Source of the DNA: a virus
Lineage: Duplodnaviria; Caudoviricetes
DNA length: 64,000 bases
IMG/VR virus record: IMGVR_UViG_3300033069_001745
Location: 17,161-81,160 of that record
Strand: one strand, 5' to 3'
Each line of letters starts with the position of its first letter. Within the stretch, counting starts at the first letter, position 1. The position numbers and the translations under genes were made by a program. The notes beneath the pieces are model-generated. The model saw nothing but the letters and a program-made list of their open reading frames with translations, made no database searches and was not told where the DNA came from. Below, one piece after another: positions 1 through 64,000 of the stretch.

Positions 1-1
1 G

Positions 2-556
2 TCCAACCGAGGCGGGCTTTCGGGGGTCGAACTACTCTCGGTGACTAACGGTCTAGCTCTGGCCGAGCCGCCCAACGCGCACCACTGGTCCCAGGACTAC
101 ACCTTCGACGCCGCCCCTCGTGACGTGGACGTAGCAGTGCAGCGGTGGCGCCTCATCACCAACGATCTGTGGGTGCACGCCGCCCGACGTATCAAGCTCC
201 GGGCCTACTTCGCCGTCATCCTCAACCCGGGCTACGTCGCCGCGGCCGTCGAGAGTGCGGTCTACACGGCGCTCCAGACGTTCACCCAAGAGGTGAGCTT
301 CCGGAGCGTGCTCCAGGCGTCCGATGCTCTGGCGGTGGTTCACGCCGTCCCCGGGGTAGATGCGGTGCGGTTCACCACCAGCACCGACAATGCCGTGAAC
401 TACGCCTGGCAACGGGTAGCGCCCAGCGGTGCCGTCTTGGAGACCTACGCGACGAGCGGGCGCGCCATTGACATCGAATGCACTGACGATACGGTCATCG
501 ACCTTGATGCGGTATCGCTCATTGTGAAGGCTCCGAATACCTGGAGCACTGTCTAA
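2..556 (+). CDS. Baseplate J/wedge-like protein, C-terminal part (5' truncated by window edge)
   Basis: Frame is open from position 2. Text such as 'FRSVLQASDALAVVHAVPGVDAVRF' fits baseplate J C-termini, and it lies directly upstream of tail genes (TAATG coupling). Confidence 0.6.
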   Translation, partial: SNRGGLSGVELLSVTNGLALAEPPNAHHWSQDYTFDAAPRDVDVAVQRWRLITNDLWVHAARRIKLRAYFAVILNPGYVAAAVESAVYTALQTFTQEVSFRSVLQASDALAVVHAVPGVDAVRFTTSTDNAVNYAWQRVAPSGAVLETYATSGRAIDIECTDDTVIDLDAVSLIVKAPNTWSTV

Positions 557-1170
557 TGGCCGACAGCATTCAGGGAGAGCAGCGTCCTGGGTATGCCCCG
601 CTTCGACCGGGGATCGAGGAAGCCACCGGGCTTCTCATCGCACCGCAGACCGTCGAGCGGCGCATGCGCCACTTCCCCGAAGAGGTGTACGACACCTCAC
701 CGAACACGCACCTGTACCGCTTCGTGGCGGCCTTGGTGGGCGATTCGGGGGCGGGGCAGCTCAAGAAGCGCCTGGTGATGCAGCGGTTGGCGTCAACGCT
801 CCAGGGCACGCACTTCTACGACCTCGACCGGTTCTACGGTGCTCTGCTCGGGCTGGACCGCCACATCGGGGAGCAGCTCTCCTCCGACCCCTACACCACG
901 CCCCAGACCACCGATGCGTGGCAGCGCATGGCCGACCGGGACGGTTCGTATCGCTCCCGCATCGAGCAATTCGCCCGGGCCATCAACTACGGGGCCACTG
1001 CCGTTGGTCTGGAGTTGATCGCGGAGGCCATCCTCGGCGCTGATGTCGAGATTGCAGAGAGCTTTGAATGGGCTGACGTGCGAGCCCAGTCCTACAGCCA
1101 AGTGGAGTCCCTCGGCACCTACGGTGATTTGGAGGCGTACACCTATGGTGACCTTGAGGTGCAAGCATGA
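556..1170 (+). CDS. Baseplate wedge / phage tail protein I-like, N-terminal portion
   Basis: Shows 'LDRFYGALLG...YRSRIEQFARAINYGATAVGLELIAEAILGADVEIAE', typical of P2 gpI-like proteins, and TYGDLE repeats at the C-terminus; follows the baseplate J-like gene. Confidence 0.55.
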   Translation: MADSIQGEQRPGYAPLRPGIEEATGLLIAPQTVERRMRHFPEEVYDTSPNTHLYRFVAALVGDSGAGQLKKRLVMQRLASTLQGTHFYDLDRFYGALLGLDRHIGEQLSSDPYTTPQTTDAWQRMADRDGSYRSRIEQFARAINYGATAVGLELIAEAILGADVEIAESFEWADVRAQSYSQVESLGTYGDLEAYTYGDLEVQA

Positions 1171-1188
1171 TGGGGATAGGTGATCACG

Positions 1189-4100
1189 GTGGCTGTTGAC
1201 TTCAGGGCGCTCTATCTCCAGAAGTACCCAGCGGGCGGGACCACGCTCTATGTCAGCGCGTCCGGCAACGACTCGAACCCCGGAACTCAGGCCAGCCCCA
1301 AGCGCCAGATCCAATCCGCCATCAACGCCATGCCTTCAGGCGGCGGCATCATTTACGTTGGTGACGGTAACTACGACGGTTTTTCGTTCTACGCCCGGAA
1401 CTTCAGTGCCAATAGCTGGTGTCACGTCATCTCCCAGAATTACCTGGGGGCAAAGATCGGCGGTGGTATCGGATTCACTCAGAGTAGCTTCGCTGGCATC
1501 TTCGGTCTCGAAGTCAACCCGAACAACCAGGGTGTCAACTGCGTCAGCATCCAGACGACGACGCACAACATCGCAGTGTGGCGGTGCTGGACCCGTAACG
1601 GCCAGGTCGGCATCGGTGCCATGGGCAACCAGGGCGACAGCTCAGCGGCGTGCAACAACGTCTACATCTGCTACAACATCGTCAGCGACAACGCCAAGGC
1701 CACGGTTGACCCTTTCGGCTCCAGTGGTATCAGCTTCTACGACCCGTGGCAGAAGGCGATCTTCCCAGCGAGCACGGGCCCCGACCAGTACGGCTACAGC
1801 AATTACATCGTCGGAAATCTCGTCGTCTGGAACTACCAGAACGGCGAATATGTAGACGGTAATGGCATCATCATCGACGATGGCAACCACACGCAGAACT
1901 ATGGTGGCCCGTCGGGCAATGTCTACACCGAACGTACCCTCGTCATGGGTAATCTCACCGTCAAGAACGGTGGGCGAGGTATCCAGATCTTTGAGACGAG
2001 AAATGTTGACGTCGCCTTCAACACCTCGGCGTACAACAGTTGGAGGAAGAACGATTCTGCCTTCTACGGCGAAATCGGGTATAACGCAGCCTGGGGCGGG
2101 CGCATGCTGCACAACCTCTCGTACCCCGATGCCAACAATGCCTATTGGTTCAGCTACTACAACGCTGATGACATCGAGAACACCGGCAACGTGTTCCTGC
2201 GGGGCCCGCAGTACAACGCCAACGGCAACTACCCAGCGATTGACCGTACTGCTGACGGGCTGAACTACTTCAAGAACAACGCTCCGACGGTCTCGTCTGA
2301 GTGGTCGGGGATGACCTTCACTCAGGCCGACCAGTGGCGCCCTGACGGCGGCTCGGGCGGGATCAACAAGGTCACACTCTCCCAGACGCTCTACGACGCC
2401 TTCTCGCCCTGGCCCGACATGTTCGGTGACCTGCGCCCGGCTCGCACCACGGGATGGGCCACCGGGTTCTCCGAGAGCACAGGCGGTACGGGGACCAACC
2501 CCGGCCCGGTGGCTGCGTTCACCGTGTCGAATCTCACCCCGGGTACCGGCGAGGCCGTCCAGTTCACCGACACCTCGACCGGTAGCCCGACCTCGTGGAA
2601 CTGGAACTTCGGCAACGGCGCTTCGTCGACTTCCCAGAGCCCGAGCTATACCTTCACCACGGCGGGCACCTACACGGTCGTCTTGACCGCGACGAACACC
2701 AATGGGTCGTCACAGTCCACCCAGTCCGTCGTGGTCTCCGAGACCACCCAGGGCCCGGGGCTCGTCACGCACCCCGCCCTGGGCAAGCCTGGTCACTTGC
2801 TGACCTCAACTCAGGTCAGCACGACCAACTCGGGCCACCCGATCTATCGCATCAGCTATCAGATGACCTCGATCACGGGGACGATCGTCTCTGCCTCGGG
2901 TCTCGTGGCGGTGCCGTCGGGTACCGCCCCGAGTGATGGTCGACGGGTGATCCTGGCGGGCCACGGGGCCACCGGCACCAACGATGCGGCAGCGCCGTCC
3001 TATAGCCCGAACACTGGGGCGTTCTCGGGCTCGGTAGGCGATGTGGACGCCTGGCTCAACGCCGGGTTCATCGTGGCCCAGGCCGACTACGAGGGTCTCA
3101 CCTACGGGGGCGACAGCAGCTTGCCCCACCCGTACATGGTGGGTGTCTCCGCCGGGCGTTCACTCCTCGACTGCGGCATCGCCTGCTCCGGTCTGACCAC
3201 CGTCCGGCGCTCGGCCGCCTCGGTGGGCTTCTCCCAGGGTGGACACGCTTCGCTCTTCGCCGGTGAGCTGGCCGACACCTACGCGGTGACCGATTCGGGT
3301 TCGGTCGAGTTCAACGTTCCCGCATTTCCTTCGGGAACCCCGATCAACGTCACCACGCTCGGGGTCTCGGCGTCATCGGGGGCCAACCAGCAGACCGCCA
3401 TTCAGAACGCGTTGAACAACGCGGCGAGCGGGTCGATCATCCAGTTCCCCGCCGGGACCTATTTGCACTCCGGCGTGCTCCAGATCAACAAGCCACTCAC
3501 CATCTTCACGACGGCCGGGGCCATCTTGCGCGGTACCGATCCGCTCAACATGGCGATCCAGGTCAATGCCGATGACGTTCGCATCGAGGGGTTCACCGTC
3601 GAGGGCGTTGGCACCTCGCGTGAGAGCAACGACGACACCCGAGGCGGCATCGCCATCTTGGGCCGGGCCCGTACGGTCATCAAGGGCTGCACGATCAAGA
3701 AGTCGAGCGCTGCCGGTCTGTACATCGACGGGGCCAGCGATTACTACATCATCAACAACAGCGTGCAGAACACGCTCTCTGACTCGATCCACAACACCGG
3801 TTCGTCGCACCACGGCTACGTGCTGAACAACACCGTCACCGGTTCGGGCGATGACAACATCGCTATCGTCAGCTACGGCGGCCAGGACTGCAACAACATC
3901 ACCGTGTTCGGAAACACCGTGACCGGTGGCAACGCCCGTGGTCTCTCGGTCGTCGGTGGGCGCGACTGCATCTTGCAGGGCAACACCGTCACCAGCTCGT
4001 CAGCGGCGGGCATCTACATTGCTTCCGAGCCTAGCTATTCGACGGAAGGCGTCTCGAATATCATCATTCGAGATAATGCGCTCTCTGGGTGTAATACCGA

Positions 4101-7100
4101 CGTAGCCAGAAACCACGGCGGCATCTTCTTGTGGGGTGGCCGACCGGGCAAGCCCGTCAACAACGTCCATATTCACAACAACACCATCTCCGGCACGATC
4201 GCCGGTGGTGCCCACATGGTGGTGCAGGGCGATCAGGTCACGGCGACCACGATGACCAACAACGCCACGTCGGGGGCGAAGCAGCATCGCTACATCGAGG
4301 CAGCGGCGGGCCAGTGGTCGGCTGCCGGGAACACCCACAATGGCTCACCTGTGGCCGACGTAGGTACCGCGATCCCTCCGGCGAACGCATCGACCCCGAC
4401 CCCGATCTTCACGCAATTCTGTGCCGTCGGCTTTGATCCGGTCGTTACTTCGCACTACGTCAATCTGATCTACCAAGCCCAGGGTTCACCGCAATACCTG
4501 GCATCCATCATCTACGGATCATGGATCGAGAACAGCTCTCTGACTCGTACGGTCGTGCTCTCTTCGGGGGCATCGAGCAACCTACCTAACCTCTTGACGT
4601 GGGACTTCAACACCACGGCATCCAACATCAACTTCGGTAACGGGTCGTTCATCGCGAACCCGACCACCGCCGGAGGCGGCTGGGGCGCCGCCATGACCAA
4701 GAACACCCCGGGGCAGCGCAAGGCCCGTCCCAGTCGGGTCTATGCCCCGAACGGTGGCTTGGGCGGCGGTTCAACCTGGCTCTCCGCCGCGCAGACGGCG
4801 GGCACCAACGCATCGTTGGTCACCGGCTCGGGTGGCCACGAGATCATCATGGTCTCCGACGCCATCGCCTGGGTGACGAGCACACTGAACAGCCAGGGTG
4901 GCGGCGGTGGTCCCCAGGTCCCTGCGGCCAACTTCTCATGGACGCCGACGAGCCCACAGCAGAACGAGTCGGTGCAGTTCACTGACACGTCGACCAACGC
5001 GCCAACATCGTGGTTGTGGCAGTTCCCCGAGCCCGGTCAGGGCGAGGCGCAGTGGGCCACGTCGACCCAGCGCAACCCCACGAGGACCTACACCACCACT
5101 GGCACCAAGACGGTCATCCTGACCGCCACCAACACCGCCGGGTCTTCGACATCGACCAAGACCCTCACTGTGGTGGCTCCCGGTCCGCCGGTGGCCAACT
5201 TCACCACGACCCCAACGGTGGGTACGGTCGGCCAGTCAGTGCAGTTCACCGACACCTCATCGGGCTCGCCCACGTCGCGCTCGTGGGAGTTCGGTGACGG
5301 CACCACCTCGACGGCCCAGAACCCGACGAAGACCTACAGTGCGGCGGGCACCTACAACGTCTCGCTGACCGCTGCCAACGGCCAGGGGTCGCACACCGTC
5401 TCTCGTACGTTCACCGTCAACCAGCCGTCGGTGGTGGACGTCTACCAGGCGGAGAACGCCCAGATCGTCAGCTCGATGTATCCCGGCGACCCCGAGGGCA
5501 TGCACGTCGTCTCCGAGGCCCCGGGATACACCGGCACGGGCTACATGGGTTACTGGGGCCAGCCCAACGAGATCCTTCGATTCTCCATCCCCGGGGCCAC
5601 CGCTGGGCAATATTCGGTGAAGTGGCGCTATCAGAAGTGTGATTTCGATACCCCGACCAGTTTGCAACTGTGGGTAAACGGCGCTCAAGTGAGCGTTGTG
5701 CAATTCAGTCGAACGGGTACCGACTGGCTCGGAAACACCTGGATTGAATCTCCTGCATTGACACTCAATTTCCAGTCGGGTACCAACACCGTCGAATTGC
5801 GACACGTCGATCAGGACTGGCTCTACGTCGATCTCGACTACATGTCGGTGCAGTCCCTCACGCCGCCTGGGAACCCGCCGGTGGCCAGCTTCACCCGGAC
5901 CCCGACCGGGGCGGTGGAGACCGGGGTGAACATCAGCTTCACCGACACCTCGACTGGTAGCCCCACTTCCTGGAACTGGGACTTCGGGGATGGGACCACG
6001 GCGACCTCCCAGAACCCGACCAAGACCTACACCGGGGCCGGGAGCTACACCATCACGCTCCAGGCGGTCAACCAGTACGGCACGGCGAGCACGACATCCA
6101 CGATCACCGTCACTTCGCCCCCGCCGGTGCCCCAGCCTCCGGTGGCAGCATTCTTGGCGTCGGCCACCCAGGTCACGGTTGGCCAGGTCGTCACGTTCAC
6201 CGATCAGTCGACCAACGCTCCGAACTCCTGGCACTGGAACTTCGGGGATGGTGTGACGACGACGGCGCACAACCCGACACACGCCTGGACGGCCCCCGGG
6301 ACGTACTCGGTCACTCTTATCGCGGCCAACACCGACGGCTCCGACGATGTCTCTCGACAGATCATCGTCATCGCTCCGCCGGTCCTCGAACCCGGCGACC
6401 CAATTCCGATCAACCGCTTCGAGTTCACCGTGATGCCCAAGCGGGGCCTCTCGCTGGCCGAAGAGGTGAACCTGCGCCGAGTGCTCTCGTTGTTCAAGCC
6501 CGCTGCAACCCGGTTGCACGTGCAACCTCTCGGGGATGCGGCGATCGACGACGTGCCGGTGATCCGGGTTGCTGCCGACTCCGAATGGTGGGAGGTGGTG
6601 GGCTCGGTCGTCACCCGTCCCGGTACGGAGTGGGCCTACGCCGATCCGGGTGACGTGACCACGCCTCGGGAGCAGCCCCGGCCCCCGTTCGCCTCCTACC
6701 AGGGTGAGCACTGGTCTTATGCGGGCGACGTGGCCAACATCGTGGCCTACGCCGATGACGTGGGTCAGCTCCGACAAAACTATTTCCAGCGGGTTGCCTA
6801 CGCCGACGGGACCTTCTTCGATTTCCGCCCCGACCTCGGGTGCCGGTGGCCCCAGGACGCCATCACCGAACTGTTGGCCAGTGACGGCGCCCTCGTTGCT
6901 CACCCCTTGGCCATCGAGCACACCTCGGGGAAAGAGCGGTGGGTGGATAGGGTCGGTCCCGTCCGGACACGAACCTCAATCTCTACCTCAGGTATACTCC
7001 CGCTGTATTTCAACGGGGTTTCGATTGAGGATTTGGCCCAGCGGGCCGACTCCATCTTCTCCGTGCATCGGCGTCAGGCCGGAGTACCCCAGCGGTTCTG

Positions 7101-10100
7101 GAGCACCACCGAGCGTCCCAAGCACGATCCGATCATCGAGTGCCTGGAGATTCGCCTCCGGTCGTCCCAGCGAGTGAACCGGGTCAAGTTCGAGCTGGCC
7201 CACTTTCCTCAGCGGGCGTGGTGTGAAGCATGGTCGGACGCCACCGAGAGCTGGCGCCCAGTGTGGACCTCCAACATCGTCGACTCGATCCCGTCCAACC
7301 TCGTGAACCGAGTCGATTCCATCGACCACCTGCACCCTCAGCATTCGCTATCGGGACACTGGGTGGAGTACGACCTCACGATCGATCCCACGGTGGCCTC
7401 TCGCTGGCGTCTGCGGTTGCAACGCCTGGCTACCGGGACTCCGCCCCTCAATGCGGCGGGCAAAGAGTCGGACTACAGCCTGGGCGTGCGAGGGTTCGAC
7501 CTGAGCTACCACATCGCTGACCGAATCGACATCCCCCGCTTGCCGGTGGGGGAGCCGGTGGGTACTTCGGTCGACCCCCTCGGCAGTCGCATGCTCTACT
7601 CGGTGCGCGAGCGCCTGGCCCCGTTGGCAATCGACGGCGACTCTTCAACGGCGTGGCTCTCCGAGCCCCAACCCACGGCACGAGCAGTCGTCAACTTCTA
7701 TGCCGATGTGCGCACCTCGGGTGGTGACGGTCAGATCATCGACCGTTGGTACCTCGACCCGATCAAGCCGGGGCCAACCCTCAACCTCTACTACAGCAAC
7801 GACACCGCCCTGGGCCGCCACCCAGCCGTTGACACGCCGCTCGGGATCGAGAAGGTCGAGGCCGAAGGGCTGTACACCGCCATTGACGACGGCATCAGCT
7901 TCGACGGCGCTGCCCCCGCCTACTTCCTCATCGATAATTCGCTGATCCAGTTTGATCACACGCGTGATTGGTGGATCGGGGTCGAGGTGCAGCCGCGATT
8001 CTCCGGTGACAACGCCGACAGCGCGATCTTCAGCTTCGACCAGTTCACCTGCCAGTTCTCCGATCAGTCGATCGTCTTTGCCACCCCGGGCGGCGGTGAC
8101 ACCGTGCTCCCGCTGTCGTGGTCCGATGGGCAGGTGATTCGCCTCGTCGTGGAGTACCGAGCGAGCCAGCGCACCATCTCGATCTCCGCCCAGGTGACCT
8201 ACGGCGATATCGAGTCGATCACCCAAACACTCCCGATGACGCTCGTCGGATCGATCCACACTCTGCGCATCGGGGTCGACCCCGGTCTCTCCATCCCGCC
8301 GGATTTTGTCATCCGCAAGCTGGTCATCAACCAAAGCGGATTGGAAGACCTAAATGATTTCCTGAGCGATCCTGACGGGTACGTCGTCAAGGCCGTGCAT
8401 GCGGTGGTGGACACCGGGCGCACCAACGGCGCCATCCTCCGGATGCACCGGAACTTCGTCGACCCGGAGAGCAACCCCTTCGGGTTGGTCGGCGGTCCAG
8501 GAAACGGGTTCGCCGCACTGCGCTGGACCCCGATCCCCCGAGACTACCGCCTTCAGAAGGGGTGGCTCGACATCCCGCCGATCAAGGCGCGGTTCTGGAA
8601 GTTCGAGTTCAGCCAGCTCGTCATTGAGCCCATCGAGGTGCGCATGCCCCTGCACCGGGCGGTGCAGGTGTTCCCTCAGGTGGCGCAGAGCACCCACGTG
8701 GTGACTCGCGAAGACCCGACGATCGACATCCCGGCCTTTGATGAGTTCTCTCGGCAGTGGCGCACCTACAGCGACACGCCTTCGCTCACCCCCGAGCCCG
8801 ACCAGACGAAGATCATGCCGACGGCGTTGCTCTATTCCTCGGACCCCAGTGGCGTGCAGCGCTTGCGCTCGCAGTCGTGGTCACACGGGTTCACCGATTG
8901 GCACGTCGGCTCGGATCGTCCCCGGTTCCTCCAGGAGGGCGTGCACACTTACGACACGATCATCTACGAGCAGGCGGAGAAGATCGGCTTCTTCGTCGGG
9001 CTCAAGGAGATTCGAGCGGCCCGTACCTCGCACCGCGGGGTGGACAACCCGATGGTGATCAACGAGCGCCTCCACGACGCCACCCGGCTGGCGGTCAACC
9101 AATGGTCGCACACCGCAGGCAACCTGTGGTCGGGCTCTTCGATCACCAACCCGGCGGTTGTCGAGTCGGCCATCATCCCGACTCGTACCCGCATCAGCGC
9201 CTTGCAGTTCGCTGCCCAGATTTCCGACCCGGTGCAGCTCCTGCCCGATGACCAGTTCCGCTCGCCCCGTCTGACGGACTACAACTGGACCGATCCTCAG
9301 GGCTGGCAGCAGATCGGGGATGCCTGGATCGAGTACCGCACCTACGACCAGCAGGTGCTCATCCGCCGGGCATATCTCCCGCCGGTCACGGCGGACCCCC
9401 TCGATCAAGGGATCGTTCGTGACATTGTGCACCCGGTGTTCTCCACCCGTGGCGCCCCCGAGAGCATCCTCCCCAGTGACTTTCCGGGAACCGTTTTCTA
9501 CAGCATGGATTTCGATGCGCCAAACGGTACCGACCCGGCGACGCTCCCACATGCTAATTTCAAGTCGTCTTCTACTGGTGGTTATCTTACCATCCAGAAT
9601 AATCGCCTCAAGAGCGTCTACGGAACGGCGGCAGCGTACGGTGCTGTCAATCAATTCGCAACTACGCAACTACCTACCAAGGATATCTCCGCAGTCTTTG
9701 ACGTAACGGTTGGCGATACCTCTCGTGAACATTTTGTGTTGCTCCTATGGAATCACGATTTCGTTGCGGCTGGGTGGGTATTACGAATCGAACCATCAAG
9801 CAACCAAATAAGACTGTTAACTCAGTCCGGCGGTGTTATGACGGCTGTCGCTGTCGCTCCGGTCACGATGGTGTCTGGAGAGACGTGGCGGATTCGCTTG
9901 GAGCACCGGAACAACCAAGTCAAGGTTCGTACCTGGACCGGGCTCATCGAACCGACGGCCTGGAATATCTCCTACAACTCCTCTTGGGTTCCCGCCACGA
10001 CCTACGGCGTGCAGTTCTTCTTCTACGGAGGTAACGCTGCCCGGGGCGCCACGGAGAACCCCGTGTACATCGACAACCTCGTGCTCTCGGACAAGTGGTG

Positions 10101-11061
10101 GGACGGAACCCCGCCGATCCCGGTGGTCGACGCCGGGGGTATCCAGAGCCCACTGGTGAAGACCAGCCCCAACGGCCTCATCCACGCCGCGGCACGCATC
10201 ACCGCCATCACCGATCTCACCAACCAGCTCTGGGTGCAGATCGTGGACGAGGACGACGAGGTGCTCGTCGAGGAACCCATCGTGGCCAAGCGGGGCGACA
10301 CCGTGGAGTGGACCGCGAGCTACTTCTTGGGCGATTACGGGAAAGAATCTTTCTACCTGCCCGAGTTTGGGTACCGCACCATCGTTGACGAGCCAGTGCG
10401 CCTGGTGTTCGCCCGGGAAGACGAGCTGGTCGATCAGGGAACCAACCCTGAGCCAGTGGTGCCGGGCTACCTGTTCCGGGTGCGCCTCATCCAGAAGGGT
10501 CCGAGCACCGACACCTGGATGGTGGACCGCCTCTCGCTCTTCGACGAGTCGTTGGTATGGGAGTTCTCCGTGGACGGCGGGAACAACTACATCCCCGCCT
10601 ACACGATCAAGAACAACCCCCACGGGCTCTTGACCTTCCCTCGGCCAGGTAACGCCCTACGCTGGCGTCTGACCGCCTACCGGGCCAACCTGCATCTCTC
10701 GGCGGTGCAGATCCGGCCCCAGTACGTCAACCACCCCACGCACCGGTTCTCCAACCCTCAGCGGGGACCCAACGTGTCGGTCTACGACCAGTGGCTCCCG
10801 ATCCAGGAGGACCCGGAGTTCAAGCGGTGGTCGCGTCCGGTACCCCAGTATTGGTGGCTCGAAGGTTCGAGCTTCAACACCAACGTCCCGGTCGATGGCT
10901 TCACCTACTCGAACGAGTATTCGGACTCCTACGAGCGCGAGGTGATCGACAACATTCGCGTCACCTTCAGCGACTCCACGAGCCGTGAGGTGCACTACAT
11001 CCGCCTGATTGAAACGGCGCTGGGTGTACCGGTGGACACCGCAACGATCACGTTGCTCTAA
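1189..11061 (+). CDS. Giant (about 3,290 aa) modular tail/baseplate protein: beta-helix, 5 PKD domains, split alpha/beta-hydrolase, second beta-helix, CBM6/35-like domain, then structural C-terminal half
   Basis: ORF track gives 1180..11061; GTG at 1189 has the better SD (AGGTGA). Motifs: YVSASGNDSNPG, five 'PVAxF...FTDTSTGSPTSWxWxFGDG' PKD repeats, GFSQGG, 'YQAENA...GYTGTGY', and FKPAAT. Confidence 0.85.
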   Translation: MAVDFRALYLQKYPAGGTTLYVSASGNDSNPGTQASPKRQIQSAINAMPSGGGIIYVGDGNYDGFSFYARNFSANSWCHVISQNYLGAKIGGGIGFTQSSFAGIFGLEVNPNNQGVNCVSIQTTTHNIAVWRCWTRNGQVGIGAMGNQGDSSAACNNVYICYNIVSDNAKATVDPFGSSGISFYDPWQKAIFPASTGPDQYGYSNYIVGNLVVWNYQNGEYVDGNGIIIDDGNHTQNYGGPSGNVYTERTLVMGNLTVKNGGRGIQIFETRNVDVAFNTSAYNSWRKNDSAFYGEIGYNAAWGGRMLHNLSYPDANNAYWFSYYNADDIENTGNVFLRGPQYNANGNYPAIDRTADGLNYFKNNAPTVSSEWSGMTFTQADQWRPDGGSGGINKVTLSQTLYDAFSPWPDMFGDLRPARTTGWATGFSESTGGTGTNPGPVAAFTVSNLTPGTGEAVQFTDTSTGSPTSWNWNFGNGASSTSQSPSYTFTTAGTYTVVLTATNTNGSSQSTQSVVVSETTQGPGLVTHPALGKPGHLLTSTQVSTTNSGHPIYRISYQMTSITGTIVSASGLVAVPSGTAPSDGRRVILAGHGATGTNDAAAPSYSPNTGAFSGSVGDVDAWLNAGFIVAQADYEGLTYGGDSSLPHPYMVGVSAGRSLLDCGIACSGLTTVRRSAASVGFSQGGHASLFAGELADTYAVTDSGSVEFNVPAFPSGTPINVTTLGVSASSGANQQTAIQNALNNAASGSIIQFPAGTYLHSGVLQINKPLTIFTTAGAILRGTDPLNMAIQVNADDVRIEGFTVEGVGTSRESNDDTRGGIAILGRARTVIKGCTIKKSSAAGLYIDGASDYYIINNSVQNTLSDSIHNTGSSHHGYVLNNTVTGSGDDNIAIVSYGGQDCNNITVFGNTVTGGNARGLSVVGGRDCILQGNTVTSSSAAGIYIASEPSYSTEGVSNIIIRDNALSGCNTDVARNHGGIFLWGGRPGKPVNNVHIHNNTISGTIAGGAHMVVQGDQVTATTMTNNATSGAKQHRYIEAAAGQWSAAGNTHNGSPVADVGTAIPPANASTPTPIFTQFCAVGFDPVVTSHYVNLIYQAQGSPQYLASIIYGSWIENSSLTRTVVLSSGASSNLPNLLTWDFNTTASNINFGNGSFIANPTTAGGGWGAAMTKNTPGQRKARPSRVYAPNGGLGGGSTWLSAAQTAGTNASLVTGSGGHEIIMVSDAIAWVTSTLNSQGGGGGPQVPAANFSWTPTSPQQNESVQFTDTSTNAPTSWLWQFPEPGQGEAQWATSTQRNPTRTYTTTGTKTVILTATNTAGSSTSTKTLTVVAPGPPVANFTTTPTVGTVGQSVQFTDTSSGSPTSRSWEFGDGTTSTAQNPTKTYSAAGTYNVSLTAANGQGSHTVSRTFTVNQPSVVDVYQAENAQIVSSMYPGDPEGMHVVSEAPGYTGTGYMGYWGQPNEILRFSIPGATAGQYSVKWRYQKCDFDTPTSLQLWVNGAQVSVVQFSRTGTDWLGNTWIESPALTLNFQSGTNTVELRHVDQDWLYVDLDYMSVQSLTPPGNPPVASFTRTPTGAVETGVNISFTDTSTGSPTSWNWDFGDGTTATSQNPTKTYTGAGSYTITLQAVNQYGTASTTSTITVTSPPPVPQPPVAAFLASATQVTVGQVVTFTDQSTNAPNSWHWNFGDGVTTTAHNPTHAWTAPGTYSVTLIAANTDGSDDVSRQIIVIAPPVLEPGDPIPINRFEFTVMPKRGLSLAEEVNLRRVLSLFKPAATRLHVQPLGDAAIDDVPVIRVAADSEWWEVVGSVVTRPGTEWAYADPGDVTTPREQPRPPFASYQGEHWSYAGDVANIVAYADDVGQLRQNYFQRVAYADGTFFDFRPDLGCRWPQDAITELLASDGALVAHPLAIEHTSGKERWVDRVGPVRTRTSISTSGILPLYFNGVSIEDLAQRADSIFSVHRRQAGVPQRFWSTTERPKHDPIIECLEIRLRSSQRVNRVKFELAHFPQRAWCEAWSDATESWRPVWTSNIVDSIPSNLVNRVDSIDHLHPQHSLSGHWVEYDLTIDPTVASRWRLRLQRLATGTPPLNAAGKESDYSLGVRGFDLSYHIADRIDIPRLPVGEPVGTSVDPLGSRMLYSVRERLAPLAIDGDSSTAWLSEPQPTARAVVNFYADVRTSGGDGQIIDRWYLDPIKPGPTLNLYYSNDTALGRHPAVDTPLGIEKVEAEGLYTAIDDGISFDGAAPAYFLIDNSLIQFDHTRDWWIGVEVQPRFSGDNADSAIFSFDQFTCQFSDQSIVFATPGGGDTVLPLSWSDGQVIRLVVEYRASQRTISISAQVTYGDIESITQTLPMTLVGSIHTLRIGVDPGLSIPPDFVIRKLVINQSGLEDLNDFLSDPDGYVVKAVHAVVDTGRTNGAILRMHRNFVDPESNPFGLVGGPGNGFAALRWTPIPRDYRLQKGWLDIPPIKARFWKFEFSQLVIEPIEVRMPLHRAVQVFPQVAQSTHVVTREDPTIDIPAFDEFSRQWRTYSDTPSLTPEPDQTKIMPTALLYSSDPSGVQRLRSQSWSHGFTDWHVGSDRPRFLQEGVHTYDTIIYEQAEKIGFFVGLKEIRAARTSHRGVDNPMVINERLHDATRLAVNQWSHTAGNLWSGSSITNPAVVESAIIPTRTRISALQFAAQISDPVQLLPDDQFRSPRLTDYNWTDPQGWQQIGDAWIEYRTYDQQVLIRRAYLPPVTADPLDQGIVRDIVHPVFSTRGAPESILPSDFPGTVFYSMDFDAPNGTDPATLPHANFKSSSTGGYLTIQNNRLKSVYGTAAAYGAVNQFATTQLPTKDISAVFDVTVGDTSREHFVLLLWNHDFVAAGWVLRIEPSSNQIRLLTQSGGVMTAVAVAPVTMVSGETWRIRLEHRNNQVKVRTWTGLIEPTAWNISYNSSWVPATTYGVQFFFYGGNAARGATENPVYIDNLVLSDKWWDGTPPIPVVDAGGIQSPLVKTSPNGLIHAAARITAITDLTNQLWVQIVDEDDEVLVEEPIVAKRGDTVEWTASYFLGDYGKESFYLPEFGYRTIVDEPVRLVFAREDELVDQGTNPEPVVPGYLFRVRLIQKGPSTDTWMVDRLSLFDESLVWEFSVDGGNNYIPAYTIKNNPHGLLTFPRPGNALRWRLTAYRANLHLSAVQIRPQYVNHPTHRFSNPQRGPNVSVYDQWLPIQEDPEFKRWSRPVPQYWWLEGSSFNTNVPVDGFTYSNEYSDSYEREVIDNIRVTFSDSTSREVHYIRLIETALGVPVDTATITLL

Positions 11062-11071
11062 CCGATCGAAA

Positions 11072-11106
11072 TTTTCCACTTGGTTTCCACAGTTTGATGT
11101 GGATAA
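11072..11106 (-). promoter_or_regulatory. DnaA-box cluster: one perfect TTATCCACA (as TGTGGATAA, 11098-11106) plus two degenerate boxes
   Basis: Intergenic AT-rich gap after the tail gene. TTTTCCACT and GTTTCCACA lie upstream of the perfect box. Confidence 0.5.
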
Positions 11107-11146
11107 CATGGGGGAACCTCCCACCGGCTGAAGGGGGTTCCCACCC

Positions 11147-11449
11147 ATGTCCATCGAACTGCACCTGAACCAGCAAATCCTCGCCCTGCGGGTCATCGAG
11201 CGCGCCCTGCACTCCCCCGAGGGCTGGAGCTTCCGTGTCGGCGGGTGCACCGAGCACGTCCAGGTCATCACTTCCCCAGACGCGGTGGCCCTGTGGGGTA
11301 CGCTCGACCCCGGCGGAGCAGAGATCCTGCACGTCGAGGTGTACCATGACGACGACCTCCTCCTGGTGCGTCCCTTGGAGGTGCCCGACCCCGAGCGGAA
11401 GGTGGAGATCGAGTGGGTGTTCGCTCTGGAGCACTACGTGGACCGGTGA
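11147..11449 (+). CDS. Hypothetical protein
   Basis: ATG start, phage-like codon usage, GTGA coupling to the next gene. Confidence 0.7.
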   Translation: MSIELHLNQQILALRVIERALHSPEGWSFRVGGCTEHVQVITSPDAVALWGTLDPGGAEILHVEVYHDDDLLLVRPLEVPDPERKVEIEWVFALEHYVDR

Positions 11450-13008
11450 CCGGGCCGTTCTACAGCTCTCCTCGCCTTTACCTCTTCCAGGCGAAGGCCG
11501 CGGCGACTAGCTATCTTCGTGATAATAATCTGATTATTTATTCCACGGGGATAGGCAAGACCCACATCGCAATGATGACCTCTGCCCTCTTGGCAGAGGA
11601 TGGTCTCATCGACCACATCCTGGTGGTGTGCGAGGCGAACAAGGTCACCGAATGGATCGGTGACTACCGCACCTACTGTAACTTCGAGCGGGTCGAGGGG
11701 TATCTAGGGAGCAATCGCCTCCAGCTACTGGTCGATCCGCCCGACGTGCTGGTCACCACCTACGAGACCTCGCGCAACGACATGGCCCAGAAGCGCCCGG
11801 GCAAGCCCCGAGCCCTAGACAGTGGTCCGCTGACCGGAGTGTTCCAGAACCGGCGGGTACTGGTGATCTACGACGAAGCCAGTCGTCTCAAGAACCGGTC
11901 CTCGGGTATCTATCGCCACCATGAGCACTTCTTGGGCCAGATGCGCAAGCACGGTGAGGTGCGCACGATGGCACTTACCGCCACTCCGGTGGAGTCGAGC
12001 CCGGAGAACGTGTTCAACATCGCTCGCTTGCTCGACCCTACAGCGTGCTCGGTGGCCGAGTTCGAGCGACTCTACGTCAAAGGCGGCCGGGATCTTTACG
12101 GCAACGCTTTCGGCTACCACCACATCGGGGACCATGACCGCGTGTGGCCAGGTGAGCCGACGCTCTACGAGCGCATCGCCCATCTCGTGCAGGTGAAGGA
12201 CAAGTTCGATCTGGACGTGATCGACGAGTTCCCCCACCAGGTGGAGACCTTCGAATGGGTCGAGCTGCCAGCGGCCACCAAGAAGGTGTACACCAGCTTG
12301 GTCAAGACCGATGAGCAGTTCGGCGGCGGCGGGCTCATGGCGCTTCGCCAGTTCGCGTGCCACCCGGCTTCGCTCCTGACCTCACAGAGCGACCTGGCGG
12401 TCTGGGCCCAGCAGAACCTGGGCGAGATCATAGCCAAGCTGGCGGCGCCCAAGCTGGATGCTCTCCTGCACCATCTGGACCGCTTGGTGCGCGAAGAGGG
12501 CCGCAAGGTGGTGGTGTTCACCTTCTTCGGCCAGTCAGTGCTTCCGTTGATCGTCGGGGCGCTCACCAAGGCGGGCTACTCGGTGGCCCAGTGCCATGGA
12601 CAGCAGTCGGCCCAGGAGCGTGACGACGAGCGGACTCGTTTCCGCTCCGGCCCGGCCCAGGTCTACGTTTCCTCCGACGCGGGCTCCCGAGGGGTGAACC
12701 TGCCCGAGGCGTCGGTGGTCATCAACTACGAGATGCCCAGCTTGCACGCTATCTATGAGCAACGCATCAACCGTATCCACCGCATTGACTCCGAGCAAGA
12801 ATCAGTGCTTGCCTTGACGCTCATCTCCCGGGGAACCGTCGAAGAAGCTCTGGCCCAGGTGGCCATGGAGCGCAACGCCTGGTTCGACACCTTCGTGTCG
12901 GCCACCGAGGCAGCGGGAGTCTCGGTGCAGCGGCCTACGGCCGAGCTGCGTCGGTCCTTGATGGCCGAAGCGATCCGGCAACCGGTGACCGAAGAGCCTC
13001 AGGGCTAG
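11446..13008 (+). CDS. SNF2-family (SF2) helicase/ATPase
   Basis: Motifs YSTGIGKT, DEASRLK, ALTATP, SSDAGSRGVNL, QRINRIHR; start placed at the GTG overlapping the upstream stop. Confidence 0.9.
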   Translation: MTGPFYSSPRLYLFQAKAAATSYLRDNNLIIYSTGIGKTHIAMMTSALLAEDGLIDHILVVCEANKVTEWIGDYRTYCNFERVEGYLGSNRLQLLVDPPDVLVTTYETSRNDMAQKRPGKPRALDSGPLTGVFQNRRVLVIYDEASRLKNRSSGIYRHHEHFLGQMRKHGEVRTMALTATPVESSPENVFNIARLLDPTACSVAEFERLYVKGGRDLYGNAFGYHHIGDHDRVWPGEPTLYERIAHLVQVKDKFDLDVIDEFPHQVETFEWVELPAATKKVYTSLVKTDEQFGGGGLMALRQFACHPASLLTSQSDLAVWAQQNLGEIIAKLAAPKLDALLHHLDRLVREEGRKVVVFTFFGQSVLPLIVGALTKAGYSVAQCHGQQSAQERDDERTRFRSGPAQVYVSSDAGSRGVNLPEASVVINYEMPSLHAIYEQRINRIHRIDSEQESVLALTLISRGTVEEALAQVAMERNAWFDTFVSATEAAGVSVQRPTAELRRSLMAEAIRQPVTEEPQG

Positions 13009-13039
13009 CTCTACTCTAAAGAATTTAGAGTCTGAGCTA
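13006..13039. terminator. Hairpin between convergent genes (possible bidirectional terminator)
   Basis: ACTCTAAA-GAA-TTTAGAGT inverted repeat, extended by TAGCTC/GAGCTA. Confidence 0.5.
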
Positions 13040-13051
13040 GCTCACTGAGCG

Positions 13052-13309
13052 TCAGCCCCGGACCTTCCAGGTGGTCATCCAGTCCTCAGGGGTGTGTCCA
13101 CCCCAGCGGCCACAGCCGCAGTTCCAATCAACCTCGCATTCACAACCGGGGTTCGCGTCGAGCCAATCCTCCTCTTCGGGAGTGGTTGCGGCCACCCCGT
13201 GCTCCAGGGCGTAGGTGCGCTCCCACTCGTCGAGTTCGGCGTCCGTCAACAGTTCGTTGTCCATGCCTTCACGGTACCCCCGGAGCATCCTCGGGTCAAC
13301 CTTCTCCAA
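13052..13309 (-). CDS. Hypothetical acidic, Cys-containing protein
   Basis: 85-aa ORF with a 'CECEVDWNCGCG' motif, converging on the hairpin. Confidence 0.6.
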   Translation of the reverse strand: MEKVDPRMLRGYREGMDNELLTDAELDEWERTYALEHGVAATTPEEEDWLDANPGCECEVDWNCGCGRWGGHTPEDWMTTWKVRG

Positions 13310-13685
13310 GAAATTTATTCTTCTACAGTCCGGTTCCCCGCGATGGCCTCAGCGAGAGTGGGAAGACATCATCCTGCGGAGCCGGTCCAGGGTGAGGGTC
13401 GGGGCACACCGATGATGGAGGACCCAGAGAGGACGCCGGAGGCGTCTAGGAGGGTCCCTCAGGTACCTCGGGCGGTGATCGAACCCCAGACCATCCCGAC
13501 GAGCCCCGAGCTGAACGACCAGGGTGGCCGCCTGGAGCAACTTCCGGTGGATCGTCTTTAGTAGTAATTACCTAAAAGAAAACGACTCCTGGCGATCCAC
13601 CGGAAGTTTGGGTTGAGAGCAGCCGAGCGAGCCAGGTTGAGCGATCCATCAGCTTGCTTCGGAGCCGGAGGGGGAGTAGAACGAG

Positions 13686-13722
13686 CAGAGCCCGGTGACC
13701 TGTGGAAGATCACCGGGCTCTG
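13686..13722. repeat. Perfect 13-bp inverted repeat
   Basis: CAGAGCCCGGTGA-(11 nt)-TCACCGGGCTCTG in the non-coding region upstream of the iteron-like array. Confidence 0.8.
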
Positions 13723-13764
13723 AAATTTGTTCCTGCGAAAGAACAGACACAAAGAAGGATGAAC

Positions 13765-13915
13765 TTCAATGCGTCAGACAAACACGAAGGAGCTTCAGTG
13801 CGTCCTAGACCAGAGGTGAACCGTCCTAGACCAGAGGTGAACCTCAGTGCGTCCTAGACCAGAGGTGAACCTCAGTGCGTCCTAGACTCGGAAGGAGCTT
13901 CAGTGCGTCCTAGAC
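13765..13915 (+). repeat. Iteron-like direct repeat array (CGTCCTAGAC core, 28-bp period)
   Basis: Core at 13801, 13822, 13850, 13878 and 13906, plus a degenerate copy at 13772. A 25-bp perfect repeat occurs at 13786-13810 and 13891-13915. Confidence 0.9.
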
Positions 13916-15099
13916 AATCTACCGCAGATCTGGTAACGGGCGCAAGCCCTAGGCCACCGAAACCTCGACTCGACACCGATCATCACTGCGACGTGATGGG
14001 GTGGTTCGAGCGCCCGGGGGACGAGAAGCTCGTGCTGAAGCGACTCTTCTGCCGCCAGACCACCTGCCGGACCTGCTGGGAGATCAGGGTTCCGGTCCTC
14101 CTGGAGGACGTAGATTTTCTTTTCTTCGAGCCGGATGAGATGCCGAAGAAGAAGAACTGGCATCACTACGTGTTCCCGCCCATGCACCACCGCAAGCGCC
14201 GGGACACGTGGGTGGGGTGCTTCGAGCCCGCCGACGCCGAAGAGCGTCAGAGCATCCTGGATCGGTGGTCCGACCGGAAGCGCAAGAGCTTGCCCGATGT
14301 GTCCTACTTCTGGATCGAGGACCTCGAAGACCGCATGTGGCTCTTCGCTGACCAGGACATGTCACTGCGCAAGTTCGGCAAGCGCCGGGCCTTCGAGTGC
14401 CTCCTCTACCCGGCGAGCTGGTCAGGCTTCGGGCCTTGGAACCAGCTCGAAGAGATTGTCAAGCCGGGGTACAAGACTCGCTCGGCCACCTTCGAGCTGC
14501 GCGACTACGCTGTGATCACCAACTGGCGTGAGCGAGACCCCAACCGCGAGAAGCACACGCTGGTGGCGGTGGTGCCGAGCGGGGTGGCCGGTGAAGCCAA
14601 CCGGCTGGCTTGGGAAGCCCGGGGCGTAGATGACGGCGACTCCCAGCCCGAGGGCCAACCCTCGCTGGTCGGGAACATCCCCGACGACCTCTCCGCGAAC
14701 GAGGTGGTGGTACACCTCGACCAGGCCCGCTCCACGATGATCAAGCGCAAGATGGGGATGACCGACGAGCGGGTGCGCTGCCTCAGCATCTCGGCCGCTC
14801 GGTACAACCTGCGCCGGGTTGCCGCCGGGGCGGAAGACTTCGTGCTCCCGGGCTCCATGGTGGACGAACCCATGCCGGTGATCGAGCCCGAGGTTTCGAG
14901 CTTCCGGCCGGTAGTGGTTCCTGGGGGCACCCCGGCTCCTCGGGCTGGGTCTGGGCCGTCAGGAGCATCACCGCCGAGGTTCGGTCGGGTACCGAAGCCT
15001 CAGGCGAGCCCGGCCAAACAGCGAGCCTTGCTGCGCTGGTGGGCAGGCCAGGACGCCCGACCTCTGACGGCATCACACCGGGTGGTGCTCAGGGAATGA
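13903..15099 (+). CDS. Hypothetical protein, possible replication initiator/DNA-binding protein
   Basis: SD GAAGGAG plus GTG start inside the last repeat; N-terminal C-x4-C-x2-C motif. Function is inferred only from context. Confidence 0.55.
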   Translation: MRPRQSTADLVTGASPRPPKPRLDTDHHCDVMGWFERPGDEKLVLKRLFCRQTTCRTCWEIRVPVLLEDVDFLFFEPDEMPKKKNWHHYVFPPMHHRKRRDTWVGCFEPADAEERQSILDRWSDRKRKSLPDVSYFWIEDLEDRMWLFADQDMSLRKFGKRRAFECLLYPASWSGFGPWNQLEEIVKPGYKTRSATFELRDYAVITNWRERDPNREKHTLVAVVPSGVAGEANRLAWEARGVDDGDSQPEGQPSLVGNIPDDLSANEVVVHLDQARSTMIKRKMGMTDERVRCLSISAARYNLRRVAAGAEDFVLPGSMVDEPMPVIEPEVSSFRPVVVPGGTPAPRAGSGPSGASPPRFGRVPKPQASPAKQRALLRWWAGQDARPLTASHRVVLRE

Positions 15100-15432
15100 G
15101 GTTTTCTTTGATGTACTTTATTTGTTCCGAGTAATCGACTGTGTCGGCCTCATCATTGATAATGATGAGCGCGTTCATATGTCGATCCGAAAGCCAGCTC
15201 GGTCGACATTCAGATGGGATAGTGTCGGAGCATCCATCAACAGAGAGATCATCGTCGTCACACTCCGCCGCCCCGGCGGCGTGGACGAGCACACCGAGGC
15301 AGCACGCGTTGATGTCTCCGGAGTGCGCGATGTACCCGAGGGCTGACTGCGTGTGGAGGTAGTTGCCGCTCTCTAGTGCATCCAGGGCGAACGATCATCA
15401 CTGTGCCGCAGACCTGGCACGTCCAGGTCGGT

Positions 15433-15744
15433 TCAATGCCCATCGTCGGTCCCCATGGCCGCCGCGGCTTGCTTCACGCGATCGGAGCGCATCGTGTCGA
15501 GTGACTCTTCAACGGTGGCTCGAAGCTGATCTGAGGTGAGCCCCCAGGGGGAGCGGATGTTGCACCCCCGGTTGATGATGGTCTCGGGGAGCGCCCCCGG
15601 GATGGCCAACGAGAGGTAGAGCATGGTGCCATCGGTCGGGGTGGGGAAGACGGTGGTCTCCCAGAACACGCCGTCCCCGTTGTCCAACTCCTCCATCCAC
15701 GATTCGATCCAGTTGTTGATGCGCGCCAACAAGCGCTCGGCCAT
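15433..15744 (-). CDS. Hypothetical protein
   Basis: ATG at 15744 (MAERLLARINNW...) within ORF 15433..15909. Confidence 0.6.
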   Translation of the reverse strand: MAERLLARINNWIESWMEELDNGDGVFWETTVFPTPTDGTMLYLSLAIPGALPETIINRGCNIRSPWGLTSDQLRATVEESLDTMRSDRVKQAAAAMGTDDGH

Positions 15745-15932
15745 GGGTACTCCGTTCGGGAAAGACAAAGGCCCCCGGACACTGGTCCGAGGGCCTCTAT
15801 CCGGTTGAAGAAGCGCCGGATATTGGATTACCGAGCGGGGATCGCTAACCCGTCGGCATCGGAACCTGCGCTTGTTGGGCACTCTAGTGCCATTCCCTCC
15901 TTCCGGCAAGGCAACTCATGATCAACCGGTAG

Positions 15933-15962
15933 TTGACAAGCCGGGCGCCGGGGTGGCAAGAT
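15933..15962 (+). promoter_or_regulatory. sigma70-type promoter
   Basis: TTGACA-N18-CAAGAT upstream of the 15997 operon. Confidence 0.55.
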
Positions 15963-15996
15963 GATCTGGTCCCTCAAGGTTGAAGGAGCACACGAG

Positions 15997-16308
15997 ATGA
16001 CGGTGACCTACCGCAGAGCGAAGACGGGTGACTGGGTGGCCTACGGCCCGGTCAGCGAGGTGCGCGAAGGCCCCGTGCGCATCCGCAAGAAGGACGGCTC
16101 GGAGAAGATCGACACCGTGGTGCGCCTGGGTGCGCCGTTCGCCACTGCCCAGGGCGACTACGTCTATGGCTACCTGGCCCCGAAGTCCACGAGTGACAGC
16201 GGCCGCTCGAACCGCTCGCGAGCGCCCCACGGGATGATCGAGTGTGACGAGTGCGGCGACTTCGTGCGCCCCGGTACCCGATGCTGGGAAACCGGGGCGA
16301 TGCACTGA
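15997..16308 (+). CDS. Hypothetical phage protein with C-terminal Zn-ribbon-like motif
   Basis: SD GAAGGAG; 'CDECG...CWETG'. Confidence 0.7.
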   Translation: MTVTYRRAKTGDWVAYGPVSEVREGPVRIRKKDGSEKIDTVVRLGAPFATAQGDYVYGYLAPKSTSDSGRSNRSRAPHGMIECDECGDFVRPGTRCWETGAMH

Positions 16309-16565
16309 TGACCAGCAAGCGTGAGATCGGGGTGTTGCTGTTCAACGTGCACTCGGGCAAGCATCCCGGAACGTGGCGTTGGTCCGAGCCCCTCCAGTCC
16401 GTGGTGTATCTTCCTGCGAACCTGCGGGATCGTGATCAGTGGTTCCCGTTGATCGAACGCAAGAACAACCTGGAAGGTGCGTTGAGCATGGCTTTGCTTC
16501 ATGCCTTTCAGGGGCATCACGCTGAATCTCAGCGCAAGAGAAAGGTGGAACCTCGTGGAGGTTGA
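16308..16565 (+). CDS. Hypothetical protein
   Basis: TGATG coupling to the upstream gene. Confidence 0.6.
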   Translation: MTSKREIGVLLFNVHSGKHPGTWRWSEPLQSVVYLPANLRDRDQWFPLIERKNNLEGALSMALLHAFQGHHAESQRKRKVEPRGG

Positions 16566-16785
16566 CGATCTGCTGGATAGCACGGAGCTTGCCGCTCTTC
16601 TCGGGGTGACCCGACAGAGCCTGAGTAGCATGCGAGCCCGGCCGGAGCGCCATCCCCGCATCGCCAACCTCCCTGCACCATTCCGCACGGTGTCCCGAGT
16701 GCCGCTGTGGCTCCGGTCTGACATCGAGCGCTGGATGGAAGACATGAGCGAGACCAGTCATCGCCGCACCGGGCGATCTTCCTAG
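16555..16785 (+). CDS. AlpA/excisionase-like HTH DNA-binding protein
   Basis: 'LLDSTELAALLGVTRQSL...PAP...PLWLRSDIERW' pattern. Confidence 0.7.
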   Translation: MEVDDLLDSTELAALLGVTRQSLSSMRARPERHPRIANLPAPFRTVSRVPLWLRSDIERWMEDMSETSHRRTGRSS

Positions 16786-16815
16786 CGGAAATTCTTTTCT
16801 GAGATCGGGCTGACC

Positions 16816-18765
16816 ATGACCACCACGTTTGCCGAGGCGGAGCTACGCCTGGCCGCCACGCTCCCGGGTTACCAGGAGCGACCCCAGCAACAGGCGCTGG
16901 CCAAAGCTGTCGAGGAGTCCATCGCTGATGGCTCGACGCTTCTTTCGGAAGCTGGTTGCGGAGCTGGTAAGAGCCTTGCCACGCTTATCCCAGCCATCCT
17001 TTCTAAGAAGCGCACAATCTTCTCGACGGCGACGAAATCCTTGCAGGATCAAGTGGCGAATAAGGATTTGCCGTTCTTGCAGGAGAATCTCGGGGAATAC
17101 TTCTCGTTTGCTCTCTTGAAGGGGCGATCGAACTACCTCTGTCTCGAAGCGGCCCGGGGCCCGGAAGCTCAGCGAATCCCCGGGATCATCGACATCTTGG
17201 ACCGCACCGAGGACGACGAGTTCCAGGGGGAGCGCGACGACCTCGGGATGGAGGTGTCCAACTCGGACTGGGCCACGCTCACCGTGTCGAGCGAAGAGTG
17301 TCCGGGGGCATCGATGTGCCCGTGGGGCAAGGAGTGCTACGCCGAGCGGGCTAAGGAGCGAGCCCTGGCGGCTGACGTGGTGGTGACCAACCACGCCATG
17401 TTGTGCATCGAAGCGATGCTCGGTGCCTCCGGAGCCCCCGGGGCCATGTTGGGCGACTTCGAGGTATTGGTGGTCGACGAGATCCACGAACTTGATGGCT
17501 ACGCCCGCAACGCCTGGACTGCTCGATTGACTGAGCGGAGCTTTACCCAGATTTGTTCAAATATCCGGGTATGGATGCGCCAGAACACTGACGACGCCGA
17601 GATGGACGGGCTCTTGGGAGCGGTGTCCTTCGCGACGAAGGACCTGTGGGCAATCTTGGCGGAGAATGAGGGCCGCATGCGCCAGAGCGACGTGTTGCGG
17701 TTCGAGGACGAGTGGGTGGCGGTCATCGAGTCGCTTCAGGCTGTGCTCGCCCACTTCCAGGACTGGGAGGGCAAGGGTCGTGACCGCGTCGAGGTGTCGC
17801 GCTGGCATCGGCTGTACCGCCGGGTGGAGAACCTCATCGCTCGCTTGGTGGACATCGTGCTCACCTCGGACCGGGAGATCGTGCGCTCGGTCGAGCACGA
17901 GACGATGCGGCGGGGCGATGGGGTGATCACTGTGCTCAAGTCGGCCCCGGTGGAAGTGGGACCGATTCTCAATAAGGCGCTGTGGCCCCGGGCCACGTCG
18001 ATCCTGGTGTCGGCCACCGTGCAGGTCGACGGGGGCTTCGAGTACCCCGCTCGCCAGCTCGGGTTGACCGACTACCGCTCGCTCGACGCCGGGACGCCGT
18101 TCGACTTCCGCACCCAGGCGTTGCTCTACGTGCCCCGGCACCTCCCGGCCCCCGATGCGGCCACCCGGGAAGCCTGGGCATCTATGGCGTTGGTGGAGAT
18201 GCGCTCGCTGGTGCGGGAGTCCGAAGGCCGAGCGCTCTTGCTGTTCACCTCGATTGCCCAGATGCGCACCGCTTATCGGGCGCTCTCGCACATGCTGCCC
18301 TACACCTGCCTGATGCAGGGCGAGGAACCGAACAAGGTCCTGGCCCGCAAGTTCAGCGAGGATGTGCACTCGGTGCTCTTCGCCACCCGTTCGTTCTTCA
18401 CCGGCATCGACATCCAAGGTGAGTCGCTCTCGCTGGTGGTGATCGACAAGCTCCCCTTCGCCATCCCGACCGACCCGCTGGTCTCGGCGCAGACCGAGTT
18501 GATCGAGGCCCGGGGCGGCAACGCGTTCTCCGACTACATCATTCCCGAGATGACGCTCCCCCTTGTGCAAGGGTTCGGGCGCCTGATCCGGACGGTCTCG
18601 GACCGGGGCGTGGTGGCCATCTTGGACTCGCGCCTGCTCACCAAGGGCTACGGCCGCCGCATCTTGAAGTCACTCCCCCCAGCGCCGCTGACCGAGCGGT
18701 TCGAGGACGTGGCTGTGTTCTTCCACCCCGAGGCCGATCTGGGGAGTCATGGTGCGATTGCATGA
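16816..18765 (+). CDS. DinG/YoaA-family Fe-S helicase
   Basis: EAGCGAGKS, KGRSNYLC, C-x-C-x-C cluster, TNHAML, VVDEIHEL, VSAT, GIDIQG, KLPFAIP, QGFGRLIR. Confidence 0.92.
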   Translation: MTTTFAEAELRLAATLPGYQERPQQQALAKAVEESIADGSTLLSEAGCGAGKSLATLIPAILSKKRTIFSTATKSLQDQVANKDLPFLQENLGEYFSFALLKGRSNYLCLEAARGPEAQRIPGIIDILDRTEDDEFQGERDDLGMEVSNSDWATLTVSSEECPGASMCPWGKECYAERAKERALAADVVVTNHAMLCIEAMLGASGAPGAMLGDFEVLVVDEIHELDGYARNAWTARLTERSFTQICSNIRVWMRQNTDDAEMDGLLGAVSFATKDLWAILAENEGRMRQSDVLRFEDEWVAVIESLQAVLAHFQDWEGKGRDRVEVSRWHRLYRRVENLIARLVDIVLTSDREIVRSVEHETMRRGDGVITVLKSAPVEVGPILNKALWPRATSILVSATVQVDGGFEYPARQLGLTDYRSLDAGTPFDFRTQALLYVPRHLPAPDAATREAWASMALVEMRSLVRESEGRALLLFTSIAQMRTAYRALSHMLPYTCLMQGEEPNKVLARKFSEDVHSVLFATRSFFTGIDIQGESLSLVVIDKLPFAIPTDPLVSAQTELIEARGGNAFSDYIIPEMTLPLVQGFGRLIRTVSDRGVVAILDSRLLTKGYGRRILKSLPPAPLTERFEDVAVFFHPEADLGSHGAIA

Positions 18766-18925
18766 GCTGATCACCAAGTTGACCGAGATCCAGAAGCGGA
18801 TGATCGGCAGTGAAGACCCCGAAATAATTATCTTGGGGGATCATCAAGTGCTGGGGGTGGTGGCGTACTACCCCGCTGACGATGACTTCGACGCCTGGGT
18901 CTCGCTCGAAGGGGCGGACCGGTGA
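18749..18925 (+). CDS. Small hypothetical protein (58 aa)
   Basis: Hand-translated; SD GGAG; GTGA coupling to the next ORF. Confidence 0.55.
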   Translation: MVRLHELITKLTEIQKRMIGSEDPEIIILGDHQVLGVVAYYPADDDFDAWVSLEGADR

Positions 18926-19158
18926 TCCATCACGTGCCGTGGTCCGCCCCCGCTCCGGTGACGGTACGGGATCTGGTCACCAAGCTGGAGGCGCTCATGG
19001 TGCTGTACCCCGAGCTGGCTGATGCCTGGATCGAGGCCGCGGCGGGACTGCACACCGTGGTCACCGGGGTGACGCACCTCGACACTGATCCCTCCTGGAT
19101 GCGTCACGCTGTGGTCTCCTTTCGTCATGAATCTCCGTACAATTGGGGTGCAGCTTGA
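18922..19158 (+). CDS. Hypothetical protein
   Basis: Coupled small ORF in the same operon. Confidence 0.55.
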   Translation: MIHHVPWSAPAPVTVRDLVTKLEALMVLYPELADAWIEAAAGLHTVVTGVTHLDTDPSWMRHAVVSFRHESPYNWGAA

Positions 19159-19400
19159 CCGTCAAGTATTTCCGCCGTCCTCCGAGGGAATACTCTGGGC
19201 ATATTCATACCCCGAGTGATTACCTTCTCTTCCCGGGATCTCCTCGTGATCAAGATGTCGCCTTCTGCGATGAATGTTGCCAATGGATCATCTGGAAGCA
19301 AGTGGGTGACATCATGGGTGCTGGATGGTGGGAGGCGATCAGCAAGCGGCGAGCCCGGAGGTTGATCCGTTACGGAGGTGACCCGGCCGTGGTGGAGTGA
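19155..19400 (+). CDS. Hypothetical protein
   Basis: TTGA coupling; 'CDECCQW' motif. Confidence 0.55.
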   Translation: MTVKYFRRPPREYSGHIHTPSDYLLFPGSPRDQDVAFCDECCQWIIWKQVGDIMGAGWWEAISKRRARRLIRYGGDPAVVE

Positions 19401-19546
19401 TTGCCGCTCCCGGGGGAGAGGCTCAGCTAGAGTGGTGCTCGGCGGAGAGCGCGAGACCGCCATCGTGCTCGATGCTCGGGTGAGCGAGTCGCGGTAGGTG
19501 TACCGTCCTCCTGTCGCACTCGCTCACCCAACCTTCTTCCCGCCCG

Positions 19547-19801
19547 ATGACGAACGAGAACTCCGTACGTTGGCCCGTGGCTCCCCTGTGGGATGTGGCC
19601 GAGGCAACGTCAGCTCATCACCTAGCGGAGCTGCTCGGGGTGTCTGATCGCACCGTGGTGCGGTGGCTGGTCGTCGGGTTGCTCGACACGCAAGCGGACC
19701 GTATGGCGGTGCGCTTGGGGTATCACCCGAGCATGCTGTGGCCCGAGTGGTTCGATGTTCTGCCCTGCCATCTGCGTCCTCGCCTCTTCGAAGAGGCGTA
19801 G
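19547..19801 (+). CDS. HTH DNA-binding protein (Ner/Nlp-like ending)
   Basis: 'HLAELLGVSDRTVVRW...LGYHPSMLWPEW'. Confidence 0.6.
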   Translation: MTNENSVRWPVAPLWDVAEATSAHHLAELLGVSDRTVVRWLVVGLLDTQADRMAVRLGYHPSMLWPEWFDVLPCHLRPRLFEEA

Positions 19802-19820
19802 ACGTACGAAAGGTGGGTTC

Positions 19821-20243
19821 ATGAAGAGAGTGTTGGCGTTTGTGTCGCTGGTGGTGGGGCTCGTATTGCTCCTCGCTGGCCCGGCGGCGGCCGACGGTGA
19901 ACCCGTCGCGGCCAAGACGGGCACCGTGATCACCATGTCGATCATGGTCTGGACAGTGCTCCAGGGCACGGTTCTGCCCATCGTGGTCGGGCTGCTCACC
20001 CGAGTCGAGGCCCCCGACGTGGTCAAGGTGCTGCTCAACCTGTTCTTGAACGCCCTGGGCGCCGTGGTGGCCACCATCACCGTGGTGGATGGGGTTGCCG
20101 TGCTCTCGACGACTACCCTCGTGACCGCCATCTTGGGCTACATTTCGTCGATTGCTGTGCACTACGGCTTTTACCGCCCGTTCAGTGTTACCGGTTCGAC
20201 CCCCGAGACCAACAGTCTGTGGCCAGAACGTGGTCTTGGTTGA
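19821..20243 (+). CDS. Holin-like membrane protein with N-terminal signal peptide
   Basis: SD AAGGTGG. 'GTVLPIVVGLLTR...KVLLNLFL...AVHYGFYRP' resembles actinophage holins; several hydrophobic segments. Confidence 0.6.
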   Translation: MKRVLAFVSLVVGLVLLLAGPAAADGEPVAAKTGTVITMSIMVWTVLQGTVLPIVVGLLTRVEAPDVVKVLLNLFLNALGAVVATITVVDGVAVLSTTTLVTAILGYISSIAVHYGFYRPFSVTGSTPETNSLWPERGLG

Positions 20244-20250
20244 TCTGGGG

Positions 20251-20279
20251 TTGACACTCTAAGGATTCTTCGGTAGGGT
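20251..20279 (+). promoter_or_regulatory. sigma70-type promoter, probably leaderless
   Basis: TTGACA-N17-TAGGGT with ATG 7 nt downstream; contains ACTCTAAGGATT. Confidence 0.7.
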
Positions 20280-20285
20280 GATCAC

Positions 20286-20981
20286 ATGAACACCGCACAG
20301 ATCATCCCGGCGGCCCTGGAGCAGGATCTTGTCGAGGGCAAGATCGTCTCCTTGGCCGACCTCCGCAAGGTCCTGGCTCGCCCGGCGAGCACGGTTGTCG
20401 AAACGGTCACGGTTGCCCTTCCGGCGGCAGTGACCGCGGAAGAGTCCGCTGCCCTGGAGCGCCTGCCTCTGGTCTACGGCACCGTGGTGCCCGACACGAA
20501 GCGGCAGCTCTCGGGGGCGGAGCTGACTGCGCTCCACGGTGAGCGGACCACGCTCGATGTCATCGAGAAGATGGTCAAGGCTCGCAAGGAAGACATCCGC
20601 GACACCATCGTGAACCACTTCGACGAGCGCCTGCGGGAGGACGGCGACACCGAAGGGGCCTTCATCGACGACCGGGGCCACTTCACGGTGGCTGCTCACC
20701 AGAACATCGACGGGACCAAGAAGTGCTGGTCCTGGGAGGTGCGGGAGGGCTCCGGCGGGGACATCTCCGAGACAGCTCTCAAGGCGCTCGCTGACGACCC
20801 GGACTCGCCGCTCACCCATGACGACTACTTGGCCATGACGACCCCGGTGCGCCTGGTCGATGAGCACAAGCTGATGCTGCACCTGCGCAAGCGGCCCGAG
20901 CTGGTGGGGGAGCTGTCCAAGGCCATCTCCGCCAAGGGTGTCCCGGTGGGCTCGCTGTACGTGCGGGCTGCGAAGAAGTGA
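20286..20981 (+). CDS. Hypothetical phage protein
   Basis: 231-aa ORF with strong codon bias. Confidence 0.75.
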   Translation: MNTAQIIPAALEQDLVEGKIVSLADLRKVLARPASTVVETVTVALPAAVTAEESAALERLPLVYGTVVPDTKRQLSGAELTALHGERTTLDVIEKMVKARKEDIRDTIVNHFDERLREDGDTEGAFIDDRGHFTVAAHQNIDGTKKCWSWEVREGSGGDISETALKALADDPDSPLTHDDYLAMTTPVRLVDEHKLMLHLRKRPELVGELSKAISAKGVPVGSLYVRAAKK

Positions 20982-21412
20982 CCGGTCCGGCTGCGGCACC
21001 TCAACCTCCCGAGGTGCCGCAGAAGTTCCCAACCGACCCCTTCGTGCGCATCGTGCTGGTGGATCGAGACATCGATCCGTCGGCACGATTGTTCGCGGGT
21101 ATAAGCATGGATCGATCACCGACGTTCTCGGTCTCCGAGGTGGCGAAGGTGTTCTTCGCCCGGACCGATCACTGGGTACGCTGGCGGGAGCGGGTGGGTG
21201 ACCTCTCCGACACCGATGGAACCCCGATCGGACAACGAACCCAGCACGGGGCCCGGTTCTACGACCTGGCCGACGTGGAAGCAGTGTTGCACGCCGCGGC
21301 GGCCCATGGGGCGATCACCGGGGCGCAGCTCTACACCGGGCTCAAGATTGCCCACGCAATCTCGCTCAGCTATGGGATTCTTACGGCGTCGGATAACGCC
21401 AACCTGATCTGA
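20978..21412 (+). CDS. MerR-like HTH DNA-binding protein
   Basis: 'FSVSEVAKVFFARTDHWVRWRER...GARFYDLADV'. Confidence 0.7.
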   Translation: MTGPAAAPQPPEVPQKFPTDPFVRIVLVDRDIDPSARLFAGISMDRSPTFSVSEVAKVFFARTDHWVRWRERVGDLSDTDGTPIGQRTQHGARFYDLADVEAVLHAAAAHGAITGAQLYTGLKIAHAISLSYGILTASDNANLI

Positions 21413-21433
21413 CCGAGTCCTGGGGAAATATTT

Positions 21434-22048
21434 ATGTCTGAGTGCCGTCGCCTTGTCGATGAAGGTGTAGTCGCGTTCCCGTGCAGCCTGGGGTTGCCCG
21501 AGGGCCACGCCGGGCCCTGCGCAGCCAAGGAGAAGCCCGGATCGATGCGCCGCCGGGCGCTCTGGGTGGAGGAGAACTTCCCGCCGGACTCGGGCTACGT
21601 CGAGCCGCGCCGTTCGGTGGAGTTCATGGTGGAGGAGGGGAGCATCTCCGATCCCCCGCGTCCCCGGACGCAACGTACCCCTGATCGGCCCTACGTTCCC
21701 GAACCCGAGCCCACCCCGGAGCCGGAACCCGCCCCCGAGCCCGTCCCTACGTTCACCCCCGAACCGGTGAACGGACACGAGCAAATGGTGGCTGATTTTC
21801 GGGCCAGCGATGCGGAGGAGCTGGCCGAGGAGGTACGAGTGCTCATCGCCAGCCGGGCAGCCGAACGTGATGCTGTGCTGCGCTCCTTGGTGCTCTTCGT
21901 GCCATCGGCCATGCTCCCCAGCGCCCGGGCCCATCTGGACGCTGCGTACCGACTCATCGACTTGTGCACGAACATTGCTGACGTGTGCGCCCTGAGCCGG
22001 TGGGGGAGCCCGGTGACCCAGGAGGTAAGTGGGGATGCGTCCCGCTGA
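21434..22048 (+). CDS. Hypothetical protein with PE-rich linker
   Basis: PEPEPTPEPEPAPEP tract; N-terminal 'PCSL...GHAGPC'. Confidence 0.65.
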   Translation: MSECRRLVDEGVVAFPCSLGLPEGHAGPCAAKEKPGSMRRRALWVEENFPPDSGYVEPRRSVEFMVEEGSISDPPRPRTQRTPDRPYVPEPEPTPEPEPAPEPVPTFTPEPVNGHEQMVADFRASDAEELAEEVRVLIASRAAERDAVLRSLVLFVPSAMLPSARAHLDAAYRLIDLCTNIADVCALSRWGSPVTQEVSGDASR

Positions 22049-22928
22049 TCAGCGCTGGTTGGTCATCGACGGGACCAACCTGGGGATGCGTGCCGTGTTC
22101 GCCATGGCGGGCAAGACCCTCTCCGGCGGCGGGGAGAACACCGGTCCCCTCCTGGTGTTCGCCCGGATGGTGCACCGGTACTGTCGTTTCGTCGACCCGA
22201 CACACGTGGCGGTGTGTTGGGACAGCGGCCCCTCCTGGCGGGCCGACATCGACCCCGAGTACAAGGCCAACCGCCCGACCCACAGTGATCTCCCGAACCG
22301 CCGGGACTCGTTGCGCCTCATGCGCCAGTGGCTGGCCTTCGCCAACGTCTACCAGCTCGTCATGGCCGGGTTCGAGGCCGACGACCTCGTGGCCGGAGTG
22401 GTCAACGCGCTCCGGCCGGGACCTGAGCGGCCTCAGGTAGTCATGGTCTCGGGGGACAAGGATCTGCTCCAGCTCGTCGAGCAAGGGTGGGTGCGCCAGA
22501 TACGCCCGACCCAGGGTATGACTCCCGAGGAGGAGTTGTGGGACGAAGCACGCGTGGCCTTGAAGACTGACGTAACCCGTGATGATCTGGTTCTGGCAAA
22601 CGCTCTCGTGGGCGATACTTCCGATAACATTTCTGGGATTGCCGGTATCGGTCCGAAGCGTGCTGCTAGCCTCGTCAAAGCTAGTCGGGGCCGAATCGAG
22701 GACCTGATGGAACAACCGCGGTGCACAATGCATCGGGACTTGGTTGAGCGGAACATCGCACTGATGGACCTCCGCCATCCCCAGGTCATTCCGATGATTC
22801 CTGATGTACCCGAGTTTCGTCCGACCTCGCATGACGGCATCGGCTGGGCGGCATACCAGACGTTCTTGCGCGACCACCGTCTGAGTACGCTGACCGAGCT
22901 AGTGGTCGGGCGAGAGGGAGTCTTCTAA
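22029..22928 (+). CDS. 5'-3' exonuclease/flap endonuclease (PolA N-terminal-like)
   Basis: VIDGTNL, FEADDLVA, SGDKDLLQL, LVGDTSDNISGIAGIGPKRA. Confidence 0.92.
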   Translation: MGMRPADQRWLVIDGTNLGMRAVFAMAGKTLSGGGENTGPLLVFARMVHRYCRFVDPTHVAVCWDSGPSWRADIDPEYKANRPTHSDLPNRRDSLRLMRQWLAFANVYQLVMAGFEADDLVAGVVNALRPGPERPQVVMVSGDKDLLQLVEQGWVRQIRPTQGMTPEEELWDEARVALKTDVTRDDLVLANALVGDTSDNISGIAGIGPKRAASLVKASRGRIEDLMEQPRCTMHRDLVERNIALMDLRHPQVIPMIPDVPEFRPTSHDGIGWAAYQTFLRDHRLSTLTELVVGREGVF

Positions 22929-23290
22929 TGGCCGGGTTTCGTGGTTACCGCAGTGATCTGTCCGACACCGTGGTGCAGCCGGAGGATCATGTGCGTCTGC
23001 GCATGACCGCCAAGGGTCAGGACGGGGTGTTGCACGAGGCGCAGATCGACATCGCGTGGAGCGAGCTGGAGTCGGTGCTTCCGACGCTCCATGACGGCTC
23101 GACGCTGGATCTGAAGGTGTACGGCAAGCGGGGGCGCCGTCCCGGTACCAAGGTGGCCAAGAACGCCACCAAGAGCGCCCCGGCGGCTGCGGCATCGGTC
23201 GAGGTGGCTACGGCAGAAGCGGCAGCATCGACTCTCGGTGATGCCCCTCAGCCGCCCCGCATCAATCCGTCGTTCGCCACCCAGGGCTGA
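22928..23290 (+). CDS. Hypothetical protein with Lys/Ala-rich tail
   Basis: TAATG coupling. Confidence 0.7.
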   Translation: MAGFRGYRSDLSDTVVQPEDHVRLRMTAKGQDGVLHEAQIDIAWSELESVLPTLHDGSTLDLKVYGKRGRRPGTKVAKNATKSAPAAAASVEVATAEAAASTLGDAPQPPRINPSFATQG

Positions 23291-23382
23291 ACGATCGAGC
23301 AAGTCGTCAACTCTCGGTGTGTCATGTGACGATTGCCGCGTCTTGACGTTACAGAAGGGTTACGCTCTTCCGCACCCTAGGT

Positions 23383-24087
23383 GTGGAGAAGCGCATGCGA
23401 GCCGTTCTTCCGCGACTTTTCGTCGTTTTGCTGATCGGGGTGTTCGGAGCGAGATCGGTGACCTTGGTGTCAGCCGATGACTCGTCACCGAGCACCCCGA
23501 CGGCGTTGGTGCCCACCCCCGCTGATCTAGCGCACGAGCAGATCACCCAAGCGCTCGCTGTTATCTGGGTGGCCGAGCTGGAAGCCCAAGCTGCGGCCGA
23601 GGTACTAGCTCAGGCGCAAGAGATCGAGCGCGTGGAGCAGGAACGCCTAGCGGCCGAACAAGCCGAAGCTGAACGGGCGGCCGCCGAGGAGGCGCAGCGG
23701 GCTCAAGAAGAGCTTCGCCGGGCATCCATCGCACCCCAGGCCCAGCGGCGTACTACAGGCCGCTGGGAAGGCTGTGGAGCGCCCATGACGGCGGACCAAG
23801 GCGAGATGGAAGCCATCGTGCGGTGGGCCGCTGAGCAGTACGGTGTCTCGGCAGCACAGCTCCTGCGTATACCACCTCGTGAATCGGGATGGAATCCCGA
23901 TGTTCAGAACTGTTCTTCAGGTGCCTGCGGGCTATTTCAGCATCTTCCACAATACTGGGCAGGAAGAGCAGAGGCTATTGGTATGCCTGGGGCAGACTGT
24001 CGTGATCCACGGGCCAACGCTCTGGCGGCAGCCATGATGTTCGCATCCTCAGGGTTCAGGCCCTGGGCGCCCAGCGGACCGTACTGA
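23383..24087 (+). CDS. Exported lytic transglycosylase (SLT/Rpf-like) with signal anchor and coiled-coil stalk
   Basis: N-terminal hydrophobic helix, A/E/Q-rich coil, 'RESGWNP...SSGACGLFQ...N..AA..MF'. Confidence 0.8.
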   Translation: MEKRMRAVLPRLFVVLLIGVFGARSVTLVSADDSSPSTPTALVPTPADLAHEQITQALAVIWVAELEAQAAAEVLAQAQEIERVEQERLAAEQAEAERAAAEEAQRAQEELRRASIAPQAQRRTTGRWEGCGAPMTADQGEMEAIVRWAAEQYGVSAAQLLRIPPRESGWNPDVQNCSSGACGLFQHLPQYWAGRAEAIGMPGADCRDPRANALAAAMMFASSGFRPWAPSGPY

Positions 24088-24103
24088 CGTTCGCTACATC
24101 GGG

Positions 24104-24132
24104 TTGAACGGCGGCCGGGTTGGGGGTACTAT
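24104..24132 (+). promoter_or_regulatory. sigma70-type promoter of the replication operon
   Basis: TTGAAC-N17-TACTAT. Confidence 0.6.
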
Positions 24133-24200
24133 GCCACCCGCACGGGGGATCTTCTCGAAAGGCTGGTCCCCTTTATAGACTCCTGAAATAAGGATGCATC

Positions 24201-24602
24201 ATGCGCAACTTCCCGTGCGTGGTTGACGAATCGACCTCATCGACCTCGTCAACTCTGGTGACGACGGTCTCGGTGCGGTCCGTACCGTCGGCGTCGCGGC
24301 TACACCTGCTGACCGAGGCGGAGCGCTGGGAGTGGCAACACCTCCGGGACTTCGTGGTGGCCGAGATCCAAGCCAGACGGGGAGCGCAGACCTACGACCC
24401 AACCAAGCTGGTGGGGATCTTCAAGAGCTTCGCCAAACGCTGGGGGTCTGACGCCGGGCCGATCTCTCGCTACATCTTCGACGTGTGCGATGGGTTCTGG
24501 CTCGGGAAGGCGGTCACCGTGAACTCCTGGTGCAAGGCCACTGATCCGTATTTCGCCAAGCCGATCGCTGAACGCTTGGAAGAGATTCGGAATTACCGCT
24601 AG
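24201..24602 (+). CDS. Hypothetical replication-associated protein
   Basis: First gene of the dnaC-dnaB-primase operon. Confidence 0.65.
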   Translation: MRNFPCVVDESTSSTSSTLVTTVSVRSVPSASRLHLLTEAERWEWQHLRDFVVAEIQARRGAQTYDPTKLVGIFKSFAKRWGSDAGPISRYIFDVCDGFWLGKAVTVNSWCKATDPYFAKPIAERLEEIRNYR

Positions 24603-24640
24603 ACAAGCGGCACAAACAACAAACAAATCGAACTTCGTGG

Positions 24641-25549
24641 TTGAAGAAGATGCTGTACGAACTTCCTGAGCTTCCGCCTGTCGTGCGGACACTGCGCAAC
24701 GATGAAAGCGATCGCCTGAATCGTTTGCGACCTGACCTTCCTCGGTCTCCCGATCAGTGCTCGATCTGTCATGGTACGGGCACGTTCAAATGGTTCGGGT
24801 GGTACACTCGTGACCCAGCGCTGATGTACTCGACGGTTGACTATGCCTGTCGGTGCGACGACCATTGGATATTGCAGCGATGGCTGACTTTCCGAGGCAT
24901 ACAGGGATTGCATCAGAAGATGGATTGGCCCGATCTCTTCGGGCTCACCGCAGAGTCGTATGCGGCCTCGAATGAGTACGTGAAGAACTGGCCCCGGTAT
25001 CGCAGCTACGGGATGGGCTTCTTCCTCCACGGTGATCATGGGGCGGGCAAGTCTTCGGTGGCTGCGGTGATGCTCAAGTCGATCATGGCGACCCACGGTG
25101 CCGATGGATTCTTCACGACGTTTGCCGAGATCATCGACATGGTGCACGAGGGGTACCGGGATCAGGAGCACAAGGATTGGTTCCAGGCCCGGGTGCGATC
25201 GGCCGAGGTGCTCGTGCTCGACGACATCGGGCGAGAGCACCAACAGAGCCAGTACCGGAGCAATGCCGAACTGCGGGCGATCGCCACGGCGACGGCCCGG
25301 AGCATGATTGACGACTTACTCCGGTTCCGTACTCATGCCATGAAGCCGACCTTCATCACCTCGAACTTCTCGCTCGACGAAATCGGACAGAAGTACGGTG
25401 ATAACATCCTTTCGTTGATGCACGAGGGAATGCAGCAATGCTTCTTCACCACGCCGGAGGGGGATTACCGGAAGAAGACTCAGGATCTTCGGCGGGCCAA
25501 CATTGAACTCGGGCTCATTCAGCCGTTTATGATGTCGGTGGTCTCGTGA
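24641..25549 (+). CDS. DnaC/IstB-like AAA+ helicase loader
   Basis: N-terminal CxxC/CxC Zn motif; Walker A GDHGAGKS; Walker B LVLDDIG; FITSNFS. Confidence 0.88.
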   Translation: MKKMLYELPELPPVVRTLRNDESDRLNRLRPDLPRSPDQCSICHGTGTFKWFGWYTRDPALMYSTVDYACRCDDHWILQRWLTFRGIQGLHQKMDWPDLFGLTAESYAASNEYVKNWPRYRSYGMGFFLHGDHGAGKSSVAAVMLKSIMATHGADGFFTTFAEIIDMVHEGYRDQEHKDWFQARVRSAEVLVLDDIGREHQQSQYRSNAELRAIATATARSMIDDLLRFRTHAMKPTFITSNFSLDEIGQKYGDNILSLMHEGMQQCFFTTPEGDYRKKTQDLRRANIELGLIQPFMMSVVS

Positions 25550-26844
25550 GTCGTTTGGCCGAGGTCTCCTTGGTCCAGAACCTCACTGACGAAGACAGCT
25601 TGGCGTACTTTGTGCGCGAGGGACTCGACCTCAGCTTGATCTCCACCGATGCCTTGCGGGCGGTGGTCGCCTATGCCGAGGACTACTACACCAAGAGCGG
25701 GTACCGCACCGCTCCCACGGTGGCGGTGCTGCGGGAGAAGTTCGGGGACGAACTCGATCACCACGAGGTGAACCTCGACGCTGAGCCCGAGGCCACCATC
25801 GAGTGGGCCATCGAGGAGCTGAAGGGCTCATGGATCTACGCCGAGTCCTCGACGTGGACCAAGGACTTCATCCTCGACGTGGCCAAAGCTTCGGCGGCCG
25901 AGCGACCCGACGCCCTGGCCAGGCATGCCGATCTGCTCTTGCGTATCTCGAACGGCTTGGATAGCCGGATCTATCGCTCCGGGGTACGCGAGGGCTCCCA
26001 GACCGCCCTGAGGAATTACGAGGACCGGGCCGGGACGAGCGAGATTCGCGGCCTACGTTTCGGGCTCGAACAAGTAGACCGGCACACCTTTGGTGTGCAT
26101 GGTGGTGAGCTAGCAATTGTAGCTGCGGGGCCAAAGATTGGGAAGAGCTTTTTCTTGGCTCACACTGCTTTGACAGAGTGGAACAATGGTCGTGATGTTA
26201 TCCTCTTTACACTGGAGAACACCATCGACATGACGTGGGATCGCATCGCTTGCATGGCGTGTGGCGTGTCCTACCGCGCCTGGCAGGCGGGAAGCGCAAC
26301 CCCCGAGGACCTGGAACGTATCCACCACTGGCTGGCGCACGTGGAGACCCGGAGCAACCAGTTGATCGTGGCCCAACCACCCCCGGGGCGCCGGAGCTTC
26401 GATGCCATGTTGGGGGAGGCCCGGGTGCACGGGGTGCAGTCGGTGCTCGTCGATCAGCTCACTTTCGTCGAGATGCCTGATCCCCGCAAGGCCAAGACCG
26501 AGCGCATCGGTGACGCTCTGCACCGGCTCAAGGCGCAGCTCAACCATGGCCGGGGCGAACCGCTCTCTTGCGTACTCGCTCATCAAGTGAACCGCGAGGG
26601 GGTCAAGTCGGCCGAGCGAGCGGGGCATCTGGAGATGTATTTCATGGCCGACTCGGCCGAGATCGAGCGCACGGCAGACATGGTCTTCGGGATCTACGCC
26701 AGCCGCGACGACAAGGCGGTGCGCCGGGCCAAACTCCAAGTGCTCGCCGCCCGACGGTTCGACCCGAGGAACTGGGACTGCCGGTGGAACGTGGATCTGG
26801 GGATCTACAGCGCCATCAACGAGTTCACCATCAGTGCCTCGTGA
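25546..26844 (+). CDS. dnaB: DnaB-like replicative helicase
   Basis: AAGPKIGKS, FTLEN, VLVDQL, AHQVNREG, DSAEIERTADMV. Confidence 0.92.
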   Translation: MSRLAEVSLVQNLTDEDSLAYFVREGLDLSLISTDALRAVVAYAEDYYTKSGYRTAPTVAVLREKFGDELDHHEVNLDAEPEATIEWAIEELKGSWIYAESSTWTKDFILDVAKASAAERPDALARHADLLLRISNGLDSRIYRSGVREGSQTALRNYEDRAGTSEIRGLRFGLEQVDRHTFGVHGGELAIVAAGPKIGKSFFLAHTALTEWNNGRDVILFTLENTIDMTWDRIACMACGVSYRAWQAGSATPEDLERIHHWLAHVETRSNQLIVAQPPPGRRSFDAMLGEARVHGVQSVLVDQLTFVEMPDPRKAKTERIGDALHRLKAQLNHGRGEPLSCVLAHQVNREGVKSAERAGHLEMYFMADSAEIERTADMVFGIYASRDDKAVRRAKLQVLAARRFDPRNWDCRWNVDLGIYSAINEFTISAS

Positions 26845-27938
26845 AGCCGACCCCGAATTTCCGCCGGGGGTCTGAGCCACCCGTTTACACCCGCTCCGGT
26901 GGGGGTGTGCCCTTCGCCACGTCCTTGATGTCGCTTGATGAGAAGCGCATGTTGGCCCGCCAGCTCCTGGCCGAGTTCGGGGTCACCTCGGTCACCGAGC
27001 GGGGCAACGAGATGATTGTGTCGTGCCCGCTGCCCTTCGGTGGGCATAGCAACGGTGATCGCAACCCTTCGGCCGCCTTTAACTTCGAGAAATTAACTTT
27101 CAATTGTTTGGGGTGTCAGAATAGCGGCGGGCTTCTGTGGTTCATTGGTGCCTGCCGTGGGGAAGAGTCCGAGCAGACTCGCCAGTGGCTCACCACCCAG
27201 ATGGGGCATGACGACAGCGAGGAGGGCGTGCAGAAGCTCCTTGACTGGATCGACGCGGTCTACAGCCCCGAGATCGGTCTGGCGGCCCAGGTAATGCCCA
27301 AGATGTCGCTGCGGACGCTCGACCCCTGGTTGAAGCTGCACCCGTGGGTTACTGAGGTGCGTCGGGTACCGGCCGAGACCGCTATGGCCTTCCGGGTGGG
27401 CTACGGCGAGTTCCGTACTCGGGTGGGTGACGACTGGGTCTCGTCGCACCGAGTGGTGCTCCCCCACATCTGGCGGGGTGATCTGGTGGGTTGGCAGACG
27501 CGGCGTCTCATTGATGACGGTACGCCGAAGTATCTTTCATCGCCGGATTTCCCGAAGGATTTGACGATCTTCAATCACCATCCCCGGCAGTCGGTGGTAG
27601 TGGTGGAGTCCATGTTGAGTGTGCTCACCAAGTACCACCTCGATCCCCACATCGAGGCCACCTTCGGGGCCAAGGTCACCGATCGCCAGATCGAGCTGCT
27701 ATCCGACCATCGAGATGTCACGTTATGGCTTGATAATGATCAGGCGGGGTGGATTGCCACCCAACATCTTGGTGATGCGTTGGAGCGATACCTCCCGGTG
27801 TGGGTGGTACCATCGCCTTACGCGGCCGATGTTGGTGATCTGGACGACAGCACCTATCGCGAGCTGCTCGATCAGCGAATCCCCTATGCGCTGTGGCGCC
27901 CACCGGACGCCCTGACACCCTGGAGCCACTCATGCTGA
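26841..27938 (+). CDS. dnaG: DNA primase (Zn-binding + TOPRIM)
   Basis: 'SCPLPFGGH...FNCLGC'; VVVVESMLS; LWLDNDQAG. Start at GTG 26841 or ATG 26928. Confidence 0.88.
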   Translation: MKPTPNFRRGSEPPVYTRSGGGVPFATSLMSLDEKRMLARQLLAEFGVTSVTERGNEMIVSCPLPFGGHSNGDRNPSAAFNFEKLTFNCLGCQNSGGLLWFIGACRGEESEQTRQWLTTQMGHDDSEEGVQKLLDWIDAVYSPEIGLAAQVMPKMSLRTLDPWLKLHPWVTEVRRVPAETAMAFRVGYGEFRTRVGDDWVSSHRVVLPHIWRGDLVGWQTRRLIDDGTPKYLSSPDFPKDLTIFNHHPRQSVVVVESMLSVLTKYHLDPHIEATFGAKVTDRQIELLSDHRDVTLWLDNDQAGWIATQHLGDALERYLPVWVVPSPYAADVGDLDDSTYRELLDQRIPYALWRPPDALTPWSHSC

Positions 27939-28069
27939 GGAAGTTCGGCACCGGTAAGATCATCCGCACCCCGAAGGTGGCGCAGCAGTTCCCTACGCCC
28001 ACCCTCGAAGAGATCCAGCGGGACGGCGACGAGGACGAGAAGAAGACACCTGAGCAGGCAGAGTCGTGA
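27932..28069 (+). CDS. Small hypothetical protein (45 aa)
   Basis: Hand-translated; bridges primase and the J-domain gene with GTGA coupling. Confidence 0.45.
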   Translation: MLRKFGTGKIIRTPKVAQQFPTPTLEEIQRDGDEDEKKTPEQAES

Positions 28070-28989
28070 CCTCGCCTACCGTCTTCCTCTGCGATACGTG
28101 CGCATCAGACGCCAAGGTCACGGGGGCGGAGCTGGTGGGCACCCTGGGGTTGGATTCACTGTGCTCCTGGTGCGGGCAGTTGGCCTCAACCGTCTATACC
28201 GCCAAGGTGCTCGAACCGCTGCTCGGGCAGTATGGGCAGATGGCGGCGTCGTGGTCGCTTGATCTCGATCTGGTCAACCGGGTCATCTGGGATGTGAACG
28301 GGTACTACCGAGAGCTGGGGGTTGACCCGCATGCCCCTCGGGAGACGCTACGAGAGGCGTATCGAGCCCGGGGGCGCCATGACGATCGACTCACCTACAT
28401 CGCCAAGGTGCTCCTGAACCGGGAGACCCGCCGGGAGTACGACGCACTCCAGATCGGCCAGTTGTGGTTCGATCCGTGGCTGTCTGCCGTGGTGCGCGAT
28501 GCTGTGCTGGACGACGCCGTGCCGTCGTCCGAGCCCGATCCTCCCGAGCGTGAAGCTGCCGTTCGCCAGGAGCTGCGGGACCGCGAAGACCACCCCGTGG
28601 ACCTCCGTCCTTCGGCTCAGGAGACGAGCAACGTCATGGCCGAGTGGGACGCTCACTGGGGCCATTACACGTTGTGCATCGGGCCCCGGGCGTGGCTGAT
28701 GGCCCGCTGGCGCCTGATGCTGGCCATCGCTGCTCGATCCCTGGGGGTGCGTATCCCCGGGGTGCTCAAGGTCGGGGTGATGCGTTCCGAGGAGTCCTGG
28801 CAGGTGGTCGTGCAGCGCAGCGGGCCGATTTTCTTCCTCAACGTGGACGTGGTTGCCACGACGGAGCTGGCGGAGGCTGCTATCGTCTCTCTTCGTTGGG
28901 ATGCCGACGGGCGAGCGAGCGTGCGACACACTGCACCATGCCACCAGACTCATGCCGACGAACCAATGCACTACGCTGAACACCGCTGA
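28066..28989 (+). CDS. DnaJ-domain-like protein with N-terminal Zn finger
   Basis: 'YYRELGVDPHAPRETLREAYR...HDD...YIAKVLLNRETRREYD' resembles a J domain with a degenerate HPD; CxxC pairs at the N-terminus. Confidence 0.6.
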   Translation: MTSPTVFLCDTCASDAKVTGAELVGTLGLDSLCSWCGQLASTVYTAKVLEPLLGQYGQMAASWSLDLDLVNRVIWDVNGYYRELGVDPHAPRETLREAYRARGRHDDRLTYIAKVLLNRETRREYDALQIGQLWFDPWLSAVVRDAVLDDAVPSSEPDPPEREAAVRQELRDREDHPVDLRPSAQETSNVMAEWDAHWGHYTLCIGPRAWLMARWRLMLAIAARSLGVRIPGVLKVGVMRSEESWQVVVQRSGPIFFLNVDVVATTELAEAAIVSLRWDADGRASVRHTAPCHQTHADEPMHYAEHR

Positions 28990-29132
28990 ATTTCCCTGAA
29001 CACAGAATTTCCCGCTGAGTACCGCTGATCATCCTTCGTGCAGTGAACATTGCTGATTTCGCTGAGCTTTAGCTGATTGTGCTGACTTCTTCTGCGCGCT
29101 GCTGATCACCCTGAAACCCAAGGACACCCTGA
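28975..29132 (+). repeat. Helically phased (G)CTGA array, about 10-bp period
   Basis: CTGA at 28976, 28986, 28996, 29015, 29025, 29053, 29062, 29073, 29082, 29102, 29111 and 29129. Confidence 0.8.
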
Positions 29133-29134
29133 TT

Positions 29135-30046
29135 ATGAGCGCACCATCCTTCCGCCGTGGTGGCGATGCCGCCGAGGAAGCCAACAAGTTCACTTCGTTC
29201 AACCGGGAGAAATTCTTCTCGCTCGCTGACGGTGATAGCTGCTACGTGCGGTTCGTCACGGACGAGAACGAGTGGATCACGGTGGACCAGTACGCCTTCT
29301 TGCCCACCAAGCCAGCTCCGGCTGACTTCTCGGGTACGTGGCCCAAGAGCATGCCCGCTGTGTCGCGCTCCGACCCGGCCTTCGCCAACGTGTACAGCAA
29401 CGACTACGTTGCGGAGTTCATGCGTGACGAGAAGGGCGTGCCCTACAAGACCACTGCCCGTTCCTGGGCTTATGCCTGCATGCGTGAGCAGGTCATCGAG
29501 AACGGTCGTGTCTCGGGGTACCGGGACAAGACGCGTGAGGTGAGCTTCGAGCGCGACGGCAAGACGGTCACCGAGACGATCAAGGACATCGTCATCATCA
29601 ACATGGGGTGGAAGAATTTCTTTTCTCCCCTCAAGGGATTCGCTCGCGCCTACGGCACCGTTGTGGATCGCGACTACTGGATCGAGCGCCGGGGATCGGG
29701 AGTATCGACCACATACTCGATCGTGCCCATGGACGCCATCCCGGGCTACGACCTGCGCGACCCCGAAGTCGCCAAGCTCTACCCCATCGGTCAGCCGCTG
29801 GAGGATCTGGTGATCTCCCGCTCCAACGACGAGTATTACGCCCGTTTCTTCGATCATCGGGTGTCCGCTCCGGCGCAGAACAACTCGAACGGTGCTGCTC
29901 CGCAGGCTGCCCCGGCACCGACTCAGGCCGGACCTCCGCAGGCGTTGCCCCAGCAACCGACGAACGACATCGACCAGAGCCGTCTTCGGGCGCTCCAGGA
30001 TCGAGTCATGGGGTACGCTCCGCCCGCTGCGCCCCAGGGCGCCTAG
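29135..30046 (+). CDS. Phage single-stranded DNA-binding protein (gp32-like)
   Basis: 'FFSLADGDSCYVRFV...YWIERRGSGVSTTYSIVP' with a flexible Pro/Gln/Ala tail; located in the replication operon. Confidence 0.65.
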   Translation: MSAPSFRRGGDAAEEANKFTSFNREKFFSLADGDSCYVRFVTDENEWITVDQYAFLPTKPAPADFSGTWPKSMPAVSRSDPAFANVYSNDYVAEFMRDEKGVPYKTTARSWAYACMREQVIENGRVSGYRDKTREVSFERDGKTVTETIKDIVIINMGWKNFFSPLKGFARAYGTVVDRDYWIERRGSGVSTTYSIVPMDAIPGYDLRDPEVAKLYPIGQPLEDLVISRSNDEYYARFFDHRVSAPAQNNSNGAAPQAAPAPTQAGPPQALPQQPTNDIDQSRLRALQDRVMGYAPPAAPQGA

Positions 30047-30147
30047 ACCCACCGAGGGCCAAGGGGGTTCCCAGGAGGGCGGTGGGGCTGTTACCTCCGC
30101 TCTCCTGGGATCACTTCGTTCGTTCGACGCGCCTGGAAGAGGTTTCG

Positions 30148-33100
30148 GTGGAGTATCAGCGGTGGATCTTGTCGCTCATGCCGTTGGGCGGCTCGACGTT
30201 CTCGATGAACGGACATACCTATGCATCCCCGAGCCTCTTCGAGGACGACCACGGGATGCGGACGCTGGCCCTGCGCCGGGAGCCCGCCGGGTTCCTCATT
30301 CCGGTGCATCTCTGGGTACGGGCGTTCACCGACACCCCGACCATCATCGCCTTCACCGACGACACGGCGTGGTATGGCATCACAGTGCAACAGTGGCTCG
30401 ACGAGCGCACCGAGAACCGGGTGGATGCCACCTACGCCATTGCCCCGGAGAAACTCCGAAGGTTCGATTACTTGCCGTCTTTCAAGGATTTCGTGCTTCT
30501 TGGGAAAGAGTCGATTGCTCCGAAATCTTCGTTCGTCCATCTCCATTCACATAGTGAATTCTCAGCGTTAGACGGGTACTCGCATGTTTCGGAAATGGTT
30601 GCGGAAGCTGTACGCAATAATCAACCTGCCCTGGCGCTGACCGATCACGGTGTCTGTTCGGGACATCCCGCCTTACAGATCGAGGCGAAGAAGGCCGGAA
30701 TCAAGCCTGTCTATGGCATCGAGAGTTATTTTGTTGACGATCGATTCTTCCGACCGATGCGGAAACCGGCCAAGACGCAGTTCAAGGACGAGGACGAGTA
30801 TCAGCGTCTGATTCGGCAGTGGGAAGAGGAGCAGAAGCGGGGGAAGGACTACTGGCACCTCGTGCTGTGGGCCCAGACCGAGGAGGGCTTACGAAACCTC
30901 TGGGCGGCCAGCTCCGAGGCCCAGCGGGAGGGCAAGTACCGGGGCAAACCCCAGATGGATTGGAGCACCCTGGAGCGCCACGCCGAGGGGCTCATGGTGT
31001 CTACCGCGTGCTTGCGGGGCCCGCTGTCGGCCGCCTTGCTCAACGAGAACCACGAGCTGGCCAACCAGCGCCTGGGGCGCTTGATCGACATCTTCGGGGG
31101 CCGAGTGCACCTAGAGATCCATACCAACCAGATGCCCGAGCAGAAGCTCCTGAACGAGCGCCTGATCACGATGGCCCGAGACTTCTCGCTACCCGTGGTG
31201 GCGGTGAGCGACTCGCACTATCCCACCGCCGAGCACAAGCTGTGCCACAAGGTGTGGATCGCTGTGCAGACCGACTCCGATCTGCAAGACGATGCCGACC
31301 TGTTCGCCGGGGACGAGGACTACCACTTGCTCTCCGAGCAGGAAGCTCGACACTCGTTGAGCTACCTCCCGCCCGCCGTGGTGGACGAGGCCATCAGCAA
31401 CACCTCGTTGGTGGCCGAGCAGTGTGACGCCACGATTCGATCCCGAGGCTCGGCTCCCGTGTTCTCCAAGCGCCCGACGAGGGAGGAGTCTCAGCGCCGG
31501 GACGTGGAGCGCCTCACCGAGATTTGCCTGAACAACTGGCACAAGACGGTGGGCAAGAAGTTCCCCCAGGAGATCTATGAAGAGCGGTTTGCTCGTGAAA
31601 TGAAGCTCCTGGTTAATAAGGATTTCTGTGGATACTTCCTTATGGTTTCGAATTACTGCCGCCATGCACGGGACAACGGGGTATTAGTCGGCCCCGGAAG
31701 GGGCAGTGGTGGAGGCTGTTTGGTCGCTTATTTAGCGAACATAACTGAGATAGACCCGGTTGAAGCCGAACTCATCTTCGAGAGATTCCTCACCTCGGGG
31801 CGTAAGGGGCTTCCTGATTTTGACGTCGACTTCCCATCTTCCATGCGCGAATGGTTGACCAACTTCATTATCGACTACCACGGCGAGGATCACGTGGTGC
31901 GGGTGGGGACACACACCTACCTCCGCAACAAGGGAGCGGTGCGCTCGCTGGCCAAGGTGCTCGGGTCGACGATCCAGATTCACTTCCCGGACATTGAGAT
32001 GATCTGTGCCATCATCGACGAGGCCGAAGCCGACTCGGCGGGCTTGGGGCGGGCCTGGGATGAAGTGTGGACAGCGTTCCCCCAGGAGTACGAGCAGTGG
32101 TCGAGCAAGTATCCACTCTTGTTCGAGATGGCGGAGAAGATCGTGGGGCGCCTCTCCACCTACGGCCAGCACCCGGCGGGCGTGGTGATCGCCACCGATG
32201 CCCCGCTCAAGGGTGAAGTGCCGATGCGCTACACCCCGAGCGGTCACGCGGTGTCCGAGTGGAACATGGAAGCGCTGGAGTCGATCGGGTTGGTGAAGTT
32301 CGACCTCCTGACCATCCGTAACCTCGACACGCTCCAGGAGGGCGTGGACATCGACTCCCGCCTGGCCCAAGAGGCCGCCTCGTTCGGGGCTCGGGTGGCC
32401 GAGGAGACCGGGGAGCGCATCGACTTCTACTCCTGGACCGCCGAGTACGACGACCCCGAGGTATGGGACGCCATCTGTGCCGGTGACACACTGGGGATGT
32501 TCCAGATCGAGACCTACGCCGGTACCGCCATGTGTCGGCGCTACAAGCCCCGGTCGATCCAGGAGCTGGCCGACGTGATCACGCTCATCCGCCCCGGCCC
32601 CATGCGATCCGGCCTGACCGACACCTTCCTGCGCCGTCGTCACGGTGAGGAGGAGGTGACCTTCCCTCACCCACTCCTGGAACAGGTGCTCTCGAAGAGA
32701 TACGGCACGATTATTTACCAGGAGGACATCCTCAGCGTCTGCATGATTCTCGCTAAATACGACGAGAACGAAGCGGACGAGGTTCGAAAGATTCTCGGGA
32801 AGAAGAAGGTCGAGGAAGCGAAAGAAGCCGGTTTAAAGTTCGTCCATCGCTGTGAGGAGAACGGTGTTCCTCGATCTGTTTCCGAACCCCTTTGGGAGCA
32901 GATGGAGGAGTTCGCCAAGTATAGCTTCGGTAATGCGCATGCATTTGGATATGCCACTATAGCCTTCTGGTGCGTCTCAGGTGCAACTAAGATATATGAT
33001 TGGGACAATAAAGAGTATATTAGTGTCTCCAAGGCATTCAAGCGTGGTGTTGACCATGTAGCTTGCTTCGATGAGGAAACTGGCAAGACCATCCGGGGTA

Positions 33101-34095
33101 AAGTTAAGAAGGTTATACGAACCAATGATCTTCACTCTAAGACTATGGGGTGGGTTGTCAGAACCAAGTCTAATAAGAGGCTTGAGTGTAGTATAGATCA
33201 TAGGATTCTTACGCCAGACGGTTACAAGAAGGTTTCTGAATTACTTCCTGGAGATATGGTTGCTAGCGAGAAGCGCGTCTCTGTGATGACTGACGAGAGG
33301 CGCCGGGCTATCGCTGAGGGGGTGCGTCGTCACTGGGAGGGGATGAGCCAGGATGATAAGAGATTAAGAATTGAGCGCACTAAGGAATCGCTGCCTACTG
33401 AATTACGTTCAACCGCTGCGAAACTTGGATGGTCTCGCATGGATAGCGATGAACGTGAAAGTCGCGTTAAGAAATTGGTAGAGTCTGCGACAGGAGGTAC
33501 TTGGGGTGCTTGTCGCAGGGGCGTGGTTGAAAAGTGTGGTCACCGGTACGCGTCCAGTAACGAGAGATTTATATGTGAATGGTTCAATCTACATGGGATA
33601 GATCATGAGTCTCAGGTTTGGGTTGGATCAGGGTTTGCTGATTGGCGTGTGAAGGGTGTATTCATAGAGTTTGATGGATTGGATAGACATGAGTCATACT
33701 TCGAGAATAAGTTTGGTGATGATCCGTATATTGTAATCAAGGATATCAATTACGTAGACCATGACTTACACTTCTTTCTTGAAGAGGATATTATGCGTTC
33801 TGGTGGGTTTGTCACGTTTGAGCCAATTGTCAGTATCACTCCATCTAAACCGATTATTATGTATGACATAGTCATGGAGCAGGCTCCACATAATTTCTTG
33901 GCGGATGGAATAGTGGTACACAACTGCGCGTGGCTAAAGGTCCGGAAGCCGCTGGCCTTCCTCACGGCGGTGCTCTCGACGGCTGACGCCAAGCGCATCC
34001 CGGACTTCATCGAGGAGGCGCGCCAGCGAGGGATCACGCCACTTCCGCCCGACATCAACACCTCGGATCGACGGTTCTCGGTGGTGCGCCGGTGA
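30148..34095 (+). CDS. dnaE: DNA polymerase III alpha (DnaE), N-terminal part, with intein
   Basis: PHP motif HLHSHSEFSALDG, LTDHG, GPGRGSGGG, LPDFDVDF, HPAGVV, KFDLL, RPGP, IIYQE. Start placed at GTG 30148 (SD GAGG), about 130 aa before the PHP domain. Confidence 0.93.
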   Translation: MEYQRWILSLMPLGGSTFSMNGHTYASPSLFEDDHGMRTLALRREPAGFLIPVHLWVRAFTDTPTIIAFTDDTAWYGITVQQWLDERTENRVDATYAIAPEKLRRFDYLPSFKDFVLLGKESIAPKSSFVHLHSHSEFSALDGYSHVSEMVAEAVRNNQPALALTDHGVCSGHPALQIEAKKAGIKPVYGIESYFVDDRFFRPMRKPAKTQFKDEDEYQRLIRQWEEEQKRGKDYWHLVLWAQTEEGLRNLWAASSEAQREGKYRGKPQMDWSTLERHAEGLMVSTACLRGPLSAALLNENHELANQRLGRLIDIFGGRVHLEIHTNQMPEQKLLNERLITMARDFSLPVVAVSDSHYPTAEHKLCHKVWIAVQTDSDLQDDADLFAGDEDYHLLSEQEARHSLSYLPPAVVDEAISNTSLVAEQCDATIRSRGSAPVFSKRPTREESQRRDVERLTEICLNNWHKTVGKKFPQEIYEERFAREMKLLVNKDFCGYFLMVSNYCRHARDNGVLVGPGRGSGGGCLVAYLANITEIDPVEAELIFERFLTSGRKGLPDFDVDFPSSMREWLTNFIIDYHGEDHVVRVGTHTYLRNKGAVRSLAKVLGSTIQIHFPDIEMICAIIDEAEADSAGLGRAWDEVWTAFPQEYEQWSSKYPLLFEMAEKIVGRLSTYGQHPAGVVIATDAPLKGEVPMRYTPSGHAVSEWNMEALESIGLVKFDLLTIRNLDTLQEGVDIDSRLAQEAASFGARVAEETGERIDFYSWTAEYDDPEVWDAICAGDTLGMFQIETYAGTAMCRRYKPRSIQELADVITLIRPGPMRSGLTDTFLRRRHGEEEVTFPHPLLEQVLSKRYGTIIYQEDILSVCMILAKYDENEADEVRKILGKKKVEEAKEAGLKFVHRCEENGVPRSVSEPLWEQMEEFAKYSFGNAHAFGYATIAFWCVSGATKIYDWDNKEYISVSKAFKRGVDHVACFDEETGKTIRGKVKKVIRTNDLHSKTMGWVVRTKSNKRLECSIDHRILTPDGYKKVSELLPGDMVASEKRVSVMTDERRRAIAEGVRRHWEGMSQDDKRLRIERTKESLPTELRSTAAKLGWSRMDSDERESRVKKLVESATGGTWGACRRGVVEKCGHRYASSNERFICEWFNLHGIDHESQVWVGSGFADWRVKGVFIEFDGLDRHESYFENKFGDDPYIVIKDINYVDHDLHFFLEEDIMRSGGFVTFEPIVSITPSKPIIMYDIVMEQAPHNFLADGIVVHNCAWLKVRKPLAFLTAVLSTADAKRIPDFIEEARQRGITPLPPDINTSDRRFSVVRR
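32971..33924 (+). mobile_element. Intein (318 aa) with internal nuclease-like domain
   Basis: Starts at C (CVSGATKIY), has block B 'LECSIDHRILT', and ends 'YDIVMEQAPHNFLADGIVVHN' followed by +1 Cys. Visibly lower GC than the flanks. Removal restores GYATIAFW|CAWLK. Confidence 0.93.
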
Positions 34096-34922
34096 CCGCC
34101 CTGGAAGAGCCCGAGCTGCGCTACACCGTGCGCTACGGCATCACCGACATCGCTGGGGTGGGTGACAGCGCCTACGAGGCCATCTTGGCTGGGCGGCCCT
34201 ACACCAGCTTCACCGACTTCCTGGAGCGCCGGGGCACCAAGTGCAACTCGGCCGACATCGATCGCTTGGTGCGCATCGGGGCGTTCGACTCACTGCACCC
34301 TGATCGAGCCAAGCTCATCGCGGAGTGGGAGTGGGTCAAGCGTCAGTCGGAGAATCTCTGCCGCTGGCGCAACGAGAGCCACCTGGGGGTCAAGGGGTTG
34401 CCGTGCACCCGAGACTGGTCGGACGTGCCGGTGGAGCTGAAGCGTGACGGGACCCCGAAGAAGAACCAGAAGGGTCCCCCGAGCAAGTGCACCCGGGCGT
34501 GCTGGAAGTATGAGCCAATCGAGCCACCCGACCTGGGCAGTGTGGCACCATTGACCGAGAGCGATGTGCGGGGGATCGAGCGGGAGATGCTGGGTGTGTA
34601 CCTATCATCCACCCCGTTCGATGACCTCGACCCCAAGCTGGTGGAGGAGTGTCACCGAAGCGCTGACCTCGATGCGGCCAGTGCTGGCCAGCGGGTGATG
34701 GTGTGCGTGCAGATCGAGTCGTGCTCTACGCGCAACGATCGCAACGGCAACCCGATGGGTTTCCTCGGGCTCCTGACTCATGACGGCACCAAGCTCCGGG
34801 CGGTGTGCTTCTACCGCAAGTGGGCCCAGATCAGGATCGATGTCTACGTGGAGCGCCTGATGTTCGGGGTGCTCTCCAAGACCGATCGGGGCTGGGTGGT
34901 CGAGGGGCTCATGCCCGCCTAG
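34092..34922 (+). CDS. dnaE: DNA polymerase III alpha, separate C-terminal part (HhH + OB fold)
   Basis: 'VRYGITDIAGVGDSA...RPYTSFTDFLER...LVRIGAFDSL', 'EREMLGVYLSSTP', 'DRNGNPMGFL'. Confidence 0.88.
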   Translation: MTALEEPELRYTVRYGITDIAGVGDSAYEAILAGRPYTSFTDFLERRGTKCNSADIDRLVRIGAFDSLHPDRAKLIAEWEWVKRQSENLCRWRNESHLGVKGLPCTRDWSDVPVELKRDGTPKKNQKGPPSKCTRACWKYEPIEPPDLGSVAPLTESDVRGIEREMLGVYLSSTPFDDLDPKLVEECHRSADLDAASAGQRVMVCVQIESCSTRNDRNGNPMGFLGLLTHDGTKLRAVCFYRKWAQIRIDVYVERLMFGVLSKTDRGWVVEGLMPA

Positions 34923-34970
34923 TAAACAATTCTTTTCCACGATCGAACTGCATGCAAAGGATTCTTCCCT

Positions 34971-36146
34971 GTGGCTACCCCGTCCGCGAACCGTGCCTTC
35001 GAGAGCTTCTTGTCCAAGTTCGAGAAGTCTCACCTCACTCCGCTGACCGAGGCGGAGACCCGTGCTCCGTACAAGGTTATTTCGACTGGATCTTTCGCCC
35101 TTGATTATGCTCTTGGTGTTGGTGGGTGGGTTGAGGGTCGCTTAGTCGAGATTTGGGGCAATGACTCGATCGGGAAGACGACGTTCTCTTTAGTGAGTGT
35201 TGCCGAGGCGCAGAAGGCGTATCCGAAGAAGCAAGTCGCTTTCATAGATATGGAGCAGACCTTTGATCTGGGGTTGGCCAAGGGCGTAGGGGTAGACACC
35301 TCTCGGCTCTGGGTGTTCACTCCGTCGTCGGCGGAAGCGGTGGCCGACGCGGTGAAGGACATCATCAGCTCGGGGTTCTTCTCCATGGTGGTGCTCGACT
35401 CGGTGGGGGCGATGATCCCCGAGGCCGAGAAGGAGAAGGACGCCGACGAGGCAGTGGTGGCCATCCAGGCCAAGATCGTGACTCGCATGGTGAAGATCGC
35501 TGCTGTGGAGTGCGCCAAGACGGACACCATCTTCATCCTGCTCAATCAGGTGCGCTCGTTGATCGGGGCCATGAGGGGCCCGACTACCACGACTGGCGGC
35601 GGGTGGGCGCTTAAGCACGTCACCACCCACAAGGTGCAGCTCTCGCGCACCGGTACCAAGCCCTACGAAGTGCGGATAGACGGCGAGGATCGCGTCGTGG
35701 GCTACGAGCTGCGGGCGAAGGTTGAGCGCAACAAGGTGGCCCCGCCCCATCGCATCGCCACGTTCAACCTGTTCAACCAGGCCACGGATCGCTACGGCCC
35801 CCGGGGCGTAGATCGAGTTGACGAGGTGATCACCCTGGGAATGCGAAGAGATGTCGGGATGATCCAGCACAGTGGGTCGTGGTACACCCTGGTCACCACG
35901 GGCGAGCAAGTGCAGGGCCTCGACAAGATGAAGGATCTTCTGCGATCCCAACCCGGGGAGATGGTCAAGATTCGTGAGGCGGCGGTATCTGCGGTGGCCC
36001 ACGAAGTGCACGCCGAAGACGAAGATCCTGACGACGAGCCCGAAGAATCGGCAGAGAGCGACGAGGCTGAACGGTTGGAGAGGATCGTGGCCAAGGCCGT
36101 CCCGCAGTTCCGCAAGGGTGATCCGAGCGACGAGGCGGAGGACTGA
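34971..36146 (+). CDS. recA: RecA/UvsX-like recombinase
   Basis: ISTGSFALDYALGVGG, GRLVEIWG, GKTT, FIDMEQ, VLDSVGAM, NQVR, GGWALK. Confidence 0.95.
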   Translation: MATPSANRAFESFLSKFEKSHLTPLTEAETRAPYKVISTGSFALDYALGVGGWVEGRLVEIWGNDSIGKTTFSLVSVAEAQKAYPKKQVAFIDMEQTFDLGLAKGVGVDTSRLWVFTPSSAEAVADAVKDIISSGFFSMVVLDSVGAMIPEAEKEKDADEAVVAIQAKIVTRMVKIAAVECAKTDTIFILLNQVRSLIGAMRGPTTTTGGGWALKHVTTHKVQLSRTGTKPYEVRIDGEDRVVGYELRAKVERNKVAPPHRIATFNLFNQATDRYGPRGVDRVDEVITLGMRRDVGMIQHSGSWYTLVTTGEQVQGLDKMKDLLRSQPGEMVKIREAAVSAVAHEVHAEDEDPDDEPEESAESDEAERLERIVAKAVPQFRKGDPSDEAED

Positions 36147-36508
36147 TGGCCCGGCGTGATATCACGCGCCAGCTCTCGGATCGCCACGAGGCTGATGCGG
36201 CGAAGTTCTTCGGCGGCCGGGTACCGAGGGGCTCCGGGAATCAATGGAGGGACCCTCTCGACGGGCGTCAGAACCGCATGGAGCAGCGCGTGGCCTTCGC
36301 CTGGGATGCGAAAGCCACGGAGAAGCAGTCGATCGGCGTGAGTCTGGCGATGTGGGACAAGACGGTTGAGCAGTCACACGGGGAGCGCCCGATGCTTTTG
36401 CTGCGTTTCTACGGCCCCGGGCTGCGGGTGGACCAGGATCTGGCGGTGATCGGATGGGATGACCTCCAGGAGCTTCTGGAGATCGTCAACGGAGGTGAGG
36501 AGCGGTGA
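36146..36508 (+). CDS. PD-(D/E)XK Holliday junction resolvase-like (Hjc-type)
   Basis: 'RHEADAAKFFGG...RGSGN...DG...WDAKAT'. Confidence 0.6.
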   Translation: MARRDITRQLSDRHEADAAKFFGGRVPRGSGNQWRDPLDGRQNRMEQRVAFAWDAKATEKQSIGVSLAMWDKTVEQSHGERPMLLLRFYGPGLRVDQDLAVIGWDDLQELLEIVNGGEER

Positions 36509-37293
36509 CTGCCGCCCGACCGGCCTTCCGCAAGTTCGTGGTGGAGATGGACAAGGGGACGGTGCTGATACCTCTCTTGCACAGCTATCTCTTCGACGCG
36601 AAATTCCCCAAAGACTTTTCCGTAGACTTTCACTATCACTCGATGCATCGAGCGCCCGATGGATGGTTCCATCCGTCTACCCACCCCATCTGGCCCGCCC
36701 GGAAGCTCTGGCTCCACTGTCGGTACCCCGAGGCTACGATCTTGACCTCCAAGGAGTACATGGGCACGCTGTCGGTCACCATGGGTACTGCCGTGCATTC
36801 GTTCATCCAGATGTGCCTGGATGACATGGGGGTTCTGGAAGCGGCTGAGGTTCCCGCCGTGGATGACGAGCTTCACTCTCGGGGCTCGATGGATGGTGTA
36901 TTGAAACTCCCTGCCGGGCCATTCGGTGGTATCAATCGGCAGTTACTAGAATTTAAGACGAGCAATTTAGCGAAGCTCGGACGACTAAAGAGTCTCGATC
37001 TCGAAGCGTTCAAGAATACCTGGCCGGAATACTACCTCCAGGTGCAGGAGTACATGCGGGTCTCGGGGCTACGAGTGGCGGTGGTGCTCTTCATGGCGCT
37101 CGGCTACCCGTGGGAGCTGCGAGAGTTCCACGTGCCTTATGACGAGCGCATCGCAGCGTCGCTCAAGGAGAAGTACCGCATCGCTCTGGGCCCCGACCTG
37201 CCCCAGCCGTGCTGTGCCCCGGGGTCGTCGGTGGCTGCCTCGTGCCCGATGCGTACCGTGTGCCCGGTGGCGGGTGGGGTGCTTCCGTCATGA
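36505..37293 (+). CDS. Cas4-like / PD-(D/E)XK exonuclease
   Basis: GTAVH, GSMDG, LEFKT, YYLQVQEY; C-terminal C-C-x-CP-x-C cluster. Confidence 0.8.
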   Translation: MTAARPAFRKFVVEMDKGTVLIPLLHSYLFDAKFPKDFSVDFHYHSMHRAPDGWFHPSTHPIWPARKLWLHCRYPEATILTSKEYMGTLSVTMGTAVHSFIQMCLDDMGVLEAAEVPAVDDELHSRGSMDGVLKLPAGPFGGINRQLLEFKTSNLAKLGRLKSLDLEAFKNTWPEYYLQVQEYMRVSGLRVAVVLFMALGYPWELREFHVPYDERIAASLKEKYRIALGPDLPQPCCAPGSSVAASCPMRTVCPVAGGVLPS

Positions 37294-37826
37294 TCATCGC
37301 CGGGTTCGACCAGAGCCTGAATGCGTGCGGGTACGTCTTCGTACGCCTCGACGGCTTGAAGGTTCATCCAATCACCGCCGGAACGCTCAGTGGAGATGAC
37401 GGGGTGCACCCGGCGGTAGCTCTGGGGTGGTCAAAGATGGTTCAGCCGCTCGTGCAGGCGGAGAACTTGCAGATTCAGGTGCGCGATCTGCTTATGGAGC
37501 ACGAGCCCAGCCTGGTGTGCTTGGAGCGGCCTCCGATACGACGCCCCGGGATCGAGCGGGAATCCAGCTTGCTGTCCGCTGGGGCGGTGGTGGGTGCCGC
37601 CTTAAGCCTGGATATCCCGTTCACCGACGTGGGAGCCCAGGCGGCCAAGCGCCGCCTCACCGGTTTCGCCAACGCCGGGAAGTCCCAGGTGCGGAAGGCG
37701 TTCATCCAGAAGTGGCCTAATTTATCCGAGCGGATGATACGAACTGCTGACCAGCGTGATGCATGGTTGGTTGTGTGGGAGCATCTCTCCGGGTGGCGCG
37801 AGCAGTTCGAGTGTGAAGGCGGGTGA
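37290..37826 (+). CDS. ruvC: RuvC-like resolvase
   Basis: IAGFDQSL, CLERP, AKRRLTGFANAGK, DQRDA; ATGA coupling. Confidence 0.8.
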   Translation: MIIAGFDQSLNACGYVFVRLDGLKVHPITAGTLSGDDGVHPAVALGWSKMVQPLVQAENLQIQVRDLLMEHEPSLVCLERPPIRRPGIERESSLLSAGAVVGAALSLDIPFTDVGAQAAKRRLTGFANAGKSQVRKAFIQKWPNLSERMIRTADQRDAWLVVWEHLSGWREQFECEGG

Positions 37827-37832
37827 GGGGCG

Positions 37833-38540
37833 ATGAGTGATCCTCAGGGGTTGCGAGCCTCAGGGCAGACCCAGGTTGACGAGGTGGTGCACGCCGAGTC
37901 GATGCTGGCCGATGCCGAGATCGAGGTGGATGGACTCCCTCATCTGCCCGAGGAAGGCCACCAGGCCCAGTTTCGCACCCCGGGGTTCTCCCGGATGCGC
38001 ACCGATTGGACCGGGCCCGACGGAGCCCTAGTGCGCCGCATGTTGCACGAGATCGACGAACACATCGTGCACGAGTTCGCGGACGCTTACGTAGTGATGA
38101 ACGATCTGTTCGAGATCGTGCGTACCCCCGAGCTGGACGCCACCGGCATGCCGATGCGTGACGCTGTGGGACTCATCATCTGGAAGCGCAAGCCCAACGG
38201 TTCGTGGGACGAGGACTGGAACCGACTCACCCGAGCCCAGAAGGAGAACTTCCTCTTCGCCATCACGACCAGGCTCTTTGCCTGGGAGCAACGGGCGGCC
38301 GAGCGCTGGACGGAGTCGATGGTGGCCAAGGGGGTATGGGAGGAGGCGTTCTCCGTGGCCTACACCGGTCCCCAGACGGCGGGCCGCCCGACGATCGAGG
38401 ATCGCACCGCTACGGCCAAGGCAGCGTCGGCCGAGGATCGGTACTTCGCCATCTTCTCGGCGGCCTATTCCCGCAGGGCTGACGCCATTGTTCGCTGTAT
38501 GCGAGATCTCGGTCAGCGACTCAAGGACACCTTGATCTAG
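37833..38540 (+). CDS. Hypothetical phage protein
   Basis: 235-aa ORF with SD GAGG. Confidence 0.75.
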   Translation: MSDPQGLRASGQTQVDEVVHAESMLADAEIEVDGLPHLPEEGHQAQFRTPGFSRMRTDWTGPDGALVRRMLHEIDEHIVHEFADAYVVMNDLFEIVRTPELDATGMPMRDAVGLIIWKRKPNGSWDEDWNRLTRAQKENFLFAITTRLFAWEQRAAERWTESMVAKGVWEEAFSVAYTGPQTAGRPTIEDRTATAKAASAEDRYFAIFSAAYSRRADAIVRCMRDLGQRLKDTLI

Positions 38541-38595
38541 CGAGTTCCCCGGGATGCCGTCGGATTCGTGACGAATTCTGGCATTATGCTCGTCG

Positions 38596-39327
38596 GTGAG
38601 TCGGTTACCTTCCGCTGGTGCCCTGTCTTCGGGCTTGACTGTCGCTGTGCTGCGAGAGCTATTCCGCAACCTCGCACTATTTCGATCTACGTATGAAGAC
38701 CACGGCGTTGATACCGTGAAGTACGGAAAGCTTGAGATCACAATCTGGGATATGGAGTACCTTTACTCTATCCTCGATCAGCTCCCATCACGTCAGCACC
38801 AAGCTATTGAGTTCTGTTTGGTACGCCAATTCAAGGAACGTGAAGTTGCCTTGATGATGGGAGTATCAGAGACAAATCCGGTTGCGATGTATGCCACCTC
38901 GGGTCTGGAGAATATTCTCCAGATGATCAATAAGGGGCAACTCTTATACTTCCGGAGTGACGATTTCCAGCCCCCAGAGGTAGTCCGGGATCGCCTCCCG
39001 ACGGGGCTGCTCGGGGTCTGGGACCCGGGATCGTGCCTCTCGCCCTGGGGTTTGTGGTCGCGTCTCTACTTCCAACAGGAGAGGTTCCAGCATGGCCAGG
39101 ATGCGCTACGGTGTGAATCGTCAGCTCGAAGACCAGGCGGACGAGATCCTGCGCTTGAGCCTGAAGTCGGCCAAGACGCACAGCGAGAAGAAGGATGTCC
39201 TGACCCCGTGGAAGGCGCAGGATCGCATCTCGCGAGAGGTCTACGTGGCGTCTGGGACCCCAGATCCAGCTATTCGCCGTGGGGTATTTGGTCGGGTATA
39301 CAATCCGGTGCACCGGCATCTCAATAG
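38596..39327 (+). CDS. Sigma70 region-4-like HTH protein
   Basis: 'LDQLPSRQHQAIEFCLVRQFKEREVALMMGVS'. The C-terminal 236 nt overlap the next ORF. Confidence 0.6.
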   Translation: MSRLPSAGALSSGLTVAVLRELFRNLALFRSTYEDHGVDTVKYGKLEITIWDMEYLYSILDQLPSRQHQAIEFCLVRQFKEREVALMMGVSETNPVAMYATSGLENILQMINKGQLLYFRSDDFQPPEVVRDRLPTGLLGVWDPGSCLSPWGLWSRLYFQQERFQHGQDALRCESSARRPGGRDPALEPEVGQDAQREEGCPDPVEGAGSHLARGLRGVWDPRSSYSPWGIWSGIQSGAPASQ

Positions 39328-39466
39328 CCGGGAGGGTATAGCGCCACCGCTCAAGAACATGGCGGCCATTGACATGGACACGCTACAGTCGCACGTGGAG
39401 CGATACTCGACCAGGGAGGACTTCCCGGTGGACCCTCGGGCATCGTTCGACTCTGCTGAGGAGTGA
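39092..39466 (+). CDS. Hypothetical protein
   Basis: SD AGGAG; GTGA coupling to the next gene. Confidence 0.6.
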   Translation: MARMRYGVNRQLEDQADEILRLSLKSAKTHSEKKDVLTPWKAQDRISREVYVASGTPDPAIRRGVFGRVYNPVHRHLNSREGIAPPLKNMAAIDMDTLQSHVERYSTREDFPVDPRASFDSAEE

Positions 39467-40197
39467 CCACCATGCCGATCTCGGTGAACACCATCTCCGT
39501 GTTGAAGGAGACATCGGACCTGACGATGCCGGTGACGCCCCAGAGCGCCTTCATCATGCGCATCGGCGGCCGAGACATCCCGCTCGGGCTCGCCCGGGGG
39601 CACTGTGTGATCTGCAACCACCCGTGCCAGTCGGCCATCGAGTGGTCTCTGGTCCGACGCCGGTCGTTGCAGACCATCAACAAGATGTTGCCCGAGGGCA
39701 CCGATCGCATCGACATGCCTCACGTGGTGAGTCACCTGCGGACGTGCATGCTCAGTCGAGACGGCTATGCCGCCCTGCGTCACTGGGTGGAGCGCGAGGC
39801 CGAGGGGTACGACACCCCCGGAGCCCGGGCGACGGATCTGCTCGACGATCTGCTGACATCGGCGGAGAACTTCATCGAGTCGGGGGCCATGGAGGCGAAC
39901 ATGAAGCCGAGCGATGCCATCGCCATCGTGAAGATGGCCATGTCGCTCGATGAAGACGTGCAGGCGATCGGGGAGGAGACCTACACCGAAGCCTTTGCCA
40001 CCTACCTCGATGCGGTGCGCGAGCACACCACCGAGGAACAGCAACGAGCCATCGCCCGGGCGCTGGCCACCAACCCGGTGCTCCGTAGGCTGGCAGGCCA
40101 GGAGAGCCACGACGTGATGGTGGTGGAAGCCACGGCGGAGCTGGTGGAGTCCACGGGCCGACGTTCCTCGTGGAACACCGAGGGGTACGAAGGATAG
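39463..40197 (+). CDS. Zn-finger/HTH hypothetical protein (terminase small subunit candidate)
   Basis: 'CVICNHP...IE..L...SL..I...H' motif then helical region; lies about 2 kb upstream of TerL. Confidence 0.45.
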   Translation: MTTMPISVNTISVLKETSDLTMPVTPQSAFIMRIGGRDIPLGLARGHCVICNHPCQSAIEWSLVRRRSLQTINKMLPEGTDRIDMPHVVSHLRTCMLSRDGYAALRHWVEREAEGYDTPGARATDLLDDLLTSAENFIESGAMEANMKPSDAIAIVKMAMSLDEDVQAIGEETYTEAFATYLDAVREHTTEEQQRAIARALATNPVLRRLAGQESHDVMVVEATAELVESTGRRSSWNTEGYEG

Positions 40198-40220
40198 AGA
40201 AATAATTTCTTCTGTAGGGG

Positions 40221-40250
40221 TTGACGAGGCTCTGTCAGGAAGCTTAGAGT
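40221..40250 (+). promoter_or_regulatory. sigma70-type promoter
   Basis: TTGACG-N18-TAGAGT with an AT-rich UP-like tract upstream. Confidence 0.7.
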
Positions 40251-40293
40251 TAGGACATCCACCAACCACCAACCCTTGACCGGAGTGTGTGCG

Positions 40294-41298
40294 ATGTTTC
40301 TTGCTGCCGAACCCGAACTGACCATCGATGACCTGCGGGCCATGCTCGGCTCCGAGGCGGTGACCACCGTCGTGCGGGCCAACGAGATCTACGTTGATCT
40401 CACCAATACGGGGACGATTTCGTTCCGTCGTGACAGCGATTCCCGGACGATCGATGTGCCCGCCAACAGTACTTCGATCTCCCACCTGGCCGACATGCTC
40501 AACGTTCCCGGGAAGTTCCTCTCCCGTCAGGACTCGGGTCTTCAGGAGCTGATCCTGCGGGAGCTGATCGCCCGGCGCAACGAAGAGCTTCGGGTGGCCT
40601 ACGTGCCCGACCAGGGGATCTCGTCGTTCCACGGGCTCAACGATCTCGTGATCACCAACCTCCAGGTCGTCTCGACGGCTGGGAAGATCTTCCCCGGGGA
40701 CGCGGAGATTGTGAACCTCTACGCCACCCCTGATCTGTTCACCTTCGAGGTGGTTGCGTCCGACGTGATGCCCGAGGCTCGCCTGGGCGATCCCCAGATC
40801 GACGACATCACCAAGGCCGGGTTGCGCTTCGAGCTGGAGTCCAAGGGTGCACCCCGGGTGATGCCTTTCCAGTACCGCCCGGTGTGCACCAACGGCATGG
40901 TGACCCGCAAGGATGCCCATGCGCTCGATGCCCGGGGGCAGAGTGTGGATGAGGTGCTCGATGAGCTGGAGCGCCAGGCCCAGTTGGCCTTCGCCCGGGT
41001 GGAGCACGAGGTACAGGCATTCTATGACCTGCGCAACGTCCCGGTGGAGAACCCCGAGCGGGTGCTGGCTCGGGTGGCCAACGAGCACGGCTTGTCCAGC
41101 CTCATGCGGGTGCGTCTGATCGAGCGGGCGGCGGAGCTGGAGAGCCCCACCATGTTCGACGTGATCGGGCTCATCACCAACGCGGCCAACGATCCCCGAG
41201 TGAAGCCCGCCATGCGCCACCGGCTCCAGACGGTGGGCGGTGCGGTGGCTGTTGACTCGCATTCCCGGTGCGGCCACTGCTCGTCGCGGCTCAACTGA
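40294..41298 (+). CDS. DUF932-like phage protein
   Basis: 'FQYRPVCTNGMV' motif and C-terminal 'TMFDVIGLITN'. Confidence 0.6.
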   Translation: MFLAAEPELTIDDLRAMLGSEAVTTVVRANEIYVDLTNTGTISFRRDSDSRTIDVPANSTSISHLADMLNVPGKFLSRQDSGLQELILRELIARRNEELRVAYVPDQGISSFHGLNDLVITNLQVVSTAGKIFPGDAEIVNLYATPDLFTFEVVASDVMPEARLGDPQIDDITKAGLRFELESKGAPRVMPFQYRPVCTNGMVTRKDAHALDARGQSVDEVLDELERQAQLAFARVEHEVQAFYDLRNVPVENPERVLARVANEHGLSSLMRVRLIERAAELESPTMFDVIGLITNAANDPRVKPAMRHRLQTVGGAVAVDSHSRCGHCSSRLN

Positions 41299-41338
41299 TC
41301 GCCGCTAGGAACTGCACGGATCGAGGTACGCTCGGTCC

Positions 41339-41746
41339 GTGCAGTTTCGCGTTTTGGGTCGAACCGAAGATGGGCAAGATGAAGAGATTTCCCTTTCGCC
41401 TGGACAAGCCAACCATTGGGCTCGCACGGCGTTAGTAGTGGCCTTTCCCATGTTGCGAGACTTTCGGGTTGTTGCTGATGCTCCCGGGGAACCGGAGATG
41501 GCCCGGGGCGGCGTGGGAGACTTCGTGGTCTTGAACGACGGGACCCCGTGGGTGCAGCCCGGGCCAGCCTTCCGGGCGATGCATGTGCCCATCCCGGTGC
41601 GCTCATCTGATGACATCATGCGGCTGCGGGAGACGCTGCGGCGCATCCTGATGCAACGCATCGAGTTCGACGAGGACGACGGAGCCGAAGAGCTTGTGGA
41701 CGTTCTCCTGACCACGATCGCGACTGTGGAGGTAGCACCAGCATGA
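41339..41746 (+). CDS. Hypothetical protein
   Basis: SD GAGGT; ATGA coupling downstream. Confidence 0.65.
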   Translation: MQFRVLGRTEDGQDEEISLSPGQANHWARTALVVAFPMLRDFRVVADAPGEPEMARGGVGDFVVLNDGTPWVQPGPAFRAMHVPIPVRSSDDIMRLRETLRRILMQRIEFDEDDGAEELVDVLLTTIATVEVAPA

Positions 41747-42192
41747 GTGGACTCATCTTGCCCCCGGGAGCCCGTAAGGAAGAGCAGGGCGGGGTGGACT
41801 CCAGCATCGACCTCTACGACAGCGACATCCTGCGCATCGAGAAGGTGCTTGATCGGCTCAACGCCGAGGATGTTGGCAAGCCGCGAGACATCGAAAGCCT
41901 CATGAAGAAGATCATCGATCTCTTTCACGACATCGGGCTACGGGTGGACGTGAGCGTCTGGACTGCGGCGGACAACCGAGGCCAAGAGGTGGAGGGAACC
42001 TACATTCCGTCCATCACCATCAATGGCCGTGTTGATTCAGATCATCAATTCGATTATGACCGCATGGTGCATGAAGTAACCAATGACATCTTAGAATTGG
42101 GTCACGACGGGATTATCAATACGAAGACGATGAGCCAGGAGACCAAGGATCTACTGGCGGCCCACGGTGGCGGCCGTTGTACCTGCCACTGA
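41743..42192 (+). CDS. Hypothetical protein
   Basis: 149-aa ORF preceding TerL. Confidence 0.7.
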   Translation: MSGLILPPGARKEEQGGVDSSIDLYDSDILRIEKVLDRLNAEDVGKPRDIESLMKKIIDLFHDIGLRVDVSVWTAADNRGQEVEGTYIPSITINGRVDSDHQFDYDRMVHEVTNDILELGHDGIINTKTMSQETKDLLAAHGGGRCTCH

Positions 42193-42201
42193 TGGCGGTC
42201 T

Positions 42202-44253
42202 ATGCTCCCCGACCCAAAGATCCTGCTGCCTGACGACCCGCCGGACATCATCGAATTCGCTACTTCACCGAGATATCTCGGGCGCAAGATTTACCCACGT
42301 CAAGCCACGCTTCTGAAGGCGATATTCCTTCAGAGCGAATTGTTCACTTCATACGACATGGCGGTGCTCGAAGAGTGGGCCACGATGGAGTTCCGGCTTC
42401 CACCGAAGGAAGGTTGGGACGTCGAGAAGCCCTACCGCTTCGTCGGGATGGCGGGTATCCAACCCGACATCTTGGAGCGCGTCGACATCAACCGGGCCGA
42501 CGGGCGCAAGTGGTTCCGTGAGGTTCTGGCGGTGATCGGGCGTCGCGGCGGGAAGGGTTACATCGGGGCAATCTCCGGGGCCTACGTGATGTGGCACTAT
42601 CTCTGCCACGTTGACCCGCAGGAGCACTATTCGATCGCCAAGGACAAGCGCTTGGCCGCCCTGGTGTTCGCCGGGAAGAAGCTCCAGGCGGTGCAGAACC
42701 AATGGCGTGACCTCGTGAACGTGATCATCGCCGCCCCGTGCTTCCAGCCCTTCATCTCCCAGTCGCTCGGGGAGAGCCTCACCGTGCACTCGAAGGTATC
42801 CCTCGGGCGCCGGGAAGAGTTGGCCGCCCAGGGTGTGCATACCTCGATGGACCTAGCCAGCTTCGAGGTGCTCCCCAAAGAAGCGACAACCATGGCTGGC
42901 CGCGGCCCTGCGGCCTATTTACTTTTCTTCGATGAAATGGCTCACGTAATTGCTACGGGTGCCTCTCGCTCGGCCGAAGAGCTATACACCACCGCAACTC
43001 CGGCACTAGATCAGTTCGGGGTAGACGGCTTTATCTACGCCGGTTCTTCACCCTGGCAGATGATCGGGCAGTTCTATGATCTGTGCCAGGACGCTTTGCA
43101 GGTTGAGTTGGATACGTTGGAGCCGGTATACCCGGAGAAATTACTCGTCCAGCTTACGTCTTGGGACATTTACAAAGATTATGAGCGGGCACACAAGATC
43201 ATGCGAGTCCCGGGGACCGACAAGGCGTACACATTCCTGGCGCGACACGACCCGTCTCCGAAGACCAACATCTCGTTGGCCCATCACTATGTGTTCAATG
43301 CCGAGTTGGAGCCGGTGCGGGCCAAGGCGTTCGACCCCATCGATCGCCCCATCCAGGCGTACGACGACCAGATGAAGCGGCTGGAGCGGGCGAACCCCGA
43401 TACCTTCGCAGTGGAGCGCCGGTCACGCTGGGCATCGGTCCTCGACACCTACCTCAACGCCGACCTCGTGGATCGGATGTTCGAGCCCTACGACGGGTTC
43501 AACCTGCGGATGCAGGACAAGGGCGTCTTGGCCAACACCTACGTGGCCCACGGGGACCCGAGCTACTCCAACGCCAACTTCGGCTGGGCCATCGCCCACC
43601 GAGTGGGCCCGGACGCCGATGGGCTCTACCACGTGGTGTTCGACAAAGTGCACTTCTGGGCCCCGTGGAGCTTCGACGATGGTCGGGTCGACTACATCCA
43701 GATCGAGAAAGAGATCGTGACAGACCTGATCAACTTCGTTCCGTCCATAGTGACGTTCGACCAGTTCTCCTCGGGTCCGATCATGGCCCAGATACGTCAA
43801 GAGGTACACAAGCGCAACTTGCCAAAGCGTGTAACGATTGATGAGCGCACGGCAACTGCCCCGCAGAACTGGGCGGTGGCGGAGTGCTTTAAGACTGCAC
43901 TAGGTATGAATTTGATCCACTCTCCATACCAGGAGCAATTGGAATTGGAGTGCAAATTCCTCCAACGGAAATCGAATCGGGTTGATCACCCAACGATGGG
44001 GCCAGTGCAAACGAAAGACGTCTTCGACGCGGTCTCCAACTGCGTGTTCACCCTGATCGGACAGCAGATGGAGGCGTTCATGGAGGGGTTCCGGGGCGTG
44101 GGCATCCATGCGGTGGCTCAGTCGCTTGATGGTTCGTCGGCCATGATGGATCACGACCGCGAGATACATCAGAGGCTGTCGTCGTCGCTGAGGCGCACCC
44201 AAGGGTTGTACGGCGGGGCCAGCCCAACCCGCCGGAGCGGGTGGAGGCCATGA
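42202..44253 (+). CDS. terL: Terminase large subunit
   Basis: Q motif YPRQ, Walker A GRRGGKG, Walker B FFDEMAH, nuclease AHGDP, FDQF, KDVFDAV. Confidence 0.88.
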   Translation: MLPDPKILLPDDPPDIIEFATSPRYLGRKIYPRQATLLKAIFLQSELFTSYDMAVLEEWATMEFRLPPKEGWDVEKPYRFVGMAGIQPDILERVDINRADGRKWFREVLAVIGRRGGKGYIGAISGAYVMWHYLCHVDPQEHYSIAKDKRLAALVFAGKKLQAVQNQWRDLVNVIIAAPCFQPFISQSLGESLTVHSKVSLGRREELAAQGVHTSMDLASFEVLPKEATTMAGRGPAAYLLFFDEMAHVIATGASRSAEELYTTATPALDQFGVDGFIYAGSSPWQMIGQFYDLCQDALQVELDTLEPVYPEKLLVQLTSWDIYKDYERAHKIMRVPGTDKAYTFLARHDPSPKTNISLAHHYVFNAELEPVRAKAFDPIDRPIQAYDDQMKRLERANPDTFAVERRSRWASVLDTYLNADLVDRMFEPYDGFNLRMQDKGVLANTYVAHGDPSYSNANFGWAIAHRVGPDADGLYHVVFDKVHFWAPWSFDDGRVDYIQIEKEIVTDLINFVPSIVTFDQFSSGPIMAQIRQEVHKRNLPKRVTIDERTATAPQNWAVAECFKTALGMNLIHSPYQEQLELECKFLQRKSNRVDHPTMGPVQTKDVFDAVSNCVFTLIGQQMEAFMEGFRGVGIHAVAQSLDGSSAMMDHDREIHQRLSSSLRRTQGLYGGASPTRRSGWRP

Positions 44254-44516
44254 GCAGCAGCAACGGTGGCAGCGAGATGTCGGTGGTGCAGTCGTGGCAC
44301 CACATCGACCATGCGCTCTTGGAAGAGGGCCCGCTGGCCAATTGCGTGCTGGAGATCCCGGCAACCCTGCCCTTGCATCTAGTGGTCTCGTGGCGGGGCC
44401 AGGAGAGCAACAAGCTGAGCGACTCGATCTACCGCCGGGTGGATGTGGGTAAGTATGCGTCGCGCAACGACCATGGCCAGGTGCGCTACCAGTATCAGCA
44501 GGACGTACCTCGCTGA
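44250..44516 (+). CDS. Hypothetical protein
   Basis: ATGA coupling to TerL. Confidence 0.55.
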   Translation: MSSSNGGSEMSVVQSWHHIDHALLEEGPLANCVLEIPATLPLHLVVSWRGQESNKLSDSIYRRVDVGKYASRNDHGQVRYQYQQDVPR

Positions 44517-44568
44517 CCTGGCGCTTCCCCAAGCAAGCTTGCTAGAGTCGCCTAAGTAAGCTTGGTGT

Positions 44569-44916
44569 GTGGAGGATGCAGTGCCCCCGGGACAGACCGT
44601 ACGACCTCGGCCGAAGTGTGAACGATGCGGTCACCCGTTGTCGTTTCACCCCACCCAGGGCCCGGACGCGAGCTGTCAGGCCGTCGGGTGCTCGTGTGCC
44701 TCCTACCAGGGCTGGACCTGGACGTGGGCCAAGACAGCGCCCCTCGACGAGGCGCTGACCCGACTGGGGCTACTCCGCCTCAACGAACTGGAGCAAGTTG
44801 CCCCGAAGCGGTTCCTGCACGAGGTGCCTACCCGGGAGCTGCACACCGAGTCCAAGGCCGAGACGATGGAGTGGCGCATCGACCGCCAGTGGTTGGATCG
44901 TCAGGCCAGGCCGTGA
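44569..44916 (+). CDS. Hypothetical Zn-finger protein
   Basis: 'CERCGHPLSFH...CQAVGCSC'. Confidence 0.55.
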   Translation: MEDAVPPGQTVRPRPKCERCGHPLSFHPTQGPDASCQAVGCSCASYQGWTWTWAKTAPLDEALTRLGLLRLNELEQVAPKRFLHEVPTRELHTESKAETMEWRIDRQWLDRQARP

Positions 44917-45476
44917 GTGACGTTCCTCTCGAACCCACTTACGCCTGGATCGCTCTGTGCACCACGGGAGACAACCCCCGGCTCGACCATGTACTCGAAG
45001 TGGCCGCCGTGCTCACCGGTCCCGATCTGGTCGCTATCAAGTCGCTCGCCCTGGTGGTGAACCCCGAGCTTGGTCGACACGGAGCGCACTGGGAGGATCG
45101 CTTGGGCCCCGAGCGCAAGCACCGCTTCTCACGCTCGGGGCTGTTGCGCGAGGTGTCTTACGGTTCCTCGCCCGCCTACATCGATGAGGCGTTCGCTTCC
45201 CTCCTGGTTGGCGGGAAATTTATTTGTGCTGGGTACGAGCCCCAGATGATCTACGCCTTCGCTCGGGAGCAGATGTCTGGGCTGGCGAGCAAGCTTCAGC
45301 ACCGCTTCTGCGATCTCTCGTCCATGCGGGTGTTCATCGGTGATCTCGTGCAACGAGAGGACCTTCTGGCGGACTTCGGGGAACGTCCGGGTCGAGCTAT
45401 GCTCGCTGTCCAGGATGCATTGAGCGAAGCTCGCATCTATGCGAGCTATCTTGCTGCGGTGCCCTTGGGGGAATGA
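44913..45476 (+). CDS. Oligoribonuclease (Orn)-like protein with degenerate DEDDh active site
   Basis: Aligns by eye to Orn: 'AWIALCTTGDNP...HVLEVAAVLTGPDL', 'HRFCDLSSM', 'GRAMLAVQDALSE'. Confidence 0.6.
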   Translation: MSDVPLEPTYAWIALCTTGDNPRLDHVLEVAAVLTGPDLVAIKSLALVVNPELGRHGAHWEDRLGPERKHRFSRSGLLREVSYGSSPAYIDEAFASLLVGGKFICAGYEPQMIYAFAREQMSGLASKLQHRFCDLSSMRVFIGDLVQREDLLADFGERPGRAMLAVQDALSEARIYASYLAAVPLGE

Positions 45477-45605
45477 GCTACCAAGGTACTCTGGGACAGT
45501 TCATGAGATTGCACGAGATATCTATCTCGCCAATCCACCACTGCACTCTTTGCCCGAGGTATTGTCTCGCCCGACAAGGTTGAGGGGTGAAGGAGGACCA
45601 GCGTC

Positions 45606-45917
45606 GTGTTTGACGTTGAGGCACAGCAGTCATGGTTCCATCAGAGCGCGTGTCGGGAGGTGGAAACGGACGTGTTCTTCCCGACATCAACGGGGCCGAT
45701 GTCGAGCAGACGAGCCAAGGCGATCTGTGCTACGTGCGGGGTGCGAGTCGAGTGCCTGGTCTTCGCCCTGCGCCACCGCGAGGTGGAAGGCATCTGGGGT
45801 GGATTGACCGAGCGGGAGCGACGTTCGGTCATGCGCCGGGCAGGTGGCGCTTCGGTGGTGCGTCAAGAGGATCGTCACGTGGTCATCGAGCGCATCCGAA
45901 TGATTGCCAGGGACTAG
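45606..45917 (+). CDS. whiB: WhiB-family transcriptional regulator
   Basis: W...AC...D.FFP...AKAICATCGVRVECL..AL...GIWGGLTERER. Confidence 0.95.
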   Translation: MFDVEAQQSWFHQSACREVETDVFFPTSTGPMSSRRAKAICATCGVRVECLVFALRHREVEGIWGGLTERERRSVMRRAGGASVVRQEDRHVVIERIRMIARD

Positions 45918-46489
45918 TACCCCAGGAGCTGCCGTGCCTTGGGATCTCGGTAGCGGCTCGGCACGGGCCCGCTCTGGTCCTGGTACTTGGACCGGAGTCG
46001 GGCATCGCCGTAGGCAACGACTGCCGGGCCGGTGAGCTGGATGAAGGCGATCTGTGCAATCGACATCCCGGCATAGAGCCGGATCGGCCGGGGAGCACAG
46101 TTGTACATCTCCAAGGTGATCCGGCCGCTGAAACCGGGGTCGATGAAGCCTGCGGTGGCGTGCACCAGGAGCCCGAGCCGGGCCAGGCTGCTCTTGCCCT
46201 CCAGGCGGGCCGCGATGGTGTCACCGACAGTGATCTTCTCGGCAGTGGTCCCGAGCACGAAGCGGCCCGGGGCAATCACCATCACGTCAGCGTCATAAGC
46301 CACGTACTCCTCGATGCCGGGTACCCCCTCGATGGGGTCGACTGGCTCGGTGAAGCGCGTGTCGTACTCCATGAAGCTGCCCCCGAGGGTCAGATCAATC
46401 GAAGCAGGCTGGACCCGGGTGATGTCGAGCGGATCGATATAGATGCTGCCCATATTGATCTTGTTGAGTATTTCATTGTCGTGGAGCAT
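45914..46489 (-). CDS. dcd: dCTP deaminase
   Basis: QPASIDLTLG, EGKSSLARLGL, AGFIDPGFSGRITLE, YQDQSGP. Confidence 0.95.
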   Translation of the reverse strand: MLHDNEILNKINMGSIYIDPLDITRVQPASIDLTLGGSFMEYDTRFTEPVDPIEGVPGIEEYVAYDADVMVIAPGRFVLGTTAEKITVGDTIAARLEGKSSLARLGLLVHATAGFIDPGFSGRITLEMYNCAPRPIRLYAGMSIAQIAFIQLTGPAVVAYGDARLRSKYQDQSGPVPSRYRDPKARQLLGY

Positions 46490-46560
46490 TGCCGCATGTT
46501 ACCGGATGTTGTGAGCCATGCTGGGGTAACCTGGCGAGACCGCCGAGGGAGGGGTTCAGC

Positions 46561-48423
46561 ATGGAAGATGACGAGATCAAGGCACTGATCGCCGCGGCTA
46601 TCCGGGACCACGAAACCCGTTTCTCGCACCCGGTGATCATGACCAATGTCGACCCCAGCGGGCGCTTCCGGGTCTCGGTCGATTACACCGACGTGACCCC
46701 CGCCCCGACACCTGATCCCGGCCCCGATCCCGAGCCCACTCCTGATCCCACTCCTGATCCCGAGCCCGAGCCAACGCCCGATCCGGAACCCACGCCCGAT
46801 CCGACTCCTGATCCTATCCCGGAACCCGTTCCGGCGATCATGGACGCCCGGGTGGCGCAAGCGCTCGGGTCGAACTACACCTCGCATGTGCAGGTCGACC
46901 CCAACGGCTTCTGGGGGAACGGCTTCATCGGGTCATGGGGGAACCCTAACGAGGGGTGGCGCTGGGCGATGCCCACCATCATTCGACCCGGGGTCTACTC
47001 GGTGAAGGTGCGCTACCAGTGCGCTGCCCCGCCCGCCACGCGTCTGCTGAACGGCGTCATGGCCATCTTCTCTCGCACCGCTCCCGATGACGATTGGGCG
47101 GCGGGGACGTGGACCACCCAGATCGTCACCGGGGTGCCGATCGACGGAAAGCTCGACATCGTGGTGCCTGCCGACACGGCACCGTGGTCGAACTGGCTCG
47201 ACTTCAACGGCATCGTTGACCTCGTGCGCACGGGTGACCTTCCCGTGGTTACTCCCACGCCGACCCCTCCGCCCACGCCTACTCCCGACCCAACTCCTCC
47301 GCCCACGCCTACGCCTACGCCGGTAGGGGTGAGCGTCGCGGCCTACGGGGTGAAGCCCGGGACCAATGACCAGCAACAGGCCATCCAGAACATGCTGGAT
47401 CAGGCGCCCGAGAACACGGTGCTGCTCTTCCCCAAGGGTGAGTATCTGCACTCCGGTTCGCTCCGGGTGCGCAAGAAGGGGCTCGTTCTGCACGGCGAGA
47501 CCGGGGCCACGTTGATCGGCACCAAGCCCAACGACATGGCGGTGATGCTTCTGGCCGAGTCGACGATGCTCAGCAACCTCGTGATCCAAGGCACGGGCAC
47601 CCAGCGCCTGGCCGAGCGCGAGCACTGCGGCATCTGCGCCTTCTCGACCAAGAACGTCACCATCCGGGACTGCACTGTGCGGCGCTCCAGCTCGGCGGGT
47701 ATCTACATCGAGGGCGTAGATGGGTTCACCGTGTTCCGCAACACGGTGGAGGACACGCTCTCCGACTCGATCCATACCACCGGCGGGGCGAAGAACGGTC
47801 GGGTGCTGAACAACACCGTGGCCCGCTCGGGTGACGACATGTACGCCGTGGTGACCTACGGTGGGCAGACGCCGTGCTCGTCGATCATCTTCGCCAACAA
47901 CGTCGGGAACACGGGGAAGGCCCGGGGCATGTCGGTGGTCGGGGGCGAGAATATTGTTTTCTCGCTGAACACGATCCAGAACACTCGCTGTGCGGGCATC
48001 TACATCGCTTCCGAGCCGAGTTACTCCACCGAGGCCCCGAAGCGGGTGCGGATCGCCAACAACACCCTCCTGGCCACCAACTATGACGCCTCGGTGGATC
48101 ACGGCGGGATCTTGATCTGGGGCGGCCGGGACAACAAGCCCGCCGTAGACATCGTGGTCGATCGCAACGTCATCTCGGACACGGTGGCTGGCCCGGCGCA
48201 CCTCTCCACCCACGGCACCGTCACTGGGGCGTGGTTCACCGGGAACGCCACCTCGGGCTCGAAGCGCCACCAGTACGTAGCTATCGCTGATTCGGCCTGG
48301 CGACGCACCGGGGCTACCCACAACGGCACTCCTGTGGCTGACGGGGGCAAGCTCACCGGCTGGCCGCCCACGATCAATGATCCGGCCATCGTTGCCGAAT
48401 CCATTCGCTCTATCCAGGGATGA
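46561..48423 (+). CDS. CBM + PT-linker + pectate-lyase-like beta-helix protein (depolymerase-like)
   Basis: SD GGAGG plus ATG 46561; PD/PT-rich linkers; beta-helix paralogous to the one in the giant tail protein. Confidence 0.8.
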   Translation: MEDDEIKALIAAAIRDHETRFSHPVIMTNVDPSGRFRVSVDYTDVTPAPTPDPGPDPEPTPDPTPDPEPEPTPDPEPTPDPTPDPIPEPVPAIMDARVAQALGSNYTSHVQVDPNGFWGNGFIGSWGNPNEGWRWAMPTIIRPGVYSVKVRYQCAAPPATRLLNGVMAIFSRTAPDDDWAAGTWTTQIVTGVPIDGKLDIVVPADTAPWSNWLDFNGIVDLVRTGDLPVVTPTPTPPPTPTPDPTPPPTPTPTPVGVSVAAYGVKPGTNDQQQAIQNMLDQAPENTVLLFPKGEYLHSGSLRVRKKGLVLHGETGATLIGTKPNDMAVMLLAESTMLSNLVIQGTGTQRLAEREHCGICAFSTKNVTIRDCTVRRSSSAGIYIEGVDGFTVFRNTVEDTLSDSIHTTGGAKNGRVLNNTVARSGDDMYAVVTYGGQTPCSSIIFANNVGNTGKARGMSVVGGENIVFSLNTIQNTRCAGIYIASEPSYSTEAPKRVRIANNTLLATNYDASVDHGGILIWGGRDNKPAVDIVVDRNVISDTVAGPAHLSTHGTVTGAWFTGNATSGSKRHQYVAIADSAWRRTGATHNGTPVADGGKLTGWPPTINDPAIVAESIRSIQG

Positions 48424-48429
48424 TCGAGG

Positions 48430-48714
48430 ATGCGGGTAGAGGTCGAGGTATCTAATGTCGATTTCGATGTCATTCAGGCGGGTCCCGCGAGGAATATTCT
48501 GCCGTCGAGCGTGCAGCTTGCGGTTATCGCTGCGGTCAAGCAGATGCCTCATAGGATCAAGGTTGACGATGTAGTGACATTAAGGGGCGGTGAGTTTAAG
48601 TACACGGTGCGATCGATTGTCGATGGCGTAGCGTGGCTGTGGGGCGACGACCGAAAGCTGTCGGTTGCTGTCGATGAACTGCGGCTTGTCGAACCTTCGG
48701 TGGAGGCTCAGTGA
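48430..48714 (+). CDS. Small hypothetical protein (SH3-like C-terminus)
   Basis: 'IKVDDVVTLRGG...YTVRSIVDGVAWL'. Confidence 0.6.
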   Translation: MRVEVEVSNVDFDVIQAGPARNILPSSVQLAVIAAVKQMPHRIKVDDVVTLRGGEFKYTVRSIVDGVAWLWGDDRKLSVAVDELRLVEPSVEAQ

Positions 48715-49010
48715 TGGACAACATCACGTTCACGGTCCAGATGACCGTGCGCCAAGCACAGAGCATCGTCGACATCCGTGACAGGTACTGGATTGACTGG
48801 CCGAAGGACTCCCGCGAGGCGATGGAAGCCGTCGAGAAGGCCATCAAGGCTGCTCTGCCGAAGCCGATCGAGGAGGGCTGCACGGTCGACCTCACCGACG
48901 GCAGCAAGGGCCGGGTCCTCGACGTGTTCTGCGATTACGCCTGGGTGGTGCGAGGCGACGAAGCTGAGCCGATCACCCGCTACCTGCGAGGAATGCGGAG
49001 GGTGGACTGA
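48714..49010 (+). CDS. Small hypothetical protein (SH3-like C-terminus)
   Basis: TGATG coupling; similar to 51883..52224. Confidence 0.6.
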   Translation: MDNITFTVQMTVRQAQSIVDIRDRYWIDWPKDSREAMEAVEKAIKAALPKPIEEGCTVDLTDGSKGRVLDVFCDYAWVVRGDEAEPITRYLRGMRRVD

Positions 49011-49240
49011 TGGCCCTGACCGCCACCGAGGTTATCGAACAGGCGATCGCCAGGTGGCTGAACTGCCACGGCATCGATGTGCTCGACGCCCTCGAACGGG
49101 CTGGCTACCACATCGCGAAGCCAGGCCAGGCCAGGCAGTCTCGGCCGACGGCGTGCTGTGCGATCTGGTCCCCGTGTTCGACCGCGAATGGCTCTACCGC
49201 CTCGTGCCCGTGGATGGTGCGTCATGACCTTGTCACCTGA
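49010..49240 (+). CDS. Hypothetical protein
   Basis: Coupled ORF. Confidence 0.55.
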   Translation: MALTATEVIEQAIARWLNCHGIDVLDALERAGYHIAKPGQARQSRPTACCAIWSPCSTANGSTASCPWMVRHDLVT

Positions 49241-49487
49241 GCAACTAGTCGCTATCCGCAGAAGTGCCGAGAGCAATGTGCACTGGGGTCGGCCTGGCAC
49301 CGGAGTCGCGGAGGCCGGGGAGGCGACGCTGAAGCTGCTCGATGGGATCGACCGCCTACGTGCACTCACCGACGAGGCGTTGCGCTTTGGCTTCAAGCGC
49401 GGCATCCGGTGGTATGTCGCGGGCGACGAAGAAAGCTCAGTCGTTCTCGATGGTCTGCTAGCAGAGTATCGAAAGGAGGCACCGTGA
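49224..49487 (+). CDS. Hypothetical protein
   Basis: ATG 49224 (MTLSPEQL...). Confidence 0.55.
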   Translation: MTLSPEQLVAIRRSAESNVHWGRPGTGVAEAGEATLKLLDGIDRLRALTDEALRFGFKRGIRWYVAGDEESSVVLDGLLAEYRKEAP

Positions 49488-49729
49488 CTCGGCCGAGTGA
49501 CGCCCTGCCCGTCTACGTGTTCGCCGAGGTCAAGCGGCCTGTGTTCCACGCGCCCGGCGGGGCGTTACGCGTTGTCCGCGATGTCACAGCGCACACGACG
49601 TTGTGCGGGCGCGTGCTCGGCACCTGGCGCGCCGGCCGGCTCACTGAACACGCAACTCGCTTGCGCCGTGACTGGGCCAACAAGATTGGTACGCCCTGCG
49701 CCAAATGTTTCCCGGGAGATTTATTGTGA
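49484..49729 (+). CDS. Hypothetical protein
   Basis: SD AAAGGAGG; 'HTTLCG...CAKCFP'. Confidence 0.65.
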   Translation: MTRPSDALPVYVFAEVKRPVFHAPGGALRVVRDVTAHTTLCGRVLGTWRAGRLTEHATRLRRDWANKIGTPCAKCFPGDLL

Positions 49730-49744
49730 GTTTTGGTGGTTGTG

Positions 49745-49963
49745 ATGAATCGTGATGAGTCGATGATGCAGTTCTTTGCATACGAGCATTTGCCTCGTGA
49801 TCTTCGAGAGATCTCTAAACCCTTCGGTCAGTTGGCCCGGGAGATCGTGGCCAGCTTGCCCCGGAACCCGGAGCGCACGATGTCACTGCGCAAGCTTCTC
49901 GAAGCGAAGGATTGCGCAGTGCGAGCGGCGCTCTACGTGACCGTTGAAGGAAGCCATGACTGA
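49745..49963 (+). CDS. Small helical-hairpin phage protein, possibly Acb2/Tad1-like
   Basis: 'QFFAYEHLP...SKPFGQLA...LPRNPERTMSLRKLLEAKDCAVRA'. Confidence 0.45.
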   Translation: MNRDESMMQFFAYEHLPRDLREISKPFGQLAREIVASLPRNPERTMSLRKLLEAKDCAVRAALYVTVEGSHD

Positions 49964-50384
49964 GCCCGGGTCTGAAGAGACCGTGGAGTATCTCTACTGC
50001 CTGCCCGGGTCTGACGACATGTTCACCGACCCGAGTGACGTGATCGAGGAGTTCGACTACACCGGGGACCCGGAGCAGGATGCAGACCTTCCGGAGAACA
50101 TCGAGGTTTGGTCAAGGCTTCCCGCTCATTATTTCCTTCCAACCACCGACTTTATCATCTCGAAGATTGAAGAGTGGATGGAGTATGGTTCCGAAGATGA
50201 TGACTTTTCACCATTTCGGGATCTCGAAGAAGTGAAGACGGCGGCAGACAATTTCTTGGCCGTCTTGGCTAGCAACATCGCGTTGCTGGCGACCAACGAC
50301 TGGGTTGGCCTTCTTCCGGTGACTTGGGGCGAACAGGTGCTCATCAACGGAGAACCGGCGTGGGTAGACGCAGCCGACGAGTGA
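49956..50384 (+). CDS. Acidic hypothetical protein
   Basis: SD GAAGG; ORF track 49944..50384. Confidence 0.6.
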   Translation: MTEPGSEETVEYLYCLPGSDDMFTDPSDVIEEFDYTGDPEQDADLPENIEVWSRLPAHYFLPTTDFIISKIEEWMEYGSEDDDFSPFRDLEEVKTAADNFLAVLASNIALLATNDWVGLLPVTWGEQVLINGEPAWVDAADE

Positions 50385-50510
50385 AGTCCTCGCGCCGGGT
50401 CGAGCCGTGCCAGGAGCCTGAACTCGACGCCCCCGACCCGTACGACCTGGATCGTGCGGTGCTTCGGTTCTGTTCATGGGTTGATGATTTCGCTGATAGG
50501 GGTGGATTTC

Positions 50511-51272
50511 GTGCCGGTGTGTCGTGAGTGCCAGGGGCTCGGATGGGTCGGGGAGCCGAACGCTACGGTGTGCGAGGAGTGCGGTGGCTCGGGAGCGGTG
50601 ACGGGCGATGTGATCTACGCCATCGACAAGTACGCGACCAATGCCGATCTGATCCTGGCTTGCCGCCGACTCGGGTACCTACGAGAGACCGACGCCATCT
50701 TGGACCCGACCTACGGGACGGCTGGAGGGTTCTGGAAGAAGTGGAACCCTCCGAACCTGAATCGCCACGACATCGTGCGGGACGGCGTGGACTTCCGTGA
50801 CCTGCCCTACCCAGATCTCAGCTTCGATGCCACGGTGTTTGATCCGCCGTATAAATTGGCGGGACGAATTGCCAACGAAGACGTGGATCGGCGGTACGGG
50901 CTCACCCGCTACGAATCCATCGACGGGCGTCACGAGCTGATGCTCATCGGGATCATGGAGTGTGCCCGGGTCACCCGGCGGCACCTACTGATCAAGTGCC
51001 AAGATCAGGTGGCCAGCGGCCGGGTGTGGTGGCAAACCCGTATGTGTGCCGATGAGGCCGAGTTGCATGGCTTCACCCTGGTTGACATGCTGCACTTCTG
51101 GCGGGGCGAGGGCAGGCCCCAGCCGGTGCGCACGAGAAAGTGCCGTGAACCGATCCACGCCACCGGGCCGGGAAGACCTTGCGCCGTCTGCGGTGGTACC
51201 GGCCGGGTGGTGTCTGGGCAGCAACACGCCCGACGCAATTACTCGACCCTCTTGGTGTGTCAACGGACCTGA
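50511..51272 (+). CDS. SAM-dependent DNA methyltransferase (DPPY) flanked by CxxCxGxG zinc motifs
   Basis: ILDPTYGTAGGFW; VFDPPY; CRECQGLG, CEECGGSG, CAVCGGTG. Confidence 0.75.
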   Translation: MPVCRECQGLGWVGEPNATVCEECGGSGAVTGDVIYAIDKYATNADLILACRRLGYLRETDAILDPTYGTAGGFWKKWNPPNLNRHDIVRDGVDFRDLPYPDLSFDATVFDPPYKLAGRIANEDVDRRYGLTRYESIDGRHELMLIGIMECARVTRRHLLIKCQDQVASGRVWWQTRMCADEAELHGFTLVDMLHFWRGEGRPQPVRTRKCREPIHATGPGRPCAVCGGTGRVVSGQQHARRNYSTLLVCQRT

Positions 51273-51287
51273 TGTGTTGATCAGGGC

Positions 51288-51316
51288 TTGACAAGCTCCC
51301 TGGGAATCCTTAGAGT
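51288..51316 (+). promoter_or_regulatory. sigma70-type promoter, probably leaderless
   Basis: TTGACA-N17-TAGAGT with ATG 8 nt downstream. Confidence 0.72.
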
Positions 51317-51323
51317 CTGGTTC

Positions 51324-51758
51324 ATGACAGACAAGAAGCCTCGGCCGAAGCGAAGCGCATGCCTGGCACTGGCTGCACTCGGGGTGGCGGGAGCCATACT
51401 CTCGGGCTGCGGGAAGGGCGAGGGCGATGCTGCCACCCCGGCCCGGGCCACGACCACCACGACCAACTGGAGCCAGCTCCAGGAGGACTGTGAGCACCGG
51501 GTGGCGGTGTACGTCGATGGGTTCCAGCAAGAGGTGCTGCGGGGCACGACGAACTACCTCACCTTGTTGCCGAGCGACAAGGGCGAGAAGGCGATGGCGC
51601 TCCAGCTCGCCAAGCAGTACGGCCATCAGATGGCTCTGTACACCTACGATCGCTCGGGGCGCTATGCGGCGGATCGCGATGCGCTCTTCTTGAAGGTGGT
51701 CGACGAGATCGAGTACGGCTGCCGCCAGCTCTACCACGCGACCTGGGAGAACCCGTGA
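51324..51758 (+). CDS. Lipoprotein
   Basis: Basic N-terminus, hydrophobic core, lipobox ILSGC. Confidence 0.7.
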   Translation: MTDKKPRPKRSACLALAALGVAGAILSGCGKGEGDAATPARATTTTTNWSQLQEDCEHRVAVYVDGFQQEVLRGTTNYLTLLPSDKGEKAMALQLAKQYGHQMALYTYDRSGRYAADRDALFLKVVDEIEYGCRQLYHATWENP

Positions 51759-51882
51759 TGCAGCAACAGACCGTCGGCCCGGACCCCGGGCCCAGGGATC
51801 GTATCGAAACCGCACTGGTGGTCACGCTGGGGCTCTTCCTGGTGGGCGTCCTGTGGCTCTGGATGCTCGTGGAGGCCACGTC

Positions 51883-52224
51883 ATGACCATGCCCACTACG
51901 ACGTTCACCGTCACGCTCGATACCGACCAGGCGCGTCAGGTGGTTGAATACCTGTTGGATCTCAATCCCCCGGGACATTTGGTTGAGAGTGGTCTCAGCG
52001 TCATCATCACCGCCATCGACGGCGCGCTCCCCCGCCTTATTAGGGTCGGGAGTTTCGTGCGCTACCTCAAGGGTAGCGAGCGCGACAGTGACCCTGACGA
52101 CATCGGTCCTTGGTGGGGATCACGCATGGAGGTGCTGGCGATTCGCCAGAATCACGCCTATGTCATCGACGCCACCGGCGATGCTGACCGATTCCACGTC
52201 GACACGTTGGAGGTGGTCGAATGA
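51883..52224 (+). CDS. Hypothetical protein (SH3-like C-terminus)
   Basis: SD GGAGG; resembles 48714..49010. Confidence 0.6.
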   Translation: MTMPTTTFTVTLDTDQARQVVEYLLDLNPPGHLVESGLSVIITAIDGALPRLIRVGSFVRYLKGSERDSDPDDIGPWWGSRMEVLAIRQNHAYVIDATGDADRFHVDTLEVVE

Positions 52225-52709
52225 ACGCCCGGATGCGGCTCCTAGGGGTTCTCGTGGCTGCCCTGGGTTTCTCTGGCCTTCTGGCTGGCTGTGGCGGGGG
52301 AGACAAGTACGGTGACCCCGATCAGGCGGCGGAGGTTGCCTTGGGGTACTTCCGAGACCTGATTACCCCGGGGCGCGAAGCGGCGGCCTGGGATCGCCTC
52401 CATCCCAAGGCGCAAGTCTCAACTACCCGTGAGGCATATATTTCTTGTCTTCGAGAGACTGGCCCGAGTACCAATTCCATCTCTTCACTCGTAGAGGTTT
52501 ATGTCGACTTCGTCACGATAGATGCCTGGAGATCGGAGAGTGGTAAGGAGTTCTTTGGTCAGAGTGTGGATGTTGTGATTCATCATCCTGATCCGAGTGT
52601 CAAAGATCAGAAGATTCGGGCCTGGGTTTCTGGGAATCGTGTGGTGAGCACGGCGGTTCAGTACACGGGACGAACCGGCACGCTCGCTTGTGCTGAGGTT
52701 CCCAAGTGA
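52221..52709 (+). CDS. Lipoprotein
   Basis: Signal peptide with lipobox LLAGC. Confidence 0.7.
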   Translation: MNARMRLLGVLVAALGFSGLLAGCGGGDKYGDPDQAAEVALGYFRDLITPGREAAAWDRLHPKAQVSTTREAYISCLRETGPSTNSISSLVEVYVDFVTIDAWRSESGKEFFGQSVDVVIHHPDPSVKDQKIRAWVSGNRVVSTAVQYTGRTGTLACAEVPK

Positions 52710-53050
52710 CGGCGATGATTGGGGTATCGACATGGTTGACGAACAACACCCAAGAGTCGAAGATGAGTACGGATTTGTACGGTACCGCGCTCATTGCAAT
52801 GATTGTGGTACCTATGTCGAAGATTGGTTCGATGAGCCACCGGTTGACTATTTGTGCGAGCGCTGCGAAGAGGGTGATGTGAGGATGTCCACGTGACGGT
52901 CTACAGCGACTACTACCGGCTCGCCGCGCTCAAGGCGTGCGGGGTGAAGTGCCGCCATAGCAAGTGTGAGTTGGCCCGGGAGGCGAATCGAGCGCTCCGG
53001 GAGCTAGAGGGCCTTCGGAACGAAGTGGTTGATCTGTTCAAGAGGTTGTT

Positions 53051-53266
53051 GTGACGACCTCGGAGCAGTGCGAAGCGGTGTGTCCGTTTGGGTCTCGGTG
53101 TGCCAGCGACGCCGGGCCACATCCTGAGCACTATGCCCATGTGGCGGGCGCCTGGGTGTTCTGGGTCAACGAGAGCTATCGGCCGCCCCAGGACCCGATG
53201 CAGCAGATGCGGCGCCTCTCCCATGAGTCTCTGAAACGCCGGTACCAACGAGGTGAGGACCAATGA
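53051..53266 (+). CDS. Hypothetical protein
   Basis: Coupled small ORF; 'CEAVC..G.RC....GPHPEH'. Confidence 0.5.
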   Translation: MTTSEQCEAVCPFGSRCASDAGPHPEHYAHVAGAWVFWVNESYRPPQDPMQQMRRLSHESLKRRYQRGEDQ

Positions 53267-53571
53267 GCACGGAGTTTCCATTTCTACGAGACCTTCGGGC
53301 GTTTACGCAGGGCGAGGCCATTTGCTTTGCCGTGTTGGCAGCGATGCGGTCGGTTTCCCGGGGAATGTACGGCTACTACCCATTCCTGGGGGATGAGTCG
53401 TGGTCGCTCTTTCAGCGGGCTACCGACACCATCCACGATGAACTGGTCGACATCCGAGACAAGTACCCAGACCACGGGCTGTGGACTGACGACGAGGCGC
53501 TCTGGGCTGAGTCGGTGATGGAGCGAATCGTGGATATGCAAAGAGTTGTGATGGGTGATGGGTGTGCCTGA
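53263..53571 (+). CDS. Hypothetical protein
   Basis: SD GAGG; ATGA coupling. Confidence 0.6.
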   Translation: MSTEFPFLRDLRAFTQGEAICFAVLAAMRSVSRGMYGYYPFLGDESWSLFQRATDTIHDELVDIRDKYPDHGLWTDDEALWAESVMERIVDMQRVVMGDGCA

Positions 53572-53938
53572 CGGTGGGTTCTCGCTCACCCAGAACCAAG
53601 CCAGAGAGTTGGCTGATGAACCTCGCATCGTGGTGAATGAGCGCACCGGCGGGATGAAGGAGACCAAGCTCGAACGCTTCGATCTCATCCCGCCCGACGT
53701 GCTCGCCCTCCTGGCTCGGCACTACGGCCGGGGAGCGGAGAAGTACGCCCCCAACCAGTGGCGCAAGGGCTACGACTGGAGCTTGAGCTACGCAGCGCTC
53801 CAGCGCCACCTCAACGCTTACTGGGGCGGGGAGGAGGATACCGAGACGGGCTCGCTCCACCTCATAGCGGCCGCGTGGCACTGCTTCACGCTCACGTGGT
53901 TCTCCGGTCATCATCCCGAGCTGGATGACCGCCCGTAG
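53555..53938 (+). CDS. dATP/dGTP diphosphohydrolase (DUF5664-like)
   Basis: 'RFDLIPP...LARHYGRGAEKYAPNQWRKG...LQRHL..YWGGE..D.ETG..HL..AAW'. Confidence 0.8.
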   Translation: MMGVPDGGFSLTQNQARELADEPRIVVNERTGGMKETKLERFDLIPPDVLALLARHYGRGAEKYAPNQWRKGYDWSLSYAALQRHLNAYWGGEEDTETGSLHLIAAAWHCFTLTWFSGHHPELDDRP

Positions 53939-53945
53939 GTCTCAT

Positions 53946-54020
53946 GGCGACGCCGGGCCAGGAGGGGTGAGGAACGGTATGGCGAGGCGGCGTATGGCTG
54001 GGACCGGAAGGGCAAGGCAG
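53946..54020 (+). repeat. Pentamer array 1 (15 x GGY-NN), putative guide RNA
   Basis: GGCga CGCcg GGCca GGAgg GGTga GGAac GGTat GGCga GGCgg CGTat GGCtg GGAcc GGAag GGCaa GGCag; non-coding. Confidence 0.88.
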
Positions 54021-54051
54021 GGGCAGTACACACAACAGTCTCATTCTTCAC

Positions 54052-54101
54052 GGTGAGGTCTGGCGTGGCATGGTTTGGAGCGGCATCGCAAGGCAAGGTT
54101 A
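54052..54101 (+). repeat. Pentamer array 2 (10 x GGY-NN), putative guide RNA
   Basis: GGTga GGTct GGCgt GGCat GGTtt GGAgc GGCat CGCaa GGCaa GGTta, preceded by ATTCTTCAC. Confidence 0.88.
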
Positions 54102-54124
54102 TAATAACCCGATAATTATCCATC

Positions 54125-54170
54125 TGTCATGATATGACATGAGAAATCTAGAGTAGAGATGTTCTAGATT
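54125..54170. promoter_or_regulatory. Two inverted repeats in the AT-rich leader of the RAMP gene (operator candidates)
   Basis: TGTCAT-gat-ATGACA (54125-54139) and AATCTAGA-N10-TCTAGATT (54145-54170). Confidence 0.45.
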
Positions 54171-54235
54171 GCCGTGAAGTCTGATCGCACATCTGCTAGA
54201 AATTTCTGTGTTCAAAGGTTGAGAGGAAGATCGCT

Positions 54236-54859
54236 ATGAAGAGGGTTTCGTTGGATATCACCGGGGTGGGGCCAATGCTGATGCACAGTGATCGGCTCGC
54301 TAATCCCCGTGACCCCATCGTGCGTGAGATCAAGCTCATCACGTCGAAGCGCACGATGACCGACGAGGACCTCGACGAGAAGTCTTGGCTGGAGTTCCAG
54401 GGTGGGCTGTACTGGTTCGAGGGCGCGGCCGACGAGATCGGCGGGGTCTACCTGCCCGCCTGGAACTTCAAGCGGTCCTTCCAAGATGGAGCGAAGATCA
54501 ACCGCCTGGGGCAACACGTGTCCCGTGGGGTGGCTCTGCTTCATGAGCGATGCATGCTCAACTTCCCGGGCCGAGATCACGCATCGGGTGTGCGCAAGAC
54601 CGAAGCAGACCTCTTTGCCGAGGGCACTCGGTTCGCCTACACCTGTCTCGTCGGGGTGCAGAATAGTCGGGTGCTCCGGACTCGACCGAAGTTCGTCGGC
54701 TGGAGCACCAACATCACCGTGGCTGTTGACCCCATGGTGCTCGATGTCGACGGTTTTGTAGACATCGCTGCTCGGGCCGGGCGTATGGTTGGCATCGGTG
54801 ACTTCCGTCAACAGTATGGGCGATTCGAGGTGTCGAATGTTTCAATCGAAGATCTCTGA
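54236..54859 (+). CDS. Standalone RAMP/Cas7(Csm3)-like protein
   Basis: N-terminal beta strand 'LDITGVGPMLMH'; 'YLPAWNFKRSF' (cf. RAMP 'IPGSSLKG'); 'RTRPKFVGWSTNITV'; C-terminal G-rich loop 'AGRMVGIGDFRQQYGRFEV'. Confidence 0.75.
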   Translation: MKRVSLDITGVGPMLMHSDRLANPRDPIVREIKLITSKRTMTDEDLDEKSWLEFQGGLYWFEGAADEIGGVYLPAWNFKRSFQDGAKINRLGQHVSRGVALLHERCMLNFPGRDHASGVRKTEADLFAEGTRFAYTCLVGVQNSRVLRTRPKFVGWSTNITVAVDPMVLDVDGFVDIAARAGRMVGIGDFRQQYGRFEVSNVSIEDL

Positions 54860-55322
54860 TGGGCCAGCCCAGTGGGAACGCCTGCGCGACCTCGTGCAGG
54901 GGTCTCCGCCGGGAACCCTCTTCGACTTCGATGTGCTGACCGAAGCGATCGAGTGCAGCCGGGATCAGGTGAGCGCGATCGTCTTCCAGCTCAACAAGAA
55001 GATGCCGTCAACCGGCATACGGCTGGTCAGCGTGCCCTCTCGGGGCTATGCCGTGGCTACGGCGGGCGACAAGTTGCGGGAGGCCACCCTGGTGCGCCCA
55101 AAGAAGATTCAGCGCCAGGTGCTCTACACCATCCAGGCGGCGGAGTCGGTGCTCCATGGCCCAGACGCTTCACCGGATGAGCAGGAGTCGGCCATGAAGG
55201 TGGCCACCGAGAGTTCCAGTGTTCTTCTGTGGGCCAAAGACCGCAGTCGCATGGTTTCTCGGATGATGAAGAACGGCAAGAGAAACGATGTTTCTCAAAG
55301 CGGTATGCCAATCATCGAGTAA
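54837..55322 (+). CDS. Winged-helix DNA-binding protein coupled to the RAMP gene
   Basis: SD GAGGTG plus ATG 54837; 'VLTEAIECSRDQVSAIVFQLNKKM...IRLVSVPSRGYAV' is an OmpR/PhoB-like wing. Confidence 0.65.
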   Translation: MFQSKISDGPAQWERLRDLVQGSPPGTLFDFDVLTEAIECSRDQVSAIVFQLNKKMPSTGIRLVSVPSRGYAVATAGDKLREATLVRPKKIQRQVLYTIQAAESVLHGPDASPDEQESAMKVATESSSVLLWAKDRSRMVSRMMKNGKRNDVSQSGMPIIE

Positions 55323-55330
55323 TTCTTCGC

Positions 55331-55435
55331 GGCCTGGCAGGGTAATACGTGGCAGGGAGCGGCTTGGTTCTGAACGGCTAGGTATGGCAGGGGTTGGTTC
55401 GGAGCGGCGAGGCATGGCATGGCTAGAACGGGTAA
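55331..55435 (+). repeat. Pentamer array 3 (21 x GGY-NN), putative guide RNA
   Basis: GGCct GGCag GGTaa TACgt GGCag GGAgc GGCtt GGTtc TGAac GGCta GGTat GGCag GGGtt GGTtc GGAgc GGCga GGCat GGCat GGCta GAAcg GGTaa, preceded by ATTCTTCGC. Confidence 0.9.
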
Positions 55436-55454
55436 ATAAGACGGAGATGAATTA

Positions 55455-55997
55455 ATGGCACCGTTTGTATTTATTGATCAGGAGATGCGTGAGGCGACTC
55501 CTGAAATATTCACGGCGGAAAAACCCTGGACATCCGAGCTGGACGGGGCCGTCTTTGAAGCCTCGGGACTCCAGTGCATGCTGCTTCGAGGCAGTTTTCA
55601 CGTGTGGTGCGGGTACGTCGGGGTACCGGAGGGCCACCTGGCCTATCAACGCATGGAGACCGAATGCCTGATCACCGAGGCGCCGTGCGTAGGGCTCGCA
55701 TACTGCGAGCACTCGCTGGGGCACATCCTGCGGGTACATGGAGGTATCTCCTTTGCGGGGTTCATGCAGTTCGTGAAGGAAGGGACGCCGCTGCCCCGAG
55801 ATATCTCGGACGGGCTCGATCCCTTGTGGTTCTTCGGCTTCGATGCCACCCACAGCGGTGATGCCATCCCCGGGGTTCCCGAGTTCATCGGGACCTACAG
55901 AACACAGCAGTACATGCTCTCCCAGGTGGAGCGTCTGGCCGAGCAGTTGGCCGAGCTACAGCGTGGGGCGGAGTCGATCACCGGGGGCAAGCAATGA
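55455..55997 (+). CDS. Conserved phage hypothetical protein
   Basis: 'WCGYVGVP...VHGGISF...WFFGFDATH.GD' pattern. Confidence 0.7.
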   Translation: MAPFVFIDQEMREATPEIFTAEKPWTSELDGAVFEASGLQCMLLRGSFHVWCGYVGVPEGHLAYQRMETECLITEAPCVGLAYCEHSLGHILRVHGGISFAGFMQFVKEGTPLPRDISDGLDPLWFFGFDATHSGDAIPGVPEFIGTYRTQQYMLSQVERLAEQLAELQRGAESITGGKQ

Positions 55998-56350
55998 AGA
56001 TGCGCATCAATGGCCGGTGCCCGATGGGGTGCGGCGATGCGTTGGCCGTTCAACTGCCCGAGAACCTGGCGGCCCTGGCGACCCCGGTGGACATCACCTG
56101 TGAAGACCCCAACTGCCGGAACCCGAAGGCGGTGACGGTGATCTTGCGCGACGACTCCCCGGGCGAGCACATCGTCGAGCTGTACGACGAGACCTTCTCG
56201 ATCCAGCATCCCCTGGAAGAGCGCATCTACGGCAGCCTCTTCAACTGCGGTATGCACGCCTGGCTCCAGGAGCAGTCCGAGCCCCCGCAACCCACGGGGC
56301 GCTACCGCGTGAGGTTCGGTGCGTCTTCGATCACGTGGTTGCCCGCCTGA
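55994..56350 (+). CDS. Hypothetical protein with Cys motifs
   Basis: CPMGCG, CEDPNC; ATGA coupling. Confidence 0.65.
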   Translation: MKMRINGRCPMGCGDALAVQLPENLAALATPVDITCEDPNCRNPKAVTVILRDDSPGEHIVELYDETFSIQHPLEERIYGSLFNCGMHAWLQEQSEPPQPTGRYRVRFGASSITWLPA

Positions 56351-56733
56351 GGGTGCAGTGGGTACCAGAAGGTCAGTAGGTCTTGGTTGTAGGTTTGCCA
56401 TCCGTTGGCCGGGGTGAAGGTAGCCTTGCGCCAGTCGTCGTTGAGCACCGACTCGACGAGCACTACATCGAACCCGTGGCGGCGGGCCGCATCGTCGAGC
56501 AGAGAAAGAATTTTCTTGCTCCACCCCAGGCGCTGCTCTAGATCCTTGATGCTGATCGATCCGAGTTCGAGCGACGAGACCAAGCTCCGGTTGATGTAGC
56601 GGTGGCCCCGGCGGAGGTATACCCGCTCGATCGGAGAGTCATCCTCCCCGTAGATGGAGACGTTGCTCCGGGTGCGCTGAACCAGCCAATCCTCTAGCTC
56701 ATCCCGAAACCCCTTCAGTGATACTGATTGCAT
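56302..56733 (-). CDS. GNAT-like hypothetical protein
   Basis: 'LELGSISI...RLGWSKKIL...AARRHGFDVVLVESVLN'; divergent from the 56767 promoter. Confidence 0.45.
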   Translation of the reverse strand: MQSVSLKGFRDELEDWLVQRTRSNVSIYGEDDSPIERVYLRRGHRYINRSLVSSLELGSISIKDLEQRLGWSKKILSLLDDAARRHGFDVVLVESVLNDDWRKATFTPANGWQTYNQDLLTFWYPLHPQAGNHVIEDAPNLTR

Positions 56734-56766
56734 CTCCTACCCTTTCAGATTCCGGCTCTAAGGAAC

Positions 56767-56795
56767 TTGCGAGCCGGTCCGAAGGAGAGTATCGT
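56767..56795 (+). promoter_or_regulatory. sigma70-type promoter
   Basis: TTGCGA-N17-TATCGT, preceded by GCTCTAAGGAAC. Confidence 0.6.
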
Positions 56796-56819
56796 ATGGA
56801 CGACTGAAGGGAGTGGCAA

Positions 56820-57026
56820 ATGGAAGAAACCGCTGGTCAGAGGGGTGTCTACATGATCCCGATGACTTCCGATGAGATGATGGCCCTGGGGATGCTGTTG
56901 ATCAAGCACGCCCAGGGGGATTCGACGTTGCAGGGGGTGCGGGCGCGCATCATCGCGATTGCTCAGCGGCGGATGGAAGAGATCGACCGCATCTTGGCCG
57001 AGGTCAAGGCGGGAGCCACGGAGTAG
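56820..57026 (+). CDS. Hypothetical protein
   Basis: SD GGGAG. Confidence 0.6.
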   Translation: MEETAGQRGVYMIPMTSDEMMALGMLLIKHAQGDSTLQGVRARIIAIAQRRMEEIDRILAEVKAGATE

Positions 57027-57029
57027 ATC

Positions 57030-57248
57030 GTGCCCACGAAGAAGGCAACGAAGAAGCAAGACCGGTTCGTCGCTCGGGCGCACTACCAAGGCCAGACGTT
57101 CCACCTCGGGGTCTTCGACACCGAGGAGAAGGCCCGGAGCGCCGAGGAGCGTTGGTGGGGGAACCCAAAGAACGTGACGTACCAGGCGTGGGTGGATCGA
57201 CACCGTCGGATGGTCCTGAAGAGAAACAAGGTGGCCAAGAGTGCGTGA
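57030..57248 (+). CDS. AP2-like DNA-binding domain protein
   Basis: 'RFVARAHYQGQTFHLGVFDTEEKARSA'. Confidence 0.65.
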   Translation: MPTKKATKKQDRFVARAHYQGQTFHLGVFDTEEKARSAEERWWGNPKNVTYQAWVDRHRRMVLKRNKVAKSA

Positions 57249-57534
57249 AGAATTTAAAGTTGACAATCTCGAGCCGGAACAGGCAGCGCTTGTCGCACCG
57301 TACATGGTGGTGGCCGATCACCTGGAGCGCATGATCCAGAGCGAGCCCCATCGGGTGGCTGCGCTATCGCTCTTGAAGCTGTCGCGAGACGTGGTGCTGC
57401 GCTCACATCTCCCGCTCGAAAGCTGGGCCACCTGGGACGACGATCCCGACTCTTCGACTGGTCTTGATCCCGAGCCCGCACCTGATGTCCACATCGACGC
57501 CGCTGTGCCGGGGTTCCCCGGGGTGGGTCGATGA
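57241..57534 (+). CDS. Hypothetical protein
   Basis: Coupled ORF. Confidence 0.55.
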   Translation: MREEFKVDNLEPEQAALVAPYMVVADHLERMIQSEPHRVAALSLLKLSRDVVLRSHLPLESWATWDDDPDSSTGLDPEPAPDVHIDAAVPGFPGVGR

Positions 57535-57836
57535 GCTGGGACGCCGAGCTGCTCGACGAGGCGACCGGCGAGACGATCTACGAGACGAACTACACCCACA
57601 ACACCAACCGGATGCTGCACGTGGCATACGGGGGAGACTTCTTCGCTGCGCTCCACGGAGCCCCGGCCTCGAAGGCGGCCCAGGTGCTCGATCTCACTCT
57701 GCGGCGCCTGCCCGAGGGGACCGAGCCCGACCCGGAGAACGGCTGGGGATCGCGAGGCCAACTGACCGAGATCCTCGAAGAAATGTTGCGAGTCAGCTTG
57801 CGGGGGCAACCAGCCCATTGGAGGGTGTCGCTATGA
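57531..57836 (+). CDS. Conserved phage hypothetical protein
   Basis: 'NYTHN...PENGWGS' pattern; ATGA coupling. Confidence 0.65.
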   Translation: MSWDAELLDEATGETIYETNYTHNTNRMLHVAYGGDFFAALHGAPASKAAQVLDLTLRRLPEGTEPDPENGWGSRGQLTEILEEMLRVSLRGQPAHWRVSL

Positions 57837-58252
57837 GCCTCGACAACGCCATCATCGACGTGGTGAAGGTGCTCGGGACGGGGAGCTTGGCCTTCGCCCT
57901 GGCCACCGCGATCTACCTGCTGGCCGACGAGATGATCGGGCGCATCAGCATCCGCACGACGTTGTGGCGGCGGAACCGGGAGACCTTCGGGTGGTGGGCG
58001 GCCACTCGATACCGCCTGGGGGCACGACTCATCCGGCCGGAGCTGCAAAGCCAATATGAGCGGGCGTTGGCCGAGAACGACACCCTCTTCGCTGACCTCG
58101 CGGCTCAGAACCTCACGGCGGCCGAGGTGCGGCGCTCGGAGCGTTGGATACGGGCCGACGAGCGGGCGGAGACGTTGCTCGGGGTGTACGCCGGGAACCG
58201 GCGACTCACCCTGCATCAGATCAGGCTCGACGAGCACGAAGGAGACCACTGA
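57833..58252 (+). CDS. Membrane-anchored hypothetical protein
   Basis: N-terminal hydrophobic helix; SD GGAGG. Confidence 0.6.
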   Translation: MSLDNAIIDVVKVLGTGSLAFALATAIYLLADEMIGRISIRTTLWRRNRETFGWWAATRYRLGARLIRPELQSQYERALAENDTLFADLAAQNLTAAEVRRSERWIRADERAETLLGVYAGNRRLTLHQIRLDEHEGDH

Positions 58253-58253
58253 T

Positions 58254-58712
58254 ATGGAAGACGAGAAGCGCACGTTCTCGGTAGCCGGGGCGGCAGAACC
58301 AGTTTTCGGCCTGGCCACGGGGAAGACCAAGCTCACCAACCTGCACCATCTCAGCGAGTGCGCCCCCAACCACTGCGTGATCCACAACCCTTCGGATCAC
58401 CACATGCGGGACTGGCCTCTCATCTGGCGGGGCGACAAGGGCCTGATGGAGCGCCAGTGCGAGTGTGGGACCGGCCACCCGGACCCCGATGACCTGGCCT
58501 GGCACAAGTCTCAGGGGCGGGCCTACATGGCGGTGCACGGCTGTTGTGGCCACTGCGTCCCGGGCTTGTTTGAGCGGCTCCAGGCCCGGGTCACTCTATG
58601 GTCTACTGACCCTGAATCGGGGCCTGAGCCAGAGTTCGAGACCGAGCCCGATTCCAACTTGCAGAAGTACGCCCCTGCCCCTGCCTCCGGCGGGAACGAG
58701 GAAGCTCCATGA
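58254..58712 (+). CDS. Cys/His-rich hypothetical protein
   Basis: 'CVIHNPSDHHM...ERQCECGTGHPDPD...HGCCGHC'. Confidence 0.65.
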   Translation: MEDEKRTFSVAGAAEPVFGLATGKTKLTNLHHLSECAPNHCVIHNPSDHHMRDWPLIWRGDKGLMERQCECGTGHPDPDDLAWHKSQGRAYMAVHGCCGHCVPGLFERLQARVTLWSTDPESGPEPEFETEPDSNLQKYAPAPASGGNEEAP

Positions 58713-59104
58713 CCTCTGACCTAGAAAATCATTTCTTGGCCCGGATGCCGGTGTGTGAGCAGTGCAACCACTCGTTTGCCCACCATTACGAGCACTGCTG
58801 TCCGGGCTGTGTGGTGCCCTGGTGTGGGTGCAACAACGTCTATCTCCCCGATCTGCCGGTCGCGAAGATGTGGGTTCACCCCGACAAGGACCCGCCGCTG
58901 TGGACCCTGTACGACGCCCGGGACCAGATGATGGCCTTCGATGTTGGGTCTCGCCTAGTCGAGTCCCCAGTCGGGCCCATCGACCACAAGCGCAAGTGCT
59001 GGGTCCCCGACACCGTGCTCGCCTACACCACGGCGGTGGCCTGGGGTTCGATGGGAGAGGCGTACTATCCCGACGCCGACCCCCGTCAACCTGGGTCGCT
59101 CTAA
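58709..59104 (+). CDS. Hypothetical Zn-finger protein
   Basis: 'CEQCNHSFAHH...C...C...CGC'. Confidence 0.55.
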   Translation: MTSDLENHFLARMPVCEQCNHSFAHHYEHCCPGCVVPWCGCNNVYLPDLPVAKMWVHPDKDPPLWTLYDARDQMMAFDVGSRLVESPVGPIDHKRKCWVPDTVLAYTTAVAWGSMGEAYYPDADPRQPGSL

Positions 59105-59109
59105 GGAAC

Positions 59110-59138
59110 TTGACAGAGGGTTCCGAACCAAGTAATAT
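59110..59138 (+). promoter_or_regulatory. sigma70-type promoter
   Basis: TTGACA-N17-TAATAT, preceded by GCTCTAAGGAAC. Confidence 0.78.
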
Positions 59139-59169
59139 GGCTCCAGGTTGAAGAAACGGAGCACGAACA

Positions 59170-59823
59170 ATGAGTTGGTGGGAGCGGTATCAGGTTGATT
59201 TGCCTGATGGTGAGTTTGTTCACAACGGCCACACATGGACCCTGACCAGGGAGAAGATGACCGAGCAGGAGCTTGGCCCCTTCGGTGGGGTCTCGACCCA
59301 AGAGTTCTTCATGGGCCGGGGGCTGAAACCGGGTACCTACACGTTCTTGCGTGAAGACGGGCAGATCTGGATGTCAGACACCTTCACCGAGATCGCTGAG
59401 CACCTCGAACCGATTCGCCACATCGACGGGACCACCAAGCGCCCGGCGGCCGCCTCACTGCTGATTGGCGGGCTTGGGTTGGGGATGTTGTTGCGTCATG
59501 CCATCACCACCGGGGTGAAGCAGATCACCGTGGTCGAGATCAACGATGCGGTGCTCAACCTTGTGGCGCCCACCTACATCACCATGGCCCGGGACCTCGA
59601 CGTGGAGCTGGAGATCGTGCACGGTGACCTGCTCAGCTACAAGCCCAAGGGCGGGTACTGGGACGTGGCCTGGTTCGACATCTGGCACTCCATCACCTCG
59701 GACAACCTGCCCGAGATGGCCACCTTGAAGCGGCGCTTCGCCACCCGCACCGGTTGGCAAGGCTGCTGGCAACAGGAGGGTTGCCGCTGGCAGCGGGATC
59801 GGGAGAGCAGGTTGTACTGGTGA
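59170..59823 (+). CDS. Spermidine-synthase-like SAM-dependent methyltransferase fold protein
   Basis: WMSDT, LIGGLGLG, ITVVEIN, WDVAWFDIW. Confidence 0.7.
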   Translation: MSWWERYQVDLPDGEFVHNGHTWTLTREKMTEQELGPFGGVSTQEFFMGRGLKPGTYTFLREDGQIWMSDTFTEIAEHLEPIRHIDGTTKRPAAASLLIGGLGLGMLLRHAITTGVKQITVVEINDAVLNLVAPTYITMARDLDVELEIVHGDLLSYKPKGGYWDVAWFDIWHSITSDNLPEMATLKRRFATRTGWQGCWQQEGCRWQRDRESRLYW

Positions 59824-60428
59824 GCACCAACTCCATCTCTGCTCCATCCATCTTGTTGCCCTGGGTCTACGACGACGGCGGGCGTTCGGCGGCGGGCTTC
59901 AAGGGCACTGCCGGGGACTGCGTTACCCGGGCCCTGGCCATCGCCACCGGGACGCCCTATCGCGAGATGTACGACCGGCTGGCCCGAAGCATGAAGTCTC
60001 AGGGGTTCGCTCGCTCGGCCCGCAACGGGGTGGAGCCCAAGGTGTACAAGCCCCTGCTCTCCCTGTGGGGCTTCGTCTGGACCCCCACCATGTTCCCGGG
60101 CCAGGGCACTCGCATCCACCTGGCCCAAGGGGAGGTGCCCCAGGAGGGCATCTACATCCTGCGGCTCTCCCGGCATCTGTGCACCGTGGTGGACGGCACC
60201 ATCCATGACACCTACGACCCGGGGCGCAACGCCACGAGGTGCGTCTACGGCTGGTGGCAGCGTGCTACCGATGGGCGAGGGAGGGCAATCAACGTGGCCG
60301 ATCAGAAGGTGCTGTGCGACCAGCCTGGTTGTGATCGCCCGGCCACAACGATCTCGTACGGCGAGGGCAAGAACACGGGGACGAAGACGTGGTATGCCTG
60401 CGATGAGCACAAGGCGGTGCAGCCATGA
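59820..60428 (+). CDS. Conserved phage protein with papain-like Cys-His-Asp pattern
   Basis: 'GDCVTRALAIATG...RHLCTVVDGTIHDTYD'. Confidence 0.55.
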   Translation: MSTNSISAPSILLPWVYDDGGRSAAGFKGTAGDCVTRALAIATGTPYREMYDRLARSMKSQGFARSARNGVEPKVYKPLLSLWGFVWTPTMFPGQGTRIHLAQGEVPQEGIYILRLSRHLCTVVDGTIHDTYDPGRNATRCVYGWWQRATDGRGRAINVADQKVLCDQPGCDRPATTISYGEGKNTGTKTWYACDEHKAVQP

Positions 60429-60655
60429 AGAGTCGCCTCTGGGTAGACCGAGTGTTTCGGGCGACCCGCTCGCCTGCTCCCACCAGCGGGCTCCAGGCCG
60501 ACGACGGCATCGAGGTAACGGCTATCACGGTGCGCATTTCGGACGGCACCGAGCGCATCCTGCGGCTCTACGACTGGGACATCACCCTCGACGGGGTGCC
60601 TCTGATCGAGATACTCCAAACGGGCTGTGACCCCCACTTCTGGAAGGAATATTAA
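60425..60655 (+). CDS. Hypothetical protein
   Basis: ATGA coupling. Confidence 0.55.
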   Translation: MKSRLWVDRVFRATRSPAPTSGLQADDGIEVTAITVRISDGTERILRLYDWDITLDGVPLIEILQTGCDPHFWKEY

Positions 60656-60831
60656 ATGTCTTGGGTAAAGATTTGGCCCCCTGATCACACCTACTCGCAC
60701 CGATGTGATCACACTCCTCCGCCGGAGGAGTACGCCGAGGGTGACGTGATCCAATGCACCGGCTGCGGAAAGCGCTGTGGTCGCATGGGCCACCCGGGCA
60801 CCAACGCTGCGATCTGGTTGCAGTGGCCGTC

Positions 60832-61059
60832 ATGAAGCGCGAGTTTCGTGCCGTGGGGATCGGCCCCTACACCGCCCACCTGGCGTCCGAGAAGCTGGAC
60901 GACGACGAGGTGGAGCTGGCCGCCGTGGTGGTGCGCCTGCGGGGACAAGAGCAAGTGTTCTACCTCGACGAGTGGAGCATCACCTTCGGCGGGGTGGACG
61001 TGGTAGAAGCCATCGAGGCGGGCTCTCGCAATCCGCTCCGGCGCCCGGGAGGTGAGTGA
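60832..61059 (+). CDS. Hypothetical protein
   Basis: ATG 60832; similar C-terminus to 60425..60655 (W.IT..GV...E.I..G). Confidence 0.55.
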   Translation: MKREFRAVGIGPYTAHLASEKLDDDEVELAAVVVRLRGQEQVFYLDEWSITFGGVDVVEAIEAGSRNPLRRPGGE

Positions 61060-61637
61060 TGGAGTCATCTATTACTCCCGATGAATGGCTTGGAGAATTA
61101 GTGTGGGGAGATTGGGCGTACGCTCGCGCCTACGGCTTAGGTTGGTACATCGCCCGGTATCCGCGAGAAGATGGAATTCGCGTCGCCTCGCCGCTCGGGG
61201 TACTGGTGAAGCTGGCGGGTGCCTCCGAAGTGGAGTTGCGCCGCCCCCACAACCTCAACCTCATTCCTTCCTGGTTCACCGGGGAGGACCTCTCCGCCTT
61301 CGCCAAGATCGAGTGCTCGGGAACGGTACGAGCCACGAGCTTCAAGCCGTTCATCAACTACATCGTTGATGTGATCTGCCCTCGCTACGATGCCTCGCTC
61401 CGGGAACAAACTCCCGATCCCAGGAGAGGCGCAGAAACGGCCCCAGAAGCCGATGTGGTGCGTCTTGGCTACGACTACACCATCGACTGCCTTGGCGAGT
61501 CTCTCCGAGCCTACTGTGACGTCGCTTCTGCGGTGATCGTGGGCCATCCGGACCCGGAGTGGCGCCGTGATGCCTTCCACAAGCTGGTGAACCAACTGAA
61601 AGAAACCATAGTTCACCTCGGTGGGGAACTCTCGTAG
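61056..61637 (+). CDS. Hypothetical protein
   Basis: SD GGAGGTG. Confidence 0.65.
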   Translation: MMESSITPDEWLGELVWGDWAYARAYGLGWYIARYPREDGIRVASPLGVLVKLAGASEVELRRPHNLNLIPSWFTGEDLSAFAKIECSGTVRATSFKPFINYIVDVICPRYDASLREQTPDPRRGAETAPEADVVRLGYDYTIDCLGESLRAYCDVASAVIVGHPDPEWRRDAFHKLVNQLKETIVHLGGELS

Positions 61638-61638
61638 A

Positions 61639-61769
61639 CTGTGGATAACTTTCTGGATTGAGTCCAGAAGCTCACGCTAAGTAAACCAAGTCCCCAGGGG
61701 CCGAGTACCCACTTCCAACCACACAGCGTGGTATCGAGACGGAAAGGGCACGAAATTCTGTGGATAACT
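61639..61769 (-). promoter_or_regulatory. Two perfect DnaA boxes inside a 12-bp direct repeat (CTGTGGATAACT)
   Basis: Copies at 61639-61650 and 61758-61769 in an intergenic region of about 330 bp. Confidence 0.6.
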
Positions 61770-61968
61770 GGAGCCTGCCTGAACAGTGTTCGGGGTGCGG
61801 ATTCTGGCACCTGATGACTGAGGATGAGCGTCTCTGTCAGCGGTTGAACGAAGCGGCCTGGAACGCCATCAGATCCGTGCTCCGGCAGCCACCCGACCCA
61901 TCTGATTGCCGCGAGCCCGGGAAGGGCGATCGGTAATCTCCCGCCCAGCGGTACAGGGAGGGTGGAAG

Positions 61969-62637
61969 TTGGCGAAGCGTGGCGAACCCGTGGACCCCGA
62001 AGAGCGACGACGCCAGAGGACGCAGTACATGCGGGAGTGGCGGGAGCGCAACACCGAGGCCCAGGAACTGTCTCGCCGCCGGACCCGTGAATACAACTTG
62101 GTAAAGCTCGCCACTGATATGCACATCCGGCATTTGTACTTGATCGAGTACAACGCTCTGCTGGCGAAGCATCGAGAAGAGCAACGGGCGGTGGTGGAGA
62201 AAGAGTTCCCTGAGCTTGAGCGCCGGGACGTTTCGGTCCGTGCCTACAACCGTGCGGCACACCGGGCCACCGTCGATCTCCGGGAAGCCCACCGAGCCGA
62301 GTACGACTACATGATGGCGGTGCTCAAGGATCAGCTCCAGTCGGGGGTCGACATCGTGGGCAAAGCTCCAGTGCGCCCTCGACCCCCGGCCCGGGGCAAG
62401 AAGACCAATGTCATCCGGGGCCAGCGGATGCGCATCGAGTCCGGTCTCCAGGATCTCATCGAGGGCAACATCTCCGAGTCGGCGTTCTTGCGCATCATCG
62501 AGAAGGTGGTGGCCGAAGCTCAGGAGTATCGACGGCCGTATACCGAGCGGCAGGTCACGAAGAGCATAAAGAAACAACAGCAAGATTTGTCTCCTGATAT
62601 GGAGACCAGGATACGAACAGCCCTGGGGGAGAAGTGA
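61969..62637 (+). CDS. Basic helical hypothetical protein
   Basis: TTG start with SD GGAGGG; Arg-rich. Confidence 0.65.
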   Translation: MAKRGEPVDPEERRRQRTQYMREWRERNTEAQELSRRRTREYNLVKLATDMHIRHLYLIEYNALLAKHREEQRAVVEKEFPELERRDVSVRAYNRAAHRATVDLREAHRAEYDYMMAVLKDQLQSGVDIVGKAPVRPRPPARGKKTNVIRGQRMRIESGLQDLIEGNISESAFLRIIEKVVAEAQEYRRPYTERQVTKSIKKQQQDLSPDMETRIRTALGEK

Positions 62638-63011
62638 AGCACGTGTTGCCCAAGATGATCGTGATGGTGGACTACATCTATCTGGCCGATACGGGACTAC
62701 CGGCGGGATCGAAGCGACTCTTCTTCTCGTCGATCGCCGCGGCGGAGAGCCACCTCGACGCCGAGACGGAGGAGAGAACACTCACCAGCGTCAAGGTGCG
62801 CATCTTGCGACCCGAGCCCGAGGACTGGGTAGACGCCGATGTCTTGAAGCCCACCGGCTGGGGTATCGCTGGGCGACCAGTGCGTGATCTGCTTTCGCCC
62901 GAGTCCGAGAACGCGACAGTGGCGCAGAACGGGTGGTTCCCCGAGCCCGGGGAGCATGACGTGGTGCACGAGACCATGAAGTACCCCGTGTCGAGTCACG
63001 ATCCGACGTAG
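62634..63011 (+). CDS. Hypothetical protein
   Basis: GTGA coupling. Confidence 0.6.
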   Translation: MKHVLPKMIVMVDYIYLADTGLPAGSKRLFFSSIAAAESHLDAETEERTLTSVKVRILRPEPEDWVDADVLKPTGWGIAGRPVRDLLSPESENATVAQNGWFPEPGEHDVVHETMKYPVSSHDPT

Positions 63012-63104
63012 AACAGACGGGGGCACACACGTGCTCCGGAGGGAGATGGGGTAATCAACGACTACCAAGCCCGGGAGACCTTCGATGGCCGCTGGCACTG
63101 GACG

Positions 63105-63473
63105 TTGTCCAACCGGCGGGTCGGGATCGCCCCCACCGGCGGGTGTAGCCCGTATGAGACCCATGCCGACTGCGGCGGGTTCGGGTGCCGCTGGTGCACT
63201 CTGGGGGCAGTGAAGAAGGCCGAGCCGTGCCCGGGCCATGCAACGCCCGAGGAAGCCCGGCGCCACAACCGGGATCACGAGGTGGCCAGCGCTACCTTTG
63301 ATGCCCGTATGAGCCCGCCCGGGGTGTGTGGGGTGTGCCAGCAACCGGCGGAGATCATCGTCTCGACCCACTCCTGTGGGGAATATTATTTCTGTGATGA
63401 GCACGCCACCCGGGAGCACCTTGACGCTCTCGCCCCCGAGTTGTGCTCCGTGCGGGTGTTGGCCTCATGGTGA
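63105..63473 (+). CDS. Cys/His-rich hypothetical protein (true start probably about 63051)
   Basis: Frame is open from 63012; an SD precedes GTA at 63051. Confidence 0.5.
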   Translation: MSNRRVGIAPTGGCSPYETHADCGGFGCRWCTLGAVKKAEPCPGHATPEEARRHNRDHEVASATFDARMSPPGVCGVCQQPAEIIVSTHSCGEYYFCDEHATREHLDALAPELCSVRVLASW

Positions 63474-63751
63474 GGCGAGCACCCCTACGTCGGTCGCTCG
63501 ATCAGTGGTGGGCGGCGGGAGACATGGATCAATGGCTGTGGGCTACCACCCAACGCATCCGGGCTCGCTGGAGCTTGCTCGAAGCCACCTACCGCCCGCA
63601 CGTGGAGCTACCCCGGGCGGTGGTGCGCCGGGCGGATCACTTGGCCGCCCAGGTGGGGATGACGCGCTCTGAGTACGTCACGGCTGCTTTGATGCACTAT
63701 GAGGATCGGTGGTCCCGGGGGCAAGAGGAATCCTCTAAGATTTCTCGCTAG
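63467..63751 (+). CDS. Ribbon-helix-helix (CopG-like) domain protein
   Basis: 'HVELPRAVVRRADHLAAQVGMTRSEYVTAAL'. Confidence 0.6.
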   Translation: MVRRAPLRRSLDQWWAAGDMDQWLWATTQRIRARWSLLEATYRPHVELPRAVVRRADHLAAQVGMTRSEYVTAALMHYEDRWSRGQEESSKISR

Positions 63752-63757
63752 ATTGCC

Positions 63758-63785
63758 TTGACGAATCCGATTCTTCCTGTACTAT
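63758..63785 (+). promoter_or_regulatory. sigma70-type promoter
   Basis: TTGACG-N16-TACTAT. Confidence 0.5.
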
Positions 63786-63841
63786 GCCTCTCGTTGAAGA
63801 TCTCGCCTGGTTGAGCGGGGTCGGGAACGAAAGATCGCCTC

Positions 63842-64000
63842 ATGACAATGGTGACCCGGGTTGCCCGGTCGAAGAACCTGAACGCTGGCAAGTACCAGCA
63901 ACTAGCCGAGCAGGCCAAGCGCCTGGGAGGGCTTCGGTGACCTGCTCCGGGCGGAGTCGGATCGCCGGAACCAGTTGAACCGGCGCCGGAGCAAGCTGCG
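63842..64000 (+). pseudogene. tnpB: Internally deleted TnpB-like (IS200/IS605/IS607-family accessory nuclease) remnant
   Basis: 'MVTRVARSKNLNAGKYQQLAEQAKRLG' stops at 63940; the shifted frame continues 'GFGDLLRAESDRRNQLNRRRSKLR', a motif recalled from the middle of this family. Confidence 0.55.

What the first reader, a model, noticed from the sequence alone, without database searches (positions are those of the whole stretch)
53939..55440. Phage RAMP/Cas7-like protein flanked by three GGY-NN pentamer arrays: candidate RNA-guided system with a non-contiguous code
Seen: the layout is array1(15 units)-array2(10)-AT-rich leader-RAMP gene-wHTH gene-array3(21). Across 46 units the 5-nt phase never slips; 40/46 start with GG and 32/46 are GGY, while the last two bases vary freely. 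A period of 5 cannot be codon structure, and all arrays are intergenic, on the same strand as the RAMP gene. The 207-aa protein has the RAMP N-terminal strand and C-terminal G-rich loop (GIGDFR..YGRFEV). There is no cas1/2, Cas5/6, nuclease or repeat-spacer CRISPR nearby. Established: Cas7-family RAMPs polymerise on guide RNA with a fixed per-subunit step and flip out one base. Inference: one subunit binds each GGY anchor and presents NN for pairing, giving a minimal nuclease-free programmable binder or silencer, probably against competing phages or host genes. From memory this resembles the recently reported viral 'VIPR' systems (GGY/NN RNAs); that should be verified before claiming novelty.
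Basis: partly seen in the sequence, partly recalled or inferred. Interest (0 to 1): 0.97.

Follow-up and report, generated by a model that had tools for sequence, protein, structure and literature searches.

The report
Phage VIPR RNA-guided silencing locus

Summary
Three same-strand arrays of 5-nt GGNNN units (16, 10 and 21 units; 41/47 start with GG, 32/47 are GGY) flank a two-gene operon. They are the only such arrays in the 81-kb viral record, on either strand.

The downstream 161-aa gene is a winged-helix protein that matches the vap1 accessory family only at profile level (hhalign 84%, E 8e-6).

Homologous loci in SUSP1, Medea1, LittleE, Trine and four metagenome contigs all carry same-strand GGY/NN arrays.

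This copy lies in an uncultivated actinophage-like genome and shares at most 44% identity with any other Vipr. Possibly distinctive features are compact arrays, a 5' leader motif and frequent GGA units.

No natural target was found. Verdict: a new member of a known kind, of modest interest.

The parts
53946..54025 (+). vrRNA array 1: 16 pentamer units (14 GG, 9 GGY). It ends in a GGGCA unit, like the terminal GGG units of other VIPR arrays. It may hold two guides, split at the GGAAC unit (53971-53975).
54026..54051 (+). 26-nt spacer between arrays 1 and 2. Its 3' part is the start of the leader motif TTCTTCACGG (54044-54053).
   Evidence: In the genome the motif TTCTTC[AG]CGG occurs only at 54044 and 55323, directly before arrays 2 and 3. 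A similar TTC-rich leader precedes the arrays in the closest homologue's loci L008 and L009.
54052..54101 (+). vrRNA array 2: 10 units (9 GG, 8 GGY). The last unit can pair with the following bases as a short hairpin.
54102..54235 (+). AT-rich leader (38.8% GC). It holds four palindromes that are unique in the genome and a TATAAT at 54100-54105. It is probably the vipr promoter/operator region and/or the structured 3' tail of vrRNA 2. The stretch 54040-54185 folds with a closing stem between the array-2 leader and 54171-54181 (z -2.5; 2 of 200 shuffles fold as well).
   Evidence: function is inferred
54236..54859 (+). vipr gene, 207 aa: a Cas7-like RAMP that polymerises on the guide RNA.
54837..55322 (+). 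vap gene, 161 aa from the ATG at 54837 (overlaps vipr by 23 nt). It has an N-terminal winged helix and a C-terminal helical hairpin, and is a divergent vap1-like accessory protein.
55331..55435 (+). vrRNA array 3: 21 units (18 GG, 15 GGY), preceded by the leader TTCTTCGCGG (55323-55332). It is probably two guides, 55331-55370 and 55376-55425, split at the degenerate unit TGAAC.
   Evidence: (61-nt register family D1)

Best explanation
The locus is a type II-like VIPR (Viral Interference Programmable Repeat) system carried by an uncultivated actinophage-like virus.

Proposed working, by analogy with SUSP1:
1. The arrays are transcribed into vrRNAs.
2. One Vipr protomer binds each pentamer. H17 and D189 read G1. 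R150 and F190 hold G2. R191 and the G-loop hold position 3. The two variable bases are left exposed.
3. The filament pairs these NN dinucleotides with double-stranded DNA that carries NN-x-NN-x (a 1-nt skip).
4. Binding blocks transcription of the bound gene, probably in a competing phage, prophage or satellite.
5. The winged-helix Vap1-like protein assists.

Shown here: homology, fold, conserved GGY-reading residues, array statistics, and conserved locus architecture across relatives.

Inferred: transcription and processing of the arrays, RNP formation, the skip rule in this clade, silencing, and the identity of the targets.
For: Protein homology:
- Full-length match to the solved SUSP1 Vipr and to the SUSP1 genome, at the gene flanked by the published one-upstream, three-downstream vrRNA arrays.
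- The family has 2055 cluster representatives at E<=1e-3.

Fold and residues:
- RAMP fold with high confidence.
- Residues shown by cryo-EM and mutagenesis to read GGY and to contact DNA are conserved.

Arrays:
- Three significant same-strand GGY/NN arrays flank the operon.
- Same-strand arrays occur next to homologues in SUSP1, Medea1, LittleE, Trine, L005, L008, L009 and L014.
- L008 and L009 encode the identical Vipr but differ in their NN bases. This fits programmable guides.

Accessory gene and context:
- The downstream genes of ten homologous loci form one family (vap1). The window's gene matches that family's profile.
- There is no self-target under the 1-nt skip rule, as the paper reports for other systems.
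Against: - There is no expression or binding data for this locus.
- The arrays are more degenerate than in relatives: only 32/47 units are GGY and 9/47 have A at position 3.
- The residues that form the pyrimidine pocket in SUSP1 (E71, M72, C173) differ here (W76, N77, V185).
- No long conserved 3' tail or pseudoknot of the SUSP1 kind is evident after arrays 1 and 3.
- No convincing natural target was found in IMG/VR, GTDB species genomes or JGI metagenomes.
- The vap assignment rests on one profile comparison at 84% probability and on a low-confidence model.
Confidence: 0.88

Rival explanations
1. It is a VIPR-derived locus that is decaying or has been repurposed. The protein is intact, but the guides are degenerate remnants that no longer direct silencing.
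For: Fifteen of 47 units depart from GGY. Several units break the pattern altogether (TACGT, TGAAC, GAACG). No target was found in any collection. The SUSP1 pyrimidine-pocket residues are not conserved.
Against: The ORF is intact and all G1/G2-reading and DNA-contact residues are kept. SUSP1's functional vrRNAs also contain degenerate units, and the paper notes frequent internal degeneracy. The vipr-vap operon structure is intact. Failing to find a target is expected when the host and its mobile elements are not sampled.
Confidence: 0.07
2. The arrays act at the DNA level, as phased binding sites for the winged-helix protein or another factor (iteron- or operator-like), and not as guide RNAs.
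For: A 5-bp period is half a helical turn. The adjacent AT-rich leader is full of palindromes, and a DNA-binding protein is encoded in the operon.
Against: In every homologous locus examined the arrays sit on the vipr coding strand, which points to an RNA product. In SUSP1 they are transcribed, co-purify with Vipr, and are seen as RNA in cryo-EM structures. The window protein keeps the RNA-reading residues.
Confidence: 0.02
3. It is a working VIPR, but with altered rules: a different skip length, RNA targets, or a unit code other than GGY/NN.
For: Identity to SUSP1 Vipr is only 28%. The position-3 pocket residues differ and GGA units are common. The paper reports alternative repeat consensus sequences in other types and that Vipr filaments can also pair with RNA.
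Against: The thumb arginine, K33 (the skip-base backbone contact) and the G-loop motif are conserved. The accessory gene is vap1-like, as in type II, where the 1-nt skip was shown.
Confidence: 0.08

Closest known systems
Type II VIPR system of Escherichia phage SUSP1 (Vipr YP_009199429, vap1 YP_009199428; PDB 36pp). Sources: bioRxiv 10.64898/2026.04.26.720920 and 10.64898/2026.04.26.720927.
   Same: - Homologous Vipr over its full length (E 6e-19).
- The same GGY-reading residues.
- The same operon order, vipr then vap1-like.
- GGY/NN arrays both upstream and downstream on the coding strand.
- No cas genes and no CRISPR array; located in a phage genome.
   Different: - Only 28% identity.
- Host is likely an actinobacterium (62% GC).
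- Two arrays upstream and one long array downstream, against one and three in SUSP1.
- No long hairpin or pseudoknot tail after each array.
- A short TTC-rich leader before arrays 2 and 3.
- More units with a purine at position 3.
- The vap is recognisable only at profile level.
Unannotated VIPR loci of actinophages: Gordonia phage Trine (gp41, 39% identity) and Mycobacterium phage LittleE (gp34, 33%).
   Same: Closest cultured-phage homologues. They have high GC content, same-strand GGC/NN arrays and a vap1-family gene downstream.
   Different: Their arrays are almost pure GGC units. Each array is followed by a tRNA T-arm/acceptor-like minihelix, which the window lacks.
Metagenome loci L008 and L009, which encode the closest Vipr (P0016, 41% identity).
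   Same: Compact arrays separated by short spacers of 15-16 nt. They have a TTC-rich leader and a terminal GGG unit, like the window's array 1-to-2 junction.
   Different: All their arrays lie downstream of vipr and before the vap1-like gene. Their units are uniformly GGC.
Cas7-family RAMPs of class 1 CRISPR-Cas (Csm3, Cmr4, type VII Cas7).
   Different: Sequence identity is only 7-16%. There is no CRISPR array, no Cas5, Cas6 or Cas10, no adaptation genes and no nuclease. The step is 5 nt with three guide bases displaced, against 6 nt with one.

Membership tests
VIPR system | Vipr protein: a sequence homologue of characterised Vipr proteins | tested here: met
   PDB 36pp 'SUSP1 Vipr protein', E 6.2e-19, residues 1-202 of 207. 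tblastn to phiSUSP1, E 2e-19.
VIPR system | Residues that read G1, G2 and Y3 and that contact DNA (SUSP1 H17, R138, D177, W178, R179, K33, R39, K82) | tested here: met
   Window H17, R150, D189, F190 (aromatic kept), R191, K33, R39 and K87. The pocket residues E71, M72 and C173 are not conserved (W76, N77, V185).
VIPR system | Tandem YNNGG (GGY/NN) repeats of at least 4 units in the intergenic regions flanking vipr, on its strand | tested here: met
   Arrays of 16, 10 and 21 units, well above the genome and shuffle background.
VIPR system | Minimal locus with a vap accessory gene and without a CRISPR array or cas genes | tested here: met
   vap1-like gene. No repeat-spacer array in the 81 kb. 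No Cas1. No PADLOC, NCBIfam or Pfam Cas hits on the operon or its neighbours. Other cas families were not searched individually.
VIPR system | vrRNAs are transcribed, processed and bound by Vipr | not testable with these tools
   Needs small-RNA sequencing and pull-down.
VIPR system | Conserved structured 3' tail after the repeat tract | tested here: inconclusive
   The flank of array 2 folds into hairpins with a closing stem (z -2.5). The flanks of arrays 1 and 3 fold no better than shuffles. There are no close relatives for covariation analysis.
VIPR system | Natural targets that match the NN code under the 1-nt skip rule | tested here: inconclusive
   There is no self-target. Exact 10-unit patterns gave 0, 0 and 1 hits in IMG/VR, 1 in GTDB genomes and 2 in metagenomes. 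All hits were in 44-48% GC, non-actinobacterial DNA, at about the number expected by chance. Searching with mismatches at that scale was not possible.
VIPR type II (SUSP1 / P. fulva type) | vap1 accessory gene encoding a DNA-binding (winged-helix-like) protein directly downstream of vipr | tested here: met
CRISPR-Cas class 1 effector | CRISPR repeat-spacer array and partner cas genes (Cas5, Cas6, large subunit, Cas1/2) | tested here: not met
   the neighbouring genes are phage genes of unknown function.

The most novel reading that the evidence does not exclude
This locus, together with its nearest metagenomic relatives L008 and L009, may represent a distinct VIPR sub-architecture with these features:
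- Guides of about 10 units are strung together in or near phase.
- They are delimited by a short TTC-rich 5' leader and single degenerate units, rather than by long hairpin, pseudoknot, ribozyme or tRNA-like tails.
- The position-3 pocket is relaxed and accepts A (9/47 units).
- An invariant GGAGC/GGACC unit sits at unit 6 of four modules.
- The vap1 is highly diverged.

If true, vrRNA maturation and unit recognition would differ from the characterised type II systems.
Probability: 0.25. Interest if true: 0.45.

Novelty: new member of a known kind. Interest (0 to 1): 0.3.

Why it matters
VIPR is a very recent discovery: a programmable DNA binder with a gapped code, proposed to be ancestral to the CRISPR RAMPs. 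This locus adds a divergent example from an actinophage-like virus. It shows that the GG-reading residues persist at 28% identity while the pyrimidine pocket and the guide architecture drift. That is useful for defining the minimal code and for developing tools in high-GC hosts such as mycobacteria. It opens no new question by itself.

Tried and rejected
Target searches
- Self-targeting was tested at skips of 0-3 nt. Only the arrays themselves matched, at skip 3.
- Exact 1-nt-skip patterns were run for three 10-unit modules.
  - Modules 53976-54025 and 55376-55425 gave no hit in IMG/VR.
  - Array 2 gave one hit in IMG/VR, one in GTDB genomes and two in metagenomes.
  - Two of the array-2 hits are the same endolysin/spanin junction of a 44-46% GC proteobacterial phage. 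The other two are unrelated.
  - I read all of these as chance, given 20 specified bases against about 10^12 positions and the wrong host group.
- No target was found in the fetched VIPR loci (at most 70% NN match).

Searches for relatives and known families
- Close relatives, wanted for NN-variability or covariation analysis, do not exist: there is no megablast hit in phages, one distant IMG/VR locus, and a best protein identity of 43-44%.
- Rfam gave nothing in the locus.
- There are no tRNA genes in the window.
- The sigma-70 and terminator scan gave nothing beyond chance.
- Pfam, NCBIfam and PADLOC do not yet hold the family.
- Pairwise BLASTP of the vap against SUSP1, LittleE and Medea1 vap1 was negative. 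Only the profile comparison found the link.

Readings rejected
- The arrays as coding repeats: a period of 5 is incompatible with codons, and the ORFs overlapping the arrays are just translations of the repeat.

Not possible
- The genome search 'relatives' is not available for a virus record.

Full report
**Observation**

Reading 53300-56200 and scanning for in-phase GG at a 5-nt period gives three + strand arrays:
- 53946-54025, 16 units
- 54052-54101, 10 units
- 55331-55435, 21 units

Of the 47 units, 41 start with GG and 32 are GGY. Positions 1 and 2 are G in 42 and 45 units. Position 3 is C in 24, T in 12, A in 9 and G in 2. Positions 4-5 use all bases and 16 different dinucleotides, and are 61% A/T in a genome that is 62% GC.

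The three arrays score 14, 11.5 and 7.5. Every other segment of the 81,160-bp genome scores at most 4 on either strand, and twenty shuffled genomes reached at most 6.5.

The arrays are intergenic and flank two overlapping genes on the same strand. Between array 2 and the first gene lies a 134-nt leader of 38.8% GC. It contains four palindromes found nowhere else in the genome. The phase shifts by one base between arrays 1 and 2.

**The protein**

The 207-aa ORF (54236-54859) has no Pfam, NCBIfam or PADLOC family, but it matches phrog_4652 (unknown function) at E 4e-40.

Against the sequences of solved structures it has one match: chain 36pp_D, "SUSP1 Vipr protein", at E 6.2e-19 over residues 1-202. 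By tblastn it hits 131 phage records. These include Gordonia phage Trine (39%), Pseudomonas phage Medea1 (37.5%), Mycobacterium phage LittleE (33%), and phiSUSP1 with its Felixounavirus-like relatives (28.6%).

A full HMMER scan of 1.84 billion cluster representatives finds 2055 relatives at E<=1e-3. None is above 44% identity.

The cryo-EM paper names the residues that read the repeat in SUSP1:
- H17 and D177 read G1.
- R138 and W178 hold G2.
- R179 holds Y3.
- K33, R39 and K82 contact DNA.

In the alignment the window has H17, D189, R150, F190, R191, K33, R39 and K87 at these columns. The residues that shape the pyrimidine-only pocket in SUSP1 (E71, M72, C173) are W76, N77 and V185 here.

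**The accessory gene**

The second ORF is best read from the ATG at 54837 (161 aa), overlapping vipr by 23 nt. It has no word-level homologue among 5.8 billion proteins and no pairwise similarity to SUSP1, LittleE or Medea1 vap1.

The genes downstream of vipr in ten other loci are mutually homologous. Against their alignment the window protein scores 84% probability, E 7.9e-6, over 98 columns. The match includes the conserved wing motif.

**Relatives carry the same arrays**

In SUSP1 the homologous gene is flanked by one array upstream and three downstream, as the paper describes.

Same-strand GGY/NN arrays also lie beside the homologues in Trine, LittleE, Medea1, IMG/VR locus L005, and metagenome loci L008, L009 and L014. 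Two AT-rich loci (L012, L013) and two very short contigs showed none at my threshold.

L008 and L009 encode the identical Vipr but differ in their NN bases and in the number of arrays. That is the behaviour expected of programmable guides.

**What is known**

Three 2026 preprints describe VIPR:
- 10.64898/2026.04.26.720920 covers the discovery, the 1-nt skip rule, silencing, seven types and vap1-6.
- 10.64898/2026.04.26.720927 reports cryo-EM of the filament and the R-loop triplex.
- 10.64898/2026.10.15.759431 covers phage-satellite competition.

The locus meets every defining feature that sequence can test. With its vap1-like gene it resembles type II. Formal typing needs the paper's phylogeny, which is not held here.

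**Context**

The record is a linear viral contig of 81,160 bp, with a CheckV completeness estimate of 57%. It is 61.9% GC.
- Its terminase is about 32% identical to those of Rhodococcus, Gordonia and Mycobacterium myophages.
- Its DnaE-like polymerase is about 29% identical to those of cluster-C-like mycobacteriophages.
- It has no nucleotide-level relative among 50,697 phage records.

The VIPR operon sits in a + strand block of small early or nucleotide-metabolism genes, directly after a dATP/dGTP-diphosphohydrolase-domain gene. The paper mined NCBI NR, so an uncultivated viral contig like this one is probably not in its set. I cannot verify that.

**Guide architecture (inferred)**

The motif TTCTTC[AG]CGG occurs only twice in the genome, directly before arrays 2 and 3. 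A TTC-rich leader also precedes each array in L008 and L009.

A 61-nt register family aligns three modules of about 10 units: 53968-54028, 54044-54104 and 55368-55428. Array 1 may therefore hold two guides, split at the GGAAC unit, and array 3 two guides, split at TGAAC.

In four modules the sixth unit is GGAGC or GGACC. The 8-mer GGAGCGGC occurs three times in the arrays and only three more times in the rest of the genome, counting both strands.

The 3' flank of array 2 can form a terminal-unit hairpin, two further hairpins and a closing stem with its own leader (z -2.5). The flanks of arrays 1 and 3 fold no better than shuffles. Only small-RNA sequencing can settle the boundaries.

**Targets**

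No site in the phage's own genome matches any guide under skips of 0-2 nt beyond shuffled controls.

Exact 1-nt-skip patterns gave the following:
- Two of the 10-unit modules found nothing in IMG/VR.
- Array 2 found four sites across IMG/VR, GTDB genomes and metagenomes.
- All four lie in DNA of 44-48% GC. Two are the same endolysin/spanin junction of a proteobacterial phage.
- This is about the number expected by chance and is the wrong host group.

The targets remain unknown. I could not run a mismatch-tolerant search at that scale.

**Verdict**

The system is a new, divergent member of a known and very recently published kind. The open points are guide boundaries, possible tolerance of a purine at position 3, vap divergence and targets. 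These are refinements and do not amount to a new category.

Noticed in passing
L003 (Mycobacterium phage LittleE) about 2235-2300, 2370-2430, 3700-3744, 3830-3896; L002 (Gordonia phage Trine) about 3085-3127 and 3205-3245: In these actinophage VIPR loci each GGC/NN array is followed by a short hairpin. After that comes a tRNA-like minihelix: a T-arm with a GTTCGA loop enclosed by an acceptor-like stem. This suggests that vrRNAs are cut out by tRNA-processing enzymes. The word tRNA does not occur in the discovery preprint, which mentions hammerhead-interspersed and staggered arrays. Rfam and ARAGORN do not call these elements as tRNAs, apart from one odd call in Trine.
   Followed up: partly
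L003 2063-2452 (LITTLEE_35, minus strand) and L002 3085-3888 (PBI_TRINE_40): These annotated hypothetical CDSs overlap vrRNA arrays. LITTLEE_35 is probably not a gene. The Trine vap1-like gene probably starts downstream of the array: only its C-terminal ~160 residues align with the vap1 family.
   Followed up: partly
L008 and L009 3756-4252: Two metagenome contigs encode a 100% identical Vipr but carry different sets of guides. The GGC anchors are the same while the NN bases and the array number differ. This is a natural example of guide turnover.
   Followed up: partly
window 54077, 55356, 55401: The 8-mer GGAGCGGC sits at the sixth unit of three 10-unit modules, and GGACC sits at the sixth unit of a fourth module in array 1. 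A fixed purine-containing unit at a fixed place in otherwise variable guides is unexplained.
   Followed up: no
window 13801-13875: Three direct copies of a motif of about 21 nt lie at spacings of 21 and 28 nt, just upstream of the ORF at 13903-15099. They could be an operator or an iteron-like site.
   Followed up: no
window 53555-53938: The gene directly upstream of array 1 carries the dATP/dGTP diphosphohydrolase N-terminal domain (PF18909, E 2e-30). The same domain lies a few genes upstream of vipr in the unrelated AT-rich locus L013.
   Followed up: no
L006 7543-7571 and L015 912-940: The array-2 code matches exactly, under the 1-nt skip, the endolysin/spanin overlap of a proteobacterial phage in two records. 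Both sequence differences between the two records fall on skip (wobble) positions. I judged this a chance match because the host group is wrong.
   Followed up: yes

What the first reader, a model, noticed from the sequence alone, without database searches (positions are those of the whole stretch)
53946..55435. The variable dinucleotides read as three distinct, partly AT-rich target codes
Seen: array 1 NN = GA CG CA GG GA AC AT GA GG AT TG CC AG AA AG (16/30 GC); array 2 = GA CT GT AT TT GC AT AA AA TA (5/20 GC); array 3 = CT AG AA GT AG GC TT TC AC TA AT AG TT TC GC GA AT AT TA CG AA (15/42 GC). They are unrelated to each other, and arrays 2 and 3 are far below the genome's high GC. Inference: these are acquired or selected specificity strings, with AT-rich ones aimed at promoters or foreign DNA. 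If one target base is skipped per unit (NN-x-NN-x), a target in coding frame would be immune to wobble-position escape; array 1 read this way gives a plausible peptide (D/E-R-H/Q-G-D/E-T-I/M-D/E-G-I/M-C/W-P).
Basis: partly seen in the sequence, partly recalled or inferred. Interest (0 to 1): 0.8.

Follow-up and report, generated by a model that had tools for sequence, protein, structure and literature searches.

The report
Phage VIPR guide-RNA arrays, targets unknown

Summary
Observation confirmed. Three same-strand arrays of GGY-NN pentamers (16, 10 and 21 units) are the only ones in the 81-kb phage contig and score far above shuffles.

They flank a 207-aa gene that matches the solved SUSP1 Vipr protein over its full length (E 6e-19) and folds as a Cas7/Csm3-type RAMP. 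A weakly vap-like gene follows it. This is a VIPR locus (bioRxiv 10.64898/2026.04.26.720920 and 2026.10.15.759431).

It is supported by family membership, not by data from this locus.

The AT-richness argument is weak. In 135 arrays from related high-GC loci, NN GC averages 0.45, so low NN GC is the family norm. The last two or three units of arrays 1 and 2 also look like a semi-conserved handle rather than code.

No convincing target was found. There are no self hits and no exact matches for arrays 1 or 3. Array 2 matches 20/20 only in about 45% GC Gram-negative prophage or metagenome DNA, at a rate close to my rough chance estimate.

This scan has already met VIPR loci in hundreds of other genomes. 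Verdict: a new member of a known kind.

The parts
53946..54025 (+). vrRNA array 1: 16 GGY-NN units (unit 2 CGCCG and unit 10 CGTAT are degenerate). It ends GGCAA GGCAG GGGCA, which fits the family's semi-conserved 3' end.
54026..54051 (+). 26-nt linker between arrays 1 and 2. It contains GTCTCAT, also found just before array 1, and ATTCTTCAC, the leader shared with array 3 (ATTCTTCGC).
   Evidence: direct reading
54052..54101 (+). vrRNA array 2: 10 units (unit 8 CGCAA is degenerate). It ends GGCAA GGTTA, and the last unit runs into the palindrome GGTTAT-A-ATAACC.
54097..54235 (.). AT-rich (about 38% GC) control region upstream of vipr. It holds several palindromes (GGTTAT/ATAACC, GATAATTATC, TGTCAT-N3-ATGACA, AATCTAGA-N10-TCTAGATT) and the vipr ribosome-binding site. 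This is probably the promoter/operator of the vipr-vap operon (inferred).
54236..54859 (+). vipr: a 207-aa RAMP protein homologous to the SUSP1 Vipr protein
54837..55322 (+). Candidate vap (161 aa from the ATG at 54837, overlapping the end of vipr). It is a divergent relative of the genes downstream of vipr in SUSP1, Medea1, LittleE and Trine and shares their GY(R/A)V wing motif.
   Evidence: no Pfam hit
55331..55435 (+). vrRNA array 3: 21 units, 3 of them degenerate (TACGT, TGAAC, GAACG). It may hold more than one guide. It is preceded by the leader ATTCTTCGC and followed after 20 nt by the next gene's ATG.

Best explanation
This is a VIPR (Viral Interference Programmable Repeat) locus of a large actinobacterial myovirus. 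It consists of two vrRNA arrays upstream, then vipr, then a vap-like gene, then one long array downstream, all on one strand.

By analogy with the characterised SUSP1 and P. fulva systems, the arrays are transcribed into vrRNAs and Vipr subunits polymerise along the GGY-NN repeats. The GGY triplets are held by the protein and do not pair. The two N of each unit pair with double-stranded DNA that reads NN-x-NN-x, one skipped base per unit. Binding then represses transcription of a competing mobile element such as a rival phage, prophage or satellite.

Shown here: the arrays, their statistics, their strand and position relative to vipr, Vipr homology and fold, and the family-wide link between such arrays and vipr. 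Inferred from the literature: transcription, RNP formation, the 1-nt skip rule and silencing. Unknown: the actual targets, and how many guides array 3 holds.
For: Vipr: the protein matches PDB 36pp 'SUSP1 Vipr protein' over residues 1-202 versus 1-190, E 6.2e-19. tblastn finds homologues in 131 phage records, including phiSUSP1. The AlphaFold model has pLDDT 93.4, and the top Foldseek hits are Csm3/Cas7 RAMP subunits of type III and VII CRISPR complexes (prob 1.00, E about 3e-5). The glycine-rich C-terminal motif G-x-G-D-x-R-x3-G-R-F is conserved.

Arrays: three GGY-NN arrays, the only ones in 81 kb. All five first comparators (SUSP1, Medea1, LittleE, Trine, L001) and 55 of 80 IMG/VR Vipr loci carry such arrays: 157 on the vipr strand against 1 on the other, with position 3 being C or T in 93% of units. 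NN differs between relatives while promoter-like and terminator flanks are conserved.

Other: the downstream gene is vap-like by hhalign (82%, E 1e-5, 97 columns). The context is viral: PHROG hits, an actinophage-type terminase, and an IMG/VR virus record estimated 57% complete. There is no self-target at skip 0-2, as the papers report for natural VIPR loci.

The mechanism comes from bioRxiv 10.64898/2026.04.26.720920 and 10.64898/2026.10.15.759431.
Against: No natural target was found for any array. Exact xNN scans found nothing for array 1 in the viral, metagenome or genome collections and nothing for array 3 units 10-19. Array 2's matches are no more than my rough chance estimate and lie in the wrong host phylum.

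The regions after the arrays fold weakly: -13.4, -7.6 and -8.8 kcal/mol, against a mean of -17.1 in 156 related arrays. No conserved structured tail is evident.

Six units are degenerate. The vap assignment is weak: BLASTP is not significant and there is no Pfam hit. Nothing here shows that the arrays are transcribed.
Confidence: 0.88

Rival explanations
1. A decaying or idle VIPR locus. The gene pair is intact, but the arrays are eroding remnants with degenerate units and weak tails, and they no longer guide anything.
For: Six degenerate units are spread across the arrays, and array 3 is interrupted three times. The 3' regions fold much more weakly than in relatives. No target was found in any collection.
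Against: The papers describe internal degeneracy as frequent in working vrRNAs. GG is kept in 42 to 45 of 47 units. The shared leader motifs and the family-typical end GGCAA GGCAG GGGCA are kept. Missing targets are expected for an uncultured wastewater phage searched only by exact match.
Confidence: 0.08
2. The arrays are fixed binding platforms for a multimeric RNA- or DNA-binding protein (TRAP-like triplet-plus-spacer sites, iterons, or a centromere or origin), and NN is merely unconstrained spacer, not code.
For: The period-5 triplet-plus-2-nt layout resembles TRAP sites (my own knowledge). That was my first guess before any search.
Against: The neighbouring gene is a Vipr homologue, not a TRAP, Rep or Par protein. 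Experiments on the homologous SUSP1 system showed that NN determines target specificity and can be reprogrammed. The triplet here is GGY, not GAG or UAG.
Confidence: 0.03
3. A compositional or chance artefact of GC-rich intergenic DNA.
For: None beyond the G-richness of the region.
Against: The array scores (7.5 to 14) are above every one of 100 surrogate sequences (maximum 7). The same feature recurs next to vipr in 55 of 80 unrelated contigs with a 157:1 strand bias.
Confidence: 0.01

Closest known systems
Type II VIPR of Escherichia phage SUSP1 (Vipr, vap1 and four vrRNAs; PDB 36pp; bioRxiv 10.64898/2026.04.26.720920)
   Same: The Vipr proteins are homologous over their full length (28.6% identity, E about 1e-19). 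Both have a two-gene vipr-vap operon with GGY-NN arrays upstream and downstream on the same strand. Both are phage-encoded and lack cas genes and CRISPR repeats.
   Different: Here the scaffold is mostly GGC rather than GGT. SUSP1 has an invariant tail of about 40 nt with a pseudoknot; none is evident here. Array 3 has 21 units, beyond the 9-16 reported. The vap is only weakly similar. The host is an actinobacterium. Which published type this locus belongs to could not be checked, because the supplementary tables are not held.
VIPR loci of actinobacteriophages and high-GC IMG/VR contigs (Gordonia phage Trine gp41, Mycobacterium phage LittleE gp34, L009-L011)
   Same: These are the closest Vipr proteins (39-43% identity). 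They share the GGC-NN scaffold and the semi-conserved array end GGCA(A/G) GGRNN.
   Different: In L009-L011 each guide is its own unit: a TGATAGAGT-like -10 element, the array, GGCAG GGAGA, then a strong GC hairpin. The window's arrays lack that hairpin and have the short leaders GTCTCAT and ATTCTTCRC instead.
Cas7/Csm3 backbone subunits of class 1 CRISPR effectors
   Same: The RAMP fold is shared (Foldseek prob 1.00, TM about 0.45-0.53). In both, a protein filament holds a guide RNA and periodically blocks base pairing (paper).
   Different: About 10% sequence identity. There is no CRISPR repeat-spacer array, no other cas genes, and no adaptation module nearby. Pairing is interrupted at three of every five guide bases rather than one in six.

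Membership tests
VIPR system | Vipr protein homologous to an experimentally characterised Vipr | tested here: met
   PDB 36pp SUSP1 Vipr, E 6.2e-19, full length. BLASTP gives 4.7e-27 to SUSP1 gp039 and 1.8e-40 to Medea1.
VIPR system | Minimal RAMP fold (RRM core, glycine-rich loop, thumb) | tested here: met
   Model pLDDT 93.4. Top 40 Foldseek hits are Csm3/Cas7 RAMPs. G186, D189, R191 and G195 are invariant or nearly so. I did not map the thumb residue by residue.
VIPR system | Tandem GGY-NN (YNNGG) pentamer arrays of at least 4 units next to vipr, on the same strand | tested here: met
   Arrays of 16, 10 and 21 units, all + strand, flank the gene pair. The same layout is seen in SUSP1 and in 55 of 80 relatives.
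VIPR system | NN hypervariable while GGY and flanks are conserved among relatives | tested here: met
   L009 versus L010 (77% Vipr identity): flanks align, NN strings differ. All comparators have different NN. No relative with Vipr more than 43% identical to this phage's was available, so this was not tested within this phage's own lineage.
VIPR system | Accessory vap gene downstream of vipr | tested here: inconclusive
   hhalign against four vaps: 82% probability, E 1e-5, 97 columns, with the shared GYxV motif. BLASTP is not significant and there is no Pfam hit.
VIPR system | Invariant structured 3' tail after each repeat tract | tested here: inconclusive
   The terminal units fit the family's semi-conserved end. 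The three downstream regions share no clear motif and fold weakly, with z-scores near 0.
VIPR system | Natural targets matching NN under the 1-nt skip rule | tested here: inconclusive
   Only exact matching was possible. Arrays 1 and 3: none. Array 2: 20/20 at two independent sites in about 45% GC DNA, roughly what I estimate by chance. Skips 0, 2 and 3 were tested only on local data.
VIPR system | vrRNAs expressed and bound by Vipr | not testable with these tools
   Needs small-RNA sequencing and a pull-down.
CRISPR-Cas (class 1) | Repeat-spacer array plus multiple cas genes, including a large subunit or a nuclease | tested here: not met
   No CRISPR-type repeats in 52-58 kb. Neighbouring genes carry no Cas domains.
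TRAP-type RNA-binding attenuation sites | GAG/UAG triplets with 2-3 nt spacers, plus a TRAP (MtrB) protein | tested here: not met
   The triplet is GGY. The Pfam scan of 8 nearby ORFs found only dGTP_diPhyd_N and DUF6085.

The most novel reading that the evidence does not exclude
This actinophage lineage uses a variant vrRNA architecture. It has short shared leaders (GTCTCAT, ATTCTTCRC), no hairpin or pseudoknot tail, and a 21-unit tract that is either one very long guide or several guides joined without tails. Its unusually AT-rich guides (arrays 2 and 3) would then be aimed at AT-rich non-coding control regions of rival elements rather than at coding sequence.
Probability: 0.15. Interest if true: 0.45.

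Novelty: new member of a known kind. Interest (0 to 1): 0.3.

Why it matters
The locus adds an actinobacterial myovirus to the VIPR family.

It also gives a family-wide baseline: NN GC is about 0.45 whatever the genome GC, and the 3' terminal units are semi-conserved. That baseline should temper any reading of single guides as "AT-rich, therefore promoter-directed".

The biological payoff, knowing which rival element this phage silences, is still open. It needs mismatch-tolerant searches or experiments.

Tried and rejected
1. My first hypotheses were TRAP-like RNA-binding sites, or dsDNA iterons or a partition site. I dropped them once the PDB match to Vipr appeared.
2. Rfam: no family matches in 50-60 kb at E <= 1.
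3. The single-sequence fold of Vipr was useless (pLDDT 31). I repeated it with a 14-sequence alignment.
4. Exact 1-nt-skip scans found nothing for: array 1 units 1-12, 3-11 and 7-15, and a G/U-wobble-tolerant version of units 3-15, in viral contigs; array 1 units 3-13 in metagenome and genome contigs; array 3 units 10-18 in viral contigs and 10-19 in genome contigs.
5. Array 2 matches 20/20 in L006 and L007, which are one homologous site at a SAR-endolysin/Rz-like junction of a Gram-negative prophage, in frame with the Rz-like start. It also matches in L008, an unrelated 47% GC contig. I reject these as likely chance. I estimate about 0.1-0.3 such hits in the viral set and about 2 in the metagenome set; the collection sizes are my own assumptions, not stated by the tools. 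The host phylum is wrong for a phage with an actinophage-type terminase. If units 9-10 are handle rather than code, the match has less meaning still.
6. Cross-targeting between 174 arrays and 1.09 Mb of local sequence (this phage plus all fetched loci) at skip 0-3 gave nothing at 19/20 or better, apart from the circular array 2 hits.
7. The genome search by relatives or taxon is not available for a virus record, and the control genomes come without handles. Mismatch-tolerant scans of actinobacterial genomes were therefore not possible.
9. The paper's supplementary tables are not held, so the VIPR type could not be looked up.
10. I decoded the guides into degenerate peptides in both orientations and recognised no motif. 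No tool searches such degenerate peptides.

Full report
**The observation.** Read in 5-nt register, 53946-54025, 54052-54101 and 55331-55435 are runs of GGY-NN units (16, 10 and 21 units). Over the 47 units, position 1 is G in 42, position 2 is G in 45, and position 3 is C 24, T 12, A 9, G 2. Positions 4-5 are mixed. A phase-aware scan of the whole 81,160-bp contig on both strands finds only these three arrays, all on the + strand. Their scores are 11.5, 7.5 and 14.0, against a maximum of 7 in 100 surrogate sequences. The three NN strings are no more similar to one another than unit-shuffled controls. Rfam has no match.

**What it is.** The 207-aa ORF between arrays 2 and 3 (54236-54859) has no Pfam hit but belongs to phrog_4652. 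It matches one solved structure, 36pp "SUSP1 Vipr protein", over its full length at E 6.2e-19. Two 2026 preprints describe the family. In VIPR systems, a minimal RAMP protein (Vipr), usually one accessory gene (vap), and vrRNAs of alternating GGY/NN motifs recognise double-stranded DNA through the NN dinucleotides, with one skipped target base per unit. The skip base usually falls on codon wobble positions, and the outcome is transcriptional repression of competing phages, prophages or satellites.

With a 14-sequence alignment the protein folds confidently (pLDDT 93.4). Its best structural matches are Csm3/Cas7 subunits of type III and VII CRISPR effectors (prob 1.00, E about 3e-5). That Foldseek library predates the 36pp entry. 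The C-terminal glycine-rich motif is conserved with SUSP1 and across 14 homologues.

The next ORF (ATG at 54837, 161 aa) has no Pfam hit and no significant BLASTP match. It does align to a profile of the genes downstream of vipr in SUSP1, Medea1, LittleE and Trine at 82% probability (E 1e-5, 97 columns), sharing the "GY(R/A)V" wing motif. I treat it as a probable but unproven vap.

**Family-wide test of the link between arrays and vipr.** tblastn finds Vipr homologues in 131 phage records, including phiSUSP1, Gordonia phage Trine, Mycobacterium phage LittleE and Pseudomonas phage Medea1. All four, plus an IMG/VR contig, carry GGY-NN arrays on the vipr strand. Of 80 further IMG/VR loci found with the Vipr alignment, 55 have at least one array within 2.5 kb at my threshold. 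There are 157 arrays on the vipr strand and 1 on the other, and position 3 is C or T in 93% of units. In L009 and L010 (77% identical Vipr), the promoter-like element, the terminator hairpin and the vipr promoter align, while the NN strings are entirely different. NN behaves as variable code in a conserved scaffold.

**The AT-richness argument.** In 135 arrays from related loci with mean GC 0.66, NN GC is 0.45 +/- 0.09. In 13 arrays from low-GC loci it is also 0.45. NN well below genome GC is therefore the family norm. That is roughly what pairing with codon positions 1-2 while skipping the GC-rich third position would give. In this phage's long ORFs the three codon positions have GC 0.60, 0.48 and 0.80. 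Array 1 (0.53) is ordinary, array 3 (0.36) sits at about the 15th percentile, and array 2 (0.25) at about the 3rd.

Array ends in the family are also semi-conserved. The second-last unit is GGCAG or GGCAA in 41% of 144 arrays, against about 12% for interior units. The last unit usually breaks the GGY rule. Arrays 1 and 2 end GGCAA GGCAG GGGCA and CGCAA GGCAA GGTTA. Their last two or three NN pairs are therefore probably handle rather than code. For array 2 that removes AA, AA and TA and leaves 5/14 GC. Only array 2 remains unusually AT-rich, and only modestly. The inference "aimed at promoters or foreign DNA" is possible but not supported. The "plausible peptide" reading has no discriminating power, since any NNx string can be read without a stop.

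**Target search.** None of the three guides matches the phage's own 81 kb above shuffled-guide nulls at skip 0, 1 or 2. The skip-3 hits are the arrays themselves. This agrees with the reported absence of self-targeting.

Only exact-pattern scans of the big collections were available. Array 1 found nothing in viral, metagenome or GTDB genome contigs, using five sub-patterns of 18-24 specified bases plus one wobble-tolerant 13-unit pattern. Array 3 units 10-19 found nothing.

Array 2 found a 20/20 match in L006 and its homologue L007, at the junction of a SAR-type endolysin and an Rz-like ORF in a 44-47% GC prophage of Gram-negative bacteria. The match is in frame with the Rz-like start codon. 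There is a second, unrelated 20/20 match in L008. With 20 mostly A/T specified bases I estimate about 0.1-0.3 chance hits in the viral set and about 2 in the metagenome set. These figures rest on my own assumed collection sizes. The four other 18-base patterns gave no hits in the viral set.

This phage's terminase groups with Mycobacterium, Gordonia and Rhodococcus myoviruses. I therefore read the array 2 hits as chance. A local all-against-all test gave nothing at 19/20 or better beyond those circular hits. It used 174 arrays as 10-unit windows against 1.09 Mb, at skips 0-3. The skip rule itself could not be tested on this locus.

**Differences from the described systems.** The scaffold is mainly GGC. 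Arrays 1 and 2 lie 26 nt apart upstream of vipr, and array 3 is long and interrupted three times. The closest relatives, L009-L011, have a clear unit structure: a TGATAGAGT-like -10 element, the array, GGCAG GGAGA, then a strong hairpin. The window's arrays are instead preceded by short shared motifs (GTCTCAT before arrays 1 and 2; ATTCTTCRC before arrays 2 and 3). They are followed by weakly folding sequence: -13.4, -7.6 and -8.8 kcal/mol, against a family mean of -17.1. Between array 2 and vipr lies a 38% GC stretch packed with palindromes, probably the operon's promoter/operator. These differences could mean a variant vrRNA architecture or partial decay. RNA data are needed to tell.

**Verdict.** The AT-richness inference and the peptide argument do not hold up as evidence, and the targets remain unknown. 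The class has been in print since April 2026, and this scan has already met it in hundreds of other genomes. This is a new member of a known kind, of modest interest.

Noticed in passing
L036:1875-1922 (minus strand) against the array at L036:3465-3544: In a related IMG/VR VIPR locus, the 3' eleven units of one guide match 20/22 NN positions at skip 1. The match is in codon register, inside the divergently transcribed 541-aa gene just upstream of its own vipr; overall the match is 24/32. I estimate the chance of this within its own locus at about 1e-3. One possible reading is a guide aimed at the same gene in rival relatives, with the phage's own copy spared by mismatches.
   Followed up: partly
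L002:3283-3351, and the tails after the arrays in L002 and L003: In Gordonia phage Trine and Mycobacterium phage LittleE, the sequence after the arrays contains T-arm-like GGTTCGA(n)TCC motifs. ARAGORN calls a tRNA-like element about 90 nt after Trine's array. This may be a tRNA-like processing signal in the vrRNA tails of that clade.
   Followed up: no
L002:3085-3888 (Trine gp40): The annotated 267-aa gp40 of Trine runs through the vrRNA array (3128-3192) and the tRNA-like element. Only its C-terminal part, from about residue 100, aligns with other vaps, so the annotated start is probably too far upstream.
   Followed up: partly
L009, L010, L011 (for example L011:1400-2360): Each vrRNA has its own conserved promoter-like motif (C)TGATAGAGTCA about 10 nt before the first GG unit, an invariant end GGCAG GGAGA, and a GC-rich hairpin followed by TTCGT. 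Each guide therefore looks like a separate transcription unit.
   Followed up: partly
window 54097-54235: A 38% GC stretch with four or more palindromes (GGTTAT/ATAACC, GATAATTATC, TGTCAT-N3-ATGACA, AATCTAGA-N10-TCTAGATT) lies directly upstream of vipr. It is operator-like, and no regulator has been identified.
   Followed up: partly
window 29542-34092: The DNA polymerase III alpha (DnaE-type) gene has a weak, sub-threshold Pfam match to an intein splicing domain near its C-terminal part (34.0 bits against a cut-off of 35.8). The phage also encodes RecA, a DnaB-like helicase and a DEAD/Helicase_C_2 helicase.
   Followed up: no
G000 (whole contig): The record is an IMG/VR linear contig that CheckV estimates to be 57% complete. 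The true genome is therefore probably about 140 kb, in line with the cluster-C-like actinophage terminase (31-33% identity).
   Followed up: no
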